From IMG/VR virus record IMGVR_UViG_3300048136_000205, positions 2,287-66,286 of that record: DNA of 64,000 nt, one strand, 5' to 3'. Position 1 is the first letter of the stretch; every line of letters begins with the position of its first letter. Source of the stretch: a virus. The position numbers were made by a program, and so were the translations under genes. Under the pieces are notes generated by a model, which was not told the DNA's origin, did no database searches, and saw only the letters and a program-made list of their open reading frames with translations. This document shows positions 1 to 64,000 of this stretch, piece after piece.

Positions 1-18
1 TGCAACCGATGCGTCAAG

Positions 19-1872
19 TTGTTAGGTGATGACACGTTACTAAAACGTCTCTCCCCTTGGGGTGCAGTGAGAGATCGGAAGCAGAGAATCAACAATCGTG
101 ATCAGCAGTACTACATCATCGAGGGTGTCGAGTCTATCGACTACCTTGAAGTCTACAAGAAGTTCACTTATTCTCAGCAAGAATCTTATCGACTCGACCA
201 CATTGCACATGTCGAACTTGGTGAGAGAAAACTCTCGTACGAAGAGCACGGCAATCTACACACTCTCTACAAAGAGGACTACCAGAAATTTATTGACTAT
301 AACATCAAGGACGTGGAACTGGTTTATAAACTCGATGAGAAACTTGATCTGATTACCTTGGTACTTACCATGGCCTATCGTGGTGGAGTGAACTACGGAG
401 ATACCTTGGGGACCACAAACATTTGGGATTCGATCATCTATCGACTTCTGAACAAGCATAAGATTGCAGTGCCACCCAAAGTGGAGAAACCTAAGACTCC
501 TTATCCTGGTGGATATGTCAAAGAACCACAGGTCGGGTCTCATGATTGGGTGTGCTCGTTTGACTTGAATTCTCTCTACCCCAATATCATTGTTCAATAC
601 AATATGTCCCCAGAGACTGTTATGGATGGACTAGATATGTCTGCCAGTGTTGAAGCATTCTTAGACGGTAAGAGTATCAACGAAGGTGGATATTCTCTTG
701 CACCTACGGGTGTACGATTTACACACGACCGCAAGGGTGTGATCCCAACAATCATTGAACAGTACTACGCAGACCGACGTATCATCAAAGACAAGATGCT
801 CGAACTGCAACAGGAATACCAGACGACACCAAGCAAGTCTCTGCAGTACAAGATCACTGCACTCAACAATCAGCAGATGGCAATCAAGATCTTGATGAAC
901 TCACTCTATGGTGCACTGGGCAACAAGTACTTCCGATACTTCGATCAACGTGTTGCTGAATCGATTACAATGGCAGGTCAGTTGGCAATTAAGTGGGCAG
1001 AACGTGCAGTGAATGGTGCGATGCAAGATGTTCTCAAAACAGATGAGGACTATGTCGTCGCAATCGATACTGACTCCGTGTATATCCGCATGGGTGATCT
1101 GGTTGATAAGTTTCAACCAAACAATCCTGTCAAGTTCTTAGACAAGATTTGCTCCGAACATTTTGAGAAGGTACTGCGTAAGGCATATGCCAAGATGGGA
1201 GAGTCCACGGGTGCGTATGTCAACCGTATGGAAATGGGACGTGAGGTTATTGCAGACCGTGGTATTTGGATGGCAAAGAAACGATACATCCTCAACGTCC
1301 ACAACAACGAGGGTGTCCAGTACGCACAGCCCAAACTGAAGATGATGGGCATCGAGGCAATCAAGTCGTCCACTCCACAGGTAGTTCGTGACAGATTCAA
1401 AGAGATCTTTCATGTGATTATTGAGGGAACGGAGAATGACACTCAGTCGTTCATCCGGAAGTTTCGGTCAGACTTTAGGTCTTTGCCCCCCGAAGAGGTC
1501 TCGTTCCCACGTGGTGTGTCTAATCTTACCAAATGGAAGGATCGGGATACGGTATACAAGAAGGGTACACCCATCCACGTGAGAGGTGCTCTGTGCTACA
1601 ACAATGCAATCACAGAGAAAGGTCTGACTGCACGATATGAGTCGGTCAAGACCGGAGAGAAGATCAAGTTTGTTTATCTCAAAATGCCAAACCGTTTGGG
1701 TGAGAACGTAGTTTCATACCCACTCAATCTTCCGGAGGAGTTGGGTCTGCATCAATACATTGATTACGACACCATGTTTGACAAGACATTCTTAGATCCA
1801 CTAGAACCGATTCTTGATGCAGTCGGGTGGACTGCTGAACCTGTTGCATCTTTGGAAGATTTTTTCGGGTAA
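19..1872 (+). CDS. gp43: Family B DNA polymerase (T4 gp43-like), 5'-truncated by window edge
   Basis: Motifs [39 protein letters not shown]; C-terminal clamp-binding peptide SLEDFF. Confidence 0.97.
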
Positions 1873-1876
1873 GGGC

Positions 1877-1906
1877 TTGACAGGCAGTCCGATAATTTGA
1901 TACTAT
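1877..1906 (+). promoter_or_regulatory. Sigma70-like promoter
   Basis: TTGACA-N18-TACTAT immediately after gp43 stop. Confidence 0.6.
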
Positions 1907-1997
1907 ATAAAAATGACATCGAGACTACAAGTAGTTAGTCCTTTGTCATTTATTATTAACCGACTTAGACACCACCTAGCAGTGTCAAGGAGAAATT

Positions 1998-3263
1998 GTG
2001 GCAATTCTAGCTTTAAAAAAGCCTGTTGATATAACAGAGCAATCATCAACACCATCCGGATGGTTTATTTCAAAAACCACTCCATCTTTTACCCTTAATG
2101 ATTTAGCACAACACGTCAGTGCGTGGAATGAGAGAACTCAACCTGAGCAAACCGTTGATTTATCAAGATATGGTTTAGTGTATCATCAAGTCTCACTACG
2201 ACCTAAAGAAGATCTAAGTGTAAGTGACACCAAATTGCTTACTCAAGAAATGAGAGTTAGCAGTGCAAAGAACTTAAATGAATTAACTGCTATCATGATC
2301 GATAGAGGAGTAGATCTCCGTTGTAAGCAACAACATGTTGTTGTTGACGAAAATGGTGATATTGTTCTTGTGTTTAGTGGTAATACTACTCACTCAATCT
2401 TAACGAACCATTTCGAACTAGAGAATCGAATAGTTCATGAATTTAAGATGGGTGAGGGGTGTACTGTTGCATCGATAGTACGAGCAGGAGTATACGTAAA
2501 TTCTTTAGAAGTGAATGGATCAAGTCCAGCAACTTTTGAAGATGCTGAAAAGGCACTTGTCTTATCTATCAAGGAAGGTAAAGATAAAAACCTTAGATAT
2601 GATAGGGATCTGTTTGCTAAAAACGATGATAAGAGAAACGAATGGTTAGACAGATGCACCGAGGAATTCAATCAAATTACATGCAACAAGTACAAGACAA
2701 AACACGCAAGGATCAATGAACTGCGACATAAGCTTCTAGCTGCAGTTGGAGAAGAGACACTTGAAACCATTGACGGTGGTGATATTCTTCTTGAGATTCT
2801 TAGAAAAAAGCATGGAAGTAGATATGAAGATACTGCCGATAGGAAGCACAAGGTTTTTTCTGTGACTGATTTTGATAAAGTGCCTAGAGTGTTTTCTACT
2901 ATGTCTATTGATGCCGATAAAGAGTACAATACTAATCGATCAGATGTCTCTGCAAAGCATATCAAAAATTGCATATTACTATACAGTAAAGTTTTAGATC
3001 CAAGAAATGAAATAGGTTCTTTTCTGTCGGTCTGTAAGAAATTTATTAAGCAGATGAAAGAGTATGAAGACGGGTTTATTCTGAAACATGACACCAGTCC
3101 ATTTCATAAAAACGATGAGATTATAGGGGTGTATAACCAATCTTCTAAGATCGAAAAGTTCTTTCAGTCTATAGATAAAGAAAAGTTTAGATCTGTCCGA
3201 CAAGGAAACATGATCCCATTGGATGTTGTTACAGAAATGATTGCTGAGTTCTATAAGGACTAA
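1998..3263 (+). CDS. Hypothetical protein (AT-richer than flanks; weak ParB/Srx-like N-terminal hint)
   Basis: 421-aa ORF, AGGAG RBS, GTG start, own promoter and terminator; VFSGNTT loosely resembles ParB dGxxR. Confidence 0.75.
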   Translation: MAILALKKPVDITEQSSTPSGWFISKTTPSFTLNDLAQHVSAWNERTQPEQTVDLSRYGLVYHQVSLRPKEDLSVSDTKLLTQEMRVSSAKNLNELTAIMIDRGVDLRCKQQHVVVDENGDIVLVFSGNTTHSILTNHFELENRIVHEFKMGEGCTVASIVRAGVYVNSLEVNGSSPATFEDAEKALVLSIKEGKDKNLRYDRDLFAKNDDKRNEWLDRCTEEFNQITCNKYKTKHARINELRHKLLAAVGEETLETIDGGDILLEILRKKHGSRYEDTADRKHKVFSVTDFDKVPRVFSTMSIDADKEYNTNRSDVSAKHIKNCILLYSKVLDPRNEIGSFLSVCKKFIKQMKEYEDGFILKHDTSPFHKNDEIIGVYNQSSKIEKFFQSIDKEKFRSVRQGNMIPLDVVTEMIAEFYKD

Positions 3264-3271
3264 GCATAACA

Positions 3272-3310
3272 GAAGGGGGATTGACATCCCCCTTTTTTTT
3301 GTAGTATAAT
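3272..3310 (+). terminator. Intrinsic terminator overlapping a sigma70-like promoter
   Basis: GGGGGAT-TGAC-ATCCCCC-T8; TTGACA (3281) sits in the hairpin, TATAAT at 3305. Confidence 0.8.
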
Positions 3311-3346
3311 AGTCCCATCTTAATCAAAAAAGGATGTGACAATAAG

Positions 3347-3571
3347 ATGCCCTACATAGATGTATTCGTAGATGACGATCAGTTCGATCGTATCATAATT
3401 GAAGAAATAGATCACGTACTATCCACAGACAAAGATCTCGATATGGATACTGAACTGCGTCGTTCTATGATGATAGTCAGGAACTACTTCTGCTCTAAAC
3501 CAGAGATGGTTCAGAAGGCATTCCCATTTATGTACACTGAAGAGGAAATTTATAATGACGTATCAGTCTAG
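3347..3571 (+). CDS. Hypothetical acidic protein
   Basis: 74-aa ORF downstream of promoter. Confidence 0.65.
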   Translation: MPYIDVFVDDDQFDRIIIEEIDHVLSTDKDLDMDTELRRSMMIVRNYFCSKPEMVQKAFPFMYTEEEIYNDVSV

Positions 3572-3679
3572 GCTAGCAGAAGAGTACGCAAGACTCATGA
3601 GCAAGTATGGAGAAAATCCACGGCCGTCTCGTGTCAAACAACTTAACAAACTGAAGCTGTATCTGCGTAGAACACTGTA

Positions 3680-4162
3680 ATGTTACGTTACGTGTCGATT
3701 GCTTTCCTAGTTGCTATAACGTCGTATGCTTACGCACAGGAAGAGAAAGCAAAAACTGAAATAGAATGCCTTGCGATGAATGTTTATCACGAGGCACGGT
3801 CTGAGAGTCTTGCAGGACAATATGCGGTTGCGGACGTTGTTCTCAACCGTGTAGAGTCTCGACTCTACCCAGACAGCATCTGTGGGGTTGTGTTTCAGGC
3901 AAAGACTTGGGAAGGAGTCCCAATTCGGGACAAGTGTCAGTTCAGTTGGTACTGCGACGGTAGGTCGGATCATCCCACTGAGGTTGACTCATGGTTGCGA
4001 TCGATTACCGTCGCAGTCAACATCCTACACAAGGCGCAGTTCCGTGGTCTCACGGAGAGTGCTACCCACTACCACACCGACTATGTCAGTCCTAACTGGA
4101 ACAAGTCTATGGACTACATCGGACGTATTGGAAATCATCTATTTTACTTGGAGACCCGTTAA
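3680..4162 (+). CDS. SleB-like cell wall hydrolase (Hydrolase_2)
   Basis: CLAMNVYHEARSE, VADVVLNRV, CQFSW, ATHYH, IGNHLFY; N-terminal signal. Confidence 0.92.
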   Translation: MLRYVSIAFLVAITSYAYAQEEKAKTEIECLAMNVYHEARSESLAGQYAVADVVLNRVESRLYPDSICGVVFQAKTWEGVPIRDKCQFSWYCDGRSDHPTEVDSWLRSITVAVNILHKAQFRGLTESATHYHTDYVSPNWNKSMDYIGRIGNHLFYLETR

Positions 4163-4395
4163 TGTTGGATTTAGTAATTTCCCTTTCACTAAATACTAGT
4201 GCTCCGGAAGAACTTGTTCTCATTAAAAGCAAGGAACAAGAGATTGCCGAGCAAATATTTGAGGAGTCGTACAAAGAGAAACGATCGATTCTGAGGACAA
4301 GAAAAGTCATTGTACATATAGAGGATCGTACAGATTTTGTCCTAAGATTTAGAAACAGAGATGCTCTAACGGTTGTCTACTACTTTGATATATGA
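4162..4395 (+). CDS. Hypothetical protein
   Basis: ORF translationally coupled to previous stop (TAATG). Confidence 0.55.
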   Translation: MLDLVISLSLNTSAPEELVLIKSKEQEIAEQIFEESYKEKRSILRTRKVIVHIEDRTDFVLRFRNRDALTVVYYFDI

Positions 4396-4433
4396 TATAA
4401 TAAACATTTAAAGAGGTAAAGAGGTAAAGGGCA

Positions 4434-4691
4434 ATGGAAGGATTAACATATCCGTCAACATATTTTCGTGATGGGGCAGTTGATCTTGGTAATGTATACA
4501 TTATTATGGACCCAATAGGATTAATCGTTGGGGTATACAAGTGTCCTGAAACGGCAATTGAAAAAGCTATATTAGAAGTACGCAGTGGGTTCTTAGATGA
4601 TAGTGTCCACGTTGAGGCGTCAGATGTTGCAATATTTGTTGAAGGGGAAAAGGGTAAGATTGTGATTCTAGTCGAACAGATTAGAGGTTAA
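4434..4691 (+). CDS. Hypothetical protein
   Basis: GAGG RBS; upstream TTGTCT-N17-TATAAT at 4373-4401. Confidence 0.6.
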   Translation: MEGLTYPSTYFRDGAVDLGNVYIIMDPIGLIVGVYKCPETAIEKAILEVRSGFLDDSVHVEASDVAIFVEGEKGKIVILVEQIRG

Positions 4692-4717
4692 TACAATCCT
4701 ATATAATGAACGATTGA

Positions 4718-4793
4718 GTCCCGTTCGTCTAGTGGTCTAGGACACCGCCCTTTCACGGCGGGAACAGGGGTTCGAACCCCCTACGGGATACCA
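4718..4793 (+). tRNA. tRNA-Glu (TTC)
   Basis: Cloverleaf, anticodon loop CT-TTC-AC, GTTCGAA T-loop, encoded CCA. Confidence 0.96.
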
Positions 4794-4814
4794 CTACAAA
4801 ACTTGAGATTTGTT

Positions 4815-6056
4815 ATGAAAAAAAGAGATTATTCACCCGAAGACGTTCGTCGTCTTCAAGGAACCGTACAGATTGACCACACCCTTGCAAAGATGGGTGC
4901 GACTAAGTTACGTCAACTGTTTGAAGAAAATGAGTACATTAATACATTTGGAGCATATAATGGACAACAGGCAGTCCAACACGTCAAGGCAGGACTCAAA
5001 GCAATCTACCTCTCAGGATGGCAAGTTGCCGCATCAGCCAACTCCCACAACGAGGTATACCCAGATCAGTCTCTCTATGCTGTTGATAGTGTGCCTAATG
5101 TTGTCCGGTCTATCAATAATGCATTTAGACGACAAGACCAAATCGAATATCTGGAAACTGGAAACGGGTTTGAATTTGCCCCTATTATTGCCGATGCTGA
5201 AGCAGGATTCGGAGGAGTTCTAAATGCGTATGAACTTGCAAGAAACCTTATCGAAGCAGGTGCTGCAGGTATTCACTATGAGGACCAAGTGGCTGCCGAA
5301 AAGAAGTGCGGACACTTGGGAGGAAAGGTTCTCATACCGACTAGTCAAGCTCTACGCAACCTTAATGCCGCTCGCCTTGCTAGTGACGTTGCTGGCACTG
5401 ATACAGTCGTTATTGCTCGTACCGATGCTGAGTCTGCTAAGTTAATCTCCAGCAACATCTCAGACATCGACAGACCATTCATCAAGAGAGTCGCCCAAGG
5501 TTCGGGTGGTTCTATTCAATGTCGCACACAGGAAGGATTCTACATGCTCGAAGAGGGCAAGGGACTAGAGTTCGGTTGTGTGCGTGGTCAGGCATACGCA
5601 GAATACGCAGACCTCGTGTGGTGCGAAACATCGACACCATGCTTGAAGGATGCGAAACGATTTGCTGACGCAGTCAAAGGAGCAGTGCCAGACGCAATGT
5701 TGGCATACAACTGCTCACCATCATTCAACTGGCGCAAGTCAATTCCAGGCGATCAAGAACTAAAAGAGTTCCAGAGAGAACTAGGTCGCATGGGATTTAA
5801 GTTCCAGTTTATCACACTTGCTGGGTTTCACCAGACTAACTATGCAATCTTTGATTTCGCAAACCGATACAAAGATGAGGGGATGTATGCTTACAGTTTA
5901 TTACAGGAGGCAGAGTTCGATGCAGAGGCACGTGGATACACAGGAGCAAAACACCAAAGAGAGGTTGGAGTCGGATACTTTGATGCGATTACGACAACTC
6001 TGGGTTCTTCTTCTACCGCTGCTATGGCAGGGTCAACCGAAGAAGATCAATTTTAA
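4815..6056 (+). CDS. aceA: Isocitrate lyase
   Basis: IYLSGWQVA, PIIADAEAGFGG, catalytic KKCGHLGGK, LAYNCSPSFNW, FITLAGFH, KHQREVG, C-terminal GSTEEDQF. Confidence 0.97.
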   Translation: MKKRDYSPEDVRRLQGTVQIDHTLAKMGATKLRQLFEENEYINTFGAYNGQQAVQHVKAGLKAIYLSGWQVAASANSHNEVYPDQSLYAVDSVPNVVRSINNAFRRQDQIEYLETGNGFEFAPIIADAEAGFGGVLNAYELARNLIEAGAAGIHYEDQVAAEKKCGHLGGKVLIPTSQALRNLNAARLASDVAGTDTVVIARTDAESAKLISSNISDIDRPFIKRVAQGSGGSIQCRTQEGFYMLEEGKGLEFGCVRGQAYAEYADLVWCETSTPCLKDAKRFADAVKGAVPDAMLAYNCSPSFNWRKSIPGDQELKEFQRELGRMGFKFQFITLAGFHQTNYAIFDFANRYKDEGMYAYSLLQEAEFDAEARGYTGAKHQREVGVGYFDAITTTLGSSSTAAMAGSTEEDQF

Positions 6057-6105
6057 GGCACCCCCAAACAAATGTGTTTGGGATTTAGAAAACGAGGGAT
6101 AATTG

Positions 6106-6318
6106 ATGCCGACTAAGTACAAACCAAGTTCAGTCTCTAAGAGTAGATTGAAGAGAACACCAAATCAGCATTACTACATGCACATGTTGGATAATACTCA
6201 ATTGTGGAATGAGTTTTTTGCCACTAACAATAAACGCTACAAACACAAGATGCGCAATGAGTTATACTCTCGTGGTTTTCGTCACGAGGATTTTGTACAA
6301 AGGTCTGCTGATAGATGA
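6106..6318 (+). CDS. Hypothetical basic protein
   Basis: Short ORF overlapping the next start. Confidence 0.5.
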   Translation: MPTKYKPSSVSKSRLKRTPNQHYYMHMLDNTQLWNEFFATNNKRYKHKMRNELYSRGFRHEDFVQRSADR

Positions 6319-6878
6319 TCGATACATCCTTTTTAACCGAAGGACTAAAGAAGGTCGAAGGTCATCTACAAACAACCACAAGGACAGTGGACACATTTAC
6401 AGAGATCTATGACATCATAAAACCATCTAAGGTCTTTGAGATAGGATTTAATGCTGGACATAGTGCCTATATGTCATTGACAATCTTACCTGAAGTAGTG
6501 TATCATTCTGTAGATATTGGTATGCACAAGTATAGTGCTATCAATGCTGATAAACTGAAAGAGATATTCGGTGACAGGTTTGCTTATCAAGAAGTTAATT
6601 CTCGTATGATTATTGCGCAATCGATGAAAGGATATGATGCAGTGTTTGTTGACGGAGACCATAGTGTACAAGGAATCAGTTCAGACTTGAATCTGTGCAA
6701 CCATGCGGCAGTGCCGTATATCTTGGTTGATGATCACCACCCCAAGTGGTTCAGGGTTGTCATTGAACTGACCGAGCATTTTTTAAGCAAGGACGACTTC
6801 CCCTATGAAATGGTGAAGGTGTTCGATTATGATTCTAAGGATGGCAACAACAGTGTTGCCCTTTTGAAGAGAGTGTAA
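6315..6878 (+). CDS. Class I SAM-dependent methyltransferase (Methyltransf_24-like)
   Basis: VFEIGFNAGHS motif I, SVDI, YDAVFVDGDHS, ILVDD. Confidence 0.88.
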   Translation: MIDTSFLTEGLKKVEGHLQTTTRTVDTFTEIYDIIKPSKVFEIGFNAGHSAYMSLTILPEVVYHSVDIGMHKYSAINADKLKEIFGDRFAYQEVNSRMIIAQSMKGYDAVFVDGDHSVQGISSDLNLCNHAAVPYILVDDHHPKWFRVVIELTEHFLSKDDFPYEMVKVFDYDSKDGNNSVALLKRV

Positions 6879-7123
6879 TGATGGATATAGCAGAATCACC
6901 TATTTCAAGAACAGGTAACGAAGTTTGGGACAAGACCTTTAACGATTGCTTTTGGCAAAATATGTCAACTATAGTATGGAATCATAGTTGCATGTTTGAA
7001 GGGGATGTCTGGGTCGGTAAGGATGAAGAGTGTTCTTGGTGCGGTGCCACAGAAGACACTGAAGGTGGAGAAGTTGTTCATCATAGAATAATGGGAACAC
7101 TGCACGGAAAGTTTTATAAATGA
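6878..7123 (+). CDS. Hypothetical protein, possible zinc finger
   Basis: WNHSC...ECSWCG. Confidence 0.6.
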   Translation: MMDIAESPISRTGNEVWDKTFNDCFWQNMSTIVWNHSCMFEGDVWVGKDEECSWCGATEDTEGGEVVHHRIMGTLHGKFYK

Positions 7124-7243
7124 GTATAGGAATGTTAGGACTCCTCGCAGTCTTTCTGTGTCCTATGGTGTTCGGTGGTATCACGATGTACTACTCGCAC
7201 AAGTCTATACATAAAGATACACTAAAAAGGTGGGAGAAACAAA

Positions 7244-7540
7244 GTGAACGTGATTAAGAAAATTGGATTCGCAATTTACGACCTATACAATTTCTTTTTT
7301 AATTTGAAGATTAATCCACTGCGTCACATACCGAATGAACTTGTACAGTTTATTCTCATGTTCTACTTGTCGGTAATGTGGTCGGTAGTGTTCACCTTCT
7401 GGGCAGGATACACATACATGTATGGTATCTACAGTGCGGGAGGTCATCTTCTGGTACTTGGTGCATTCTTTATCACCGTCGCATTATTCAGAGATGCTGA
7501 AAAGAATGGTCATTTGTGGGTGAAACGTAATGAAGTTTAA
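7244..7540 (+). CDS. Membrane protein
   Basis: Two hydrophobic segments, NPLRHIP motif. Confidence 0.7.
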   Translation: MNVIKKIGFAIYDLYNFFFNLKINPLRHIPNELVQFILMFYLSVMWSVVFTFWAGYTYMYGIYSAGGHLLVLGAFFITVALFRDAEKNGHLWVKRNEV

Positions 7541-7907
7541 AATAGTGTACAGAAAGGAGAACGAGTCAATATTCCCTTGGAAGTCTCGTTTTCGTGGTGT
7601 TGTATTGTGGCCGTATGTTATCATGCGACCTAAAGTCTATGTGACAGGTGAGATTGCACAGTCAGAAATGATGACACGTCGTTCACTTGTGAAGTTATAT
7701 CGACACGAGTTACAGCACTGTTACCAGATCAAACGAATGGGTATAATCAAGTTCTATGTACGATATGTCTGGTTAAATCTTACGAAAGGATATCAGGATC
7801 ATCCCGATGAGATTGAAGCAAGACAGTATGAGAATGAAAGGTTGACTCAACTTGAAGAAAAGTGGCTTCATGAAGGGGTCATAGATTTGTCGGAGATGGA
7901 GGATTAA
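7530..7907 (+). CDS. HExxH metallopeptidase-like protein
   Basis: YRHELQHCYQ ... HPDEIEAR. Confidence 0.7.
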   Translation: MKFKIVYRKENESIFPWKSRFRGVVLWPYVIMRPKVYVTGEIAQSEMMTRRSLVKLYRHELQHCYQIKRMGIIKFYVRYVWLNLTKGYQDHPDEIEARQYENERLTQLEEKWLHEGVIDLSEMED

Positions 7908-8500
7908 TGACGGATAATGATGATCGGTGGATGAAAATCACCGGAGTGAAAGTAGGTGACACGTTACCCGAAGCAACATTTCAGACACGAGTACGTGATG
8001 AAAGTATTGATGGACCTAATCCATATCGATGGGAAGAGACTACGATGGCAGACTATACTGCAGGTCGTCGTGTTGTAATCTTCTCACTTCCAGGCGCATT
8101 CACACCAACCTGCTCTACAATGCAGTTACCAACATTCGAAGAGAAGTTTGATCAGTTTGTTGATTTAGGTATTGATGACATCTACTGTATGTCGGTCAAC
8201 GATTCATTCGTGATGAACGCATGGGCACGACAACAAGAACTTAAACGAGTCAAAGTGATTCCGGACGGATCTGGTCACTTCACACGTGCGATGGGAATGC
8301 TTGTTGATAAAGACAATCTAGGATTCGGACACCGTTCTTGGCGTTATGCGATGGTCGTCACCGATGGTGTGATCGAGGCATTGTTCCGTGAAGCAAGTAT
8401 CCGAGATAATGCGGATGATGATCCGTATGAGATGACCACCCCTGAAAACCTACTTGGGTATCTGCGCAACGCAATTCCACAAGCAGAAGAGGTGGCATGA
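7907..8500 (+). CDS. Peroxiredoxin (Prx5/redoxin family)
   Basis: SLPGAFTPTCS, SVNDSFVMNAW, IPDGSGHFT, RSWRYAM. Confidence 0.95.
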   Translation: MTDNDDRWMKITGVKVGDTLPEATFQTRVRDESIDGPNPYRWEETTMADYTAGRRVVIFSLPGAFTPTCSTMQLPTFEEKFDQFVDLGIDDIYCMSVNDSFVMNAWARQQELKRVKVIPDGSGHFTRAMGMLVDKDNLGFGHRSWRYAMVVTDGVIEALFREASIRDNADDDPYEMTTPENLLGYLRNAIPQAEEVA

Positions 8501-8503
8501 TAA

Positions 8504-8791
8504 TTAAGAAAGGATCTGCTGTACTTCGCAGTAGTTCCTTTCCTTGTCAACAATGATAGCGATCATGGATTCTTCAACGATTCGACGACTGTTATTCTTC
8601 ACCACGACTTTTGAGTCAGGTGAAAGTTTTAGATCACAGTTGTGGAATAACTTGACAGTCTCGTGATCTTTTGATATAATATGCACACTATCAGACGATA
8701 TAAGTAGTTTATCATCTTTACAGATAGTGACTGAGTTTGCAAGTGCCACTGGTGTTGCTACCAACAGCAATAAGGTTAGTACTAGTTTCAT
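8504..8791 (-). CDS. Small secreted protein
   Basis: Signal peptide MKLVLTLLLLVATPVALA; AGGAGA RBS; only minus-strand gene in this region. Confidence 0.75.
   Translation of the reverse strand: MKLVLTLLLLVATPVALANSVTICKDDKLLISSDSVHIISKDHETVKLFHNCDLKLSPDSKVVVKNNSRRIVEESMIAIIVDKERNYCEVQQILS
8652..8680 (+). promoter_or_regulatory. Consensus sigma70 promoter, probably driving tRNA-Asn/Leu
   Basis: TTGACA-N17-TATAAT with extended -10 TG. Confidence 0.75.
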
Positions 8792-8885
8792 TTGCTTTCT
8801 CCTGTCGTCTCACGACGACTTTTGTTGCCTCACGGCAAAGTTATAATGTTACAGTTTTATTACTGTAATAGTATATATAAGTTTT

Positions 8886-8961
8886 TGGCACGTAGCTCAG
8901 TTGGTAGAGCTGATGACTGTTAATCATCCGGTCGCAGGTTCGAGCCCTGCCGTGCCAGCCA
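8886..8961 (+). tRNA. tRNA-Asn (GTT)
   Basis: Cloverleaf, GATGA-CTGTTAA-TCATC anticodon arm, G73, CCA. Confidence 0.96.
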
Positions 8962-8965
8962 TTTT

Positions 8966-9050
8966 GCGAGAGTGGTGGAATTGGTAGACACGCTGGTTTT
9001 AGGTACCAGTGCCGCAAGGCGTGAGAGTTCGAGTCTCTCCTTTCGCACCA
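8966..9050 (+). tRNA. tRNA-Leu (anticodon TAG)
   Basis: Long variable arm, CTGGT-TTTAGGT-ACCAG, A73, CCA. Confidence 0.96.
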
Positions 9051-9075
9051 ATATTATGATCAAGTGAGTTGAGTT

Positions 9076-9375
9076 ATGCCTAAGACAGGACGTGGTGACC
9101 CGATGGTTAGAGCAGACGGTCGCAATAAACCAGATAGAGAGTGGTGGCCCGAGAACTTCGATTGGTACCTGAAGTGGACAGCATCAATTCTTATTCTTGC
9201 TTCTTTGGCAATGCGTTCTGCAGGACCAGAGTTTCGCATGTATGACTTGACGATCGGCTTCGCAGGTATTATACTATGGACTTGGGTATCAGTTATCTGG
9301 AAAGACCGTGCACTCATTATGTTGAACACGGTTTCTGGGTTTATGATCTTGACAACCATACTGCGAGAGTGGTAG
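9076..9375 (+). CDS. Small 3-TM membrane protein (PnuC/SemiSWEET-like topology)
   Basis: WYLKWTAS, three hydrophobic helices, WKDRALIMLN. Confidence 0.65.
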   Translation: MPKTGRGDPMVRADGRNKPDREWWPENFDWYLKWTASILILASLAMRSAGPEFRMYDLTIGFAGIILWTWVSVIWKDRALIMLNTVSGFMILTTILREW

Positions 9376-9494
9376 AATGAACCGTAAAACTCATATAGCA
9401 ACTTGGGTTTACTACACATACCGTGACCATAAACGATTACCTCAGTGGTTGCAAAATGATTTAGACTATGCGAAACACGTTTTAGGAATAAGTG

Positions 9495-9779
9495 ATGACA
9501 AAGAAGGTAAAGATCGACTACAAGTTCAACGAGGATAAGTTGATCTCAGAATTTGCGAGTTATATCGACTCTACATATAACCAACACTATGCCAAAGAAA
9601 AGTTTCAGGCAACCGAATTTATTATTGATGGGGGGCACGGTACAGGATTCTGTATCGGTAATGTTTTAAAATATGCACAACGTTACGGAAAGAAGGGAAC
9701 TCGTGACGATGCACGTAAAGACTTACTAAAGGTACTTCATTATGCGCTTATTCAACTACACGTTCACGATAGCGATTAG
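9495..9779 (+). CDS. DUF3310-like protein (putative nucleotide kinase family)
   Basis: QHY...GFCIGNVLKYAQRYGKK...DLLKVLHY. Confidence 0.8.
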   Translation: MTKKVKIDYKFNEDKLISEFASYIDSTYNQHYAKEKFQATEFIIDGGHGTGFCIGNVLKYAQRYGKKGTRDDARKDLLKVLHYALIQLHVHDSD

Positions 9780-10122
9780 TCTATTCATCACCGGATGTGC
9801 ATCATCTGGTGTCACCAATGTGTACCGTTATGGTACGGACGATTATAAGTTCCTAGAAAAGGAATACGAGAACCTACATCCGAAGGTTAATTTTGTTTTA
9901 CTCAAAAACGAAGCCGAATATAACTCAGCCAGACGACGAAATCTGGGAATACAATGGGACACAGTGAGTGCGTTTACTCTCTGGATTCCTGAGACCGGCG
10001 AGTGCACCGTGTACATAAAGGATCCCGAGTGGCAGTGGGAACCTGAGTTGATTGGACACGAAGTTGCACACTGCATATGGGGGAGATACCATCGAGGCAA
10101 AGAAGGCCTCAAACCTTATTAG
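9742..10122 (+). CDS. Lipoprotein with HExxH motif
   Basis: Lipobox ITGC; IGHEVAHCIWGRYH. Confidence 0.75.
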   Translation: MRLFNYTFTIAISLFITGCASSGVTNVYRYGTDDYKFLEKEYENLHPKVNFVLLKNEAEYNSARRRNLGIQWDTVSAFTLWIPETGECTVYIKDPEWQWEPELIGHEVAHCIWGRYHRGKEGLKPY

Positions 10123-10198
10123 GAGCGGTAGTTCAGTTGGTTAGAATACCTGCCTGTCACGCAGGGGGTCGCGGGTTCGAGTCCCGTCCGCTCCGCCA
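10122..10198 (+). tRNA. tRNA-Asp (GTC)
   Basis: Near-canonical bacterial tRNA-Asp sequence, CCTGC-CTGTCAC-GCAGG, CCA. Confidence 0.97.
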
Positions 10199-10215
10199 AC
10201 TTTTGAGAGAAAATT

Positions 10216-10428
10216 ATGAGATTTCTTGTTTTTGCAGTATTGACATTAGTAGTGGGTTGTAGTATCATTGTTGCCAATGAAGACGAAAGAATATGTCTAG
10301 ATTGGAAATCTAGGGTGATAGTTCAAGAAAGATGTATACCTTATTATGGCACGATAATGTGTGCTGACGAAGAAAAAGTTCAAACGTGGTGTGTTCTCTA
10401 TGAAGAGACACCAAAAGAAGAGGAATGA
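10216..10428 (+). CDS. Small Cys-rich lipoprotein
   Basis: Lipobox VVGC, four further Cys. Confidence 0.65.
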   Translation: MRFLVFAVLTLVVGCSIIVANEDERICLDWKSRVIVQERCIPYYGTIMCADEEKVQTWCVLYEETPKEEE

Positions 10429-10429
10429 T

Positions 10430-10627
10430 ATGCGAGGAAAGCATGCAGTGAAGCACCGACGTGAAGGTGCACTTGAACGTCTTCAGTCGTCAAAGTTCTT
10501 TGAAAAGAACGGACGTACCGAAGCACAGTGGCAGAAACGTAAGGACAAGGAGATCGAGATTCTCGAAACTTCCCTTGGGTTACGACAACCCACTAAAGTG
10601 AAAAGAGAGGAAATAACTCTCGATTAA
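10430..10627 (+). CDS. Hypothetical basic protein
   Basis: MRGKHAVKHRREGALERL; GAGG RBS. Confidence 0.65.
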   Translation: MRGKHAVKHRREGALERLQSSKFFEKNGRTEAQWQKRKDKEIEILETSLGLRQPTKVKREEITLD

Positions 10628-10639
10628 CGTTACACTCCA

Positions 10640-10708
10640 TAGTCCTGAGATGACTGTAAACTCACTCTGGTCGTTACGCCCGTCACCTGAGTATGTGAAA
10701 AACTGCTC
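10640..10708 (+). ncRNA. Tandem small H-type pseudoknot-like elements
   Basis: AGTC-CTGAGAT-GACT-GTAAA-CTCA and TCAC-CTGAGTAT-GTGA-AAAAC-TGCTC; each loop GAG pairs downstream CTC. Confidence 0.5.
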
Positions 10709-10727
10709 TACTAATTGAGGAACTGTT

Positions 10728-10889
10728 ATGATACATGAGTGGAAGATTTTTTACAAAGGTATGCAAGTAGGTCTCACCTATTCATTGACAGAATACGGTG
10801 CGAGAGAACGGTGGTACAATACTCACAGTGGAAGTGCAAGTAAGTATTCCGGACTTTTGTTTGATGATATCTTCGCAAAGAAGGCATGA
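10728..10889 (+). CDS. Small hypothetical protein (not in ORF track)
   Basis: GAGGA RBS; MIHEWKIFYKG... Confidence 0.55.
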   Translation: MIHEWKIFYKGMQVGLTYSLTEYGARERWYNTHSGSASKYSGLLFDDIFAKKA

Positions 10890-11045
10890 CAGGTCTTTGG
10901 AAGATTTATATTAACGGGGAGTTTTTAGGTCTAATATCTGCTTCTACCCGAGTTGAAGCATGTGAAAAATATTGCGAGATCTTTGGCATCCCAACTAACC
11001 TTACACATACTGGGTATGTGGAAATTGTAGCAGAGAGGTTTATGT

Positions 11046-11297
11046 ATGAGTTATAAAATGCCAAGAGCAGATGAGATGGCAAAGGTGGTGCAAGACTCAC
11101 TGCAGACATATCTCGAATGGCATATATGCGAAACGTATGGTGTCCTTCGAGTCGAAGATCTGTCTATTGCTGAAGCTCAAGAATTGATGTCAGAATATTT
11201 CAATCAGAAGAGCATGGATCTTAATTCCATGATGGCAGTCATTCTCCGTAATATCATACGGTCGTGGGAGTTAGCAAACGGAAAGGGGATTTTATAA
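11046..11297 (+). CDS. Hypothetical protein
   Basis: 83-aa ORF, GAGG RBS. Confidence 0.55.
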   Translation: MSYKMPRADEMAKVVQDSLQTYLEWHICETYGVLRVEDLSIAEAQELMSEYFNQKSMDLNSMMAVILRNIIRSWELANGKGIL

Positions 11298-11665
11298 TGA
11301 CAAGGTTCTTTGACCTGTTTGAAAAACTGATTCTGAGTGTGATCGTTTTTGCAACGGTGTTTGCTGTTGGTGAAGAGATTCACACTTTGATTCTTTCACG
11401 GACAGTCGCACTAACTGATCTCCTGCTGCTATTCATCTACGCAGAGGTTGTCGGCATGGTTGCGATCTTCTATCGAAGTCACCGTATTCCAGCAACTCTA
11501 CCTATCATTATTGCGACTACTGCACTGAGTCGTATGATCATCTTGCAGAGTAAAGAGTTTGATCCTTCGATTATCCTTTTCGAAGCAGGTGGTATTGTTC
11601 TACTAAGTATAGGTGCATTCATCATGACATATCGCAATCGGTATATCAGTGAAGATGAACTATAG
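11297..11665 (+). CDS. psiE: Phosphate-starvation-inducible PsiE family membrane protein
   Basis: Four TM; DLLLLFIYAEVVGMV, RIP, IIATTALSRMII. Confidence 0.85.
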   Translation: MTRFFDLFEKLILSVIVFATVFAVGEEIHTLILSRTVALTDLLLLFIYAEVVGMVAIFYRSHRIPATLPIIIATTALSRMIILQSKEFDPSIILFEAGGIVLLSIGAFIMTYRNRYISEDEL

Positions 11666-11668
11666 GGT

Positions 11669-11770
11669 CTGATTCCCCTATACAAATAACTGAATCAGTG
11701 GTGCCCAGAAGAGCAGAGAGTCTCGTTCCTCTCTCAAATCAACGAACGAGTGGTACCGGAGGCTGGAGAG
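11669..11770 (+). ncRNA. Structured intergenic RNA upstream of tRNA-Gln
   Basis: CTGATTC/GAATCAG, GGTGCC/GGTACC and CTCGTTC/GAACGAG helices; CTCTC loop complementary to GAGAG. Confidence 0.45.
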
Positions 11771-11778
11771 TTTTTTTT

Positions 11779-11853
11779 TGGGGTGTCGCCAAGTGGCAAG
11801 GCAGTGGGTTTTGATCCCACCATTCGGTGGTTCGAATCCATCCACCCCAGCCA
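11779..11853 (+). tRNA. tRNA-Gln (TTG)
   Basis: U1-A72, GTGGG-TTTTGAT-CCCAC, G73, CCA. Confidence 0.96.
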
Positions 11854-11869
11854 TATAATGAGGAATAGT

Positions 11870-12118
11870 ATGAGTTTTATTCGAGAGTTAGAAAGAATGC
11901 AACAGAGTATCAAAGAGTTGAATCAAACTTTTGAGGCACTGCAAAAACAGGTTGAACGGTATCAGAACACACGAGGTGAACCGGAGTATCCTAACGAGTT
12001 GCGTGAACCAGACACTGTAGATCTTGCAGATTCACATCCAAGACGATCGATTGATGAAATATCTCCACAATTGTGGGATGCTGTATCAAAGAGGTTCTAC
12101 AGAGAACCCAAGTCATAG
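11870..12118 (+). CDS. Hypothetical coiled-coil protein
   Basis: GAGGA RBS; MSFIRELERMQQSIKEL. Confidence 0.65.
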   Translation: MSFIRELERMQQSIKELNQTFEALQKQVERYQNTRGEPEYPNELREPDTVDLADSHPRRSIDEISPQLWDAVSKRFYREPKS

Positions 12119-12123
12119 AATTA

Positions 12124-12211
12124 GGTGGGCTGGCTGAGTGGTCGAAAGCGGCGGTCTTGAAAACCGTTGAACCGAGAGGTTCCGTAGGTTCGAATCCTAC
12201 GCCCACCGCCA
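12124..12211 (+). tRNA. tRNA-Ser (anticodon TGA)
   Basis: Long variable arm, GCGGT-CTTGAAA-ACCGT, G73, CCA. Confidence 0.96.
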
Positions 12212-12217
12212 TTTTTG

Positions 12218-12225
12218 TATAAATA
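12218..12225 (+). promoter_or_regulatory. T4-type late promoter
   Basis: TATAAATA. Confidence 0.8.
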
Positions 12226-12256
12226 AATACATCTATCATCAACTGACTGTATTACA

Positions 12257-12937
12257 ATGAAATCTTTCAAAATATTCTTAGACGAAGGTGTCAACGATCC
12301 AGCAATCTTCAAGGCGATCTTCCTTGCAGGTGGACCGGGATCTGGTAAGTCATTCATCGTCGGCAAAACTGGTTTGACCTCTATGGGTTATAAGGTCGTC
12401 AACTCTGACGATGCATTCGAAGCTGCCATGAAGAAGGCCGGTATGGAGATGGACCCAGAGAACATCTTCTCGGTGAAGGGTCAGGAAATCCGTGGTAAGG
12501 CAAAGGCACTTACAGGTAAACGACAGGCACGTTACATCGAAGGTCGTTTAGGTCTAGTCATTGATGGTACAGGTAAAGACCCAGACAAGATTGTGACTCA
12601 AGCAAGACAACTAATCAAGTTGGGTTATGATGTCGCAATGGTTTTTGTGAACACTGATCTTGACACTGCGATCAAACGTGATGCCGCTCGTAAGAGAACT
12701 ATCGGTGAAGTAGAAGCAACTAAGTATTGGAAAGAAGTGCAACGCAATATCGGTCGTTACCAACAGTTGTTTGGTAAGAACAATTTCCTAGTAGTCGATA
12801 ACTCAGAAGGTAAGGACTACCAAGCAGAGACCCTACGTGCATACCGTGATGCGACAAAATTCACTAACAAGACACCAGACAATCCGAAAGCAAAAAAGTG
12901 GATTGCGGACGAAAAAGCAAAAGCAAAAAGGTCTTGA
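12257..12937 (+). CDS. P-loop kinase (zeta toxin/AAA_33/PNK-kinase-like) with capsid-targeting-like N-terminus
   Basis: GGPGSGKS, VNSDD, LVIDGT, RxxxR lid; N-terminus MKSFKIFLDE. Confidence 0.85.
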   Translation: MKSFKIFLDEGVNDPAIFKAIFLAGGPGSGKSFIVGKTGLTSMGYKVVNSDDAFEAAMKKAGMEMDPENIFSVKGQEIRGKAKALTGKRQARYIEGRLGLVIDGTGKDPDKIVTQARQLIKLGYDVAMVFVNTDLDTAIKRDAARKRTIGEVEATKYWKEVQRNIGRYQQLFGKNNFLVVDNSEGKDYQAETLRAYRDATKFTNKTPDNPKAKKWIADEKAKAKRS

Positions 12938-12962
12938 CACACCCCTCATAATATAGTATAAT
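12934..12962 (+). promoter_or_regulatory. Sigma70-like early promoter
   Basis: TTGACA-N17-TATAAT. Confidence 0.8.
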
Positions 12963-13006
12963 TCTTCTCGAAACTTGAAATAGAGTAATGAGAGGAATCT
13001 TATATT

Positions 13007-14425
13007 ATGCAACGTCTACTAACAGTAGCAGTAACCAGTGCACTTATCAGTGCATGTTCCGGTGGTGGCACTGACGCCCCATCTTCCGTCGTGGCAGACC
13101 CCGTCACAACACCCCCAACCGTAACCCCTGTTGATCCAGCAGTCGAGGCACGTGACAATCTACTCACGTTACTTGACTCTACGTCACCGACAGGTACTTA
13201 CGAGGCATACATCCTACCCGCAAGTGATGACTTCGACAACATCCCGCAAGATCCCAGCAATGAGATCACCGCAGAGAAGGTCGCATTAGGCAAGTTGATT
13301 TATCACGAGACAGGAATCACGGAAGGTGACATCGAATCTAGTGAAGGTACTTTCTCGTGTGCGTCATGTCACAATGCACAGAACGGATTCAAGTCTGGTA
13401 TTCGTCAGGGTATCGGTGAAGGTGGTGTCGGTTTTGATCATCGCATGATCGCTGAAGGTATTAACCCTGAAGACATCGATGTACAACCTGTTGCAACACC
13501 CACTGTACTCAACACGGCATTCCAAGAAGTGATGTTGTGGAATGGTCAGTTAGGTAATGTGATTGCGGGTAATGTCAATGTTGGTATTGATCCCGATCGT
13601 CACTTCACAGAAGGTACTCCGAAAGAAGCAAACCTACGCAACTTTGCTGGTCTAGAGACACAAGCAGTTGCGGGTCTAGGTGTGCATCGTCAGGGGGACA
13701 CAGATGATTCTATCCTGCGCACTAACGAAACTTATCGTGAGATGTTTGAAGCTGCGTACGGTGTCGCAGAACCCGACGATATGTTAGAGGCAACTGCACT
13801 GGCAATTGCCGCATACGAACGCACGATTCTTGCAAACCAAGCACCCTTCCAAGCATACTTGAAAGGTGACGAAACTGCGATGACTGAATCTGAAGTCTCT
13901 GGTGCAGAAGTGTTCTTTGGTAAGGGTAACTGTTATGCGTGTCATAACGGACCTGCGTTGTCATCTCCCGTTGGTGCGATGGCAGACGAAGTGTTTATGA
14001 CTGTCGGTTTCCACGATTTAGATATCTGGGAAGAAACAGTCGGTGAAGTCAACGATGCGACTAGAGAGGGTCGTGGTGGATTCACTGGTGATGAGATGGA
14101 ACGATTTGCATTTAAAGTTCCACCACTTTATAATCTTATAGATACTACTGTATTCGGTCACGGTGCGTCATTCTCTAGTGTAGAGGATGTCGTACGATAC
14201 AAGGTGGATGCGGTTCCACAACACCCACAAGTGGAAACGTATAACCTTGACTATCGGTTCACTCCGTTAGACTTGACCGAAGATGAGATCACAAATCTTG
14301 TTGCTTTCCTTGAGAACAGTTTGTATGATCCAGAGTTGATGCGATATGTGCCAGAGTCGTTACCAAGTGGCAACTGTCCTGTCAACAATGATGAAGTGTC
14401 ACGCCAAGAACTTGGGTGTGACTAA
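13007..14425 (+). CDS. Di-heme cytochrome c peroxidase (CCP/MauG family) lipoprotein
   Basis: Lipobox LISAC; LGKLIYHE; CASCH and CYACH heme motifs; TPTVLN, LWNG, FKVPPLYN, FGHGA. Confidence 0.9.
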   Translation: MQRLLTVAVTSALISACSGGGTDAPSSVVADPVTTPPTVTPVDPAVEARDNLLTLLDSTSPTGTYEAYILPASDDFDNIPQDPSNEITAEKVALGKLIYHETGITEGDIESSEGTFSCASCHNAQNGFKSGIRQGIGEGGVGFDHRMIAEGINPEDIDVQPVATPTVLNTAFQEVMLWNGQLGNVIAGNVNVGIDPDRHFTEGTPKEANLRNFAGLETQAVAGLGVHRQGDTDDSILRTNETYREMFEAAYGVAEPDDMLEATALAIAAYERTILANQAPFQAYLKGDETAMTESEVSGAEVFFGKGNCYACHNGPALSSPVGAMADEVFMTVGFHDLDIWEETVGEVNDATREGRGGFTGDEMERFAFKVPPLYNLIDTTVFGHGASFSSVEDVVRYKVDAVPQHPQVETYNLDYRFTPLDLTEDEITNLVAFLENSLYDPELMRYVPESLPSGNCPVNNDEVSRQELGCD

Positions 14426-14427
14426 AG

Positions 14428-14435
14428 TATAAATA
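14428..14435 (+). promoter_or_regulatory. T4-type late promoter upstream of tRNA-Ala and a long hairpin RNA
   Basis: TATAAATA. Confidence 0.75.
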
Positions 14436-14444
14436 CTCGATATG

Positions 14445-14520
14445 GGGGCGGTAGCTCAGTAGGGAGAGCGTCTGGTTTGCATCCAGAAGGTCGTGGGTTC
14501 GATTCCCTCTCGCTCCACCA
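14445..14520 (+). tRNA. tRNA-Ala (TGC)
   Basis: G3:U70 identity pair, TCTGG-TTTGCAT-CCAGA, CCA. Confidence 0.95.
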
Positions 14521-14683
14521 GTTTCCCCATTGATACGGTTGACAAGACACGAAGACCTAGAACTTATTTAATACTGCGATCTCTCAATCCGTGCATGTAG
14601 AAATGCCAAGCAGTAAATAAAGATTCGGCTTCATATACTAAGTGTCGTTCTATGTCCCGTGTCAATGGGGATTCTTTTTTTTT
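14521..14683 (+). ncRNA. About 155-nt rod-shaped ncRNA with internal bubbles (6S-RNA-like shape), ending in a T tract
   Basis: 15-bp closing stem 14524-14538/14657-14671; inner GACAC/GTGTC, GAAG/CTTC, TACTGC/GCAGTA; T9. Confidence 0.6.
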
Positions 14684-14689
14684 AGGGGG

Positions 14690-14719
14690 TTGACAAACCC
14701 CATTATATTATGGTAATAT
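14690..14719 (+). promoter_or_regulatory. Sigma70-like promoter; exonuclease mRNA possibly leaderless
   Basis: TTGACA-N18-TAATAT with TG; ATG at 14726, no SD. Confidence 0.6.
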
Positions 14720-14725
14720 TGTCTT

Positions 14726-15385
14726 ATGTTTGAACATGTACCTGTGAATTTATTGGAGATGAACACTGTCACTGAAAGCAGTGGTCGTCATTATCAAACC
14801 CCTGAAGGTGCTAGTCTGCCCTCTATCACGACAGTGTTGTCTATACTGTCTCGTGATTCAATTGCCGCATGGAGAAAACGAGTCGGTAATGAAGAGGCAA
14901 ATCGCATCTCTCATCGTGCTTCGTCTCGTGGTACTAGAGTCCATGAGATTATAGAGAAGTACATTAACAATGAAGAGAATTTTAGAGATGGATATACTCC
15001 AGATATTATCAGTAGCTTTGCTGATCTTAAGCCCATTCTTGATACTCGTATTGGCAGAGTTTATGCACAAGAGGCCCCTCTCTATTCGACGCATTTGGGA
15101 GTTGCTGGTCGCGTCGATTGTGTTGCTGAGTTTGACGGTAGGGTCTCTATTATTGATTTTAAAACTTCAATGAAACCAAAACGATTGGATTGGATCAAAA
15201 ATTACTTTATGCAGGAGTCGGCATATGCTATAATGTGGGAAGAACGAACTGGGCAACCCATCACACAATTAGTAACCATTATTTCGGTAGATAATCATGA
15301 ACCACAAATCTTCATTGAACATAGAGACAATTGGGTCCGACCTTTACGAGAGACCATACAACAATACAATGCCGAACAACTCTGA
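14726..15385 (+). CDS. PD-(D/E)XK exonuclease (Cas4/RecB-like phage exonuclease)
   Basis: PSITTVL, RGTRVH, AGRVDC, IIDFKTS, Q..AYA. Confidence 0.9.
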   Translation: MFEHVPVNLLEMNTVTESSGRHYQTPEGASLPSITTVLSILSRDSIAAWRKRVGNEEANRISHRASSRGTRVHEIIEKYINNEENFRDGYTPDIISSFADLKPILDTRIGRVYAQEAPLYSTHLGVAGRVDCVAEFDGRVSIIDFKTSMKPKRLDWIKNYFMQESAYAIMWEERTGQPITQLVTIISVDNHEPQIFIEHRDNWVRPLRETIQQYNAEQL

Positions 15386-16637
15386 TATAGATCAGATAAT
15401 TCACGAAGCATCTCAGAACGAATACAATATACCAATCTTCAAGTTTGATGATTGGCAAGCTCTTCAAAAGCAATTTGCGTTTGGTGATGAGAGACATCCT
15501 GGTTTCAACACCATTTTCCCCGCAATCCGTGATTATATCAACACGCATAAACCACCGATTCCGATCAAGAGACCTACCACTGAAGAAATGGTAAAGGCAT
15601 TCAATGGTCTGTCCGCATCTGATACTAACAAAGCAATACAAACGGACTTTGAGAAAGGGTCTGTCCGTAATAAGTTTGATGAGGTCGTTGACGTTGAGTA
15701 TATGGTTGCGGCATCTCATGTGTGGAATAATGTCAGTAATCATTTCCATTGCGACAATCGTTACACGTGTGGATGGCACTCCAAGAGATCTAATGCAGAG
15801 ATATGGGAAGATCCCATGAGTAAGGACTTCAGGTCTCTGATTATGTATTTCTGGAGAACGTATAAAAATGCAAACTATGATATTGATGAAGACAAGTATC
15901 GTGGTGCATTCCGACTTGCTGGATACGTAGCAACTCAATTCAAACCACTTGTTGCTAAAACAATCTATGAGAAGCACAATGCCGCACGAGTTGTAGACAT
16001 TTCTTGTGGATGGGGTGACCGTCTTGCTGGATTCTATACCTCATCATGCACCGAAGACTTCTTAGGTTGTGACCCCAACCCACAGTCGTATGAGATCTAC
16101 AAACAGCAGTGTCTTGCCTATGAAGATCTTCTACAGTCTCCCTTGTTCCCTGTCGATGTCACTTTCGAAGATCATGGTGATTGGTTTGAGGTGAAGGGAA
16201 ACAAACGGGTACGCATCTATAACTCACCGGCCGAAGATATGGACTGGGATAGCATCGTTGAAGATCGATACGATCTCATGTTCACGTCTCCACCATATTT
16301 CGGAATTGAACGATATGCTGCAGGACAAGACGGAGAAGAGAATCAGTCTTGGAAACGGTATGGTGAATATGAGATGTGGAGAGAATCTTTTTACTTCCCA
16401 GTACTTGACAGTCTGCTAACCTTCTGTGATACTGTCCTCGTCAATATAGTTGACCCTGTAATCAAGAACAGACGATACAGGTTAGAGGATGATATGAGAG
16501 AAAGGTACGACATTCCTAGAATGTATGGCATGAAGATGAGCAGACGGCCGTCAGGTGTAAAGGATCAACAGCACGGCATCGTCGATAACATGAAACTCAA
16601 CTTTGTGGAACCTATCTATGAAATATCATATAAATAG
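15369..16637 (+). CDS. DNA amino-methyltransferase (m4C/m6A type)
   Basis: VDISCGWGDRL SAM motif, GCDPN, catalytic FTSPPYF. Confidence 0.85.
   Translation: MPNNSDIDQIIHEASQNEYNIPIFKFDDWQALQKQFAFGDERHPGFNTIFPAIRDYINTHKPPIPIKRPTTEEMVKAFNGLSASDTNKAIQTDFEKGSVRNKFDEVVDVEYMVAASHVWNNVSNHFHCDNRYTCGWHSKRSNAEIWEDPMSKDFRSLIMYFWRTYKNANYDIDEDKYRGAFRLAGYVATQFKPLVAKTIYEKHNAARVVDISCGWGDRLAGFYTSSCTEDFLGCDPNPQSYEIYKQQCLAYEDLLQSPLFPVDVTFEDHGDWFEVKGNKRVRIYNSPAEDMDWDSIVEDRYDLMFTSPPYFGIERYAAGQDGEENQSWKRYGEYEMWRESFYFPVLDSLLTFCDTVLVNIVDPVIKNRRYRLEDDMRERYDIPRMYGMKMSRRPSGVKDQQHGIVDNMKLNFVEPIYEISYK
16629..16636 (+). promoter_or_regulatory. T4-type late promoter
   Basis: TATAAATA. Confidence 0.8.
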
Positions 16638-16663
16638 TACTATCCAGCATAAGGTGAGTGAAA

Positions 16664-18103
16664 ATGCAAAAAAAATTTAGGCAATTTATATCTGAAGGAT
16701 ATGATTTTGGTGTTAAGGACGAAAAGGATCTTGACGGGTTCGATGCGGCTATCGGAAATGACAAAGCACTTAAATTATTCAACCATCTCAAGAAAGAATA
16801 CCCTAACGTAGAATATCCACTTGCACTCAATCGTGGTACGGGGGGTGTTAAGGTTCGAATCAAAGCATTCGATTTGGATCAATACAAAAAAGACAACTTT
16901 GATAAGAATCCACCAGCACGGATGCTTGACTTGGGTCAAGGGTCTATCAATTCATCGGGTGGTGATATCAAGGGAGATGAATGGGAAGTTGTGATCTGTG
17001 TATGCTATAACATGCGATCAAAGGGAGTTGATCTAGAGAAAGCAAAGGAACTTGCTGGAGTCACCGGATCATATAAGAGCAAGATGGACGGAGCACTTGA
17101 AACCGGATTTCAACTTGTTGACAGTGCATTCCGAAGTCCTACCGGAGTCATGGAGCACTTCGGATCAGGTTCGACTAATCTAACCGATGCTTGGGACAAG
17201 TACTTCATTAATACGACAGGCAAGTCTGCACCATCACCTACACGTACACCTAAGACCGATATGTACATCGGTGACCAAAGAATATCCTTGAAAAAGGCAG
17301 GTGGGTCGCAGTTAATGTCTGGTGGTGCGGCAGAGTCTCTGGCAACACTGGCATTTGTTTGGGAAGCACTACCGGATCGAATGAAGACTGCTGAGTTCGA
17401 GAAGACTTGGAGAACACTAGAGGGTGACATCGAAACCAAGTTCACTAAGATTAAATTGCAGAAAGGTCAAAGCACTACTGACATCAAGAGAGACATCAAG
17501 GCCGGTATAAAAAACGAGATCACGAAAGCAGTGGGAGAAACCATTGCAAGTCATACCGGAATGCAAGACGCAGTCCGATCTATTTTCGAGAGCACTGAAG
17601 CAAAGAAGGCACTCGTTAAAGAGTCGATGACCGGACAGAACAAGTTCGATGACCAAAAGGCAGTTGCGTCTCACATTATGGTGTTTGATCCGGATACAGG
17701 CAAGGCATCATACAAACCGATTGACGACAAGTTAATTTCTGTTTATGCTAAAAACGTCAACTTCCAGATCAACTTTAAGAAAGCAGGATCAAGTTCTACA
17801 CCGTACTCCAACATGCGAGTGGGTGTAGGCAAAGGTGCTGACATGCTAAGTGACTCTGTGATGGCAGAATACGATCAACTGGTCACTGAGGCACTAGACG
17901 AAGAAATCCTAGAGTCCAACGTATTACATGAAGGATTAATGGGACGAATCGGAAGAGGTATCAAGAGAGTGTTCTCTTCGGTCGTTAAGAAAATTTGGGC
18001 AAAGGTCAAACGTATCATCTCTAAGAGTTTTAGTGCACTGTCAAGATTGACGGGCATGAGACCTAGAATGAAGAACGATCCTAAAATCACTTGGAGACTG
18101 TAA
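16664..18103 (+). CDS. Putative PD-(D/E)XK endonuclease-like protein with capsid-targeting-like N-terminus
   Basis: GDEWE ... TPKTD ... RISLKK; N-terminus MQKKFRQFISE; cationic amphipathic C-tail. Confidence 0.65.
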   Translation: MQKKFRQFISEGYDFGVKDEKDLDGFDAAIGNDKALKLFNHLKKEYPNVEYPLALNRGTGGVKVRIKAFDLDQYKKDNFDKNPPARMLDLGQGSINSSGGDIKGDEWEVVICVCYNMRSKGVDLEKAKELAGVTGSYKSKMDGALETGFQLVDSAFRSPTGVMEHFGSGSTNLTDAWDKYFINTTGKSAPSPTRTPKTDMYIGDQRISLKKAGGSQLMSGGAAESLATLAFVWEALPDRMKTAEFEKTWRTLEGDIETKFTKIKLQKGQSTTDIKRDIKAGIKNEITKAVGETIASHTGMQDAVRSIFESTEAKKALVKESMTGQNKFDDQKAVASHIMVFDPDTGKASYKPIDDKLISVYAKNVNFQINFKKAGSSSTPYSNMRVGVGKGADMLSDSVMAEYDQLVTEALDEEILESNVLHEGLMGRIGRGIKRVFSSVVKKIWAKVKRIISKSFSALSRLTGMRPRMKNDPKITWRL

Positions 18104-19320
18104 TGGACTTCGCAGACTTCATCACAGAACAAAAGAACACTCACATGACTCACATCGAGGACAAGGTTCTCTATGGTGGAGTTGATGGAACCCGTGAAGC
18201 AATCAATGCATTGCGTGGTCTGCGTGACATGTTGGCAGGTAAAAGCACTGGTAATGTATCGGTTAAGTGGGACGGTGCTCCTGCTATCTTCTGTGGTAAA
18301 GACCCACGTGACGGACAGTTCTTCGTTGCGAAGAAAGGTATCTTCAACAAGAACCCAAAGGTCTACAAGACTGACGCAGACATCGACGCAGACACGTCGG
18401 GTGATCTGAATGCTAAACTCAAGGATGCATTGAAATATCTACCAGAGTTAGGCATCAAGGGTGTCGTCCAAGGTGACTTCCTGTTCAGTCGTGCAGACCT
18501 AGATGGTAAAAAGATCGACGGTAAGAAGTATGTCGTCTTTCACCCAAACACAATTGCCTATGCAGTACCGTGGGAACAGGCCGCAGACTTACGTGCGGCA
18601 AAAATCGGTATCGTATGGCACACGACCTACACCGGAGATTCTTTTGAAAACATGAAGGCATCATACGGTGTGGATGTATCTCAGTTCAGACGTTCTCGAA
18701 ACGTGTGGTCACAGGACGCAATGCTTCGTGATCTTACAAAGGCAACCATGTCAGAAAGAGAGACCAACGAGGTCAATAGCATCCTCACACAGATCGGTCG
18801 TCTGTTCAATCAAACCGCATCAACCACACTCAAGGCAGTTGCAGATAACTCTAAGTTTGCTGGTGCGATCGAGACGTATAACAACTCCTATGTCCGTAAG
18901 GGAGCATTGGTCCCGAATTCGAAAAAGCACGTCGCAGGACTTATAGCACACCGTCAGGCATACTATAAAAAAGAGATAGATAGTAAGAAGTCCCAACGTG
19001 GAAAAGATACGTGGATTCAGAAATATGCGGAAGAAATGAAGTTCTTCTCCACAGATAATAAGGCAAATTTGGAAAAAATGTTTGAGTTACAACGTCTCAT
19101 CGTTCTTGCAAAATTAAAGCTTATAAATAGTTTGGACAAACTTAAGTCAATTGACACCTTCGTCAAAACCACTGACGGTTACAAGGTAACGGGTGAGGAA
19201 GGATACGTGGCAATTGACACACTTGGTGGTGATGCGGTGAAACTTGTTGACCGTATGGAATTTTCATACAACAACTTTTCATCTGATATATTAAAGGGGT
19301 GGGACTCACCTCGTAGATAA
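18103..19320 (+). CDS. ATP-dependent ligase-like nucleotidyltransferase (DUF6267-like)
   Basis: Motif I SVKWDG, QGD, motif IV EGYV, motif V VKLVDR; N-terminus MDFADFITE. Confidence 0.7.
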   Translation: MDFADFITEQKNTHMTHIEDKVLYGGVDGTREAINALRGLRDMLAGKSTGNVSVKWDGAPAIFCGKDPRDGQFFVAKKGIFNKNPKVYKTDADIDADTSGDLNAKLKDALKYLPELGIKGVVQGDFLFSRADLDGKKIDGKKYVVFHPNTIAYAVPWEQAADLRAAKIGIVWHTTYTGDSFENMKASYGVDVSQFRRSRNVWSQDAMLRDLTKATMSERETNEVNSILTQIGRLFNQTASTTLKAVADNSKFAGAIETYNNSYVRKGALVPNSKKHVAGLIAHRQAYYKKEIDSKKSQRGKDTWIQKYAEEMKFFSTDNKANLEKMFELQRLIVLAKLKLINSLDKLKSIDTFVKTTDGYKVTGEEGYVAIDTLGGDAVKLVDRMEFSYNNFSSDILKGWDSPRR

Positions 19321-19351
19321 TATGGGATAAACCAATAAGAGGTTAACAGCA

Positions 19352-19723
19352 ATGCTGTCGTTTATTAATTTTATTTCTGAAGCACTCGACGCAACACAAC
19401 GTCGAAAACTTGCTCAGAGAATGAGAAAAAATAAATCAAAGATTAAAATGGCACGTAAACGTGCCGAAAGAAAATTTGCAGACATGGATACTCTTAAGAA
19501 AAGAGCACGTCGTCAGGCACGGAAGAACATGGCTGCAAAACTTGTGAAGGACATGCCAAAGGACGAACTCTCTGTTGCCCGTAAGAAGGGACTAGAGAAG
19601 AGACTGTCCAGTCCTCAAATACAAGCACGTATTGATCGTCAGTCGAGAAAACTCATTAAGACCGTTCGTAAGCAAGAAATCGAACGTAAGAGAAATCGCA
19701 ACAAGAGTGACGACAAGAAGTGA
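19352..19723 (+). CDS. Highly basic internal head protein-like
   Basis: MLSFINFISE followed by a Lys/Arg-rich body; late promoter TATAAATA at 19122. Confidence 0.75.
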   Translation: MLSFINFISEALDATQRRKLAQRMRKNKSKIKMARKRAERKFADMDTLKKRARRQARKNMAAKLVKDMPKDELSVARKKGLEKRLSSPQIQARIDRQSRKLIKTVRKQEIERKRNRNKSDDKK

Positions 19724-21060
19724 TAAAGAATTTTAGTCAGTATCTAGTTGAAGAGGAACGTGAGGTTTACTTCACGTTTGGTCGTATGAATCCGCCTACC
19801 GTAGGTCACGGTAAGGTTATGGACTCACTTGCAGTCAAGTCGGGAAAGTCCGATTACAAAGTCTTTGTATCACAGTCCCAAGACGCAAAAAAGAATCCTC
19901 TATCGTATACTGACAAAATAAAGCATACCCGTAAGATGTTTCCGAAACATGCACGGAATATCGTTGTTGATAAGTCGGTAAAGACCGCAATCAACGCAAT
20001 GGTGGTTCTCTATGATCAGGGTTACAGAGCAGTAACGATGGTTGTAGGAGAAGACCGCATTACAGAATTCGAAGTTCTATTGAACAAGTACAATGGACAA
20101 AAGGCAAGACACGGTTTCTACAATTTCAAATCGATCAAGATAGTATCCGCAGGTAAGAGAGATCCGGATGCTGCAGGTGTAGAAGGCATGTCTGCCTCAA
20201 AGCAACGTGAGAATGCATCGAAAAACGACTTCGTCTCATTCTCTCAGGGTGTACCTAAGTCTATGTCAGACAAAGAGACTCGTAAACTCTTTAATGATGT
20301 ACGTAAGGGTATGGGACTCAAAGAAGCATTGGAATTCCGTAATCACCTAGAACTCAAACCCGTATCTGAGACTCGTGAACAGTATGTTGCGGGATCTCTG
20401 TTTGAGGTAGGGGATACAGTAGCCATCAAGGAAAGTGATGAGGTGGCCACTGTATCCGTTCTAGGTGCTAACTACGTTATCGTAGAAACAAACGATGGTA
20501 AGAAAATGCGCAAGTGGTTGGACTCCGTCGAGATTGTCGAGACACAAGATTCGGAGATAAAAGATCGTGAAGGCACACAACCTGCTCGTTACCATGCTGG
20601 ACTGAAGAAGTCTACCAAGGTCAAACGTGATGCACATTTTAAAAAGCACGGTAAAAAGGCAGACGACGATGACTCTGCTTACAAACCTGCACCGGGAGAC
20701 AAGACGGCAAAGACTAAACCATCCAAGTACACCAAGTCGTTCAAGGATATGTACGACGAAGATTGCTGGGATGGGTACAAGCAAGTGGGCATGAAAAAGA
20801 AGGGTGACAAGATGGTACCAGATTGTGTACCAGAAAGCACTGACATCTTAGAGAACTGGGTTACTGATCTAATGAATAAGTTAGATGCTAAATCTGTTCA
20901 TCGTGATAAATATACGAAGGTTGCCAAGCACATCAAGAAAGAACTTGAGAAGTCTGGTGACAAACGTTCACTAGAATACCATGCGGCAAATACCATTCGT
21001 AAGTTTAATCTCGATATGGATACTAAAGCACTTGCAGGTATGATAAGGAAATTAGCATGA
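19720..21060 (+). CDS. HxGH (cytidylyltransferase/NMNAT-like) nucleotidyltransferase with C-terminal appended modules
   Basis: FTFGRMNPPTVGH, KNPL, MVVGEDR, GMSASKQR; N-terminus MIKNFSQYLVE; CWDGYKQVG module. Confidence 0.85.
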   Translation: MIKNFSQYLVEEEREVYFTFGRMNPPTVGHGKVMDSLAVKSGKSDYKVFVSQSQDAKKNPLSYTDKIKHTRKMFPKHARNIVVDKSVKTAINAMVVLYDQGYRAVTMVVGEDRITEFEVLLNKYNGQKARHGFYNFKSIKIVSAGKRDPDAAGVEGMSASKQRENASKNDFVSFSQGVPKSMSDKETRKLFNDVRKGMGLKEALEFRNHLELKPVSETREQYVAGSLFEVGDTVAIKESDEVATVSVLGANYVIVETNDGKKMRKWLDSVEIVETQDSEIKDREGTQPARYHAGLKKSTKVKRDAHFKKHGKKADDDDSAYKPAPGDKTAKTKPSKYTKSFKDMYDEDCWDGYKQVGMKKKGDKMVPDCVPESTDILENWVTDLMNKLDAKSVHRDKYTKVAKHIKKELEKSGDKRSLEYHAANTIRKFNLDMDTKALAGMIRKLA

Positions 21061-21329
21061 TTTCTTTTAAGAATTATCTTGAAGAAAAACGATACTCAAT
21101 GTATGATAGCATTGATCTGGACGAAGGTCCAGACGGTATCGCAGCGAAGGCGAAGAAGTCAGGTATCTCATCGGACACCCTTCGCAAGGTTTATAATAGA
21201 GGTGTTGCGGCATGGAAGACGGGTCATCGGCCAGGAACCACACCGCAACAATGGGGAATGGCAAGGGTTAATGCTTTCATCGTTAAGAAGAAGAAAGGCA
21301 ACCTGAACCACGACAAAGACTTAGCATAA
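21057..21329 (+). CDS. Small basic protein (DUF5824-like) with capsid-targeting-like N-terminus
   Basis: MISFKNYLEE; VYNRGVAAWKTGHRPGTTPQQWGMARVN. Confidence 0.8.
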   Translation: MISFKNYLEEKRYSMYDSIDLDEGPDGIAAKAKKSGISSDTLRKVYNRGVAAWKTGHRPGTTPQQWGMARVNAFIVKKKKGNLNHDKDLA

Positions 21330-21355
21330 AACTCAAATAGAGGTTTTTAACAAAA

Positions 21356-23251
21356 ATGGCAAATCAAATTTTAGCGGGTGCTGTGTTTCAGGCTGGTCAA
21401 GTAATTGCCGGTGTAGACGCAAACAACCCACCATACGTAGGACCACCAGTAGGTAAATTTATCACAAGAAGCATCAGTGGTGGATATCCTAAAACAATTT
21501 CTTTACGATCTGTAATTGATATCGATGCAGATCCTATTACAACTATCACCAATACTAGCAGTTATTTTGGTACCAGATTTGCATCAGATCCAAATGGAAG
21601 GTACCTCGCAATTGGTGACACTGTGAATAATAAAGTCTTCGTTTATAACACACAAGATTTAGGTGCAGATCCTACAGTAGTTGACTACCCTAGCTCTGGT
21701 TCAGCTGCTGTTCTTTCTATGAACTCTGATAAGTTATTTGTTGGAAAGACTACAATATATGCTTATGATTTATCCGATCTATCTGCGGCACCTACTACAA
21801 TTAGTGCACCTTCATCTGAAGTAGCTGATTATGGATTTGGTTCTGATATTGCATGTAACTCTACTCATTTGTTCATTGGTAGTCAATACGCAAGAATAGA
21901 CCAACAAGGTGGTGTTCAATCATCGGGTGCAGATTCAGAGTCAGGAAAAGTTCATGTGTGGAATATTTCCACAGAACAATATGAAATTGATCTATATGGT
22001 ACAGATGTAGAGTATGGTGATAAATTCGGAAGTGAAATAAAAGTTACCGATACTCACGTTGCTATTGGTGCATATGGTGCGGATACATCGCCAGGATATC
22101 AACCTGAGACCGGAGCAGTATATTTGTTCGATGCACAGGATCTTTCTGCAACTCCAACAAAGTTAACCGGAGGTGGATATGGTGACGAATATGGTAGAAA
22201 TATAGACCTGAATAGCACACACTTAGCAGTAAGTGAAGGTAACTATTCTGGGTACAGTGATACTGGTGCTAGTTTACAAGAAAACGGCAGACTTTTCATA
22301 TATTCATTAACCAACTTGTCGAACCCTACTATAAAAACGGGAAATTTATATTCTGAAAAATATGGAATAAACCCTAATCTTTTCAAAGACGGTTCTGGTC
22401 GAATATCATTCTATAGATCTTTGGCCAACACCGGCGGTCCTACCAAATACTTTGTCTACAACATTAATGATTTAGACACCCCTCTTTGGGAATCTGAGAC
22501 AGAACAACCTGTAATGGAATTACCCGCATACGTTGCACCACTAACATCAGTCGCAGGAACGTCACTACTACTATCTGGTAACAATGCATCTATCCGTGAT
22601 GAGTCGCAGAGTGTTGAGTCTATTTCTGTATTCGGTAATACGACTGTTGCAGACTCTTCGCCATACGGTACTGGTAAGTCGATCTCTTTCGATGGTGATG
22701 GCGACTATATCCGAGCAGACGAAGCATTAGATTCATTCACCTCTACTACAGATCCATTTACAATAGAGTTTTGGATGCGACCAGAACGTTTTAATGACGG
22801 TTCGGCGGTTGATATACCATTCGCAATTAATTCTATATCTACTGGTTCTAATGAGTTGATTCTTGTTGGTAATAATAATGGTGCACCAAGCGGACAAGGG
22901 CAGTATGTAACCCTTTCTGGATCGGGCGCAAACCCTAGTTACTCGCTTGGATTAAATCTACAAGATAATGGACCTTGGTATCACATTGCAATGACATACG
23001 ACGGCACCACATTTAAACTATATGTGGACGGAACCGTTGCGATCAGTCAGAATGTTGCCTTTACTATACCTTTCGCAGATTGTTCTCTGTTGATTGGTGC
23101 GGATGCAGATAGTGCAAACGCTGGATCTCTAGGTAACTACTACAAAGGTGCACTTGCAGATATTCGTATTAGTAAAGAGGTTGCCTACACAGAGAACTTC
23201 ACCGTACCATCTGCATCACTGGGCGATTACTCAGAAAACGAGTTAGACTGA
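21356..23251 (+). CDS. Virion structural/adhesin protein: FG-GAP-like beta-propeller plus LamG/ConA lectin domain
   Basis: Repeats FGS.IA...GA...G.VY; SFDGDGDY, FTIEFW, WYHIAMTYDG..KLYVDG, YKGALADIRISK. Confidence 0.8.
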   Translation: MANQILAGAVFQAGQVIAGVDANNPPYVGPPVGKFITRSISGGYPKTISLRSVIDIDADPITTITNTSSYFGTRFASDPNGRYLAIGDTVNNKVFVYNTQDLGADPTVVDYPSSGSAAVLSMNSDKLFVGKTTIYAYDLSDLSAAPTTISAPSSEVADYGFGSDIACNSTHLFIGSQYARIDQQGGVQSSGADSESGKVHVWNISTEQYEIDLYGTDVEYGDKFGSEIKVTDTHVAIGAYGADTSPGYQPETGAVYLFDAQDLSATPTKLTGGGYGDEYGRNIDLNSTHLAVSEGNYSGYSDTGASLQENGRLFIYSLTNLSNPTIKTGNLYSEKYGINPNLFKDGSGRISFYRSLANTGGPTKYFVYNINDLDTPLWESETEQPVMELPAYVAPLTSVAGTSLLLSGNNASIRDESQSVESISVFGNTTVADSSPYGTGKSISFDGDGDYIRADEALDSFTSTTDPFTIEFWMRPERFNDGSAVDIPFAINSISTGSNELILVGNNNGAPSGQGQYVTLSGSGANPSYSLGLNLQDNGPWYHIAMTYDGTTFKLYVDGTVAISQNVAFTIPFADCSLLIGADADSANAGSLGNYYKGALADIRISKEVAYTENFTVPSASLGDYSENELD

Positions 23252-23252
23252 A

Positions 23253-23699
23253 ATGAAAACATTTACTGAAATAAGAGAAGCAAGGCGGTCTGCACAAGAT
23301 CGTCTTTCTGCACGTGCGGCAAAACATGGTCTTGGTTCGCAGAAGAAATTAGACAAGATTAAGAAGGCATCTGACTTTTTCAGTAAGCCACCACCATCTT
23401 TCTCTAAGGCAGAACTGAAGAAGATGGGATATGCAGTAGAAGGTAAGAACGATTACCCTATCTACCACAAGACATATTCAGATGCAATGCAAGCTTCATA
23501 TGCATTTGCAAAGAAAAAAGGCTTTGAGGTAGACAAGAACGACATCGACGATAAGGTCGCAACCGGACCAAAGAAACCATCTAATGGTAAGACTAATAGT
23601 TTTACCTTGAAGTTGGTTAGTCAAAAGAATAAGAGATTGGCGGTACAAGTAACTAACTTAGATAACCGTCGATACGAGTTAAACTGTTACATAACATAG
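23253..23699 (+). CDS. Internal head protein-like
   Basis: MKTFTEIRE; basic; C-terminal YELNCY. Confidence 0.75.
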   Translation: MKTFTEIREARRSAQDRLSARAAKHGLGSQKKLDKIKKASDFFSKPPPSFSKAELKKMGYAVEGKNDYPIYHKTYSDAMQASYAFAKKKGFEVDKNDIDDKVATGPKKPSNGKTNSFTLKLVSQKNKRLAVQVTNLDNRRYELNCYIT

Positions 23700-23707
23700 G
23701 ACATTGT

Positions 23708-23887
23708 ATGAGCAAATCGAAGAAACCACGTAACAAGAAGATGTCTGCGGCAAAGAAAGAAAGACTGCAACAGGCAACCGATAACAACTACGGCGGGACT
23801 AATTTTAACCCTATAAATAGTAAAGTTAAATCAGTCAACCCAGTTGCCGGAACGAAGGTATTTCGAGGAGCATCAAGAGGAAGTTAA
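23708..23887 (+). CDS. Small basic protein (not in ORF track)
   Basis: AGGA RBS; MSKSKKPRNKK...; contains late promoter TATAAATA at 23812. Confidence 0.55.
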   Translation: MSKSKKPRNKKMSAAKKERLQQATDNNYGGTNFNPINSKVKSVNPVAGTKVFRGASRGS

Positions 23888-23888
23888 A

Positions 23889-25187
23889 GTGAAAGATTTT
23901 TTTGAATTAAGAGAAGACCATCTTAAAATAGGTCAAAAAGTTAAGACGTCCGATGGCAAGTCTGGGACTGTTCGTGGAGCGGGTAAAGGTGATCAGAAAG
24001 GTGATTACATTGTTTCAGTAGACGGTAAAACGATGTCTTACCACAAATCAGACCTAACCGTTGAAGCAAAACTTTCTGATAGAGAGATTCACAACAAGCT
24101 TGCCGATCGTAATTTGCTTGTCAAAGCAATTAAAACTGCCGAAAAAATGGGTGGTAATATGACAGGTGCGGTTCGTGAAATTGAAAAAATGAAGAAAGGT
24201 TTGTCTAAACATAAGGCTGTACAATCTGCACTTCAACAAGCAAATGAGTCGGTTGAACTTGGTGAAGCAAAAGCAACTATCAAGACTACAATGTCAGATA
24301 AGGTGATGTCCTCTGCTAATCGATTCGGATTGAAGGCAACAAAGTCTGGGAATAATGTCTCTATTAGTGGTACCAAAGGCAAACTAAATGACTTCCTACG
24401 TGCTATCATAGGAAGATCGTCCTATGGTAATGCGAGTGATATTACTGAAGGGACTCTTGTAGAAGGCACTAAGGAAGGGTCACTAGTTGCAGAAGAGGTT
24501 AACTTGGTCGAAGCAGTCGATTTCGAAAAGATGTCTAAGGAACTTCTAAAGAAGAAGAATTTGGGAATCGAGTTCGAGAAGGCAGCTGCATTCGCACGTG
24601 TAATGTTTATGAATTCCTCTTTACATGTACAAGACAAAGCAATGAAAGGTATGCTTACTCTACTTAAAAATATAGACGATTTGACAGTAAAGACCACTCT
24701 CATTAAAATCCTAAAAGACAATGGATTCAAAGTGAAGGGTGGTCGTGTCATGCGTGAAGAGGTCGAACCTATTACTGAGAACTACCGAACCCTTGCAATG
24801 CACGGTATGGGCACAGAATCTAAAAGTGAGGCAAGAGTAGGTCTAGAACTTGATTACTATGATAGTACTGGTTCAAAGAGAATGGGTAAGATCACTAAGA
24901 TGACTCGATCTGGTTATGTAGTCAAAGATGAGAAAGACGGAAAGTCTCGCACATTCGCATTTCACGATCGTGCAAAAGCAAAAGAACTACTTGCAAAACA
25001 CGGTAAGGGCAAGTATAACGAGTCGATCGAAGAAGGTGCCTTTATGGTAACTATCCATAAAGCCGGTCCTCGTGGAAAAGATCTTAATATGAGGGTTATG
25101 GGTAAAGACAAGATGGATGCGGCAAAGGCATTCCGTAAGAATAACCCTCGTTTTAAAAATGACGAAATTTCTATTAAAGATAACTAG
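23889..25187 (+). CDS. Multi-module internal head protein (putative protease-processed polyprotein)
   Basis: GTG start MKDFFELRE with GAGG RBS; repeated acidic linkers ending in (L/I/V)xE. Confidence 0.75.
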   Translation: MKDFFELREDHLKIGQKVKTSDGKSGTVRGAGKGDQKGDYIVSVDGKTMSYHKSDLTVEAKLSDREIHNKLADRNLLVKAIKTAEKMGGNMTGAVREIEKMKKGLSKHKAVQSALQQANESVELGEAKATIKTTMSDKVMSSANRFGLKATKSGNNVSISGTKGKLNDFLRAIIGRSSYGNASDITEGTLVEGTKEGSLVAEEVNLVEAVDFEKMSKELLKKKNLGIEFEKAAAFARVMFMNSSLHVQDKAMKGMLTLLKNIDDLTVKTTLIKILKDNGFKVKGGRVMREEVEPITENYRTLAMHGMGTESKSEARVGLELDYYDSTGSKRMGKITKMTRSGYVVKDEKDGKSRTFAFHDRAKAKELLAKHGKGKYNESIEEGAFMVTIHKAGPRGKDLNMRVMGKDKMDAAKAFRKNNPRFKNDEISIKDN

Positions 25188-25188
25188 A

Positions 25189-25506
25189 ATGAAAAAATTC
25201 AAGCAATACGTAGAAGAAGGTTGTTGTGAAGCATGTGCGTCTCTTGACGAAGAGTTAGAACTAACCGAAGCAGAGTATCAGGGTAAGACTGTTACCTTGA
25301 ACAAACCTGTGCGTGGTGGTTCTAAGAAGTTCTACGTATACACAAAGAACGAGAAGGGTAATGTCGTGAAGGTTTCATTTGGAGACCCTAATATGGAGAT
25401 TAAGAAAGACAACCCTGCTCGTAGAAAAAGTTTCAGGGCACGTCACAATTGTGCAGACCCTGGCCCGAAGTGGAAAGCACGTTACTGGTCGTGTAAGGCA
25501 TGGTAA
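25189..25506 (+). CDS. Conserved virion-associated protein with capsid-targeting-like N-terminus
   Basis: MKKFKQYVEE; VSFGDPNM...RRKSFRARHNC...ARYWSCKAW. Confidence 0.8.
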   Translation: MKKFKQYVEEGCCEACASLDEELELTEAEYQGKTVTLNKPVRGGSKKFYVYTKNEKGNVVKVSFGDPNMEIKKDNPARRKSFRARHNCADPGPKWKARYWSCKAW

Positions 25507-25533
25507 TCAATCCAAAATAGACAATTGATTTGT

Positions 25534-25618
25534 TATAAATAGAAGCATTAACCCATAAGTCAACGCAAGGATCCACTAGATCATATAAACGACTTATATA
25601 ATCAACACATCTAATGGA
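25534..25618 (+). promoter_or_regulatory. Late promoter plus pseudoknotted leader
   Basis: TATAAATA at 25534; ATAAGTC/GACTTAT stem; loop TCCACTAGAT pairs 9/10 with ATCTAATGGA. Confidence 0.55.
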
Positions 25619-25627
25619 CTGATCGAA

Positions 25628-25936
25628 ATGACAGACAAAGATATTCTACATGAGCATGTGCAACGTGAAGAACAACGCCTCGCAAGAATCGAGGACAAGA
25701 TTGACAAACTTTCCGATGCAATGATCAACCTAGCTCGTGCAGAGGAGAAGTTGATTAATATTGAGAAAGCAAACTCGCAACACTTTGAACGTATGAACCG
25801 TTTCTCTCAAAGAATGGACGATATCGAAGATAGTGTAAATGAACAGGGAAAGACTGTGAAAGTGATGCAGTACATCATTACTCTAACTGCAACAATCTTT
25901 GCTGGTGTAGTCGTCAAAATGTTTTTTGACGCATAA
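25628..25936 (+). CDS. Coiled-coil protein with C-terminal TM (XhlA/holin-like)
   Basis: RLARIEDKIDKL heptads, C-terminal hydrophobic helix. Confidence 0.7.
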   Translation: MTDKDILHEHVQREEQRLARIEDKIDKLSDAMINLARAEEKLINIEKANSQHFERMNRFSQRMDDIEDSVNEQGKTVKVMQYIITLTATIFAGVVVKMFFDA

Positions 25937-25953
25937 TATTAACGGAGACTATA

Positions 25954-26601
25954 ATGTCAGATATTACTAAAATTATGGAGGCGTATTTGGGAATGGTCTC
26001 CGATCGTAATGCCGAACTCGAAGAAGGTTGCGGCAAAAAGATGTATAAAGAAGGTCAAGAAGAATGTCCTAAGTGTGAAGGCAAAGGATGTGACCACTGC
26101 GACGACAAAGGTTATCACGAAGTATCAGAAAAGAAACTTGATCCAGTAGACGACAAAGCGAACGACAAGAAGTTCAAAGATCGTAAGGACAAGGATATCG
26201 ACAATGACGGTGATGTAGATTCTTCTGACGAATACCTACACAAGCGTCGTGCCGCAACGGACGATGCAATCGATGCAAAGGATGATGAAGAGAATCCAGT
26301 TAAGAAGAACCCTAAGACTGCTGACAAGAAGTCAGAGATCTCTAAGATTAAGATCGAGAGTCTAGACCTTCGTTCTGATTTTGAAAAGATGTGGTCTGCT
26401 ATCGAAGAAGCACTTGATCCTAAGAAAGGTGCACTTACTCCAGAAAAGTATGACGATCACTCATCTGATCACGACAAGAAAGTCATTGCGCAACATAAGA
26501 AGTCTGACAAAAAAGTCGAAGACAGTGTAGAAGACGCAATCAAAAAAACTTTTGCTGCAGGTGGCAAGTCACAGAAGAAAGCAAAAGAGCCAGATAAATA
26601 A
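25954..26601 (+). CDS. Highly charged virion/prohead-associated protein
   Basis: CxxCxGxGCxxC; KKLDPV...DIDNDGDVDSSDEYLHKRR motif typical of marine T4-like phages. Confidence 0.75.
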   Translation: MSDITKIMEAYLGMVSDRNAELEEGCGKKMYKEGQEECPKCEGKGCDHCDDKGYHEVSEKKLDPVDDKANDKKFKDRKDKDIDNDGDVDSSDEYLHKRRAATDDAIDAKDDEENPVKKNPKTADKKSEISKIKIESLDLRSDFEKMWSAIEEALDPKKGALTPEKYDDHSSDHDKKVIAQHKKSDKKVEDSVEDAIKKTFAAGGKSQKKAKEPDK

Positions 26602-26613
26602 TACCAACAAGGT

Positions 26614-27567
26614 ATGTTCCGGTACTACATTCTCACCAGTGGTCCTCTGTGGTCACTGGAACGTCAATTCACGTTCTTAAAAACAAACGAGACCGTAGTC
26701 GTTATCAACTCACTCGACAAAGAGTACGTTGATGAGGCTGCGGAGTTTTGTGCACGTAACAACATAGAACACTATGTCACTGATTCCGATGGTACTCCGT
26801 CCACCGGAAAGAACTCCGTTTTAAAAATATTCCTTGCCAGTGACTATGATTACATGGTACACGTGGACGGGGACGATATTATAACACCGTACGGTAGGAA
26901 CCTATACAGAACAGTAGCAAATGGTATAGGGGAAACACCGGACGTGATCTGTCTAGCAAATCAACTGGCAGTACAAACACCCCAAGAAGATTTCTTCGAC
27001 TTGTTTCGAAATCAGGTAGACTCCCTTACCGTCAAAAGAAAGCACTTCTATATCTCTCCTAAGAACAATGCTCACCACACTCATTCCTTGACAGACAGGG
27101 GTCCACACAGGTATACTCCCAAGGTTAGTGAAAATGAAATTGATCGTATGGTGGCAGATGGGATTAGTCGAGAGACTGCCCAACAGTGGTTGCACTATAG
27201 AAAAGTGTCTGAGGAGTATGCTGTCGACTACGGTGATAAAATGAATACCCTAAATCGACTAGTGTTTTTTTCTAAGAGATCTGCAGAAATGATGCATTAT
27301 GATAAACATATGGTGATTGGAGAAGACGTATTACAGTACTACGAACTAAAAAAATTATCTTATGAAGGTAAGATAGATATGGTAGTAAGGAATGAATATC
27401 CATGCTACTCTTATTTGTATATGCAAGACGTCGGTAGTATAACTCGTAATGGTGTACTAGATTTATCTTGGATTGAAGGTCTTGTAACTAAACTAAATAA
27501 CATGGATATGTTCCCACAAAGGTACAGACTAAGAGAGTTTAACGATCCATATTATGAAGTTAAATAG
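26614..27567 (+). CDS. GT-A fold glycosyltransferase-like protein
   Basis: SDGTPSTGKN, YMVHVDGDD (DxD), IGED. Confidence 0.65.
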   Translation: MFRYYILTSGPLWSLERQFTFLKTNETVVVINSLDKEYVDEAAEFCARNNIEHYVTDSDGTPSTGKNSVLKIFLASDYDYMVHVDGDDIITPYGRNLYRTVANGIGETPDVICLANQLAVQTPQEDFFDLFRNQVDSLTVKRKHFYISPKNNAHHTHSLTDRGPHRYTPKVSENEIDRMVADGISRETAQQWLHYRKVSEEYAVDYGDKMNTLNRLVFFSKRSAEMMHYDKHMVIGEDVLQYYELKKLSYEGKIDMVVRNEYPCYSYLYMQDVGSITRNGVLDLSWIEGLVTKLNNMDMFPQRYRLREFNDPYYEVK

Positions 27568-27922
27568 CAAGAACATCGTAGTGTATGCGGCAAAAAACTA
27601 TTACAACCCGTCCTGTATCGATGGTGATGAATTTTTTGATGATTTAAAAAGACTTAAGTACATCAAAAGATTGGTCAATAGATATCATCAAACAGGTGAA
27701 CTGTCTGAGAGACTAATACTCAATCATCTTATAGTATTTTTCAATGTCTTCGGTCATGAAGCAGGTGTAGAGATGTTGGCATATAAAATCTCACTCGAGC
27801 AGTGGCCGACAATCAAACCGTTTTTAGTATTTCTCCGTGCAATTAAGAATGATGAAATTACAGGTGTGGAAATGGATAAATACGTTATAAGCAAATTGAG
27901 AGAACTCCGATGGGAATCCTGA
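27554..27922 (+). CDS. Conserved T4-like hypothetical protein
   Basis: YYNPSC...EFFDDLKRLKYIKRL...ERLILNH. Confidence 0.8.
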   Translation: MKLNSKNIVVYAAKNYYNPSCIDGDEFFDDLKRLKYIKRLVNRYHQTGELSERLILNHLIVFFNVFGHEAGVEMLAYKISLEQWPTIKPFLVFLRAIKNDEITGVEMDKYVISKLRELRWES

Positions 27923-28503
27923 AGTCTGCGGCAGATGTCGTCTATACAATTCGATTTTTGAAACTACTCGTTACCCCGTTCGAGGACACACCTGCGTTTA
28001 AAGCAGGAATCATCGATGAAAAAGGTAATCGTCGAAAAGACTTCACTACAGATTCTATGGATGATCGTGAAAACTATCGTGAACACTACACTTCATTCCA
28101 TCGTCTGGTGTACAACCTAAAGAAAATCATGGCAAAGGCACCGGGAGGATCGTCGATCGTCGCACGTTACGGAGCCGCACTCGCACTTATCAAGGAGCAC
28201 GGCAATCTGTCTGATAGCAACTTAGAGAAGATTCATACAGAAACGGGCATTGATCTTCTTGATGTACTACTTGAAGATTCCAAATGGTATGTGCTGGAGA
28301 GTGGTCACTTAGGTCAGGGTGTCTATCGAATGGCAAACGACACTATCTCCGACACAACCGACGTTGTAGTAAAAAAAGACGATAAAGTCAGAATTCATGA
28401 AAATAATTTTGCACACGACATCTTGGGCATTTCTGTCTACGAAGGCACCCATATGTTGTCGGGTAAGAGAGTTTTGTTCACAGCAAACGAGATACGCAGA
28501 TGA
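27910..28503 (+). CDS. Conserved T4-like hypothetical protein
   Basis: RFLKLLVTPF...AFKAGIIDEKG...FHRLVYNLKK. Confidence 0.8.
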   Translation: MGILKSAADVVYTIRFLKLLVTPFEDTPAFKAGIIDEKGNRRKDFTTDSMDDRENYREHYTSFHRLVYNLKKIMAKAPGGSSIVARYGAALALIKEHGNLSDSNLEKIHTETGIDLLDVLLEDSKWYVLESGHLGQGVYRMANDTISDTTDVVVKKDDKVRIHENNFAHDILGISVYEGTHMLSGKRVLFTANEIRR

Positions 28504-28679
28504 AGACGTATAAAGAATTTTTGAAGCAGTTCGAAGAAGAAATCACTAATAATGTGAGTCAGATACCTGCAACATCAAAGGATGCTAACACTCTGCTGTT
28601 CCGTCAGAAGGGCGATCGTAAGAACAAACGTAAAGATAATGTCGAAATTTTAAGACGGTTGCTTCCAAAAAAATCTTAA
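28500..28679 (+). CDS. 59-aa internal-protein-like peptide (not in ORF track)
   Basis: ATGA overlap; MKTYKEFLKQFEEE, nearly the T4 CTS MKTYQEFIAE; basic C-terminus. Confidence 0.75.
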   Translation: MKTYKEFLKQFEEEITNNVSQIPATSKDANTLLFRQKGDRKNKRKDNVEILRRLLPKKS

Positions 28680-28687
28680 AACCCCTC

Positions 28688-28716
28688 TTTACAAAGTCCT
28701 CAAAATACTATATAAT
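28688..28716 (+). promoter_or_regulatory. Sigma70-like promoter for the nrd operon
   Basis: TTTACA-N17-TATAAT. Confidence 0.7.
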
Positions 28717-28742
28717 TCTACATTGAAATTTGAGGAATACAG

Positions 28743-29078
28743 ATGAAGATTATAGACTTCAATGACTACAAAATAGTCATTCTTGAAACAAATAATGAAG
28801 ACCCAGATATCATACTTCAGTCATACGACGAAAGTAATTTGATTTATGTGCCCTTGCAAGGATACCACGGGTCTGATCTATCCTCAGATCGATTCTTAGT
28901 TCGAAACTCCAAAGACTCCTTTGAGAACCATCTCATGTGGGAAGGACTCTTTGACGCCAATGATCAAGAAAAATACATAGCAGAGTGCTGTAAAAAATTC
29001 TGGGAAACTGGAAAACAAATGCTGATTGAAAGTTACGAGTATCAGAGAGACGAGCCTTTCTACGACTACTCGAAATAA
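28743..29078 (+). CDS. Hypothetical protein
   Basis: GAGGA RBS, 111 aa. Confidence 0.7.
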   Translation: MKIIDFNDYKIVILETNNEDPDIILQSYDESNLIYVPLQGYHGSDLSSDRFLVRNSKDSFENHLMWEGLFDANDQEKYIAECCKKFWETGKQMLIESYEYQRDEPFYDYSK

Positions 29079-29090
29079 TACGGATACTTT

Positions 29091-31088
29091 ATGAAAATTG
29101 ATATACAATATTCGCGGGACGATCTGCTGACTGACTATGCCGTGGGTATGCTGAAAGACTTCTATATGATGGAAGAGGAAACTTCTCCACAGGAAGCATA
29201 TGCCAGAGCATCTAAAGCATGGGCACACTACGAAGGTGTTTTGGACGAAGAACTTGCGCAACGTCTCTACGATTACGTTAGTAAAAAATGGTTTATGTAT
29301 GCGTCACCAGTGTTGTCAAATGCACCGAGTGACGGTGAGACTAAAGGCAAGGGTCTACCGATCTCGTGCTTCCTCACCTACGTCCCAGACACACTCGAAG
29401 GACTCATTGAACATTCATCCGAACTGAGATGGTTGTCTGTCATGGGTGGTGGAGTTGGTGGTCACTGGAGTGATGTGCGTACGGTCTCTGACATTGCGCC
29501 TGGTCCGATTCCTTTTATGCACACCGTCGATGCGGATATGATTGCGTACCGACAGGGTAGAACTCGTAAGGGATCTTATGCGGCATATCTGGACGTGTCA
29601 CACCCAGACATCATCGAGTTCCTAAACATCCGTATTCCTACGGGTGACGTACAACGCAAAGCATTAAACATACACAACGCAATTAATCTAACAGACGAAT
29701 TCATGGCGGCAGTTCTGAATAATACAGATTTTGATTTGCGTGATCCGAAGGACGGTGCGGTTAAGGACACAATCAATGCCCGAAAACTATGGGAAAGAAT
29801 ACTTGAAATCCGGTTTCGCACAGGTGAACCATACCTGAACTTCATCGACACTGCCAATCGATCCCTTCCTATGCCACTAAAAGAGAAGGGTCTACGCATT
29901 CACGGATCAAATCTATGTAACGAAATTCATTTACCTACTTCTGCAGAAAGGACTGCAGTGTGTTGCTTGTCTTCACTAAACTTAGAATATTATGATGAAT
30001 GGAAAGACACTAATATCGTGCGTGATCTTATTCGTATGTTGGATAACGTTCTCCAATACTTCATCGATCATGCGCCCGATAGTATTTCAAGGGCACGTTA
30101 TTCGGCAGAGAGAGAACGAAGCATTGGACTGGGAGCAATGGGATTCCACTCACTTCTACAAAAACACGGTGTTGCTTGGGAGTCAGATAAAGCAAGAGAG
30201 ATCAACCGAGTCGTTTTTGAGCATATTAGTGAACAGGCAAAAGAGGAATCGAGAATACTGGCAACAGAACGGGGTGAGTATCCCGATGGAAAAGGCTGGG
30301 GCACTCGAAACGCACACCTACTTGCTATCGCACCGAATGCCTCATCCGGAGTGATTCTTTCGACCTCACCGTCAGTAGAACCACTTAAAGCATGCGCATA
30401 CACGCACAGAACACGTGCTGGTTCGTTTTTAGTTAAGAACCCATATCTCACTAAGTTGTTAGATGAAAAGGGCCATAACAACGAATCTATATGGTCTAGC
30501 ATTATCACACGAAAAGGATCGGTACAACATCTACCATTCCTTAATGAGGGTGAAAAAGCAATATTCAAAACTGCCCAAGAGTTGGATCAGAACTGGGTGG
30601 TGACTCATGCCGCAGACCGACAGAAGTATATCTGTCAGGGTCAGTCGGTGAATTTATTTTTCCCTGCAGGGACACCAAAACGATATGTGAATAAGGTACA
30701 CTTTAACGCATGGAGACTGGGACTAAAGGGATTGTATTATCTACGAACTGAGGCAAAGTCAAGAGCAGAAACTGTTTCAGATAAAGTAGAAAGGGTTGCG
30801 TTGCAAGACGACAGCCGAACCATACTCTACGGCAAGAAAGATTGTCCGTATTGTAAGATGTCCGCAGAGGAACTGTCTTTAAGGGGCATCGATTATGACT
30901 ACGTCGACCTTGAGGAGATTGGAAAGTCGGCCGCAGAGGTCACAGGACGGAAAGTCAAGACAGTTCCTCAAATTTATCTGGAGGGCAAGTACATAGGTGG
31001 TTATGAAGATCTTATGATGCATCTAAAAGGTGAAGTGGAGTACGAACCAATTGAAGGTGACGACGAATGTCGGGCCTGTGAGGGTTAA
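29091..31088 (+). CDS. nrdA: Class I ribonucleotide reductase alpha subunit with fused glutaredoxin domain
   Basis: PISCF, SNLCNEI, IAPNASS, KGLYY; then CPYC...TVPQIY..GKYIGGY Grx; terminal ECRACEG. Confidence 0.95.
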   Translation: MKIDIQYSRDDLLTDYAVGMLKDFYMMEEETSPQEAYARASKAWAHYEGVLDEELAQRLYDYVSKKWFMYASPVLSNAPSDGETKGKGLPISCFLTYVPDTLEGLIEHSSELRWLSVMGGGVGGHWSDVRTVSDIAPGPIPFMHTVDADMIAYRQGRTRKGSYAAYLDVSHPDIIEFLNIRIPTGDVQRKALNIHNAINLTDEFMAAVLNNTDFDLRDPKDGAVKDTINARKLWERILEIRFRTGEPYLNFIDTANRSLPMPLKEKGLRIHGSNLCNEIHLPTSAERTAVCCLSSLNLEYYDEWKDTNIVRDLIRMLDNVLQYFIDHAPDSISRARYSAERERSIGLGAMGFHSLLQKHGVAWESDKAREINRVVFEHISEQAKEESRILATERGEYPDGKGWGTRNAHLLAIAPNASSGVILSTSPSVEPLKACAYTHRTRAGSFLVKNPYLTKLLDEKGHNNESIWSSIITRKGSVQHLPFLNEGEKAIFKTAQELDQNWVVTHAADRQKYICQGQSVNLFFPAGTPKRYVNKVHFNAWRLGLKGLYYLRTEAKSRAETVSDKVERVALQDDSRTILYGKKDCPYCKMSAEELSLRGIDYDYVDLEEIGKSAAEVTGRKVKTVPQIYLEGKYIGGYEDLMMHLKGEVEYEPIEGDDECRACEG

Positions 31089-31113
31089 TAAACAATTCAA
31101 ATAAAGGATTAGT

Positions 31114-32088
31114 ATGTCATTACTAAAAACATCGGAAACATACAAACCGTTCAAGTATCCTTGGGCGGTTGAACTATCAAAGAAACACGAGGAAATACAC
31201 TGGATTGAAGATGAAGCAGAACTGTCAGAAGATGTACAAGATTGGAAAACCAAACTGACAGGTTCGGAGAAAGAATTTATCACTCACGTACTGCGGTTGT
31301 TCACGCAGTCAGACGTACAGGTAGGGGAGAACTACCACGAACTGTTGATACCAAAGTTCAAGAACAACGAAGTCCGCAACATGCTATCATCGTTTGCGGC
31401 ACGAGAGGCAGTACACCAACGTGCGTACGCACTTCTCAATGATACACTTGGTCTACCAGACGAAGACTTTCACAAGTTCCTAGATTACAAGGAGATGGCA
31501 GACAAGATCGATTTTATGAAAGAGGGTGATACGAACTCTCACACTGGACTGGCACTTGCATTGGCACAGTCAGTGTTTAATGAAGGTATGTCTGTCTTCG
31601 CATCGTTTGTCATGCTACTGAACTTCCAGAGGTTCGGCAAGATGAAAGGTATGGCAACTATCGTCGAGTGGTCCATCCGTGATGAGACTATTCACGTACA
31701 GGGTAACGCAAAGTTGTTCCGTGAGTTTTGTGAAGAGAAACCAAGGATCGTTAACGATGAACTTAAGTCAAAGATATATAAGATGGCAAAGAATGCGGTC
31801 AAACTAGAAGACAAGTTCATCGACCTTGCGTTCGATGGGAACGAAGTTCAGGGACTAACCAAACAGGAAGTCCGTGACTATATAAGACACATAGCAGATA
31901 GACGATTGCTTCAGTTGGGACTGAAGCCAAAATTTAATCAAAAGGACAATCCTCTACCGTGGTTGGATTGGGTGCTTAACGGAGCATCTCATGACAACTT
32001 CTTTGAGAAACGTGTAACCGAATACTCAGTCGTAGGTATGGAAGGTGACGATTTCGGATGGGAGGATATAGAACTAGAGGTAGCATGA
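31114..32088 (+). CDS. nrdB: Ribonucleotide reductase beta subunit
   Basis: EAVHQRAY, NEG, RDETIH, NFFEKRVTEY. Confidence 0.97.
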   Translation: MSLLKTSETYKPFKYPWAVELSKKHEEIHWIEDEAELSEDVQDWKTKLTGSEKEFITHVLRLFTQSDVQVGENYHELLIPKFKNNEVRNMLSSFAAREAVHQRAYALLNDTLGLPDEDFHKFLDYKEMADKIDFMKEGDTNSHTGLALALAQSVFNEGMSVFASFVMLLNFQRFGKMKGMATIVEWSIRDETIHVQGNAKLFREFCEEKPRIVNDELKSKIYKMAKNAVKLEDKFIDLAFDGNEVQGLTKQEVRDYIRHIADRRLLQLGLKPKFNQKDNPLPWLDWVLNGASHDNFFEKRVTEYSVVGMEGDDFGWEDIELEVA

Positions 32089-32225
32089 TGGATACTGAAT
32101 ACACAATTGAATGTCCGATCTGCGACATCACGAGTGTTGTTCGTGTCCCGTATGAGGATGAGGTGCCTAGGCACTGTCCTATGTGCGGTGCAGATGTCGA
32201 AGCAGAAGAGTCGGACGAAGAATGA
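32085..32225 (+). CDS. Small zinc-ribbon protein (not in ORF track)
   Basis: ECPIC...HCPMCG; GAGG RBS. Confidence 0.7.
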   Translation: MMDTEYTIECPICDITSVVRVPYEDEVPRHCPMCGADVEAEESDEE

Positions 32226-32749
32226 ATCTTAAACAAGTGATACAATCTGTACCAGACTGGCCAGAAGAAGGAATCAACTTCCAAGATGTGACCAGTCTCC
32301 TACAGAACCCACAGGCATTCAAGCAGAGTGTCCGTTCCCTTGTCGATCAAATCGAAGGTAAGGGATATACGGACATCGTTGCTCCCGATGCTCGTGGGTT
32401 CTTGTGGGGTGCACCTGTTGCTTTGTATTTGGGTATACCTCTACACATTGTCCGCAAACCCAACAAACTGCCCCCACCCGTGAGATCTCGCAAATACAAA
32501 TGCGAGTATGCATCTCGCACACTTGAAATCAAAACGACTGCACCCCTGAATAAAAACAGTCAGGTATGCATCATTGATGACGTGAGTGCGACGGGTGGTA
32601 CGGCACTTGCCATTGTAGAATTGCTACAGTCCTTTGACGTATCTAAGATCTCCTATGGTTGTGTGATCGACCTAGAATACTTGGGTGGCACGGAGAAACT
32701 CCGAGGTCGACAAATTAAAACCTATGAAGTAGTAACGTATGATAAGTAA
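32222..32749 (+). CDS. apt: Adenine phosphoribosyltransferase
   Basis: VPDWPEEGINFQD, DARGF, VRKPNKLP, EY, PRPP motif IIDDVSATGGT. Confidence 0.92.
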   Translation: MNLKQVIQSVPDWPEEGINFQDVTSLLQNPQAFKQSVRSLVDQIEGKGYTDIVAPDARGFLWGAPVALYLGIPLHIVRKPNKLPPPVRSRKYKCEYASRTLEIKTTAPLNKNSQVCIIDDVSATGGTALAIVELLQSFDVSKISYGCVIDLEYLGGTEKLRGRQIKTYEVVTYDK

Positions 32750-32750
32750 G

Positions 32751-33281
32751 ATGTCCGACATCATCCTCATTGCCTTGGAGTTAGAGGCACCAAAAATGTC
32801 CCAGTGGGACAACGTCTTTTTTACCGGAGTCGGTAAAGTCAATGCGGCACTCACTGCCGCAAAGCTGATCGAACGGCACAAACCGAATGTGGTTTGGAAC
32901 TTCGGTACCGCAGGTGGTATCACCGTCGATGGTGGTATCCACAAAGTAACACAATTCGTACAACGAGATATGTCGTGTGCTGGACTGGGATACAGTCTGG
33001 GTCAGACTCCGTTCGAGGATGGAGTAGTCCTTGGAGAAGGAGATGGACTCACCTGCAGCACAGGTGACGATTTTGTTGCAGACCCTAACCTTGCGATTCC
33101 AGCAGATCTGGTTGAGATGGAGGCATATGCGATTGCCAAAGTCTGTCAGGATGCTGGTGTCGAGTTCCGATGCTACAAGTACGTCAGTGATCAAGCAGAT
33201 GACGATGCGGCAGAAGAATGGAGCAAGACCGTTGCTAACGGTGAGTCGCACTTTATAGAGGTTTATAGCAACTCTATATAG
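32751..33281 (+). CDS. mtnN: MTA/SAH nucleosidase (PNP_UDP_1 family)
   Basis: GVGKVNAA, NFGTAGG, STGDDF, VEMEAYAIA, KYVSD. Confidence 0.9.
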   Translation: MSDIILIALELEAPKMSQWDNVFFTGVGKVNAALTAAKLIERHKPNVVWNFGTAGGITVDGGIHKVTQFVQRDMSCAGLGYSLGQTPFEDGVVLGEGDGLTCSTGDDFVADPNLAIPADLVEMEAYAIAKVCQDAGVEFRCYKYVSDQADDDAAEEWSKTVANGESHFIEVYSNSI

Positions 33282-33285
33282 TTGC

Positions 33286-33702
33286 ATGACTTGGTTATAC
33301 GAAGATAAAGAATTCACCCCAGAAGAAGACTTCCTTGATCCTTATCAAGGTTTCGTATACCAGATTACAGAACTTGATACCGGAATGAAGTACATCGGTA
33401 AGAAGTTCTTTTGGAAACCTAAAACACTGCCAGTGACTAAGACTCGAAAGCGTCGTGTAAAGACACGAGTAGAGTCTGACTGGATGAAGTATTACGGTTC
33501 GAGTCAAGAACTCAAAGAACAGGTTGCCTCTCACGGACCTGAAAACTACAAACGTGAGATCCTCAAACTCTGCCGAACCAAGGGAGAGTGTTCCTACTAC
33601 GAAGCAAAACTCCAGTTTGAGTACGACGTACTCCTGCGAGACGACTATTACAACGCATTCATCGGTTGTAAAATCCACGCAAAACATCTTCCAGAAATGT
33701 GA
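33286..33702 (+). CDS. denA: GIY-YIG endonuclease II-like (host DNA degradation)
   Basis: GFVY...KYIGKK, YYGSS, REIL, YYEAKLQF, YYN. Confidence 0.8.
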   Translation: MTWLYEDKEFTPEEDFLDPYQGFVYQITELDTGMKYIGKKFFWKPKTLPVTKTRKRRVKTRVESDWMKYYGSSQELKEQVASHGPENYKREILKLCRTKGECSYYEAKLQFEYDVLLRDDYYNAFIGCKIHAKHLPEM

Positions 33703-33801
33703 CAAAATACCATAAAAAAGTGCACTTATTTCGAAAATAAGTGTTGACGCATGTTTCAAAATCAAGTACAATTACTATGTAATTTGATGATAAGGAATTG
33801 A
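33698..33801 (+). promoter_or_regulatory. Early promoter cassette
   Basis: TGTGACAAAATACCA box, A-tract, TTGACG-N17-TACAAT; 32-nt leader repeated at 35407. Confidence 0.8.
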
Positions 33802-33804
33802 GAC

Positions 33805-34080
33805 ATGGCACGATTAATTTACCAAACTGAATACGAACTTGAAGGAATGCAGGCTGAAGGTATTGACTTCAACCAAGCACTTCGTATCATCAAGAACTTC
33901 ATGGGTACTGACGATACTCTTGATGCTCTCCAAGGGTTTGAGAGACGTTATGCGAAAGCAGAGGTTGATGCTCTTGAGACTAACGATTACGATTTCGATC
34001 GTGAGTGGAGATACGAAGTCTACGCTTACAACCTTCTGGTCGAAGGTTTCGGTAAACTGTTTGCCCCAAAGGAGGCATGA
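33805..34080 (+). CDS. Early hypothetical protein
   Basis: First gene after early promoter, AAGGA RBS. Confidence 0.75.
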   Translation: MARLIYQTEYELEGMQAEGIDFNQALRIIKNFMGTDDTLDALQGFERRYAKAEVDALETNDYDFDREWRYEVYAYNLLVEGFGKLFAPKEA

Positions 34081-34081
34081 T

Positions 34082-34228
34082 ATGGATGCGGTATTAGGTA
34101 ATCTTTATAACGAGTTGATGTGCCTCGCGGAGATCCGTGGGGAGTTGTCTCCCGAAGACAACGCACGTGTCGAGGACGCAATCCTCGCACTCCAACTCAA
34201 AATCGAAAAACTGGAGAAAGCAGTTTAG
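34082..34228 (+). CDS. Small early hypothetical protein
   Basis: AGGAGG RBS; MDAVLGNLYNEL. Confidence 0.7.
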   Translation: MDAVLGNLYNELMCLAEIRGELSPEDNARVEDAILALQLKIEKLEKAV

Positions 34229-34290
34229 TGAAATATTTACTAAAAAAAGTTTTAAAAAGTTGTTGACATTATTTTTAAAACAAGTATAAT
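34228..34290 (+). promoter_or_regulatory. Early promoter cassette
   Basis: GTGAAATATTTAC box, A-tracts, TTGACA-N16-TATAAT. Confidence 0.75.
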
Positions 34291-34315
34291 AGGTACTGTT
34301 GATAGGGAGATGGTT

Positions 34316-34477
34316 ATGAATATTGTTGATATGTTGATTGATGAGTTTCGTTCTTTCTGTGCGGAGAATCAGTTGCCTTTGATGAGTGCTGACGAACTGT
34401 TGATTGTAGGTGGTCTCGAACCTGAACAGGTCGAGTTCCTTCAAGACTTTATCGTCCGTTGGGAAGAGGTTGTTTGA
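34316..34477 (+). CDS. Small acidic early protein (not in ORF track)
   Basis: GGGAG RBS; MNIVDMLIDEF. Confidence 0.65.
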   Translation: MNIVDMLIDEFRSFCAENQLPLMSADELLIVGGLEPEQVEFLQDFIVRWEEVV

Positions 34478-34632
34478 TCATGAGTTCAATGAGAGATTTT
34501 CGACCCCGTCCTGAAAAGAAACAGGAAGTGTCTAGTGAGAGTTTCGTTGCCTGGGGTGTCCTGATAGCAATGGGTATGGCACTGGGATTCATGTTCGGTT
34601 ACGGTCTACTTTATACTTAAGAGGGTTTTGTT

Positions 34633-35148
34633 ATGTCTAATTCAATCATTGTTGTTATTGCCACTCAGTTCCGTGAGAACTACGGTGCTCACGATTGGGA
34701 TGGCCGTGGTGAGTGCCCTCAGCATTGGAAGTCTAAGGGTGGTGACACCTACTTCATCAATGCGTCTGCGGCAGACATTGCCGACACGCAGTGGTGGGTT
34801 GATGTTGAACGATGCATCAACCACTCTTCAGAGTACTCTGCGGAGTACATCATCTCCGAGAAGGTCATTGACCTTGTTGACTTCGTGGAGTCAGACCACA
34901 TCGAGTTCTGGGAGTCTCCTATCTATGCTTCCGTAGACTTCGGTCAGTTGTACTGCGAGCAAAAAGCACTCAACTTCCAAAACGAAGTTGTCGGCATTCG
35001 TCGGTGGGAGCAAGACTCTATGGGTAAGGACGCATGTTCTCTAACAGAACTAGAGACTCCTGCCCAAGAAGAGTGGCGTGTACAGAAAGAGATGGGTATG
35101 CACGGTATCGACGAACAGTTCGATGAACTAGAGGCAATGATGGCATAA
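34633..35148 (+). CDS. Acidic early hypothetical protein
   Basis: TQFRENYGAHDWDGRGECPQHWKSKGG. Confidence 0.75.
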   Translation: MSNSIIVVIATQFRENYGAHDWDGRGECPQHWKSKGGDTYFINASAADIADTQWWVDVERCINHSSEYSAEYIISEKVIDLVDFVESDHIEFWESPIYASVDFGQLYCEQKALNFQNEVVGIRRWEQDSMGKDACSLTELETPAQEEWRVQKEMGMHGIDEQFDELEAMMA

Positions 35149-35343
35149 GGAGTCTCATGCATAATAATAAATTCAAAATAGTCCTAATGGACAAGAGGGG
35201 GTGCACGTTCAATGCGGCTTACTACAAGACCTTTGAACTTGCACAGAAAAGATTTGAAAGTGTGGTGTATGACAAGTACTGGAAGAACAATACGATCCAG
35301 ATAGTTAGTGCCGAAATTGAACCGATCGAACGTTTCTAAAAAA

Positions 35344-35438
35344 TGTGTAAAATTAACACTAACTTTTTTTCAAAATGTGTTGACGTATGTTTTCAAATCA
35401 TGTTATAATTACTACGTAATTTGATGATAAGGAATTGA
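35344..35438 (+). promoter_or_regulatory. Early promoter cassette
   Basis: TTGACG-N18-TATAAT; leader 31/32 identical to 33770-33801. Confidence 0.8.
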
Positions 35439-35440
35439 TT

Positions 35441-35773
35441 ATGAGTTATGTTGATGTTCAAGTTGAGGCAGTTCGTGAGTACTACCGTTGTGCGTTCCGT
35501 CCCAAAGATCCAGAGTTGACTGTTGCTGAAGTAAACGAATTCATCGAGTACATGCAGATGTTTTACGGTAGTGACATTGAGTGCCCTTACCCAATGTTCG
35601 TCACCGTCGAAGAGATCTGTCAAGGTATGATTGACCGATTTAAGTACCGACCTTCTATCGACTTTGATGGTGACAGTGTCGACCGTGAATTGGTACGTGA
35701 CATGATTATCGATGTCCGTGAACGAGAAAAGGCACGTCAAGATGAGTTGAACCGACTGAAAGGAGTTGCGTAA
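35441..35773 (+). CDS. Early hypothetical protein
   Basis: AAGGA RBS; FDGDSVDRELVRD. Confidence 0.7.
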   Translation: MSYVDVQVEAVREYYRCAFRPKDPELTVAEVNEFIEYMQMFYGSDIECPYPMFVTVEEICQGMIDRFKYRPSIDFDGDSVDRELVRDMIIDVREREKARQDELNRLKGVA

Positions 35774-35976
35774 TGACGCAAGTAGAAATGGATCTCTTTG
35801 AGAGAATGCTCCAAAACCACGACTGGACGTATCACTACAGTGACGATCATCGTTACTACGTTAAGGGTCGTGATGAAGCACAGAAGATTCGTGTCATGAT
35901 GGAACGTCTCGAAGAAGCAGGTCAAGGTGACCAAGCAAAAGAACTTTTTGAAAAATACCGACCGGAGTTTATATAA
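35773..35976 (+). CDS. Early hypothetical protein
   Basis: HDWTYHYSDDHR; AGGAG RBS. Confidence 0.7.
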   Translation: MTQVEMDLFERMLQNHDWTYHYSDDHRYYVKGRDEAQKIRVMMERLEEAGQGDQAKELFEKYRPEFI

Positions 35977-36932
35977 TGTTGAATGATATATTGCAAATCG
36001 AAACAGCTGCCACAGTAGGCAAGTGTCCTTGGGGTATCGGAACTGAAGTGTCTAACGACATGACTCCGATGCAGATGATGGAGAAAGCAGGTGTCAACTG
36101 GGAAGTTGAGAAGGTTCCCACGTATGCCGCAAAGGAAGGTGTCGATCTGATCCCCACGGGCATGGAAGCACTGGTACGTTCTTCTGACAACAAAGTATTG
36201 ACCCAAGTTGGTGGTAACTGGGAACCTTGTCAGAACGAAGAAGCATTCACCTTCTTCAACGAGTACTGTGCTGCAGGTGACATGGAGATGAACTCTGCGG
36301 GTTCACTCAAGGACGGCAAGTTCGTCTACGCACTCGCAAAGATCAAAGAATCGTTCGACGTGTTGAAGGGTGACCAAGTTGATTCATACCTTCTGTTCTC
36401 TAACCCACACGAGTACGGTAAGTCGATTGACATCCGATTCACTCCGATCCGTGTGACGTGCATGAACACTTTGACACTTGCTCTGAAGGGTTCTGCGAAC
36501 AATGGCATCAAGGTGAACCACCGACGTGTGTTTGACCCACAGATGGTCAAGCAACACTTGGGTCTTGCTCACGAGAAGTTCGACCAGTACAAAGAGATGG
36601 CACAGTTCCTGTCGTCTAAGCAGTTCAGTGCGGAGTCATTGATCAGTTACTACAACACGTTATTCCCATCACAGGCACCTGCCGATGAGGTACGTGCGTA
36701 CAAGGATCTTGCACCTAATGCGAAGAAGGCATTCGAGTTGTTGGAGACTCAGCCAGGTGCAGAGTTCGGTCGTGGTTCATGGTGGCAGGCATTTAACTCT
36801 GTGACCTACTTGACTGACCACGTTGCGGGTCGTACTGCAGACGGTCGTATGACTTCTGCATGGTACGGTGCTAACGGTGTCAAGAAGAAGAAGGCTGCGG
36901 AACTTGCAGTTGAGATGGCAGTCGCTGCGTGA
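35976..36932 (+). CDS. DUF932/DUF945 family protein
   Basis: AGVNWEV, QNEEAF, AGSLKDG, YLLFSNPH, TPIRVTCMNTL, WQAFNSVT. Confidence 0.88.
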   Translation: MLNDILQIETAATVGKCPWGIGTEVSNDMTPMQMMEKAGVNWEVEKVPTYAAKEGVDLIPTGMEALVRSSDNKVLTQVGGNWEPCQNEEAFTFFNEYCAAGDMEMNSAGSLKDGKFVYALAKIKESFDVLKGDQVDSYLLFSNPHEYGKSIDIRFTPIRVTCMNTLTLALKGSANNGIKVNHRRVFDPQMVKQHLGLAHEKFDQYKEMAQFLSSKQFSAESLISYYNTLFPSQAPADEVRAYKDLAPNAKKAFELLETQPGAEFGRGSWWQAFNSVTYLTDHVAGRTADGRMTSAWYGANGVKKKKAAELAVEMAVAA

Positions 36933-37124
36933 ACGTAGACCTGCTACTCGCACGATTGGAGGAGAGACTGCGACAGGTGAAATACCGGCAGTCTCAAATC
37001 GACATCGTGCACTACGAAGTTCTTGCGAGTACTAAGATCGAGACTCGTAAGACTTCGTGGATGTTACTTGAAGGTGAGATCAATGGTCTCACTCGCACCA
37101 TTGACTTGATTAAGGAAATGCATA

Positions 37125-37325
37125 ATGAGTTATAATAAACTGGTAGAGACGACCGATTGGGATGGACGTGCGGCAAACTACATCTACTACACGTCCGAAC
37201 GCAACACCTACCTTCATGGGTATCAGACTGAGGAAGGTGCTCCTTTTATCCCGTTTACGTCACGTCTCTTTAGCACAAAGGGTCGACAGTTTGTAAAGAA
37301 AAAGGTAGACAAATTACCCGACTAA
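37125..37325 (+). CDS. Hypothetical protein
   Basis: ETTDW...NYIY; AAGGA RBS. Confidence 0.65.
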   Translation: MSYNKLVETTDWDGRAANYIYYTSERNTYLHGYQTEEGAPFIPFTSRLFSTKGRQFVKKKVDKLPD

Positions 37326-37331
37326 AGACCT

Positions 37332-37362
37332 CTCTGTCTATAAATAATTGTAGACAGAGGAG
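37332..37362 (+). promoter_or_regulatory. Late promoter inside an RBS-occluding hairpin
   Basis: CTCTGTCTA/TAGACAGAG stem, TATAAATA at 37339, 3' arm overlaps GAGGAG. Confidence 0.8.
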
Positions 37363-37370
37363 AGAGTCTA

Positions 37371-37640
37371 ATGCGCACTTTATATACTGTAGGCGTAACT
37401 GCCCTGCTGTGTTCTCTGATCTGGGTTGTAAGCATAGCAGAGTTACATGATGAATATATAAAGGTGATAGATCAAAAAGACAGTCGAATCACTCAACTAG
37501 AGAGAAAGACTGGACAAGATCGCAATACTATTATTAGGTACGATATCGGACTAAGGCAATTCTTGTTTGCATGTACTACGAAACAAGAAATACTCATAGA
37601 GAGGAAGCAATACGTCTGCTATCAAATTGAGAAGGCATAA
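37371..37640 (+). CDS. N-terminal TM plus coiled-coil protein (i-spanin-like candidate)
   Basis: TM residues 5-23, heptads, two C-terminal Cys. Confidence 0.6.
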   Translation: MRTLYTVGVTALLCSLIWVVSIAELHDEYIKVIDQKDSRITQLERKTGQDRNTIIRYDIGLRQFLFACTTKQEILIERKQYVCYQIEKA

Positions 37641-37641
37641 C

Positions 37642-38076
37642 ATGATTACGAATTACCGTAGAGAAGTTTTCGAAATTTTCGAAGAATTCAAAAAGGCAGA
37701 CGGTCGAGATGGTCGACTTGATGTTCTAAAAAAATACTCCGATAACTGGGCATTCCTAGATATCATCCGTGGGTCGTTCGACGAATCTTTGGAGTTCATA
37801 CTCCCCGAAGGACGCCCACCTTTCACCCCCAATAAACCAGAATCTGCCCCTAGCAGTCTACTCAGACGACACAAAGACTTTACTCTTTTTGTTAAAGGTG
37901 GACGGGGAGAGACGTTACCTGCGTTCCAACGAGAGAATAAGTTCATCCAGTTACTGGAATCCGTTCATCCGGAGGATGCAGAGTACGTGATAAAAATGGT
38001 GGCAAAGAAACCACCGTGTCGTTACATAACTAAAAAACTTGTGCAGGAGGCATATCCAAACTTGATCCGTGAGTAA
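37642..38076 (+). CDS. Conserved T4-like hypothetical protein
   Basis: LPEGRPPF ... RENKFIQLLESVHPEDA. Confidence 0.8.
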   Translation: MITNYRREVFEIFEEFKKADGRDGRLDVLKKYSDNWAFLDIIRGSFDESLEFILPEGRPPFTPNKPESAPSSLLRRHKDFTLFVKGGRGETLPAFQRENKFIQLLESVHPEDAEYVIKMVAKKPPCRYITKKLVQEAYPNLIRE

Positions 38077-38354
38077 AATCTCATAATTCGACAAACAAAA
38101 CTATAACAGGGAGTACCTTATGTCGATATCAGAAAAAAAGTTGAACCAAAATATTAACGAACTACAAAGGTTTGTGCATGATACGAGAAAACAAGCAATC
38201 TATTCACAGAGTAATCGAACAACGACTCTTACGAATTATCAAAATTTGCTAATTTCTATTCAACAACTTTCTGCATAGGGGGTGACGTATCTCTTCAGAG
38301 ACAATATTGAGTTCTTTGTCGTAGTGAATGATCAACGTTTGGGATGGTTAAATA

Positions 38355-38597
38355 ATGCCACAGTATGAGTTTAAAAACAAGGAAACCGGAGAGGTCACAG
38401 AAGTGTCTCTCCGGTTATCCGAATACGACCAGTGGAAATCGAATAACCCACAATGGGAACGATACCACAGTCCCACATCCGCACCTAAAATGGTTACCGG
38501 AGTGAGATCTACTTTATCTATAGCTGGTAAGGAATGGGAGGATAAACTGTCCGCAATCAAAAAAGGATCGGGCAAAGACAATACAATTAACGTGTAG
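38355..38597 (+). CDS. FmdB-like small protein
   Basis: MPQYEFKNKETGE...W..KL..IKK. Confidence 0.7.
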   Translation: MPQYEFKNKETGEVTEVSLRLSEYDQWKSNNPQWERYHSPTSAPKMVTGVRSTLSIAGKEWEDKLSAIKKGSGKDNTINV

Positions 38598-38605
38598 GTA
38601 AAGGC

Positions 38606-38797
38606 ATGATTTTTTCAAAGTTGTTTCGACATGCGAAAGTGAACAAGGTAGATAACGATCCAGATCCACAAGACATATCTGTAGACAATGCATATAAGAC
38701 ACGTTGGATTTGGTACCACACAATCTTAGCACTAGAACTGTTGATGACTAACGTTCTTCTTGCGGGTATTCTAACTGCACTAGTAGTTAAGTTATAG
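38606..38797 (+). CDS. Small membrane protein
   Basis: AYKTRWIWYHTILA plus TM. Confidence 0.65.
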   Translation: MIFSKLFRHAKVNKVDNDPDPQDISVDNAYKTRWIWYHTILALELLMTNVLLAGILTALVVKL

Positions 38798-39478
38798 ATG
38801 AAAGCTAAATATATTAACGGGTGGCATTGTACAGTATACGAAAATGATCACTTTGCAATTAATTATTTCAAGACGTTTCCATTAAGTAGAAATTTCGAGC
38901 AATGGCACGGCAATTTATGGCCTATGCTTAGGAACAATTTTCTCAAAGAGAAGGGTGGGGTAGCATTAGATCTAGGATCTAACTATGGATTCTTCACGAT
39001 TCCCTTTGCCTCTCACTTCGATGAGGTGCATGCTTTTGATATGCAATTGGATGTTCTGACGTGTCTTTATGCTAACATATCGGCACTGGACATCTCAAAC
39101 GTAAAGCTAGTCCATAAGGCAGTCAGTGATAAAAATGAAAGATTATCTTACATGCCCCGTAACCCGTCAGGACATTGTTACCTACTGCCGGACGACGGTG
39201 GTACAATAAAGGTAGACTCAATAACGTTAGACAGTTACCCAATTGAAGGAGATGTGCGATTCATAAAATTAGACATCGAAGGTGCTGAACTAAAAGCACT
39301 GTATGGTGGTATTGAGTTGATACGAAAACATAGACCTTTAATTATGTTGGAGTTTCATTCTCAAAGAGACAGTCTATCTAACTTCAATGCACGACAAACC
39401 CTACTACAGTTCTTCAAAGATCTTGAGTATGAACTAGTAGATTTTGTAAGAAACGATTTTATATTCGCACCAAAGTAA
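38798..39478 (+). CDS. FkbM family methyltransferase
   Basis: LDLGSNYG, AVSD, ITLDS, IKLDIEGAE, PLIMLE. Confidence 0.9.
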   Translation: MKAKYINGWHCTVYENDHFAINYFKTFPLSRNFEQWHGNLWPMLRNNFLKEKGGVALDLGSNYGFFTIPFASHFDEVHAFDMQLDVLTCLYANISALDISNVKLVHKAVSDKNERLSYMPRNPSGHCYLLPDDGGTIKVDSITLDSYPIEGDVRFIKLDIEGAELKALYGGIELIRKHRPLIMLEFHSQRDSLSNFNARQTLLQFFKDLEYELVDFVRNDFIFAPK

Positions 39479-39479
39479 A

Positions 39480-39968
39480 ATGACAAATTTTAACAAACAG
39501 TCTGTTTACGAACAACTAAAACTTGATGAAGGAGTTGTTTATGAGATTTATCTCGACCATCTCAACTATCCCACGTTCGGTGTTGGGCATCTCATCACGA
39601 AGAGTGACGTCGAGTACGGCTACCCAATCGGAACAAAAGTTTCCCCAGAAAGGGTTGCACAGGCATTCGATGCAGATCTCGAAATATCCTTGCGAGAGTG
39701 TGGTTTGTTATACGGACACTGCTGGTCTAGTTTTCCAAATGAAGTCAAGGAAATCTTGGTCAACATGATGTTTAACCTTGGTAGGCCAAGACTAAGTAAG
39801 TTTAAGAAAATGAACGGTCACCTTGAAATGGGTGATTGGAAGAATGCGGCAGTTGAAGGTCGTGATTCGAAATGGTATCGTCAAGTAGGCAATCGTGCTG
39901 AACGACTAATGACAAGGTTAGAGAATGTCCCAGAACGCAATATTCCAGTATATGATTGTCACCAATGA
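39480..39968 (+). CDS. T4-type lysozyme (GH24) endolysin
   Basis: LKLDEG, YLDHLNYPTFGVGH, NMMFNLG, DSKWYRQVGNRA. Confidence 0.92.
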   Translation: MTNFNKQSVYEQLKLDEGVVYEIYLDHLNYPTFGVGHLITKSDVEYGYPIGTKVSPERVAQAFDADLEISLRECGLLYGHCWSSFPNEVKEILVNMMFNLGRPRLSKFKKMNGHLEMGDWKNAAVEGRDSKWYRQVGNRAERLMTRLENVPERNIPVYDCHQ

Positions 39969-40752
39969 GGTTGACAAACGAGGCAACATCAAAGGATACG
40001 ACGGCACCCGATCCCAACTATATCAAGAGGTAGCAAACATTTCCAAAACGTCCTTTGAAGACTATGCGGAAAAAATAGGTGCCAAACACTTCTATTCAGA
40101 CGAACGTGTCATCACTAAGGGACACGGTTGTTCGACATCCCTACTACACGAGTGTGCTCGTGTCTGGTTGGACCCTATCTTTGATGACTATGACAATGTT
40201 CTGTTTGCAGACACAGACATCGTAGTTAATACCGAAGAAAATATATTCGATGTGATGGAGTCTGGTGCCGATGTCTACGGTGTCCTAGAGTCAGACTTTG
40301 TCACCGCAAACGGTGGTGGCTATAATTCTTGGGATTACAAAGAAAATACCTATAGAGATTTCTGCCGTAAGTTTTCTATGCATGACTGCCCCATCATACC
40401 TGTTATGCCACCCAACAGACCATCTAAACTAATGATAATGAACACGGGTATCGTTCTATGGACAAAAGAAGCACGTCTACGTGCACGTGAATTGTTCATG
40501 CCGTGGGAGGACTGGTGTTACACTGGAGACTTCCACATGTCCATCATGAATGACCAACCCTACATCTCTTCTCAATTGATGAAGCATGACTTCGATGTCG
40601 AGACTATTGATCAGACATGGAACGACTCTCCGCACTACGCATCTGAAGAGGAATTCTTCGAGAAAGCAAAGTTCTGTCACTACACTGGGGGTGAGTGGAA
40701 GGTCGACATGCTACGTCATTGGAAAGACCGAAGATATAACACACAGAGGTAA
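39925..40752 (+). CDS. GT-A glycosyltransferase (GT8/GT34-like)
   Basis: VLFADTDI, NTGIVL, NDQPY, WN, FCHY. Confidence 0.75.
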   Translation: MSQNAIFQYMIVTNEVDKRGNIKGYDGTRSQLYQEVANISKTSFEDYAEKIGAKHFYSDERVITKGHGCSTSLLHECARVWLDPIFDDYDNVLFADTDIVVNTEENIFDVMESGADVYGVLESDFVTANGGGYNSWDYKENTYRDFCRKFSMHDCPIIPVMPPNRPSKLMIMNTGIVLWTKEARLRARELFMPWEDWCYTGDFHMSIMNDQPYISSQLMKHDFDVETIDQTWNDSPHYASEEEFFEKAKFCHYTGGEWKVDMLRHWKDRRYNTQR

Positions 40753-40755
40753 CTT

Positions 40756-40818
40756 TGTGAATATTACCGGAATGTTTTTAAAATGAGTGTTGACAAGCAC
40801 TCCTCTCTCATGTATAGT
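40756..40818 (+). promoter_or_regulatory. Early promoter cassette
   Basis: TGTGAATATTACC box; TTGACA-N17-TATAGT. Confidence 0.75.
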
Positions 40819-40851
40819 ATAGACTTGGAAGTGAGAGAACGGAGACCAGAA

Positions 40852-41058
40852 ATGGAAACACTTTATCGAGTAGAGAACGCCGAACTGGGAATTGCATCTG
40901 AGGTACGTAAAACCCTTGACGGTTCTAAGCGAGTATATGCCCTGTACATGATCGACACCGATGCTGACTCTGTTGTAATGACTCAGTTGGGTGACAACTA
41001 TGATCGATTCGTAGACAAGGCAGATGAGTTCGCACACGTGAATGCATGGGCGAGCTAG
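40852..41058 (+). CDS. Early hypothetical protein
   Basis: GGAG RBS; METLYRVE. Confidence 0.65.
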   Translation: METLYRVENAELGIASEVRKTLDGSKRVYALYMIDTDADSVVMTQLGDNYDRFVDKADEFAHVNAWAS

Positions 41059-41410
41059 ATGTACGAAGTGGTAAACCATAAGCATGGTCGTCGTGCGGTA
41101 GTCGATGAGGCACCGACCGACAAATATGAATATCGTCTAGTGATGTATCAGGACGGTCTATCAATAGCTGTGAAATTCGGAGAGAACCGCCACGATTTAG
41201 AGTGGTTCGCTGATAAATTTATTCGAGAGGGCAAGGTGGTATGACTGAAGAAATACAAGTAAAAATCGATGACATCGTTACTCACTATATGTACAGGACA
41301 GAGTTTGCACCCGATTGGGCAAACATGCAAGTTGCTCTGTATGATGAAGGGTTGACACCCAGTGAAGTTTATGTCGTAATGCAAAATGTTCGAGAGGAGG
41401 GAGTTGCCCC

Positions 41411-41983
41411 GTGAGGGATAAAGTAATACTCGTTGATTGTGATGGTGTCTTGTTAGACTGGATGTATGCATTCCAGCAATGGATGAAACGTCACGGTTAC
41501 ATTATGAAAAATCCGGATGTGTATGATGTCGGTATGATGTATGGTCTGGAGCAAAACGAGAAACGTCGACTTTGTCGCATGTTTAATGAGTCTGCAACAA
41601 TCCGCAAGATTCCACCTCTAAGAGATGCAATTAAATACGTCAAGAAGTTACACGAGGAGCATGGTTACGTGTTTCACGCAATCACCTCTTTGAGTAACGA
41701 CGAATACGCACAACACTTGCGTACTAAGAACTTGCAAGAGATGTTTGGTCCTACGGTATTCGAGAAGTATGTATATCTCGATACGGGAGCAGACAAGGAT
41801 GAAGAGTTAGAGTTCTACCGAGGCACAGGATGTTTGTGGGTAGAAGACAAGGTAGATAATGCCATCGCTGGTGCGAAGGTAGGTCTTGAGTCTGTAGTGA
41901 TGTCACACGGTTACAATCAGAACAGTGAGTTCCCATTGATGCGTAACTGGAAAGATATATATGACTACGTCTTAGGACAATAA
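41411..41983 (+). CDS. HAD-family nucleotidase (T4 gp30.2-like)
   Basis: LVDCDGVLLDW, AITS, K, WVEDK. Confidence 0.85.
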   Translation: MRDKVILVDCDGVLLDWMYAFQQWMKRHGYIMKNPDVYDVGMMYGLEQNEKRRLCRMFNESATIRKIPPLRDAIKYVKKLHEEHGYVFHAITSLSNDEYAQHLRTKNLQEMFGPTVFEKYVYLDTGADKDEELEFYRGTGCLWVEDKVDNAIAGAKVGLESVVMSHGYNQNSEFPLMRNWKDIYDYVLGQ

Positions 41984-42006
41984 GTTCCCGCTCAAGGTAG
42001 CATGTC

Positions 42007-42043
42007 GGGGGGTCAAAAGACCCCCCCTTTTTTTATATAAATA
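42007..42043 (+). terminator. Intrinsic terminator followed by late promoter
   Basis: GGGGGGTC-AAAA-GACCCCCC-T7; TATAAATA at 42036. Confidence 0.85.
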
Positions 42044-42071
42044 TCTAAGTCATTAACTACGAGATACACTC

Positions 42072-43589
42072 ATGAGATTTGTCGGTTACAGTGAATATTA
42101 TCATGATGCAGGATTCGCAATCATCAATGAAGATGGTGTAGTCGAGTTTGCAACACACGGAGAACGTTACTCCAAAAAGAAAAACGACCCCCACCTACCA
42201 GAAGTCCTCTGGGACATGGTCAGAGACGACGACCACCTATCATTCTACGAGGACCAAACCCTCAAGTTCGATATGCGTGGTGGACTCGAAGTCAAAGGTG
42301 ACACCTCTCATCTCAAAGACCGTCCAGACACCGCCGAAGAAACCTTCAGCCGTCTCATCATCCCTAACGCACAGACGTTTGATGTCAATCATCTACACCA
42401 TGAGTCGCACTGCGCATGCGCATTCTACACCCGACCTTGGGACTCTGCAGAGGATACCGTTCTGGTATCGATTGATGGTGTCGGTGAGTTGCAGACTGCT
42501 ACCATCATGGACCACAACTTTAATCTGATCAAAGAATGGCACTACCCTAAGTCGGTAGGTCTAGTCTATACTCTAGTGACTAAATTCCTTGGTCTACGTC
42601 CACTCGAAGATGAATATGTGGTCATGGGGTTATCTGCATATCATGAGACTGACGAAGAGACTTGGGCAATTACTCAGTGGTTGATTGATTGGTACGATAA
42701 CCTAGAGGACATCGCACCAGAGATTGCAGACGGTATCGCAGTCGGCATCGAGACATCACCTCGTGAGATCGCACGTAAGCAGTGGAGGAAAGAATTTAAA
42801 AATAAGATTTTGTCAGTAGAAGACAAAGTTGCCGCACGTGCTACCCAAGATTTCGCAGACTATGCGATCATGGGTATAATGCGTGAAGCTGCTAAATATG
42901 GTAAGAAGTTGTGTTACTCTGGGGGGTGCGCACAGAACGTCGTAATTAACTCACGTCTATTTGAGTTGTTCGACGAAGTGCACATTGCAGTATCACCAAC
43001 AGATGCTGGTTCGGGTCTAGGTACTGCCGCACGTTCATGGGCAAAAGCAACAGGTAAGGATAAACTTATTTGGAGTCCATATGCGGGATATGATATTACC
43101 GATCCTATTGATCCCAGTGCTGTCGTTGACCATCTGCTTGAACATAAGTATTGCGGTATTGCTAATGGAAGGGCTGAATTCGGCCCTAGAGCTCTTGGCA
43201 ACCGCTCACTTATTGCTGACGTAAGATTCGACGTACAGGACACGGTCAATACGATCAAACGTCGTCAGAAGTATCGTCCATTTGCTCCTGCAATCCTAGA
43301 GGAATATGCAGAGGAGTATTTCGACGGTCCAATGAACGAACACATGCAATTTACTTCGTGGGCAAAACACGATTATGCACCAGTAACACACGTGGATGGA
43401 TCGGCACGTGTACAGATTGTGCGCAAAGATTGTGAATCGGTGTTCCGCAAGGTCATCGAGGAGTACTACGATAGAACGGGAGTACCAATGCTCCTGAATA
43501 CCTCTCTCAACATTCGAGGACGTCCTATGGTTAATGACGAACTGGACGCCGAGATGTGGGAACAGAAGTATGATGTGAAGGTTTTCTAG
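42072..43589 (+). CDS. Carbamoyltransferase (NodU/CmcH family)
   Basis: HDAG, ERYSKKK, HHESH, IDGVGE, SGGCAQN, EFGPRALGNRS, RPFAP, LLNTSLN. Confidence 0.93.
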   Translation: MRFVGYSEYYHDAGFAIINEDGVVEFATHGERYSKKKNDPHLPEVLWDMVRDDDHLSFYEDQTLKFDMRGGLEVKGDTSHLKDRPDTAEETFSRLIIPNAQTFDVNHLHHESHCACAFYTRPWDSAEDTVLVSIDGVGELQTATIMDHNFNLIKEWHYPKSVGLVYTLVTKFLGLRPLEDEYVVMGLSAYHETDEETWAITQWLIDWYDNLEDIAPEIADGIAVGIETSPREIARKQWRKEFKNKILSVEDKVAARATQDFADYAIMGIMREAAKYGKKLCYSGGCAQNVVINSRLFELFDEVHIAVSPTDAGSGLGTAARSWAKATGKDKLIWSPYAGYDITDPIDPSAVVDHLLEHKYCGIANGRAEFGPRALGNRSLIADVRFDVQDTVNTIKRRQKYRPFAPAILEEYAEEYFDGPMNEHMQFTSWAKHDYAPVTHVDGSARVQIVRKDCESVFRKVIEEYYDRTGVPMLLNTSLNIRGRPMVNDELDAEMWEQKYDVKVF

Positions 43590-43611
43590 GAACTCTAGCA
43601 CAACTTCGATC

Positions 43612-43634
43612 GGGGGTCTTCGGACCCCCATTTT
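43612..43634 (+). terminator. Intrinsic terminator (UUCG loop)
   Basis: GGGGGTC-TTCG-GACCCCC-ATTTT. Confidence 0.75.
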
Positions 43635-43654
43635 AATAACAATAAAGGTTAGGT

Positions 43655-43816
43655 ATGGGACATCTAAAAGATATAGGTCTTAACTACTTCGAGCATCTAT
43701 ACAGGGCATGGACAATTTCGTTTGTCTCTTTTGTGCACGGTCTACTCCCGTTTGTTTGGGAAGACAAGGCAAAGGAACTGATCAATGGAGACCCTCAAGA
43801 TTTTAAGGTGAAGTGA
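43655..43816 (+). CDS. Small membrane-associated protein (not in ORF track)
   Basis: HLKDIGLNYFEHL...VHGLLPF. Confidence 0.65.
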   Translation: MGHLKDIGLNYFEHLYRAWTISFVSFVHGLLPFVWEDKAKELINGDPQDFKVK

Positions 43817-44082
43817 TGGAAGATGAATTTATCTGCCCAGATGATCTGGTCTGTATAGAAGTTGAAACATGGAATGGCATCGTAGAAGAATACGACATGG
43901 CACTCGAATACACAGATGTTTCTAAAACGAGTGACGTTCAAGCAATCATCGATGTCACGTGGGAGATGTTATTTCTCCACCCGTGGGATCTGATCTACAT
44001 CGGTCTACCGATGAGTGTCCTCGCATTCTACGGATTGTCCATATACGCAGCCTACAGATGGATACAAAAGAGGTTTAGTTAA
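43816..44082 (+). CDS. Membrane protein
   Basis: Acidic N-terminus, C-terminal TM. Confidence 0.6.
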   Translation: MEDEFICPDDLVCIEVETWNGIVEEYDMALEYTDVSKTSDVQAIIDVTWEMLFLHPWDLIYIGLPMSVLAFYGLSIYAAYRWIQKRFS

Positions 44083-44421
44083 ATGACAGAAGAAGCAGTA
44101 GCAGTACCAGTAATAGAAAAAAAGAAACTGCAAGTAGAGATCGAATTAGATACGACTCAGAAAGCACCGGAGTACAATAGGTTCGAACCACTTCTACAGT
44201 TTGCAGACGTAATTGACGCATACAGACTATTTCCTCGTGCATTCATTGGAACTTATCTGTATCTTCTTATTCAGACGACTCAATGGTTTATGTCTCTACC
44301 AGAACCCAACGCATCACAAGCAGGCCTTATCTCTGTCGTGGTCGGTGCGGGTGCCGCATGGTTTGGTCTATATACTTCTACTGGATCAGCACGTAAAGTC
44401 AAGAGTATTAAGACTAACTAA
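44083..44421 (+). CDS. Two-TM holin-like protein
   Basis: DAYRLFPR, WFMSLPEP, GAGAAWFGLY. Confidence 0.65.
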   Translation: MTEEAVAVPVIEKKKLQVEIELDTTQKAPEYNRFEPLLQFADVIDAYRLFPRAFIGTYLYLLIQTTQWFMSLPEPNASQAGLISVVVGAGAAWFGLYTSTGSARKVKSIKTN

Positions 44422-45302
44422 TGAGACAATCGGAACTTGTAACTTGGAGAGGTACACCAGGTGTAGGTGATTTTATGTGGGCACTTAACTCGTGCCACAA
44501 ATATGCCGCAGACTATAATGTCAGGAAAATCAACCTAGAGTTCCATTGGGAGCATGGCCCTGAATATCTACATCACTTTGAAGATCCCGAAACAATCATC
44601 GAGAGGTGTAACTACATCCATAACTTCTATCACGACAAAGATCGTGTTGAAGTGCATCACATTTATAACGCCCAAGGCAGATATCGTGACTGGAAGTTCA
44701 ATGACGATATTGTCAGAGAAGAAGACGGCACCAGTAGGATTGCATCTATTCATAGGAAGAAGTCACGATTCTGGTTTGAGTCTGGTGTATATTCCGATGA
44801 AGAGGGTGGTAAGGCACCAGACAACGATTGGATCTTTCGGAAAGATGCATTTAAAGATTACATGGATAATAGAGTTACTATTTGGAGACCTATTTGGAAC
44901 GCAGAGACTCCAAGAACGTGGAAACGTTTATTCACAAATGACGACTGGGAACGAGCAATTGCTCATCTAAAAGGTATGGGTTTTGAGATACATGAAATTT
45001 CATATCGCACTCCAGCATCTGAAGCAATGTATCTGATCTCTACATCGAGGTTAGTACTGTGCTACGACGGTATCTGGCACTATATCGCAAAGAATTTTGC
45101 TAGACCTTTAGCCGTAACTTCAGCTGAAGGTGTGACTAAATATCATACACCGAATGCACTTAGAATGAGTCCCGAGTTAGATTCACATCAAGAATATAGC
45201 CCTTGGTGGTGGATAAATAATATGGGGACTCTTTTAGGTGAAACTAAACGAAGAGCAATTGACTACGAAACAAGGTTGAGTAAATACTATGGAAATGACT
45301 AG
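44421..45302 (+). CDS. GT-B (GT9-like) glycosyltransferase-like protein
   Basis: GTPGVGD N-terminal motif; LISTSRLVLCYDGIWHYIA. Confidence 0.6.
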   Translation: MRQSELVTWRGTPGVGDFMWALNSCHKYAADYNVRKINLEFHWEHGPEYLHHFEDPETIIERCNYIHNFYHDKDRVEVHHIYNAQGRYRDWKFNDDIVREEDGTSRIASIHRKKSRFWFESGVYSDEEGGKAPDNDWIFRKDAFKDYMDNRVTIWRPIWNAETPRTWKRLFTNDDWERAIAHLKGMGFEIHEISYRTPASEAMYLISTSRLVLCYDGIWHYIAKNFARPLAVTSAEGVTKYHTPNALRMSPELDSHQEYSPWWWINNMGTLLGETKRRAIDYETRLSKYYGND

Positions 45303-46281
45303 AGAAACTTTTACGATCGACCGTGCGGTCATCGAGGTTGCTGGGGGATGTAACTATTCCTGCAGCATGTGTCCGCAAGACCTACGTGAGGGTGGTCGTC
45401 ATAAAGGATTCCGACGCATCATGAAACTGGATGAGTTCGAGGGATACGTTGCAGACTGTGCGAAGCACGGACTCCGTGTCGTGAACCTTGACGGTTCCGG
45501 TGAAGCAACAATGGCAAAGAACCTACCTGAGTACATCAAGGTAGTGAAGAAGTATGGTGCAAAGTGTTTCATCTTCTCTAACGGATTTAAGATGGAAGGT
45601 CAGTACATGCGTGACTGTGTCGATGCTGGTCTAGACTTCTACCGATTTTCATTCATTGGGTCAGACGAACAAGACTATACCAAATGGATGTACAATGCTG
45701 TAGGTGGGCACTACGCACAAATCAAACGCAACATTCAGGAAATGGTTTCCTATGTAAATGAAACAGGCGCAGATTGCGTAGTGTCTACCTATCACCTTAT
45801 CACGGATAACGATAAGATTGATGAAGAATTAACCAAGTACAAAGCACTGGTAGATGAGTTGGGTGTCAAGACAGAGATCTGGAAGATGCACAACTGGTCG
45901 GGGGCATACGAAATTGGTGATAACGCAAGATCAGGAAAAGTAAAAAGTTGCGGACGACCATTTAGTCCAGATGTTGTTATACGTGCTGGAGGTCTTGACG
46001 GTAAACATGGTGCTGTACACCCTTGTTGTCAGGTACTGGGACGTGATGAAGAAGCGGTCCTTGGACACTGTCAAGACGACACTATCGAAGACATCTTCTT
46101 TGGTGCGGAATACGAAGAACTTCGTGAACAACACCGCACAGGTGAATACCCAGGCTTCTGTAAAGATTGTGACTTCTTAGTCGACGATCCAGAGGTTCTG
46201 GTCTATACTAACCACGAACGTGACCTCATGAAAATGCATGGCACGAACTTCACACTCAACGACTATAGGGATAACGAATAA
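45289..46281 (+). CDS. Radical SAM protein with SPASM/twitch domain
   Basis: CNYSCSMC, GEA, SNG; C...HPCC...CKDC. Confidence 0.92.
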   Translation: MEMTRETFTIDRAVIEVAGGCNYSCSMCPQDLREGGRHKGFRRIMKLDEFEGYVADCAKHGLRVVNLDGSGEATMAKNLPEYIKVVKKYGAKCFIFSNGFKMEGQYMRDCVDAGLDFYRFSFIGSDEQDYTKWMYNAVGGHYAQIKRNIQEMVSYVNETGADCVVSTYHLITDNDKIDEELTKYKALVDELGVKTEIWKMHNWSGAYEIGDNARSGKVKSCGRPFSPDVVIRAGGLDGKHGAVHPCCQVLGRDEEAVLGHCQDDTIEDIFFGAEYEELREQHRTGEYPGFCKDCDFLVDDPEVLVYTNHERDLMKMHGTNFTLNDYRDNE

Positions 46282-46487
46282 TGTGGGGACTTACACAAGC
46301 AGCTGTATTAGTAGCAAAGGCAAAAGAATGGATCAACGAACGCATCGGAGAACGCACCACATGGGACGGGACAGTCATTGTTGCGGTCTGTGGTAGTTAT
46401 ATCCTCTTTGAGTCTTTAATTACACTGGTAGCATACGGTGGTGTTTTATACGGATTATGGACTATTTGGAAAGAAGAGCAAAAATAA
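46281..46487 (+). CDS. Small membrane protein
   Basis: ERTTWDG plus two TM. Confidence 0.65.
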   Translation: MWGLTQAAVLVAKAKEWINERIGERTTWDGTVIVAVCGSYILFESLITLVAYGGVLYGLWTIWKEEQK

Positions 46488-46496
46488 TCCACAAGA

Positions 46497-46528
46497 GCCG
46501 GACTTCGAGTCCGGTTTTTTTATAAATA
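46497..46528 (+). terminator. Terminator followed by late promoter
   Basis: GCCGGACT-TCG-AGTCCGGT-T6; TATAAATA at 46521. Confidence 0.85.
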
Positions 46529-46607
46529 ATTAAACTGTGATGGTGACCACTGGCCAGAGTATGGACACATCGCAGTATTCTTAGAACGTTCAAACAAGGA
46601 AAGAAAT

Positions 46608-47306
46608 ATGTCTGAAGCAATATCTATGCGTGATCTGTCGGATCAAGTGCTGGTAGGTGGTGCAGGTTGTGGTGCAGACTTTCTACAAAACATGTATGGT
46701 ATGTGGGTTCGTGCTGAAAAAGCAGTAGCACCTACACACGGTACAAATTTAGAAGTTGCAGTAGAAGCACATCACGTTAACCTAAAACCTGTAGTAACTA
46801 CTTCATTAGATTATACTCCAGCAAGAGACGGTATCACTAAAGAAGCACTTCTACAGTGCACAACTGACCGTCGTTATCTAATCCGTCGTGATTGGAAAGA
46901 CGCACTAGTTCAAGTATGGCAAACATTCGAACCAGAAATGTCATGGGAAGGTTTCCGTGACTCAAGTCTAGGTTTAAGTATGGTAGCAGAATTCGAATCG
47001 GCAGTCTCTGACGTCGTATTCGAAAAAGAAATATCATACGAGGAATTGGTTGCCGAACCTCAACGTGTACTAATGGATTTCGTATTCAGTGTACTACCTC
47101 AACAAGATAACCCAGCAGTGGTTAATTATGGTGAGAAGAAAGAGGAGATTGATCTAGGTTGCATCGACGTTGCTGTAGAGAAGTCAGAAGTCCGTTCACT
47201 ACGTGAATGGTCTGATTCAGGTCTTGTCGAGAAAGTAGGAATCTGGAAAGAATTCCTATCTCCAGCACAAGCAGAAGAGATTGACGAATTCGTAGCATCA
47301 CTATAA
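46608..47306 (+). CDS. Degenerate sulfotransferase-fold protein
   Basis: RDWKDALV, ISYEELVAEP, KVGIWKEFLSPAQ; lacks the 5'-PSB KSGT motif. Confidence 0.6.
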   Translation: MSEAISMRDLSDQVLVGGAGCGADFLQNMYGMWVRAEKAVAPTHGTNLEVAVEAHHVNLKPVVTTSLDYTPARDGITKEALLQCTTDRRYLIRRDWKDALVQVWQTFEPEMSWEGFRDSSLGLSMVAEFESAVSDVVFEKEISYEELVAEPQRVLMDFVFSVLPQQDNPAVVNYGEKKEEIDLGCIDVAVEKSEVRSLREWSDSGLVEKVGIWKEFLSPAQAEEIDEFVASL

Positions 47307-47324
47307 TGCGCATACTCTAAATAG

Positions 47325-47353
47325 AAAGACGGGCATGTCCCGTCTTTTTTTTT
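47325..47353 (+). terminator. Intrinsic terminator
   Basis: AAAGACGGG-CATGT-CCCGTCTTT-T tract. Confidence 0.8.
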
Positions 47354-47369
47354 GTCTGAAGGAAATTAT

Positions 47370-48011
47370 ATGAGAGCAGTTGTAATTGCTATCGGTGGGC
47401 ATGCAAAGTCACAACAGGCAGCCGACCGATGCATCAAGTCAGGGAAACTTCATGGAGTATCTGTCGAAAAGTTTGCGGCAATCACACCTAAGAATGACGT
47501 TTTCAAAATATGTGAGAGATCTGGTATCAGTACTGATAATTTCAATGATGCATATTCTCGACTAGAAAATCAAATCGCATGCTTCCTATCCCACTACAGT
47601 TTGTGGAATACATGCATACATTTAAACGAACCCATTGCAGTATTCGAGCACGACGCAGTGATCACTGCACCTCTACCAACCGTGCTCCCCAACTTCTGTG
47701 GCAACATAGGAGCACCGTCCTACGGCAAATTTAACACACCTTCAACTATTGGGTGGGGTGGACTCGTATCTAAACCATACTTCCCCGGGACACACGCATA
47801 TATAGTTACACCAATGGGTGCCAAGTTTCTTATTAAACGTGCAAGGAAAGAGGCAAACACACCGGACGTCTACTTAAATCTGAGTCGATTCGGTTGGTTA
47901 CAAGAACATTACCCGTACTGTGCATACGCACAAGACGATTTTACCACAGTCCAAAACGAGAGAGGATGTCTGGCAAAACACGGTTTTGACAGCAGTTACG
48001 AGATAATATGA
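47370..48011 (+). CDS. Glycosyltransferase family 25
   Basis: FAAI, IACFLSHYSLW, AVFEHDA, GTHAYIVT. Confidence 0.85.
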   Translation: MRAVVIAIGGHAKSQQAADRCIKSGKLHGVSVEKFAAITPKNDVFKICERSGISTDNFNDAYSRLENQIACFLSHYSLWNTCIHLNEPIAVFEHDAVITAPLPTVLPNFCGNIGAPSYGKFNTPSTIGWGGLVSKPYFPGTHAYIVTPMGAKFLIKRARKEANTPDVYLNLSRFGWLQEHYPYCAYAQDDFTTVQNERGCLAKHGFDSSYEII

Positions 48012-48688
48012 TCACAGTTTGTTGTGTACTGTGGGGAGATAAGTTCTCCGAAGAATACGTACACGTTTTGAAATCATCCGTAGAACGAAATACTACGATA
48101 CCTCACAAGTTTGTGTGTTACAGTGACCGAATTATTTCGGGGGTATCTACTGTTCCACTTCGAGACGGCCTTGAAGGGTGGTGGAACAAACTGCAACTGT
48201 TTGATGGTCGAGTTGACGGACGCATCGTCTACTTTGACTTGGACACTGTGATCACAGGCAACATCGATTGGTTGTTATCGTATAAGGGCAAGTTTGCTGG
48301 TGTGGAAGATCTGGGAGCAATCAACGAGCATCAACAATACCTCAAAGGTAAACTACAGTCTCCTATCATGTCATGGGAGTCGTCGACGATGGATTGGGTG
48401 TGGCACGAGTGGCAGATTAGTAAAGAGAAAGCAATGAAAACTTATCGAGGAGACGGTGAGTATTTGGAAAGCACGATACCTGTCATACAGAGAGTTTTAC
48501 TGCAGAGGGTGTTTCCTCAACAGATAAAATCGTATAAGTATGAGGTGTACCCGAGTAACATTGGGAGTGCATCTATAGTCTGTTTCCACGGACGACCTAG
48601 TATTAAACAGTCTATGACGGAAACAGTAGTAACCCCTAGACAGACATACGAACCACAGATGTGGGTGGGTCGACATTGGAGGAAGTGA
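48008..48688 (+). CDS. GT-A glycosyltransferase
   Basis: CVLWGDKF, WWNKLQLF, YFDLD, GD, VCFHGRP. Confidence 0.8.
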   Translation: MITVCCVLWGDKFSEEYVHVLKSSVERNTTIPHKFVCYSDRIISGVSTVPLRDGLEGWWNKLQLFDGRVDGRIVYFDLDTVITGNIDWLLSYKGKFAGVEDLGAINEHQQYLKGKLQSPIMSWESSTMDWVWHEWQISKEKAMKTYRGDGEYLESTIPVIQRVLLQRVFPQQIKSYKYEVYPSNIGSASIVCFHGRPSIKQSMTETVVTPRQTYEPQMWVGRHWRK

Positions 48689-48689
48689 T

Positions 48690-49151
48690 ATGTTAAGTGG
48701 ATTGATAGGTTCTATTCTTGGATTTGGTAGTTCTGTTGTACCTGCTATCACAGAACACTACAAGTCTAAAAGACAGTGGGAATTTGAACTTAAGAAAATG
48801 GAAAAAATGGCAGAACTCCAAGTTAAGGGGTATGACCATGAAATAAAAAGATTCCAAGAGATGGGTCTTCATGAAGAGCAGAAGGCACTCTTAGAGCACG
48901 ACACGGCGATTTCCAGAGGTGAGGGTTTTATGTCCGCACTGCAGAAGTCGGTGAGACCAGTGATCACGTATGCTTTTTTCATACTGTTCACTACAATAGA
49001 AATTACATTATTACGAGAAGCAGTCAACGACGGCATGTCATTAACGCAAGCATTGAATATCCTATGGGATGATGACACTAAAGCAATCTTTGCGGCAATC
49101 ATATCGTTCTGGTTTGGTTCTCGGGCAATAGAGAAAGCAAGGGACAGATAA
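48690..49151 (+). CDS. 3-TM holin-like protein
   Basis: SVRPVITY ... IISFWFGSR. Confidence 0.7.
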   Translation: MLSGLIGSILGFGSSVVPAITEHYKSKRQWEFELKKMEKMAELQVKGYDHEIKRFQEMGLHEEQKALLEHDTAISRGEGFMSALQKSVRPVITYAFFILFTTIEITLLREAVNDGMSLTQALNILWDDDTKAIFAAIISFWFGSRAIEKARDR

Positions 49152-49369
49152 TGAAGAGTTTGAGAAATAGAATGATTGATGCGACTATCGATCACATGAA
49201 AGGCAAGATCGCACTACACAAGGCAAACGTAGAGGTTTATCTACAGAACCCAGCAGGTATCGGAGAGCATTCCGATGTAATGGAGGCTCTGGAACAAGAG
49301 TTGAAACAGGTTGCTGAATATCAAGATATTTTAGAGGTTGCCTACTCAATAGTTCCAGATAGTGACTAA
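49151..49369 (+). CDS. Conserved T4-like hypothetical protein
   Basis: HKANVEVYLQNPAGIGEHSD. Confidence 0.75.
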   Translation: MKSLRNRMIDATIDHMKGKIALHKANVEVYLQNPAGIGEHSDVMEALEQELKQVAEYQDILEVAYSIVPDSD

Positions 49370-49704
49370 TGTACGAATATGAAGCAACAGTTCGTAGATG
49401 GGTTGATGGTGATACCGTCGACGTTGATATTGATCTTGGGTTTGGTCTTATTTACAGCAACCAGCGCATTCGTCTTTTCGGTATTGATGCTTTTGAGTCT
49501 CGCACACGAGACCTTGAAGAGAAAAAGAAAGGACTTGCCGCAACGGAGTTTGTGAATGAGATCGCACCTGTTGGTACCAAAATAAAACTAAAAACATACA
49601 AGGAAGGTAAGTACGGTCGCATCCTAGGTGAGATATATTTGGATGGTACTAATCTTAACTCCTTACTAACAGAGAAAGGACATGCTGTCAGGTATGAATC
49701 ATAA
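49369..49704 (+). CDS. Thermonuclease (SNase) family nuclease
   Basis: VDGDT, IRLFGIDAFE, GKYGRILG, GHA. Confidence 0.9.
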   Translation: MYEYEATVRRWVDGDTVDVDIDLGFGLIYSNQRIRLFGIDAFESRTRDLEEKKKGLAATEFVNEIAPVGTKIKLKTYKEGKYGRILGEIYLDGTNLNSLLTEKGHAVRYES

Positions 49705-50056
49705 AGCACTAGGATCTCTGGTCGTCTTACTGTTGGCACTATCCAGTTGCGACACCACAGAGAAGAGCATCACCAAGACGCACGATGTTACTGGAGAGTA
49801 CATCGACATTCGAGTTCAAACGTTTCCTACTGAACGTGCTCTAAACAAGTATTTGGAGGACGCAGAATTTAGCAAGCAAGAGGTTGAGGGTCTTGCTCGA
49901 TGGGCACACCCAAAAGGAGATCTGACTAAAGTAAAACGCTGTGATATATACGTAGTAGAACCAAGTGGTGTTAGAGACACCAATCGATTGACTACTTGGG
50001 GGCATGAATTAGCACATTGTATCTACGGATCGTTCCATAAAGAGGGTGAACGATGA
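49694..50056 (+). CDS. Lipoprotein with HExxH motif (paralog of 9742-10122)
   Basis: Lipobox LSSC; WGHELAHCIYGSFH. Confidence 0.75.
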   Translation: MNHKALGSLVVLLLALSSCDTTEKSITKTHDVTGEYIDIRVQTFPTERALNKYLEDAEFSKQEVEGLARWAHPKGDLTKVKRCDIYVVEPSGVRDTNRLTTWGHELAHCIYGSFHKEGER

Positions 50057-50718
50057 AAGAAAGAAGAGTAAATATTTTAGGGAATGGAGATAGTTGGCCT
50101 TTGTTCCAAAGGCATACGGAAGGAGATCTTCTTGTATGTAACATGCCACCTATACACTTTACCTCAAAAGAAGTTTATGCATCATGTATGGTAGATTTCA
50201 AAATGATGGTTGCCTTAGAAAAGGGAGATGTCAATCTAGATGACTATGACTGGGTGCTAGGCACACGTCCACGTCGATGGATGGAAAAGAGCCCAACGTT
50301 CTATCTAAAGTACTCTCAGAACATCAAAGGGTTTCACACTCACGTACCACCATATGCACAACTACCAGGCCATAAACTAGAGGATGCCGCATCTAACTAT
50401 TCATGTGGGCACATGGCAGTGGACTATGCATGTCGTAGTATGAGAGCAACCGAAGTTCATCTCTATGGGTTTGATGCGATGTTCGACATGAACCTTGCAA
50501 GTTACACAGATAATTTTTTAGATGCTAACAGAAGTGCCCTCAATGTCCATAGAATGGCAAGCAACTGGAGACCAATCTGGTCACATTTCTTCAGAGAGTT
50601 CCCAGATGTTCAGTTTGTCATACATCATGTACACTCTGATATTAAACTAATACTTGCAGAAAATGCTAGAGTCGAAGTGGGGACTATCGATGAACCTGAA
50701 AGTAACCAAGATACTTGA
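50053..50718 (+). CDS. Sialyltransferase/MptE-like (GT29/Maf-like) protein
   Basis: ILGNGDS, VCN, SCG..A, VHLYGFD. Confidence 0.6.
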   Translation: MKERRVNILGNGDSWPLFQRHTEGDLLVCNMPPIHFTSKEVYASCMVDFKMMVALEKGDVNLDDYDWVLGTRPRRWMEKSPTFYLKYSQNIKGFHTHVPPYAQLPGHKLEDAASNYSCGHMAVDYACRSMRATEVHLYGFDAMFDMNLASYTDNFLDANRSALNVHRMASNWRPIWSHFFREFPDVQFVIHHVHSDIKLILAENARVEVGTIDEPESNQDT

Positions 50719-50831
50719 GTACACATCCGATTTTATTAAGTACACCGGAGTCGATTTTAAAAACTGTTGGAGAGACTATCCCAACGTTTTAATCTGGTGT
50801 GGTGTCGTTGGACTCATACTATACTTCATAT

Positions 50832-50865
50832 AAAAGAAAGGGGACTTGCGTCCCCTTCTTTTTTT
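50832..50865. terminator. Bidirectional terminator
   Basis: A-rich, AGGGGAC-TTGC-GTCCCCT, T tract; lies between convergent units. Confidence 0.8.
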
Positions 50866-50888
50866 CACTGTCGGGTAAGTTCCTTCCG

Positions 50889-51734
50889 TTAGTAAACGGA
50901 AAACATACGTGCCATAATGTCAAACTCTTCTGGGGAACCACCTTGACGGGCAAATCCGTGATCCCATGAAACACGAGTACTAAAAGCAGACTGTACTTCT
51001 GCTAGTGAAGATTTTTCTTCACCGTTCTGCCACTTAACTGAAGATGGAGCACCGTAGTATAGGTCAACCATCTCAAAGTCTTCTGTACACATCGGTGCGA
51101 ACACACTACGAACTAGGTCTTCTTCAAAACCAACGTCTGGAGTGCTCATTGGTACACCTAGGAATACAACTGCATCGAATGGTTCACCGGAGTGCTCCAT
51201 ATCAAAAGATTGATTGCCGTGCTTGTATTGAGTGCCACTAGCAGATAAAGGCAGATTACATGCAGAGTATACTTGATGCATAACACCTAGGTGCTTGCTC
51301 TCTGGTGGACGTGCTACAGTAAAAGAACCTTCATAACCTAAAGCGTTCATTACTGCTGGTATGAACTGAACAACTACGTTTAGATCTGGAAACGTTTGAA
51401 ATTGTTCACGTTCTTCTGGCAGGACATCGACCATGCGGCCAGCAAACCTGTCCAGAATCCAAGATGTTTGGTGGTCATTAAAGTGACCTACAAAAAGAAT
51501 ATTCTTGTATCCACGTGACTTAAGTGCGTTTGCAAACATTGGTGCACGTGAGACTGCTTCTTCAACAACGTCGACTTCACCGTTCCATGTGCGTAGATAT
51601 TTACCTTGATTGGTAGTTTTATCTTTAATGAGTCCATGTATGTCACTGACAAACGATTCTTTAGTAGTGCTGGATACGTATTTTTGAGTTGAACTATTCG
51701 ACTGAATAGATTCTAGTTTTGAATTGTAAAACAT
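50889..51734 (-). CDS. Hypothetical protein (possible degenerate Rossmann fold)
   Basis: 281 aa; NILFVG, FDAVVFLG. Confidence 0.7.
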   Translation of the reverse strand: MFYNSKLESIQSNSSTQKYVSSTTKESFVSDIHGLIKDKTTNQGKYLRTWNGEVDVVEEAVSRAPMFANALKSRGYKNILFVGHFNDHQTSWILDRFAGRMVDVLPEEREQFQTFPDLNVVVQFIPAVMNALGYEGSFTVARPPESKHLGVMHQVYSACNLPLSASGTQYKHGNQSFDMEHSGEPFDAVVFLGVPMSTPDVGFEEDLVRSVFAPMCTEDFEMVDLYYGAPSSVKWQNGEEKSSLAEVQSAFSTRVSWDHGFARQGGSPEEFDIMARMFSVY

Positions 51735-51737
51735 TGG

Positions 51738-51992
51738 TTAGGATCCCTTATAGATGTTTTGGATATATGTTTCAAACTCTTCAATTTTATCCAACCGATT
51801 CGGCCACAAAATGTACTCTTTCTCAGGATTTTTCTTGAGATTAGTCAACAGTGGTTGAATCGCATTGTATAAATTGTCGAGTCGATCTTGAGTTTCGTCC
51901 ACAGTTGATGCAATCGTCTCTAGTTGCTGTGCGGCCTCTAGTTCTGATTCATCAACAGCAGTAAACCCAAAATCAAATAAATCTGTAGTCAT
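51738..51992 (-). CDS. Conserved T4-like hypothetical protein
   Basis: FDFGFTAVDE...NLKKNPEKEYILWPNR; TATAAATA on minus strand at 51998-52005. Confidence 0.8.
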   Translation of the reverse strand: MTTDLFDFGFTAVDESELEAAQQLETIASTVDETQDRLDNLYNAIQPLLTNLKKNPEKEYILWPNRLDKIEEFETYIQNIYKGS

Positions 51993-52042
51993 ATGGTTAT
52001 TTATACCTAAATAATTTTGTACATCAACGAGAAGGAAAAAAT

Positions 52043-52480
52043 ATGCTAGATTTAGCAAACATGAGCAACCATGTTGATCATCTTAATGAGACATGGAAGT
52101 ATCTATACGATAACGATCAGTACGGATCAGACACATGGCATATCATAAAAGAACCACCATACGAAGGTGACTGTGAGGATTACGCATTGACTCTTCTGTG
52201 GTTGATGAGTGGCAAGTCGATGGTCAACTTCTGGATCAATATCATTACCATGCAAGCACAATTGCGTAGAGTCATCACCCCAAAGGGTAGAGGGCATGTA
52301 GTGCTTCGGATAGGTAATTTATACATTGATAACTGGACTCGTGAATTTGTAACATGGGATGAGATGGAGTCAAAATGTGGTCACAAAAAGTATCTTTGGA
52401 TGTACGATCCGATTCTTGTTGTTTTCAAAATGTTTACATCGACACTGAAAAAAAAATCCAAAAAAGATTTGACGGACTGA
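52043..52480 (+). CDS. Transglutaminase-like cysteine peptidase (C93/LapG-like)
   Basis: GDCEDYA, GHVVL, YIDN Cys-His-Asp triad. Confidence 0.8.
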   Translation: MLDLANMSNHVDHLNETWKYLYDNDQYGSDTWHIIKEPPYEGDCEDYALTLLWLMSGKSMVNFWINIITMQAQLRRVITPKGRGHVVLRIGNLYIDNWTREFVTWDEMESKCGHKKYLWMYDPILVVFKMFTSTLKKKSKKDLTD

Positions 52481-52524
52481 AAATGATGTGATACAATATG
52501 TTCAACAAATCGGGGATATAGTAT

Positions 52525-53091
52525 ATGAATATTTTTGTACTCAATAAAGATCCAGTCATCGCTGCACAAGAACAATGTGACACGCACGTAGTCAAGATGA
52601 TTGTCGAATCTGCACAGATGCTGTCAACAGCACACCGAATGCTTGACGGTCAAGTATACCGTAAACCATCCAAGTCTGGCAAGACCATGATCAAATATTA
52701 TGATCATCCCACCCTAGACGACAAACTATACAAAGCAGTCCACCACGGACACCCGTGTACCGTCTGGACGATGGAATCGATCTGCAACTATATCTGGCAC
52801 TACCGACACTTCATTGCACTCTGTGATGAGTATACTTATCGATATGGCAAGAAGCACTTGACAGACACACTCCTACGTGATATATTACAGGTTCCACCTA
52901 TGGGTATTCCCCATGTTGAACGCACACCGTTCAAACTTGCGATGGGTTCTAACCCTGAGTGTATGCTAGAGTGTCCAGTCGAGTCGTATCGTGCATTCTA
53001 TCAGACCAAGCAAGATCGTTTTAATATGGTGTGGACTAGTCGTCCTGTCCCATCATGGTTTGAGGTAAAGAATGAAAGAAGTAGTGCTTAA
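52525..53091 (+). CDS. Pyrimidine dimer DNA glycosylase-like protein
   Basis: MNIFVL, HVVKMIVESAQML, HPCTVW, EYTYRYGKKH, YRAFY; promoter TTGACG-N17-TACAAT at 52469. Confidence 0.8.
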   Translation: MNIFVLNKDPVIAAQEQCDTHVVKMIVESAQMLSTAHRMLDGQVYRKPSKSGKTMIKYYDHPTLDDKLYKAVHHGHPCTVWTMESICNYIWHYRHFIALCDEYTYRYGKKHLTDTLLRDILQVPPMGIPHVERTPFKLAMGSNPECMLECPVESYRAFYQTKQDRFNMVWTSRPVPSWFEVKNERSSA

Positions 53092-53235
53092 GATCATCAA
53101 GGAAGAGATCAACGAGAAGATGGATCAAATCCGAAACCTACCCGTTGACAATACTGCACCTAATACCAAGTTGCATTTCCTAACAGCAGAGTTGGGTGCG
53201 ATGCAACAGATATTGCGTCGGATGGAGAAAGAGTT

Positions 53236-53571
53236 ATGATACACGGTTCTATGACATACACCCCAAGTGGTCGTAAGATCAAAAAAGTGAAGCCTAAAGG
53301 AGAAGTTTATGGGAAGTACCAACCGCCTGCGTTCCGTCCAATCGAGTCAACGAAATCGACGCGCATCCTTTCATATGCAGAACAACGATGCGCGGAGTCA
53401 GTCCAATACCCCAGTCGGTCAGACTTCACGGCACCGGACTCATGTTCTAAACCAGAACGAAAAGAGTACACCGGAACTCTTGTAAAGGGTATCGGCACAA
53501 TGCACAAGTCGAATGCCATTCCGGTGATCGACGAACAACAGATGAAAGACCTTGCTTCTATGCGGAGGTGA
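53236..53571 (+). CDS. Conserved T4-like hypothetical protein
   Basis: YTGTLVKGIGTMHKSNAIPV. Confidence 0.75.
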   Translation: MIHGSMTYTPSGRKIKKVKPKGEVYGKYQPPAFRPIESTKSTRILSYAEQRCAESVQYPSRSDFTAPDSCSKPERKEYTGTLVKGIGTMHKSNAIPVIDEQQMKDLASMRR

Positions 53572-53573
53572 TC

Positions 53574-53975
53574 ATGATTAATTTATATTTCCACGGCCGA
53601 GTCAAGAATCGTAAACGATATGAAGAGTTTGCCTGTAACGTAGTTAATGAGTTGTTACCACGTCCATTTAAACGTGAGATTGAAGTGCTTGTCCACTTCA
53701 CTAAAAACATTGTGGAAATGGGGCTGTGTCATCTAGAAGATACTAACTACGTTGCCATTCAGATTAATACCAATCAAAGTGCTGGTGAGATTGCGCAGAC
53801 TCTTGCTCACGAACTAGTTCATGCAAAGCAGTTCATTCGCAAAGAATTGAATGGTGAGATGACTCGATGGAAGAAGGATCACATCCCTGAAGACGTGATG
53901 ATCCCTTATCGCAATCAACCTTGGGAAATTGAGGCATATGCGACTGAGGGGCAATTAACCGAAACTTATTGGTAA
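53574..53975 (+). CDS. HExxH metallopeptidase-like protein
   Basis: TLAHELVHAKQ ... YRNQPWEIEAY. Confidence 0.8.
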   Translation: MINLYFHGRVKNRKRYEEFACNVVNELLPRPFKREIEVLVHFTKNIVEMGLCHLEDTNYVAIQINTNQSAGEIAQTLAHELVHAKQFIRKELNGEMTRWKKDHIPEDVMIPYRNQPWEIEAYATEGQLTETYW

Positions 53976-54032
53976 TATTACCATAAAAAACTTTTAAAAA
54001 GGTGTTGACTTCTTTTCCAGATTTGATATAAT
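53970..54032 (+). promoter_or_regulatory. Early promoter cassette
   Basis: Perfect palindrome TGGTAATATTACCA, A-tracts, TTGACT-N16-TATAAT. Confidence 0.75.
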
Positions 54033-54057
54033 GGTTACATCAAATGAGGAGAGACAT

Positions 54058-54360
54058 ATGATGAAATTTGAAAATACTGCTGAGATTGGTGACCTGATTC
54101 GTGCTTACGATTTTGAACCAATGACCGATCGTCCTGACACTTATATCACTGGTTGGGTCGAAGCAAAGGGTCCGATCTTTGTCGAGATTGAAGAAGGTCG
54201 TGAAGTCTATATCTGCGATGGTTACACTATTCACTGTCAGTATGACACCGATGGTGCTCGTGAAGGTATCAAGGTTCATGTACCGTTCGAAACTTCGATG
54301 CGTGACTTTGATAACCGCATTGTGAATTTGACTACTAAACTTTTTGGAAAGGTTGCGTAA
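54058..54360 (+). CDS. Early hypothetical protein
   Basis: GAGGAG RBS; IGDLIRAYDF. Confidence 0.75.
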   Translation: MMKFENTAEIGDLIRAYDFEPMTDRPDTYITGWVEAKGPIFVEIEEGREVYICDGYTIHCQYDTDGAREGIKVHVPFETSMRDFDNRIVNLTTKLFGKVA

Positions 54361-54501
54361 TGATGATTAAGTTGAAACCCTCAAGTCCTCAACGAGTTGC
54401 CGAAGTTGTTTTTGGCAACGCGGTCCTCTGGATGTTCGTTTACACTGCGATGCAACTCTCTGCTGGTCATCCTGTTGAACCCTACGTCTACTAAGGAATT
54501 T

Positions 54502-54969
54502 ATGATGAGTGCTACATTTGAAAGAATCTGGGAGGAGTTGGTTCCTCGTGAAGGTAAGTGCGACACTGTTGGTGGTGAAATGGTCCGTGCGGCAGGTCGT
54601 CTGCGTTATGACTTCTACAACAACGGCATGGGTAACAACACGTCCGGTGCGTTGAAGTTCTTGCGTGAGAAGAGTGCGATCGACAAGGAGTTGTTCGAGT
54701 ACGTTCTGCCCTACACGACAGGTCGTCTGTACAAGGGTAACTACGATAACGATCTGTTCCACGTTGCAATTGATCGCATCGTCGAGATGACTACCAAGAT
54801 GGTAACCTTCAATCCTCAGTTGATGACGATGGAGAACAAAGAAGACATGTTCGACTACTCCGATGAGGATCTCGATGAGACGTGCCCAGAGTGTGGGGGA
54901 ATAGGCTACGACGATTATGCGGCCGAAGATTGTTACATGTGTGACGGTTCCGGATTCGTTGATCAATAG
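54502..54969 (+). CDS. Early protein with C-terminal DnaJ-type zinc ribbon
   Basis: LVPREGKCDT.GEMVRA...YDFYNNG; CPECGGIG...CYMCDGSG. Confidence 0.75.
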   Translation: MMSATFERIWEELVPREGKCDTVGGEMVRAAGRLRYDFYNNGMGNNTSGALKFLREKSAIDKELFEYVLPYTTGRLYKGNYDNDLFHVAIDRIVEMTTKMVTFNPQLMTMENKEDMFDYSDEDLDETCPECGGIGYDDYAAEDCYMCDGSGFVDQ

Positions 54970-55232
54970 TTTAAGAGGGGAGTCGGTCTTTCGAAGATTC
55001 CGACTGACAGGTAAGTGGACTGCTCCCCTATTTTTATTTTACATTCAATAGGAGATTGATATGCGAGAAAGTGAAAGAAAGTTGAACGAGTCATTCGATA
55101 GAGTAGAAGCGGCATTTGATCGATGGGATGCGGCTGCTGATCGGTTCGAACGTAGGTTAAAGATGATGCCGTTTCTAGTCATAGTAGCTTTTATTATCCC
55201 GACCCTTGTGATGGAATATTTGTTCTAGTCTT

Positions 55233-56318
55233 ATGAAAACGTCTCAAGTACGGACAGACAGCATTACTGACGAAATCAGTCGAGCATTCGACTACGAATT
55301 CACGGGAGTGTCTACCTTTGAACCTATCGAGATCCCCACCATAGATCGAGTATCAACGATCGGAGATGAGTGGGGCATCGGTCTTATTGTAGGTCCATCG
55401 GGTACGGGTAAGTCTATCCTACTGAGTGAGTTCGGGACTGAGACCCCAGGGGAGTGGAATCCGGACGTGGCAGTTTGCTCTCACTTCGAGGATGCAGAAG
55501 ATGCAGAAGACCGACTCTCTGCGGTTGGGTTCAACTCGATTCCGTCATGGTTGAAACCATATCACGTTCTATCCAATGGTGAGAAATTTCGGGCAGACCT
55601 CGCACGTCAGTTGAGTGATGGTGCAGTAATCGATGAGTACACCTCAGTCGTCGATCGAAATGTTGCTCGATCCTGTTCGGTTGCTATCAACAAGTACGTC
55701 AAACGGAAGGGACTTAAGAACCTTGTATTCGCATCGTGCCACTACGATATTATCGAATGGTTGGAACCCGATTGGATCTTCGACACTGATACGAAGACTT
55801 GCGAAGATCGGAGGTTACTTCGGCGACCCGACATCGAGGTGGAGGTCTTACCTTGCGGGGTCGAGGCGTGGTCAATGTTCCGTGAACATCACTATCTCAC
55901 AGGAGACATCAATTCGGGTGCACACTGCTGGATCGCAATCTGGAACGGCAGACCTATCGGATTTTCTAGTGTAATCTCGATGCCCAGTGGGTCACTTAAA
56001 CGTGCTTGGAGAGAGCACCGGACAGTGGTGCTTCCAGACTTCCAAGGGTTGGGTGTTGGGGTGAGACTGTCAGAGTCGATCGGTGAGATCCTTCTGTCTC
56101 AGGGTAAAAGGTACTTCAGCAAGGTTGCGCATCCTAAACTGGGTGCGTACCGAGAAGCATCTCCCAAGTGGAGAGCAACATCAAAAAACAAGATCGGTGG
56201 TCGCAATGACTACATTAAGAGAATCGAGCAGGGTGTCGGCTTCGGAGGATTCAGTGAGGATCTCATGTTGAAACATGCAGAGAGAGATTGTTTTTCTCAC
56301 GAATATATCGGATTGTGA
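55233..56318 (+). CDS. ABC-type ATPase fused to a GNAT (Mom-like) acetyltransferase
   Basis: GPSGTGKS, LSNGEKFR, AVIDE, SCH; EHHYL; VVLPDFQGLGVG acetyl-CoA motif. Confidence 0.85.
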   Translation: MKTSQVRTDSITDEISRAFDYEFTGVSTFEPIEIPTIDRVSTIGDEWGIGLIVGPSGTGKSILLSEFGTETPGEWNPDVAVCSHFEDAEDAEDRLSAVGFNSIPSWLKPYHVLSNGEKFRADLARQLSDGAVIDEYTSVVDRNVARSCSVAINKYVKRKGLKNLVFASCHYDIIEWLEPDWIFDTDTKTCEDRRLLRRPDIEVEVLPCGVEAWSMFREHHYLTGDINSGAHCWIAIWNGRPIGFSSVISMPSGSLKRAWREHRTVVLPDFQGLGVGVRLSESIGEILLSQGKRYFSKVAHPKLGAYREASPKWRATSKNKIGGRNDYIKRIEQGVGFGGFSEDLMLKHAERDCFSHEYIGL

Positions 56319-56394
56319 CAAATTACCAAAAATAGTTCTTGCGTATTTTCGAAACATATGAGATAATGTCTGTGTTGAGTGAGTGGAGAGAGTT

Positions 56395-57237
56395 ATGGAA
56401 AATCTGAAAAATCGTGCGGTTCAAATCAACTCTGGTGGGACAACCCGCCTTGGTGAGGTCATTGGTGATCGTGGTGAACAGGTTGCTGTTTGGTTCCCAC
56501 CAATCCATAGTGCGGATGATTCTGAGGTCAAGTACTTCGCGAAGTGGAGACTGCTCACGAGTGAGTATTATTTCGGTGATGTCCCTAGTGCGATGGGTGT
56601 CTACCTGATTGCGAAACCAATTGTTGAGGAGTGTGCGTAATGGAAAAGTTCATGTTAGAAGTTGAGTTGGAAGCCCTGCTAAAAGATGCGGGTACTGACC
56701 ATCCCTTTGCTCGTGAGATCGGGTGCCGCATTGCGGAGATCAAGAACCTCTTGTCTCCCAAGCCTGTTCCCCAGATTGAGGAACAGATGAAGTTGGAACT
56801 GGTTGTTCCAATGACCTTTGATGAATTGTTTGGAGTTGCGTAATGTTAAGTCGTGATGAGTTGTTAGAACCTGTATTGGAGGCTGTCGAGTTTTATGGTG
56901 GTGGTGCCACTACTAATCAAGTCGGCGAGTACCTTCGTAAAAATTTACCTTACCAAGAAGATGGTTATCAGTTCCGTTGGGCTCAACAAGAGTTGAAAAA
57001 ACGTGGACTATTACTTCCCCCATTAAAGCGTGGTGGTGAATGGAGGCTTGCGTAATGTTTAAAATGCCTGAATATGTTTGGCGTAACTACTTGGTTGAGT
57101 TTACCTATTATGGTAAGCGAGTAGTTCAAGAACTTCGGTACCACGACGTGGTCGATGAAATACGACCAGTCGGTTCAACGGTGACGGTTAACGTCAACAA
57201 GCAGAAACGAATCGGTATCATTCACGGTATCGCATAA
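56395..57237 (+). other. Run of four small early hypothetical ORFs (56395-56640, 56640-56843, 56843-57055, 57055-57237)
   Basis: TAATG-coupled ORFs behind promoter at 56314-56367. Confidence 0.65.
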
Positions 57238-57245
57238 GGAGACCT

Positions 57246-57560
57246 ATGCCTAAAATCGTTAAGTTAAATTATACCAAGAAGGTGCGTTACATCTTCGACA
57301 AGGAGACTGAGGAGAACTTTCAGTTAGGTGAGAAGGTGACCAATCACTTCGGGTCGTTCATTAACAACTCGTGGGAGATGTTGGACGTAAAGAGATTCCA
57401 CAAAACACTTCGTGAGTGTGGACTATCAGTTGAGGAGTTCTTATCCAAGGAGTGGGCACCACCTAAGAGGAAAGCACCTGTCAAAAGAAAGACACCAGTG
57501 AAAAAGAAAGTGACTGCCAAGAAGACTCCGGTTAAGAAAACGGTAAGGAAGAAGAAATAA
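57246..57560 (+). CDS. Protein with histone H1-like Lys-rich tail
   Basis: KRKAPVKRKTPVKKKVTAKKTPVKK repeats. Confidence 0.75.
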   Translation: MPKIVKLNYTKKVRYIFDKETEENFQLGEKVTNHFGSFINNSWEMLDVKRFHKTLRECGLSVEEFLSKEWAPPKRKAPVKRKTPVKKKVTAKKTPVKKTVRKKK

Positions 57561-58162
57561 TGCGGACTGCTTATCGCAGAGCAGTGAATGCGGGTCTGAC
57601 CCCAAGTCAGGCCCACAAGTACTCCGACTACTACCGTCGAAAGACAGTTCTACCGAAACGGGATAGTGAGAAAGGAAAGACCTACAATGCAGAATGGAAA
57701 CTTGAAAACGAACACCCCGAGTTGATCGGTCCACTCAAAGAATTCAAAGACGTAGAGAAGTTTGTAAAACAAGTAACCGCATCCAAGACGTGGGAGAAGG
57801 TATCTCGATATCATGGAAAGGTGCGAGTTGTCCAGTCACGCAATATGGGCAGTCGTGCCGCATACATGGGCAAGTCACATGGATCATGGATCGAGGTCTC
57901 ACCAGCATTCGATTTTAACAAGTACATCGTCCTACACGAACTGGCACACAGTGCAGGGCACAGTCACCATCACGTGACCTTTCGACAGACTCTATTGAAG
58001 TTGGTGTCGAGGTTCCTTGGTCGTGAGACGGCGTCGATACTTAAAGCAAACTTTAAAGAGCAGGGTCTGCGAGTGACCCCGTCGAAACCTAAAGATCCGG
58101 TAGCATGGTTGAGGTCAGTTAAACGTGCTCCTATAAAAAGTAACTTACATATAACAAAATAA
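57560..58162 (+). CDS. HExxH (SprT-like) metallohydrolase
   Basis: YNAE, VLHELAH...HH..F. Confidence 0.75.
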   Translation: MRTAYRRAVNAGLTPSQAHKYSDYYRRKTVLPKRDSEKGKTYNAEWKLENEHPELIGPLKEFKDVEKFVKQVTASKTWEKVSRYHGKVRVVQSRNMGSRAAYMGKSHGSWIEVSPAFDFNKYIVLHELAHSAGHSHHHVTFRQTLLKLVSRFLGRETASILKANFKEQGLRVTPSKPKDPVAWLRSVKRAPIKSNLHITK

Positions 58163-58458
58163 TCTAAGAAAACTCTTGCGTTTATTTGCAGATCAGGTAT
58201 AATAGGAGTCTATTTTGGTTGAGGAGTTAGAGATATGGAGAAGTTTGGATGACGTTGCAAGGATACATCGACGCGTCTTATGAACGATTGGTCGATCGAC
58301 TGGGAGAACCCAACATCTTTTATGAGTGGACTTTCGAAGGATACGACATATACGGTGAAGAGTTTGATATCACTATCGTCGGACAACACAAGGACACTGT
58401 GATGTGGCATGTTGTTGCGAAAGACCCCTGTGCTATGCAGATTGTTGAACAGAAGATT

Positions 58459-58522
58459 TGTGACTAATTACCAAAAAAAAGTCATATAAAAGTGTTGACA
58501 ATATCCCAGAATTTGATATAAT
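58459..58522 (+). promoter_or_regulatory. Early promoter cassette
   Basis: TGTGACTAATTACCA box, A8, TTGACA-N16-TATAAT. Confidence 0.8.
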
Positions 58523-58554
58523 ACCTGTGTAAATTGAGTTGGGAGAGATTGATT

Positions 58555-59103
58555 ATGATGACATTGATTGAAAAGTACAAAGCACGTGGTCTTGAGTTGA
58601 ACATCGACGAAGAGAAGATCACTGCAGTGTGTCAACGACCTAGCAAACGTGCACGTCTGGGTTACAAGACTGAGTTTGCTTATCGTTACGGTAGTGTTGC
58701 TCGCATGATCGAGCACGTCGAGCAGTTCCTTGTGGATTGTGAACGTGCTGATAAGATCAAGGAAGAACGCAAAATTGCCCGTGCTGTTGCCAAGGCAGCT
58801 GCCCTTGAGAGTGTCAAAGCAGGTGACATCTACGTTGCGTCTTGGGGTTGGGAACAGACCAACATTGATGCCTATCAGGTTGTTGCTAAGAAGGGTGCGA
58901 CTGTCACTCTGCGTGAGATTGCGGTTGCCTCTGTTGAGGGTTCTGAGGGTTTCATGAGTGACCGTGTTGTTCCCGTCAAAGATGAGTTCATTGGTGGTGA
59001 GTTCAAGAAGAGAATCACTGGTAAGTACATCAACATTGACGATGTGCGAATGGCAAGTCCTGCCGAAGAAGGTAAGGATTTCTACCGAAGTTGGTACGCA
59101 TAA
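58555..59103 (+). CDS. Early hypothetical protein
   Basis: GDIYVASWGWEQTNIDAYQV. Confidence 0.75.
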   Translation: MMTLIEKYKARGLELNIDEEKITAVCQRPSKRARLGYKTEFAYRYGSVARMIEHVEQFLVDCERADKIKEERKIARAVAKAAALESVKAGDIYVASWGWEQTNIDAYQVVAKKGATVTLREIAVASVEGSEGFMSDRVVPVKDEFIGGEFKKRITGKYINIDDVRMASPAEEGKDFYRSWYA

Positions 59104-59263
59104 TGAATTTCCGTCATTGGTGTAATGAGAAGTGGTTCCAACACTGCGAAGAGATTGAGGGTCTCACAGGTCGGAACCCTATGTACGACTCGAAAGAATA
59201 TTTTGGAATGTATAAGTGGTGGTTGAAAAGAGAGTACCGTCACGAAATGAAAGGAGAGAAGTA

Positions 59264-59712
59264 ATGTTTACAGCAAAACCTAAGTTGAACAACCGACTCG
59301 ACACTAAGGAGTTTGAGTGCGTCAAGGAGGCAGTTACCTACCTCAACAAGTACAACCGTCTTGGTAAGTACATGGAGTTTACTGAGGAGTCTTCGGACAC
59401 CTATGCTCCAGAACTGAAAGCAGAAGACTGGTGGTTACTTGGTAAGTTGACTGGACCCCAAGGTGTCGAGTTTAAAGATAACAAGGTAGTTGAGGTTAAG
59501 TAATGACTGAATGGTATGCTCGTGGTGAAGTTGGTGAGTATCTTCGAGATCTCTTCGATTCGTTGATCGACGATATGATCTCGCCTGAGATCGTGGTTGA
59601 ATGTATGGAATCTCTGGGTATGAGTGAGTCGGAGATTCGTGACGCAATCGAGGGGGAGATTGATTCTCTGCAAGGATTCGATGAAGTCATTCCAGACGTA
59701 ACGATTCATTAA
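59264..59712 (+). other. Two small early hypothetical ORFs (59264-59503, 59503-59712)
   Basis: TAATG-coupled, AGGAG/GAGG RBS. Confidence 0.6.
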
Positions 59713-59721
59713 GGGACATGT

Positions 59722-60204
59722 ATGATTGCTGAAAACGTTATCATCGAAGATTCTCCTAGTTTCGAGATCTCAGACTATGTATTTCGTTGTGCGGAGTCAC
59801 TTGGGATCGGTCGTTTGGGTGGATACATTAAGGTCTCATTTGCCGATGACATCGGTGTCTTTTCGGGTGAGGCAGATGGGACAGAGGATCGTGTCGATGT
59901 CCGGTTGCGAACTAACGATGTCGACGATACTCAACTAAAGGTACATATCGCACATGAACTAATTCACGCAGTTCAGATTCTTACGGGTCGACTGCTTCAC
60001 ATCGGACTAACTTGGTGTGACCAAAGACACAGTATTGTTTATAAGCATATCTTCGATGGAGTCGAGTACGTCAATGTCGGATATGCTGATCAACCTTGGG
60101 AAGAGGAGGCATATCGTTATGAAGAAGAAATCTACCAGACGATCGAATCCGGTGGCAAAGAATGCTCCGAAGTTCAATCGGCCATCTACCCACATCGATC
60201 GTAA
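59722..60204 (+). CDS. HExxH metallopeptidase-like protein (paralog of 53574-53975)
   Basis: IAHELIHAVQ ... YADQPWEEEAY. Confidence 0.78.
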   Translation: MIAENVIIEDSPSFEISDYVFRCAESLGIGRLGGYIKVSFADDIGVFSGEADGTEDRVDVRLRTNDVDDTQLKVHIAHELIHAVQILTGRLLHIGLTWCDQRHSIVYKHIFDGVEYVNVGYADQPWEEEAYRYEEEIYQTIESGGKECSEVQSAIYPHRS

Positions 60205-60265
60205 AAAAGAAGTTAAGAAACGTGGTTACCCAGAGGATAGGTTATATCCAAATAATGGGTTTTAA
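60119..60265 (+). CDS. Small basic protein
   Basis: NPVAKNAPKFNRPSTHIDRKK. Confidence 0.6.
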   Translation: MKKKSTRRSNPVAKNAPKFNRPSTHIDRKKEVKKRGYPEDRLYPNNGF

Positions 60266-60300
60266 GCACTTGACAAGCATATACATAGTGAGGTATAATT

Positions 60301-60522
60301 ATGGCAATCTCGAAAGAGGAACGTTACGCAATGATTCGTAAGGCTGCCCTTAAGATTCAGAAACGTGGCAAAATCGCACGTGCTAATATGGCACTTGCAA
60401 AAGAAGTTGAGACTTTAGATCGTCAAGATTATAAGTCTAACATTAGTTGGTCTGATACTGATCGTTTTATTGAAAGTCATGTGTCAGACTTGGTTACTAC
60501 AAACTCAGAGGAATGGAATTAA
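60301..60522 (+). CDS. Hypothetical protein
   Basis: GAGG RBS; overlapping TTGACA-N18-TATAAT at 60270. Confidence 0.65.
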   Translation: MAISKEERYAMIRKAALKIQKRGKIARANMALAKEVETLDRQDYKSNISWSDTDRFIESHVSDLVTTNSEEWN

Positions 60523-60821
60523 TGGCAATCCCACAACCTGAAAATCTGATCGATCTAGGTCAGTACTCACGTGATGATGTAGAACTCATCACTCGTGAAT
60601 ATATGCGGTGTGCTTACCTTGACACACTTGATTTATTTGTTAAGGAGCACGGTGAAAAACCCGAAGACGACGAAACTCGAAAAGCAGTCATTCGTACTCT
60701 AGAAGCATTCGAGCATACAATTGCTATTCTCGATCAGAGTGAAGACTTTCTTGAATACGTCCATCAAGATGTAGACCCTGAAGAGTCTGCTGAAGAGGAC
60801 GAAGATTTCGATCGATTCTAA
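60522..60821 (+). CDS. Acidic hypothetical protein
   Basis: TAATG-coupled ORF. Confidence 0.7.
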   Translation: MAIPQPENLIDLGQYSRDDVELITREYMRCAYLDTLDLFVKEHGEKPEDDETRKAVIRTLEAFEHTIAILDQSEDFLEYVHQDVDPEESAEEDEDFDRF

Positions 60822-60832
60822 GGGGGTCTACT

Positions 60833-61099
60833 ATGACGTTTTTTGATTATGATAAAATCGTAGACCAACTACGCAAGAATGTTCTCGAAGTTACTTTCAC
60901 AAAGGTGAACGGTGAGGAACGCATCATGGCGTGCACACTACTTACTGAACATATGCCTGAACTCTCTGGAGATAAGGTATCTCGTGTGGAAGTAAACTCT
61001 GCTAATCGATCTGTCGTTCGAGCATATTCGATTGATTCACAGGATTGGAGATCCTTCCGTGTGGACAGTGTCTCCAACGTTGAGGTAATCAATGGATGA
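60833..61099 (+). CDS. WYL_2/SH3 beta-barrel protein
   Basis: VTFTKVNGEERIMACTL ... WRSFRVD. Confidence 0.85.
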   Translation: MTFFDYDKIVDQLRKNVLEVTFTKVNGEERIMACTLLTEHMPELSGDKVSRVEVNSANRSVVRAYSIDSQDWRSFRVDSVSNVEVING

Positions 61100-61328
61100 T
61101 AGCACAGAGGAAAAATTTCTAACAAAAAAGTCTTTTTCTCAGATGATTGAATCTTTCGTGTATCAAAACAAAATGTCCTATATGGACAGCATTGTTCACC
61201 TATGCGAGAAAAATGGTCTGGAATTGGAGGATATCAAAAAATATCTGACACCGACCATTGTCGAACATCTGGAGAACGAGGCACGTCAACTGAACTTTCT
61301 GCCAAAACAGAATCAGTTAGACGTATAA
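61092..61328 (+). CDS. gp33: Late promoter transcription coactivator
   Basis: FSQMIE, YMDSIVHLCE, EARQLNFL; position upstream of gp32. Confidence 0.88.
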   Translation: MDDSTEEKFLTKKSFSQMIESFVYQNKMSYMDSIVHLCEKNGLELEDIKKYLTPTIVEHLENEARQLNFLPKQNQLDV

Positions 61329-61392
61329 ATACATATGCCCTAGAGGCGATTCATATTTTAGTTTATATTTAAGTTTATACAAGGTACATATT
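61324..61392 (+). promoter_or_regulatory. Late promoter and AT-rich gp32 autogenous operator-like leader
   Basis: TATAAATA; small GCC/GGC hairpin; repeated TATTT(T/A)AGTTTA tract before ATG. Confidence 0.65.
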
Positions 61393-62343
61393 ATGTCTTT
61401 TGCAAATCTAAAGTCCAAATCTATGGACATCTCAAAATTGGTCAGTGCCGCAACCGAGGCATCTGGTCAAGTCTCTAACACCAACAAATACCAAGACGAC
61501 CGAAAGTGGAAACCGACTGTTGATGAGCAGGGTAACGGTTACGCTGTGATTCGTTTCTTACCAGCAACTGAAGGTCAAGATCTTCCGTGGGTACGTTACT
61601 GGGATCACGCATTCAAGGGTCCAACTGGTCAGTGGTATATCGAACGATCTCTTACAACTTTAGGTCAGAATGATCCAGTCGGTGAGTTAAACTCACGTCT
61701 GTGGAACTCAGGCATTGAAGAGGACAAAGAGACAGCACGTCGACAGAAGCGTCGTCTGCACTACGTCACTAACATTCAAGTCATCAACGATCCTGCCAAT
61801 CCTGCCAACAACGGCAAGGTATTCATTTACGAGTTCGGCAAGAAGATCTTCGACAAGATCATGGATCAGATGCAACCAGAATTCCCAGGCGAAGAACCTG
61901 TCAACCCATTTGATTTTTGGGGTGGAGCAGATTTCGAGTTAAAGATCCGCAACGTTGCTGGATATCGTAACTACGATAAGTCTGACTTCAAGTCAACTTC
62001 TCCTCTTGCTGGTGCCGATGAGACACAACTTGAAGCAATCTACAATACTCTTTACGACCTGAATGAGTTTGTGGTACCTAATTATCCGAATGCACACGAC
62101 CCTAACTGGTTTAAGTCTTACGATGATCTTAAGGCAAAACTGGAGACTGTACTGGGTCTTGCTACTGGTGCTGGTGCAACGTTGAAGAACGAAGCACTTG
62201 CCCAAACTGCAGAGGTGGCACCTTTCGCAACTGCAGATGAACCGACTGTTGTCTCCGCACCTGCTGCGGCACCAACTCCTGCGGTTGCCGCAGAAGAAGA
62301 CGACACCCTTTCTTATTTTGCTCAGATGGCTGCGGAGGACTAA
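61393..62343 (+). CDS. gp32: Single-stranded DNA-binding protein
   Basis: DDRKWKP, GNGYAVIRFLP, HAFKGPTGQWYIE, GKKIFDKI, YRNYDKS; acidic tail. Confidence 0.97.
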   Translation: MSFANLKSKSMDISKLVSAATEASGQVSNTNKYQDDRKWKPTVDEQGNGYAVIRFLPATEGQDLPWVRYWDHAFKGPTGQWYIERSLTTLGQNDPVGELNSRLWNSGIEEDKETARRQKRRLHYVTNIQVINDPANPANNGKVFIYEFGKKIFDKIMDQMQPEFPGEEPVNPFDFWGGADFELKIRNVAGYRNYDKSDFKSTSPLAGADETQLEAIYNTLYDLNEFVVPNYPNAHDPNWFKSYDDLKAKLETVLGLATGAGATLKNEALAQTAEVAPFATADEPTVVSAPAAAPTPAVAAEEDDTLSYFAQMAAED

Positions 62344-62346
62344 TCA

Positions 62347-62592
62347 ATGGACACTAACATGATTATTCTGATTCTTGCGGGTCTGGTTGCCCTTGGTCTG
62401 ATCTACCGATCAGTGTCAAGTAAACCAGAAAAGACTACGGGTGGTGGTAGACCTACCAACCCAAGTCAACCAGACTTGGTCAACTTGTCTAAGGCACAGT
62501 TGATTGATACTGCTGAGACTAAGGGCATTGTTGTCCGTAAGTCTTGGAGTAAGTCAAGAATCATGACTGAAATTGAAACACACTTGAAGTAA
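62347..62592 (+). CDS. Membrane-anchored protein with Rho-N/HeH-like tail
   Basis: N-terminal TM; LSKAQL...KGI...K..I. Confidence 0.65.
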   Translation: MDTNMIILILAGLVALGLIYRSVSSKPEKTTGGGRPTNPSQPDLVNLSKAQLIDTAETKGIVVRKSWSKSRIMTEIETHLK

Positions 62593-62624
62593 AAAATAAG
62601 GGGACATCGAGTCCCCTTTTTCTT
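62591..62624. terminator. Bidirectional terminator
   Basis: A-tract, AAGGGGAC-ATCGA-GTCCCCTT, T tract; between convergent genes. Confidence 0.85.
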
Positions 62625-64000
62625 ATATGTGACTTGTTGCTGGGTCGTGTGCGTCTGTTGCAGACGACGTTCCCAGTGACGGAGATCCACCACCCCCACC
62701 ACCTGCGACAGTATTGTTTTGAGAGTTGTCCATGATGGTGACGTTACCAGCAGTTCTTTTTAATTCATCTGACTCTTGAGTTGCACTGTTCAGTTCTTCT
62801 GCTCGTGCCGACTTACGTGCTTCAATAGCACCCTTGATATCCGCATCAATACCGAATGCCTTATCGAGTTTGCTTTCCATCCCTTTAAGGCCATCTGCAA
62901 CTTTAGCACTTAAAAAAGATGGAAGATATTCTTCTGCCGCAGAAGCAATTCCTCTCAATATTGCTCGTGGGATCGCCGTTACTACAGAGATAAATTTCTG
63001 AAGCACAAATCCTATCATCTTTCCGAAATTTAATTTACCACCCTCATCTTTAAATGCGTCGAAAAATCCAGCAATTGTATCGGAGATGGTGTCAGATAAC
63101 TTCTGATATAATGCACTGAAACTGAAAGAGTCCAAGGATTCTGCGATCCCTTCAAATCCTAATTTGCCAGCAATCCAAGAAAATGCACCTTTGATCATGT
63201 CAAGTAGATCAGTGACAAAGAACTTTACAAGATCATCTATGATCTCTTTTATGGTACCAAATCCGAAGTCACCACTCATCAAATCACCGATAATATTTTT
63301 TCCTATGATGACAATAGCAGACAGTGGTGCAAATATTTTTCCTATGATTTTAAAGACAGCACCGAAAGTTGAGGCAAATGATTTCGCAAATCCACCAAAC
63401 TTCTGAAACGGTTGAATGATGCCACTTAACATCCCCTTTCCTTTACCAAGAGTCTGTCCAAGAGTTTGAAACGGTGCCGCAAGTGATTTAAAACCATCCT
63501 TAACACGAGTGACTGCTTGTCCAAGTTTACTCTCTACTATAACACTTTTGATTGTATTACCTATCATACCGGCAGTGGATCTAACAGTAGCAACAAATGC
63601 AGTGAACGCATCCTTTGCTCTTTTGCCCATGTCAATAGCAAAGGTCTTAATGCTGGTTGCGAAATCCTTAATCACTTTAGGACTCATCGATTTCAAAAGT
63701 CTACCAATAGCACCTGCCATCATACGAAGAGGTTTTGTGATACCTACAGCCGCACCTGCTAATCCCCCTAATAAAACCGCAAGAGTTGCGGCAGGGCCAA
63801 TTAAAACACCTAACGGACTACCCCTTCCTGTGGGGGTATTGTCACTTGGATCATTATCATTATTGCCACCACCACTTCGGTCACGGATCTGTGTTAGTAA
63901 CTCAATAACCTTAGATTTATGTGAAGCATCATCTCTTGCTGTTTCAAGGTCGTCAGGATTTGTTGGTGGGGAGGTGATTGCTCTTAGCATGCTCTTGGTA
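62623..64000 (-). CDS. Tape-measure/baseplate-hub-like structural protein, 5'-truncated
   Basis: Gly/Ala/Phe-rich amphipathic helices; C-terminal DNSQNN..GGGG motif; location next to gp32. Confidence 0.6.
   Translation of the reverse strand, partial: TKSMLRAITSPPTNPDDLETARDDASHKSKVIELLTQIRDRSGGGNNDNDPSDNTPTGRGSPLGVLIGPAATLAVLLGGLAGAAVGITKPLRMMAGAIGRLLKSMSPKVIKDFATSIKTFAIDMGKRAKDAFTAFVATVRSTAGMIGNTIKSVIVESKLGQAVTRVKDGFKSLAAPFQTLGQTLGKGKGMLSGIIQPFQKFGGFAKSFASTFGAVFKIIGKIFAPLSAIVIIGKNIIGDLMSGDFGFGTIKEIIDDLVKFFVTDLLDMIKGAFSWIAGKLGFEGIAESLDSFSFSALYQKLSDTISDTIAGFFDAFKDEGGKLNFGKMIGFVLQKFISVVTAIPRAILRGIASAAEEYLPSFLSAKVADGLKGMESKLDKAFGIDADIKGAIEARKSARAEELNSATQESDELKRTAGNVTIMDNSQNNTVAGGGGGGSPSLGTSSATDAHDPATSHI

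Follow-up and report, generated by a model that had tools for sequence, protein, structure and literature searches.

A putative capsid-targeted cargo cluster with a linked DUF6267–adenylyltransferase pair in a T4-like marine phage

The locus considered here raises the question of why several predicted enzymes with a common N-terminal leader are encoded close to each other in a phage genome, and whether they act in the producing cell or in the next host. It lies in a 64,000-nt stretch of IMG/VR record IMGVR_UViG_3300048136_000205, hereafter the window, whose source is a T4-like, marine, Kyanoviridae-like phage; the record itself is a 39%-complete fragment and contains no head genes. The first-pass annotation had singled out three plus-strand ORFs, coding for a ligase-like protein (18103–19320), a nucleotidyltransferase (19720–21060) and a P-loop kinase (12257–12937), as a possible pre-packaged kit for repairing cleaved RNA, rebuilding NAD-type metabolites or nucleotidylating a host target, and the ORF check confirmed all three.

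The operon, which like all the genes described here is on the plus strand, starts with a gene (16664–18103) coding for a 479-aa protein with the leader MQKKFRQFISE, for which no function was predicted and whose homologues are found upstream of DUF6267 in three related loci (L002, L003 and L035) and in pelagiphage HTVC008M. Its stop codon overlaps by one base the ATG of the second gene (18103–19320), the product of which, 405 aa from this ATG, is a DUF6267 protein with the leader MDFADFITE preceding a ligase-like core. Next come the genes for a highly basic 123-aa protein (19352–19723, leader MLSFINFISE), likened to a T4 internal protein and following DUF6267 in 40 of 54 loci, for a 446-aa adenylyltransferase-fold protein with a GTG start (19720–21060, leader (V/M)IKNFSQYLVE), and for a 90-aa protein (21057–21329, leader MISFKNYLEE) containing the C-half of DUF5824, which in other phages forms one protein with the transferase. 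A Cys-rich 105-aa protein conserved near the module is encoded further downstream (25189–25506, leader MKKFKQYVEE). The 226-aa P-loop kinase (12257–12937, leader MKSFKIFLDE) is encoded upstream, among tRNA genes as the first-pass annotation had it, between tRNA-Ser (12124–12211) and tRNA-Ala (14445–14520).

These seven ORFs, all at 12.2–25.5 kb, start with the pattern aromatic-x-x-aromatic-[ILV]-x-E. When residues 2–16 of the 235 ORFs with 60 aa or more were searched for [FYW]xx[FYW][ILV]xE, six matched (the seventh, at 25189, was missed by the ORF caller and lies outside this set), while 1000 within-protein shuffles yielded 0.26 matching ORFs on average and never more than 2, so the tag proposed earlier is real and non-random. 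T4 internal proteins IPII and IPIII begin with MKTYQEFIAE, and the kinase leader agrees with this sequence at positions 4, 7, 8 and 10, of which, according to the available text of PMC9026906, the former two set targeting and the latter two processing in the T4 capsid-targeting sequence (CTS). The leader is kept in 46 of 60 transferase homologues, 41 of 76 DUF6267 homologues and 15 of 21 proteins with the DUF5824 C-half, and in none of the exonuclease (0/6) and peroxidase (0/2) controls; the leaderless DUF6267 proteins (15 of 102) start no more than four residues ahead of the conserved core. C48C1, the nearest complete relative, shows the pattern at six gene starts in its whole genome, all within 57.3–68.4 kb, and has counterparts of the T4 gp21/gp23 system, namely a gp21-type protease and the conserved gp23 maturation site FLTE.

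The window ORFs share with T4 IPI, IPII, IPIII and Alt, which carry a CTS and are processed by gp21, the leader of about 10 residues with aromatic positions 4 and 7, aliphatic position 8 and Glu10; a small, very basic protein and adjacency to tRNA genes, also typical of the T4 ip genes, are further common features. Unlike the T4 internal proteins, which are small DNA-binding or anti-restriction proteins, the window cargo would consist mostly of predicted enzymes of medium size, namely the kinase, the ligase-like protein and the adenylyltransferase, and its packaging and cleavage are predicted. The T4-type late-promoter-like motif TATAAATA is found on the plus strand upstream of both transcription units, at 12218–12225 (39 nt ahead of the start codon of the kinase gene) and at 16629–16636 (35 nt upstream of the ATG at 16664). 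The window contains 11 matches, where 2.12 would be expected, and no shuffle out of 100 reached this number. The copy at 16629–16636 is likely to serve as the late promoter of the operon.

The 18103–19320 protein was assigned to DUF6267 by the Pfam search (E 6.7e-105), a hitherto unstudied family with 2569 representative clusters at 50% identity. All the ligase motifs noted earlier were found, namely VSVKWDG (Lys55), QGD (123–125), EGYV (366–369) and VKLVDR (379–384), with Lys55, Asp57, Gly58, Asp125, Glu366, Gly367 and Lys380 being invariant across an alignment of 102 diverse relatives, 34–58% identical to the window protein. The structure is predicted with confidence (pLDDT 94.1, pTM 0.91) and consists of beta-rich halves separated by a helical insert, some 130 residues long (218–345); there is no OB domain in the model, and the chain stops 25 residues past the motif V candidate.

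In the Foldseek search of the PDB, 13 of the 47 matches listed were ATP-dependent DNA ligases or a capping enzyme, and these hold the top probabilities among them (0.13–0.44); none of the matches reached E 0.001, the best being 0.25, with TM 0.15–0.19 and rmsd 9–10 Å. In BFVD, the first named matches beyond the DUF6267 family were RNA ligases (Atu_ph07 RNA ligase, E 5.9e-3, probability 0.98; phiQ1, E 0.076, probability 0.91). Pfam RNA_lig_T4_1 was weakly matched by four of the 102 members (best E 6.2e-4), and hhalign placed EGYVAI..KL of the window protein onto EGYVAV..KI of T4 Rnl1, with the sensible alignment limited to the motif IV–V stretch and non-significant E values (0.12–0.35) for the family against a 45-sequence Rnl1 profile. 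When all 438 T4 ORFs were compared with the DUF6267 HMM, the T4 ligases were not near the top except for RnlA, second for the C-terminal 61 residues of the HMM (E 0.27), and a profile search of PDB sequences found no ligase. The ligase fold of DUF6267 is thereby weakly supported.

Most likely, DUF6267 belongs with the covalent nucleotidyltransferases of the polynucleotide-ligase type as a very divergent member, and its architecture, with no OB domain in the model, would resemble that of an RNA ligase more than that of a DNA ligase. The OB-less ATP-dependent RNA ligases (T4 Rnl1 family PF09511 and T4 Rnl2) have KxDG, an acidic motif III candidate, EGYVA (IV) and the motif V Lys in the same order and also possess helical accessory parts where the OB fold would be, and the Pnk/ligase arrangements among the BFVD matches are echoed by kinase–DUF6267 fusions. 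In contrast to Rnl1 and Rnl2, to which it has no significant sequence or profile similarity, DUF6267 has PDB Foldseek E values of at least 0.25, a nucleotidyltransferase core split by the helical insert and a conserved N-terminal KNxHxxHxED with no alignable counterpart.

The 19720–21060 protein contains FGRMNPPTVGH (20–30) and MSAS (157–160), as had been noted, although the signature is T27-V-G-H30 and not HxGH; Thr27, Gly29 and His30 are invariant among 53 homologues, and the second motif (MSASKQR) is of the SxxxR type. The TxGH nucleotidyltransferase domain (~12–205) is followed by an SH3-like barrel (~231–272), the N-half of DUF5824 (288–347) and a C-terminal helical part. The suggested comparison with NadD/NadM-type enzymes bore out the assignment: PDB Foldseek gave 52 matches at E ≤ 1e-3, including NadM (3e-5), PPAT (TM 0.67) and archaeal NMNAT (TM 0.68), so that the predicted fold is firmly of the NMNAT/PPAT adenylyltransferase type, within which Foldseek does not separate the two activities. 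The Pfam PF01467 score (20.1 bits) is slightly below the 21-bit cut-off. The transferase has in common with NadM, NadD, archaeal NMNAT and CoaD the Rossmann-like fold (TM by target 0.55–0.68) and the (T/H)xGH and SxxxR-type motifs; the leader, the SH3-like domain and the DUF5824 modules distinguish it from NMNAT and CoaD. The kinase has a P-loop, GGPGSGKS, matches Zeta_toxin (9.7e-10) and AAA_33 (2.3e-9) in Pfam and has no phosphatase domain. It had been described as PNK-kinase/zeta-like, the first half of which we do not retain: the PHROG match ‘polynucleotide kinase’ is weak (6.5e-6) and the closest PDB sequences are adenylate kinases (E 0.011 and above), leaving only a generic P-loop kinase.

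The genes make up one module. In every one of the 54 related loci that extend 2.5 kb or more beyond DUF6267, the transferase gene is downstream of it, within 1.5 kb in 51 of them, and fusions confirmed by Pfam join kinase and DUF6267, DUF6267, transferase and DUF5824, and transferase and kinase. HTVC008M has the whole cluster, with the gene for a kinase homologue (E 1.9e-57) between those for DUF6267 and the transferase. DUF6267 and the transferase form an obligate enzyme pair; the kinase, present in only nine of the 80 loci, is a facultative third member.

The transferase family is found in virions. The window protein matches S-SZBM1_140 (E 1.1e-42; leader MRFRQFIIE), detected in the published S-SZBM1 virion proteome at low abundance (2 peptides, emPAI 0.26). 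The same core gene product was detected in purified virions as S-CREM2 gp154 (leader MKNFSSFLTE) and, in S-SM1, as the ‘citidylyltransferase’ T4-GC190 (Sullivan et al. 2010, PMC3037559), which are tied to the window protein by annotation, and gp154 also by its N-terminal sequence, but not by alignment. An ‘NMNAT’ is reported for S-SCSM1 and S-CBWM1 virions (PMC9602691); this name and ‘cytidylyltransferase’ are given in the available text of the cyanophage papers with no assay. In the available portions of the papers on T4-GC190, S-SZBM1_140 and gp154 there is no link to the T4-type leader, DUF6267 or the kinase. Neither of two leaderless DUF6267 homologues, S-SZBM1_141 and S-CREM2 gp87, is in the published lists of virion proteins, so the conserved function of DUF6267 cannot depend on injection. 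In the window phage, DUF6267 and the transferase are probably injected with the DNA because both start with the T4 head-loading tag. Pre-packaging as claimed earlier is thus plausible from the leader, the late motif, the gp21-type protease and the virion homologues, but for DUF6267 it is weakened by the two phages mentioned.

It is less probable, indeed unlikely, that the leader is a secondary lineage-specific addition to the DNA ligase that is ‘missing’ from marine T4-like phages, with DUF6267 replacing gp30 on Okazaki fragments and nicks and the transferase supplying the adenylate donor. PF01068, PF01653, PF09414 and PF09511 are absent from three of three complete Kyanoviridae genomes (C48C1, S-SZBM1, HTVC008M), while three of these families are present in the T4 control; DUF6267, present in 467 phage records, almost all of cyanomyoviruses, lies within the replication module of HTVC008M, downstream of DNA polymerase, UvsX and gp41, and of S-SZBM1, between gp41 and primase. 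The leaderless homologues, undetected in virions, and the DNA ligases at the top of the PDB Foldseek matches listed also fit. Most homologues nevertheless keep the leader, the model has no OB domain, its BFVD neighbours are RNA and not DNA ligases, the operon is headed by a late-promoter motif where early or middle expression would be expected of replication genes, and replication could use the host NAD-dependent ligase.

Somewhat more doubtful still is a cofactor module, in which the kinase and the (T/H)xGH transferase, like NadR (riboside kinase and NMNAT) or CoA synthase (PPAT and kinase), would restore NAD+ or a similar compound against NAD-depleting defence, DUF6267 being accessory and not a polynucleotide ligase. 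An influence of virion ‘NMNAT-like’ proteins on host NAD levels has been proposed, as stated in the available text of PMC9602691, and the fold of the transferase, its fusions to the kinase (L054, L062, L063) and the adenylate kinases nearest to the latter agree with this. Against it, the obligate partner is DUF6267 and not the kinase, Foldseek leaves NMNAT and PPAT equally open, ten ORFs scanned at 12.2–23.3 kb include no Nampt-like or PRPP-synthetase-like partner, and the injected enzyme, at a few tens of molecules, would have to outrun the depleting one. We give least credence to the leader being an interaction helix that the proteins share, or an element of translation or regulation, with the proteins acting in the producing cell and the virion transferase being a contaminant or otherwise explained. 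The low abundance of S-SZBM1_140, the S-PM2 virions, in which T4-GC190 was not detected as far as the available text of PMC3037559 goes, and a CTS role deduced from protein sequences would allow it; yet the spacing exactly matches the mapped T4 CTS, the [IL]xE ending recurs at the maturation site conserved in gp23, proteins of unrelated folds bear the leader as a module, a late-promoter motif lies upstream, and the homologue is reported, in the available texts, from five different cyanophage virion preparations.

On balance, we lean towards a late-expressed cluster of capsid-targeted cargo with the DUF6267–transferase pair, for which end-healing and sealing is the most likely job. The earlier reading is borne out for the module and weakly for the ligase fold, the kinase bears no marks of a polynucleotide kinase, and the findings do not separate RNA repair from NAD rebuilding or nucleotidylation of a target; to our knowledge, classical healing-and-sealing RNA repair has no role for a (T/H)xGH transferase. 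The cargo proteins, each with its CTS-like leader, would be loaded into the prohead core, trimmed after Glu by the gp21-type protease and ejected into the next host along with the DNA. There, with Lys55 of KWDG as the presumed nucleophile of DUF6267, tRNA or other RNA ends, or nicked DNA ends, would be healed and sealed at the very start of infection, and an adenylylated donor or cofactor such as NAD+ would be made or restored by the adenylyltransferase, acting by itself or with the kinase.

The window is 64 kb out of a 66-kb IMG/VR virus record that is 39% complete, and its source is a T4-like marine phage. The sole close record is that of phage C48C1 (Kyanoviridae, 156 kb), which aligns to 76% of the query 18103-21329 (3.2 kb) at 77.7% nucleotide identity and has the same gene order over this region. 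All three ORFs singled out by the first-pass annotation were found in the translations with the motifs quoted there: a DUF6267 protein (18103-19320, 405 aa), a nucleotidyltransferase hereafter called the transferase (19720-21060, 446 aa) and a kinase (12257-12937, 226 aa). The first gene of the operon codes for a 479-aa protein (16664-18103), and a small basic protein (19352-19723) is encoded between the DUF6267 protein and the transferase. The seven tRNA genes of the window are spread over 4.7-14.5 kb. The ends of the operon were not resolved by scanning 11.5-26.5 kb for terminators and sigma-70 sites, and an NCBIfam search gave nothing above noise.

Seven ORFs, starting at 12257, 16664, 18103, 19352, 19720, 21057 and 25189, carry the leader aromatic-x-x-aromatic-[ILV]-x-E, the pattern of the T4 capsid-targeting sequence (CTS), beginning 2-5 residues past the start codon. 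The CTS tags noticed in the first reading were thus borne out, the count by ORF caller being 6 of 235 ORFs, while 1000 shuffles averaged 0.26 and never exceeded 2. Both T4 IPII and IPIII start with MKTYQEFIAE, and in this leader residues 4 and 7 are described as determining targeting and residues 8 and 10 processing in a published review (PMC9026906). Positions 4, 7, 8 and 10 are shared by the kinase leader MKSFKIFLDE, so that the mapped determinants are exact in the kinase, and they are offset by -1 to +1 residue in the other leader ORFs. The leader is conserved in homologues of the transferase (46/60), DUF6267 (41/76) and the C-half of DUF5824 (15/21), and was not found in homologues of the neighbouring exonuclease (0/6) and peroxidase (0/2). 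The N-termini of 102 diverse DUF6267 proteins include 39 strict leaders, 10 loose ones, 38 other short extensions and 15 leaderless forms; these 15 have no more than 4 residues ahead of the conserved KNxHxxHxED core, a start which would coincide with the predicted mature end after cleavage. In the complete C48C1 genome the leader pattern is present at eight places, six of which are gene starts, all located in 57.3-68.4 kb. A gp21-type prohead protease was not found in the 66-kb, 39%-complete record of the window; one is encoded by C48C1, the nearest complete relative (E 1.2e-40), whose gp23 also keeps FLTE at the T4 gp23 cleavage position.

The motif TATAAATA, the T4 late-promoter core, is present in the window in 11 copies, 10 of them on the plus strand, versus 2.1 expected. 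One copy is located 39 nt upstream of the kinase ATG and another 35 nt upstream of the operon-heading ATG at 16664, and the copies lying just upstream of ORF starts are those at 12218, 14428, 16629, 23812, 25534, 37339, 42036, 46521 and 61324. This spread is consistent with putative T4-type late promoters throughout the fragment.

Three other plus-strand genes of this region deserve mention. ORF 13007-14425, between the kinase and tRNA-Ala genes, codes for a di-haem cytochrome c peroxidase/MauG-like protein (PF03150, E 8.4e-24) with an N-terminus resembling a lipoprotein signal (…LISACSGG), and is preceded by a perfect TTGACA-17-TATAAT promoter-like site at 12934-12962; homologues of this unusual auxiliary gene are present in C48C1 and in the DUF6267-encoding IMG/VR loci L003, L006 and L030. 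ORF 15297-16637 (446 aa) contains TSPPY, a motif typical of N6-adenine/N4-cytosine DNA methyltransferases, with weak PHROG support (DNA methyltransferase, E 8.5e-3), and since the ORF as listed overlaps the end of the PD-(D/E)XK exonuclease gene 14726-15385, its real start is probably further downstream. Directly 3' of the module, ORF 21356-23251 codes for a leaderless protein of 631 aa in which an FG-GAP repeat is combined with a Laminin_G_3/concanavalin-like domain (E 1.3e-19); a structural or adhesin-like role in the virion is possible.

The protein encoded at 18103-19320 belongs over its full length to Pfam DUF6267 (E 6.7e-105), a term not met in the literature searched. The family gave at least 8000 matches among 90% clusters (every scored candidate), and with 2569 representatives at 50% identity and tblastn matches in 467 phage records, nearly all from Synechococcus and Prochlorococcus myoviruses with the addition of pelagiphage HTVC008M and some others, it counts among the commonest uncharacterised genes of marine phages. 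An alignment of 102 relatives, 34-58% identical to the window protein, has 16 invariant columns. They include K55, D57 and G58 (K55-W-D57-G58), which form the motif I KxDG of covalent nucleotidyltransferases, as well as D125, N149/Y153, E366-G367 and K380, candidates for motifs III, IIIa, IV and V if our assumed numbering of ligase motifs is adopted. The AlphaFold2 model is confident (pLDDT 94.1) and consists of an N-terminal helix, a beta-rich part (51-205) in which KWDG lies at a strand-turn-strand, then a helical insert (218-345) and a second beta part (351-381) bearing EGYVAI and VKLV. An OB domain with motif VI is missing from the model, where 25 residues and one helix remain past the motif V candidate. 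One metagenome cluster representative, P0250 (693 aa), has fused to DUF6267 a C-terminal domain of some 290 residues not recognised by Pfam, which contains GSSSGDIDLAID, reading by eye like a putative polymerase-beta-type nucleotidyltransferase signature.

The first-pass annotation had called this protein ligase-like; the invariant KxDG and EG/K motifs agree with that, but no significant match to a ligase fold or profile was obtained. Foldseek comparison of the model with the PDB produced no match at E <= 0.001. ATP-dependent DNA ligases and a capping enzyme account for 13 of the 47 PDB rows listed and hold the highest probabilities among these rows (best 2hiv, E 0.25, probability 0.44). Against BFVD there were 21 significant matches (E <= 0.001), all nameless or with 'cytidyltransferase'-type names, most of which are taken to be DUF6267 family members, fused forms included; the first differently named matches are RNA ligases (Atu_ph07, E 5.9e-3, probability 0.98; phiQ1, E 0.076, probability 0.91), followed by capping enzymes and Pnk/ligase proteins. 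Pfam RNA_lig_T4_1 (PF09511) is weakly matched by 4 of 102 members (best E 6.2e-4, below the family cut-off). For the window protein, the Pfam search gave no ligase family at E <= 0.1 and no match to PF01068 (ATP-dependent DNA ligase), and PDB sequence searches with the protein and the family profile found no ligase. An eS8 match (0.0026) falls within the Lys/Glu-rich helical insert and was taken as compositional. The family alignment as a whole, its N and C parts and a version free of the helical insert were compared by hhalign with T4 RnlA, RnlB and gp30 singly and with a 45-sequence Rnl1 profile, none of them significantly; the comparison with Rnl1 proposed earlier aligned only the motif IV-V stretch, DUF6267 EGYVAI..KL on Rnl1 EGYVAV..KI (E 0.12-0.13). 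When DUF6267 HMMs were ranked against all 438 T4 ORFs, ligases were not enriched, with the exception of RnlA, second for the C-terminal 61 residues. The ESM Atlas search returned the family's own clusters only; for the 479-aa protein it gave viral clusters without names, and a RE_HaeIII lead (0.83) was below the useful range.

The ligase-fold test is thus only weakly positive, and the negative results were given the same weight as the positive ones. Because the Foldseek and Pfam leads are weak and the T4 profile comparison and rank test not significant, we consider it no more than fairly likely that DUF6267 is a covalent nucleotidyltransferase of ligase type, and assign it to no ligase family.

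The transferase is better defined. The HxGH signature ascribed to it turned out to be TVGH, and T27, G29, H30, S158, K161 and R163, corresponding to (T/H)xGH and SxxxR-type motifs, are invariant in 53 homologues. Its score to Pfam PF01467 is 20.1 bits, just below the 21-bit cut-off, which is exceeded by the fused homologue P0124 (30.3 bits), and two PHROG 'cytidyltransferase' families match it at 1.4e-71 and 8.6e-68. The model has a pLDDT of 83.8 overall, with block means of 90-97 over residues 11-140 and 75-97 over 141-200. Foldseek found 52 PDB matches at E <= 1e-3, including NadM (3e-5), NadD, PPAT (TM 0.67) and archaeal NMNAT (TM 0.68), as expected from the NMNAT-type domain read in the first pass; the predicted Rossmann-like nucleotidyltransferase fold is therefore firm, and NMNAT and PPAT cannot be separated by Foldseek. 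The catalytic domain is followed by an SH3-like barrel matching the C-terminal domain of RSV integrase. Profile matches place the N-half of DUF5824 at residues 288-347 of the transferase and its C-half, with its own leader, in the separate ORF 21057-21329. In many relatives (e.g. L034, L043, L044 and HTVC008M) the transferase and the C-half are one protein; since 15 of 21 separately encoded copies likewise bear a leader of their own, the split is not a sequencing frameshift. Two uncontrolled complex predictions for DUF6267 and the transferase domain scored below the mark.

The third protein was originally described as a PNK-kinase/zeta-like P-loop, of which the P-loop and the zeta-like part were retained (Pfam Zeta_toxin 9.7e-10, AAA_33 2.3e-9). 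The PNK part was not: the PHROG 'polynucleotide kinase' match is weak (6.5e-6), the best PDB sequence matches, to adenylate kinases, do not go below E 0.011, and, whereas T4 Pnkp combines a 5'-kinase with a 3'-phosphatase, no phosphatase domain was detected by Pfam in the 226-aa protein, which has the P-loop domain only. It is predicted to be only a generic P-loop kinase.

Linkage was examined in the best 80 IMG/VR loci encoding DUF6267, 54 of which have at least 2.5 kb downstream. In all 54 the transferase is located downstream on the same strand (within 1.5 kb in 51); the small basic protein lies between the two in 40 and the DUF5824 C-half is present in 41. As the loci represent related phages, this synteny alone is weak evidence. 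At the level of sequence, the link between DUF6267, transferase and kinase is confirmed by independent fusions, namely DUF6267 with transferase and DUF5824 (P0124), DUF6267 with a second TxGH/HxGH domain (P0155, P0231), kinase with DUF6267 (P0121, L035) and transferase with kinase (L054, L062, L063). The N-terminal 480 residues of P0179 turned out not to be homologous to the 479-aa protein (BLASTP E 2.0). In HTVC008M the order is gp41, the 479-aa-protein homologue, DUF6267, basic protein, kinase (E 1.9e-57), transferase with DUF5824 and a homologue of the 25189 protein, from which it follows that the 'distal' window kinase belongs to the same set. The suggested co-occurrence holds for the transferase in these loci, and the kinase was found in just 9 of the 80 loci. 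Nor is DUF6267 always paired, as a leaderless homologue in Vibrio jumbo phage 2.275.O (L088, 349 kb; 109775-110950 of the record) lacks a transferase within 6 kb. The next four ORFs are each about 110 aa long, and two of them have almost identical N-termini.

Packaging of the transferase is already in print, as follows from published cyanophage virion proteomes. The 30 virion proteins listed for S-SZBM1 include the 'cytidylyltransferase' S-SZBM1_140, which matches the window transferase (E 1.1e-42) and has the N-terminus MRFRQFIIE; the adjacent DUF6267 homologue S-SZBM1_141 (E 2.1e-69), which is leaderless, its first residues being those of the core, is missing from the list. S-CREM2 gp154, reported as a virion protein in the corresponding source, starts with MKNFSSFLTE and has TATAAATA upstream, and the leaderless DUF6267-like gp87 is not among the virion proteins of its Table 3, as far as the available text goes. 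Sullivan et al. (2010) counted the 'citidylyltransferase' T4-GC190 among the core genes of cyanophages and reported it from virions of S-SM1 and not of S-PM2 (PMC3037559), and 'NMNAT-like' proteins are said to recur in virion proteomes in the S-SCSM1 paper (PMC9602691). In the text consulted, virion-reported homologues are those of the transferase only. No link between the transferase and a T4-type leader was found in the literature searched on cyanophage virions and capsid targeting, where only the T4 review and a paper on phage P1 came up.

The best reading is that the module is probably a late operon of capsid-targeted cargo, in which a predicted ligase-like enzyme and an adenylyltransferase would form the core as an obligate pair. 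The strongest alternative is that DUF6267 is the missing DNA ligase of these phages and acts in the cell, because it sits in the replication module and C48C1, S-SZBM1 and HTVC008M lack all four of the canonical ligase families looked for, three of which the T4 control has; leaderless DUF6267 homologues not seen in virions would fit this as well. However, the protein is without the OB domain, its BFVD neighbours are RNA ligases and its operon is headed by a late-promoter motif, and we regard such a role as unlikely. Cofactor rebuilding by the kinase together with the NMNAT-like transferase, as in NadR, is likewise considered unlikely. An extension of the cargo reading, according to which ligase-less marine T4-like phages would inject a self-sufficient joining system with DUF6267 charged by a donor from the transferase and kinase, is quite unlikely.

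The interpretation put forward in the first-pass annotation is, on the whole, partly supported: the module is real and would represent T4-style packaged cargo that includes a divergent ligase-like family. DUF6267 and the transferase are near-universal in ocean cyanomyoviruses and also occur in a pelagimyovirus. Were DUF6267 a ligase, it would fill the long-noted gap that these phages have no recognisable one, and a joining system of the kind considered would mean nucleic-acid repair in the first minutes independent of the NAD+/ATP state of the host, as well as resistance to defences that cleave tRNA or deplete NAD. Should the leader act as it does in T4, the proteins injected by an entire phage family could be predicted from a simple sequence rule, and the recurrent 'metabolic' enzyme in virion proteomes would be explained.
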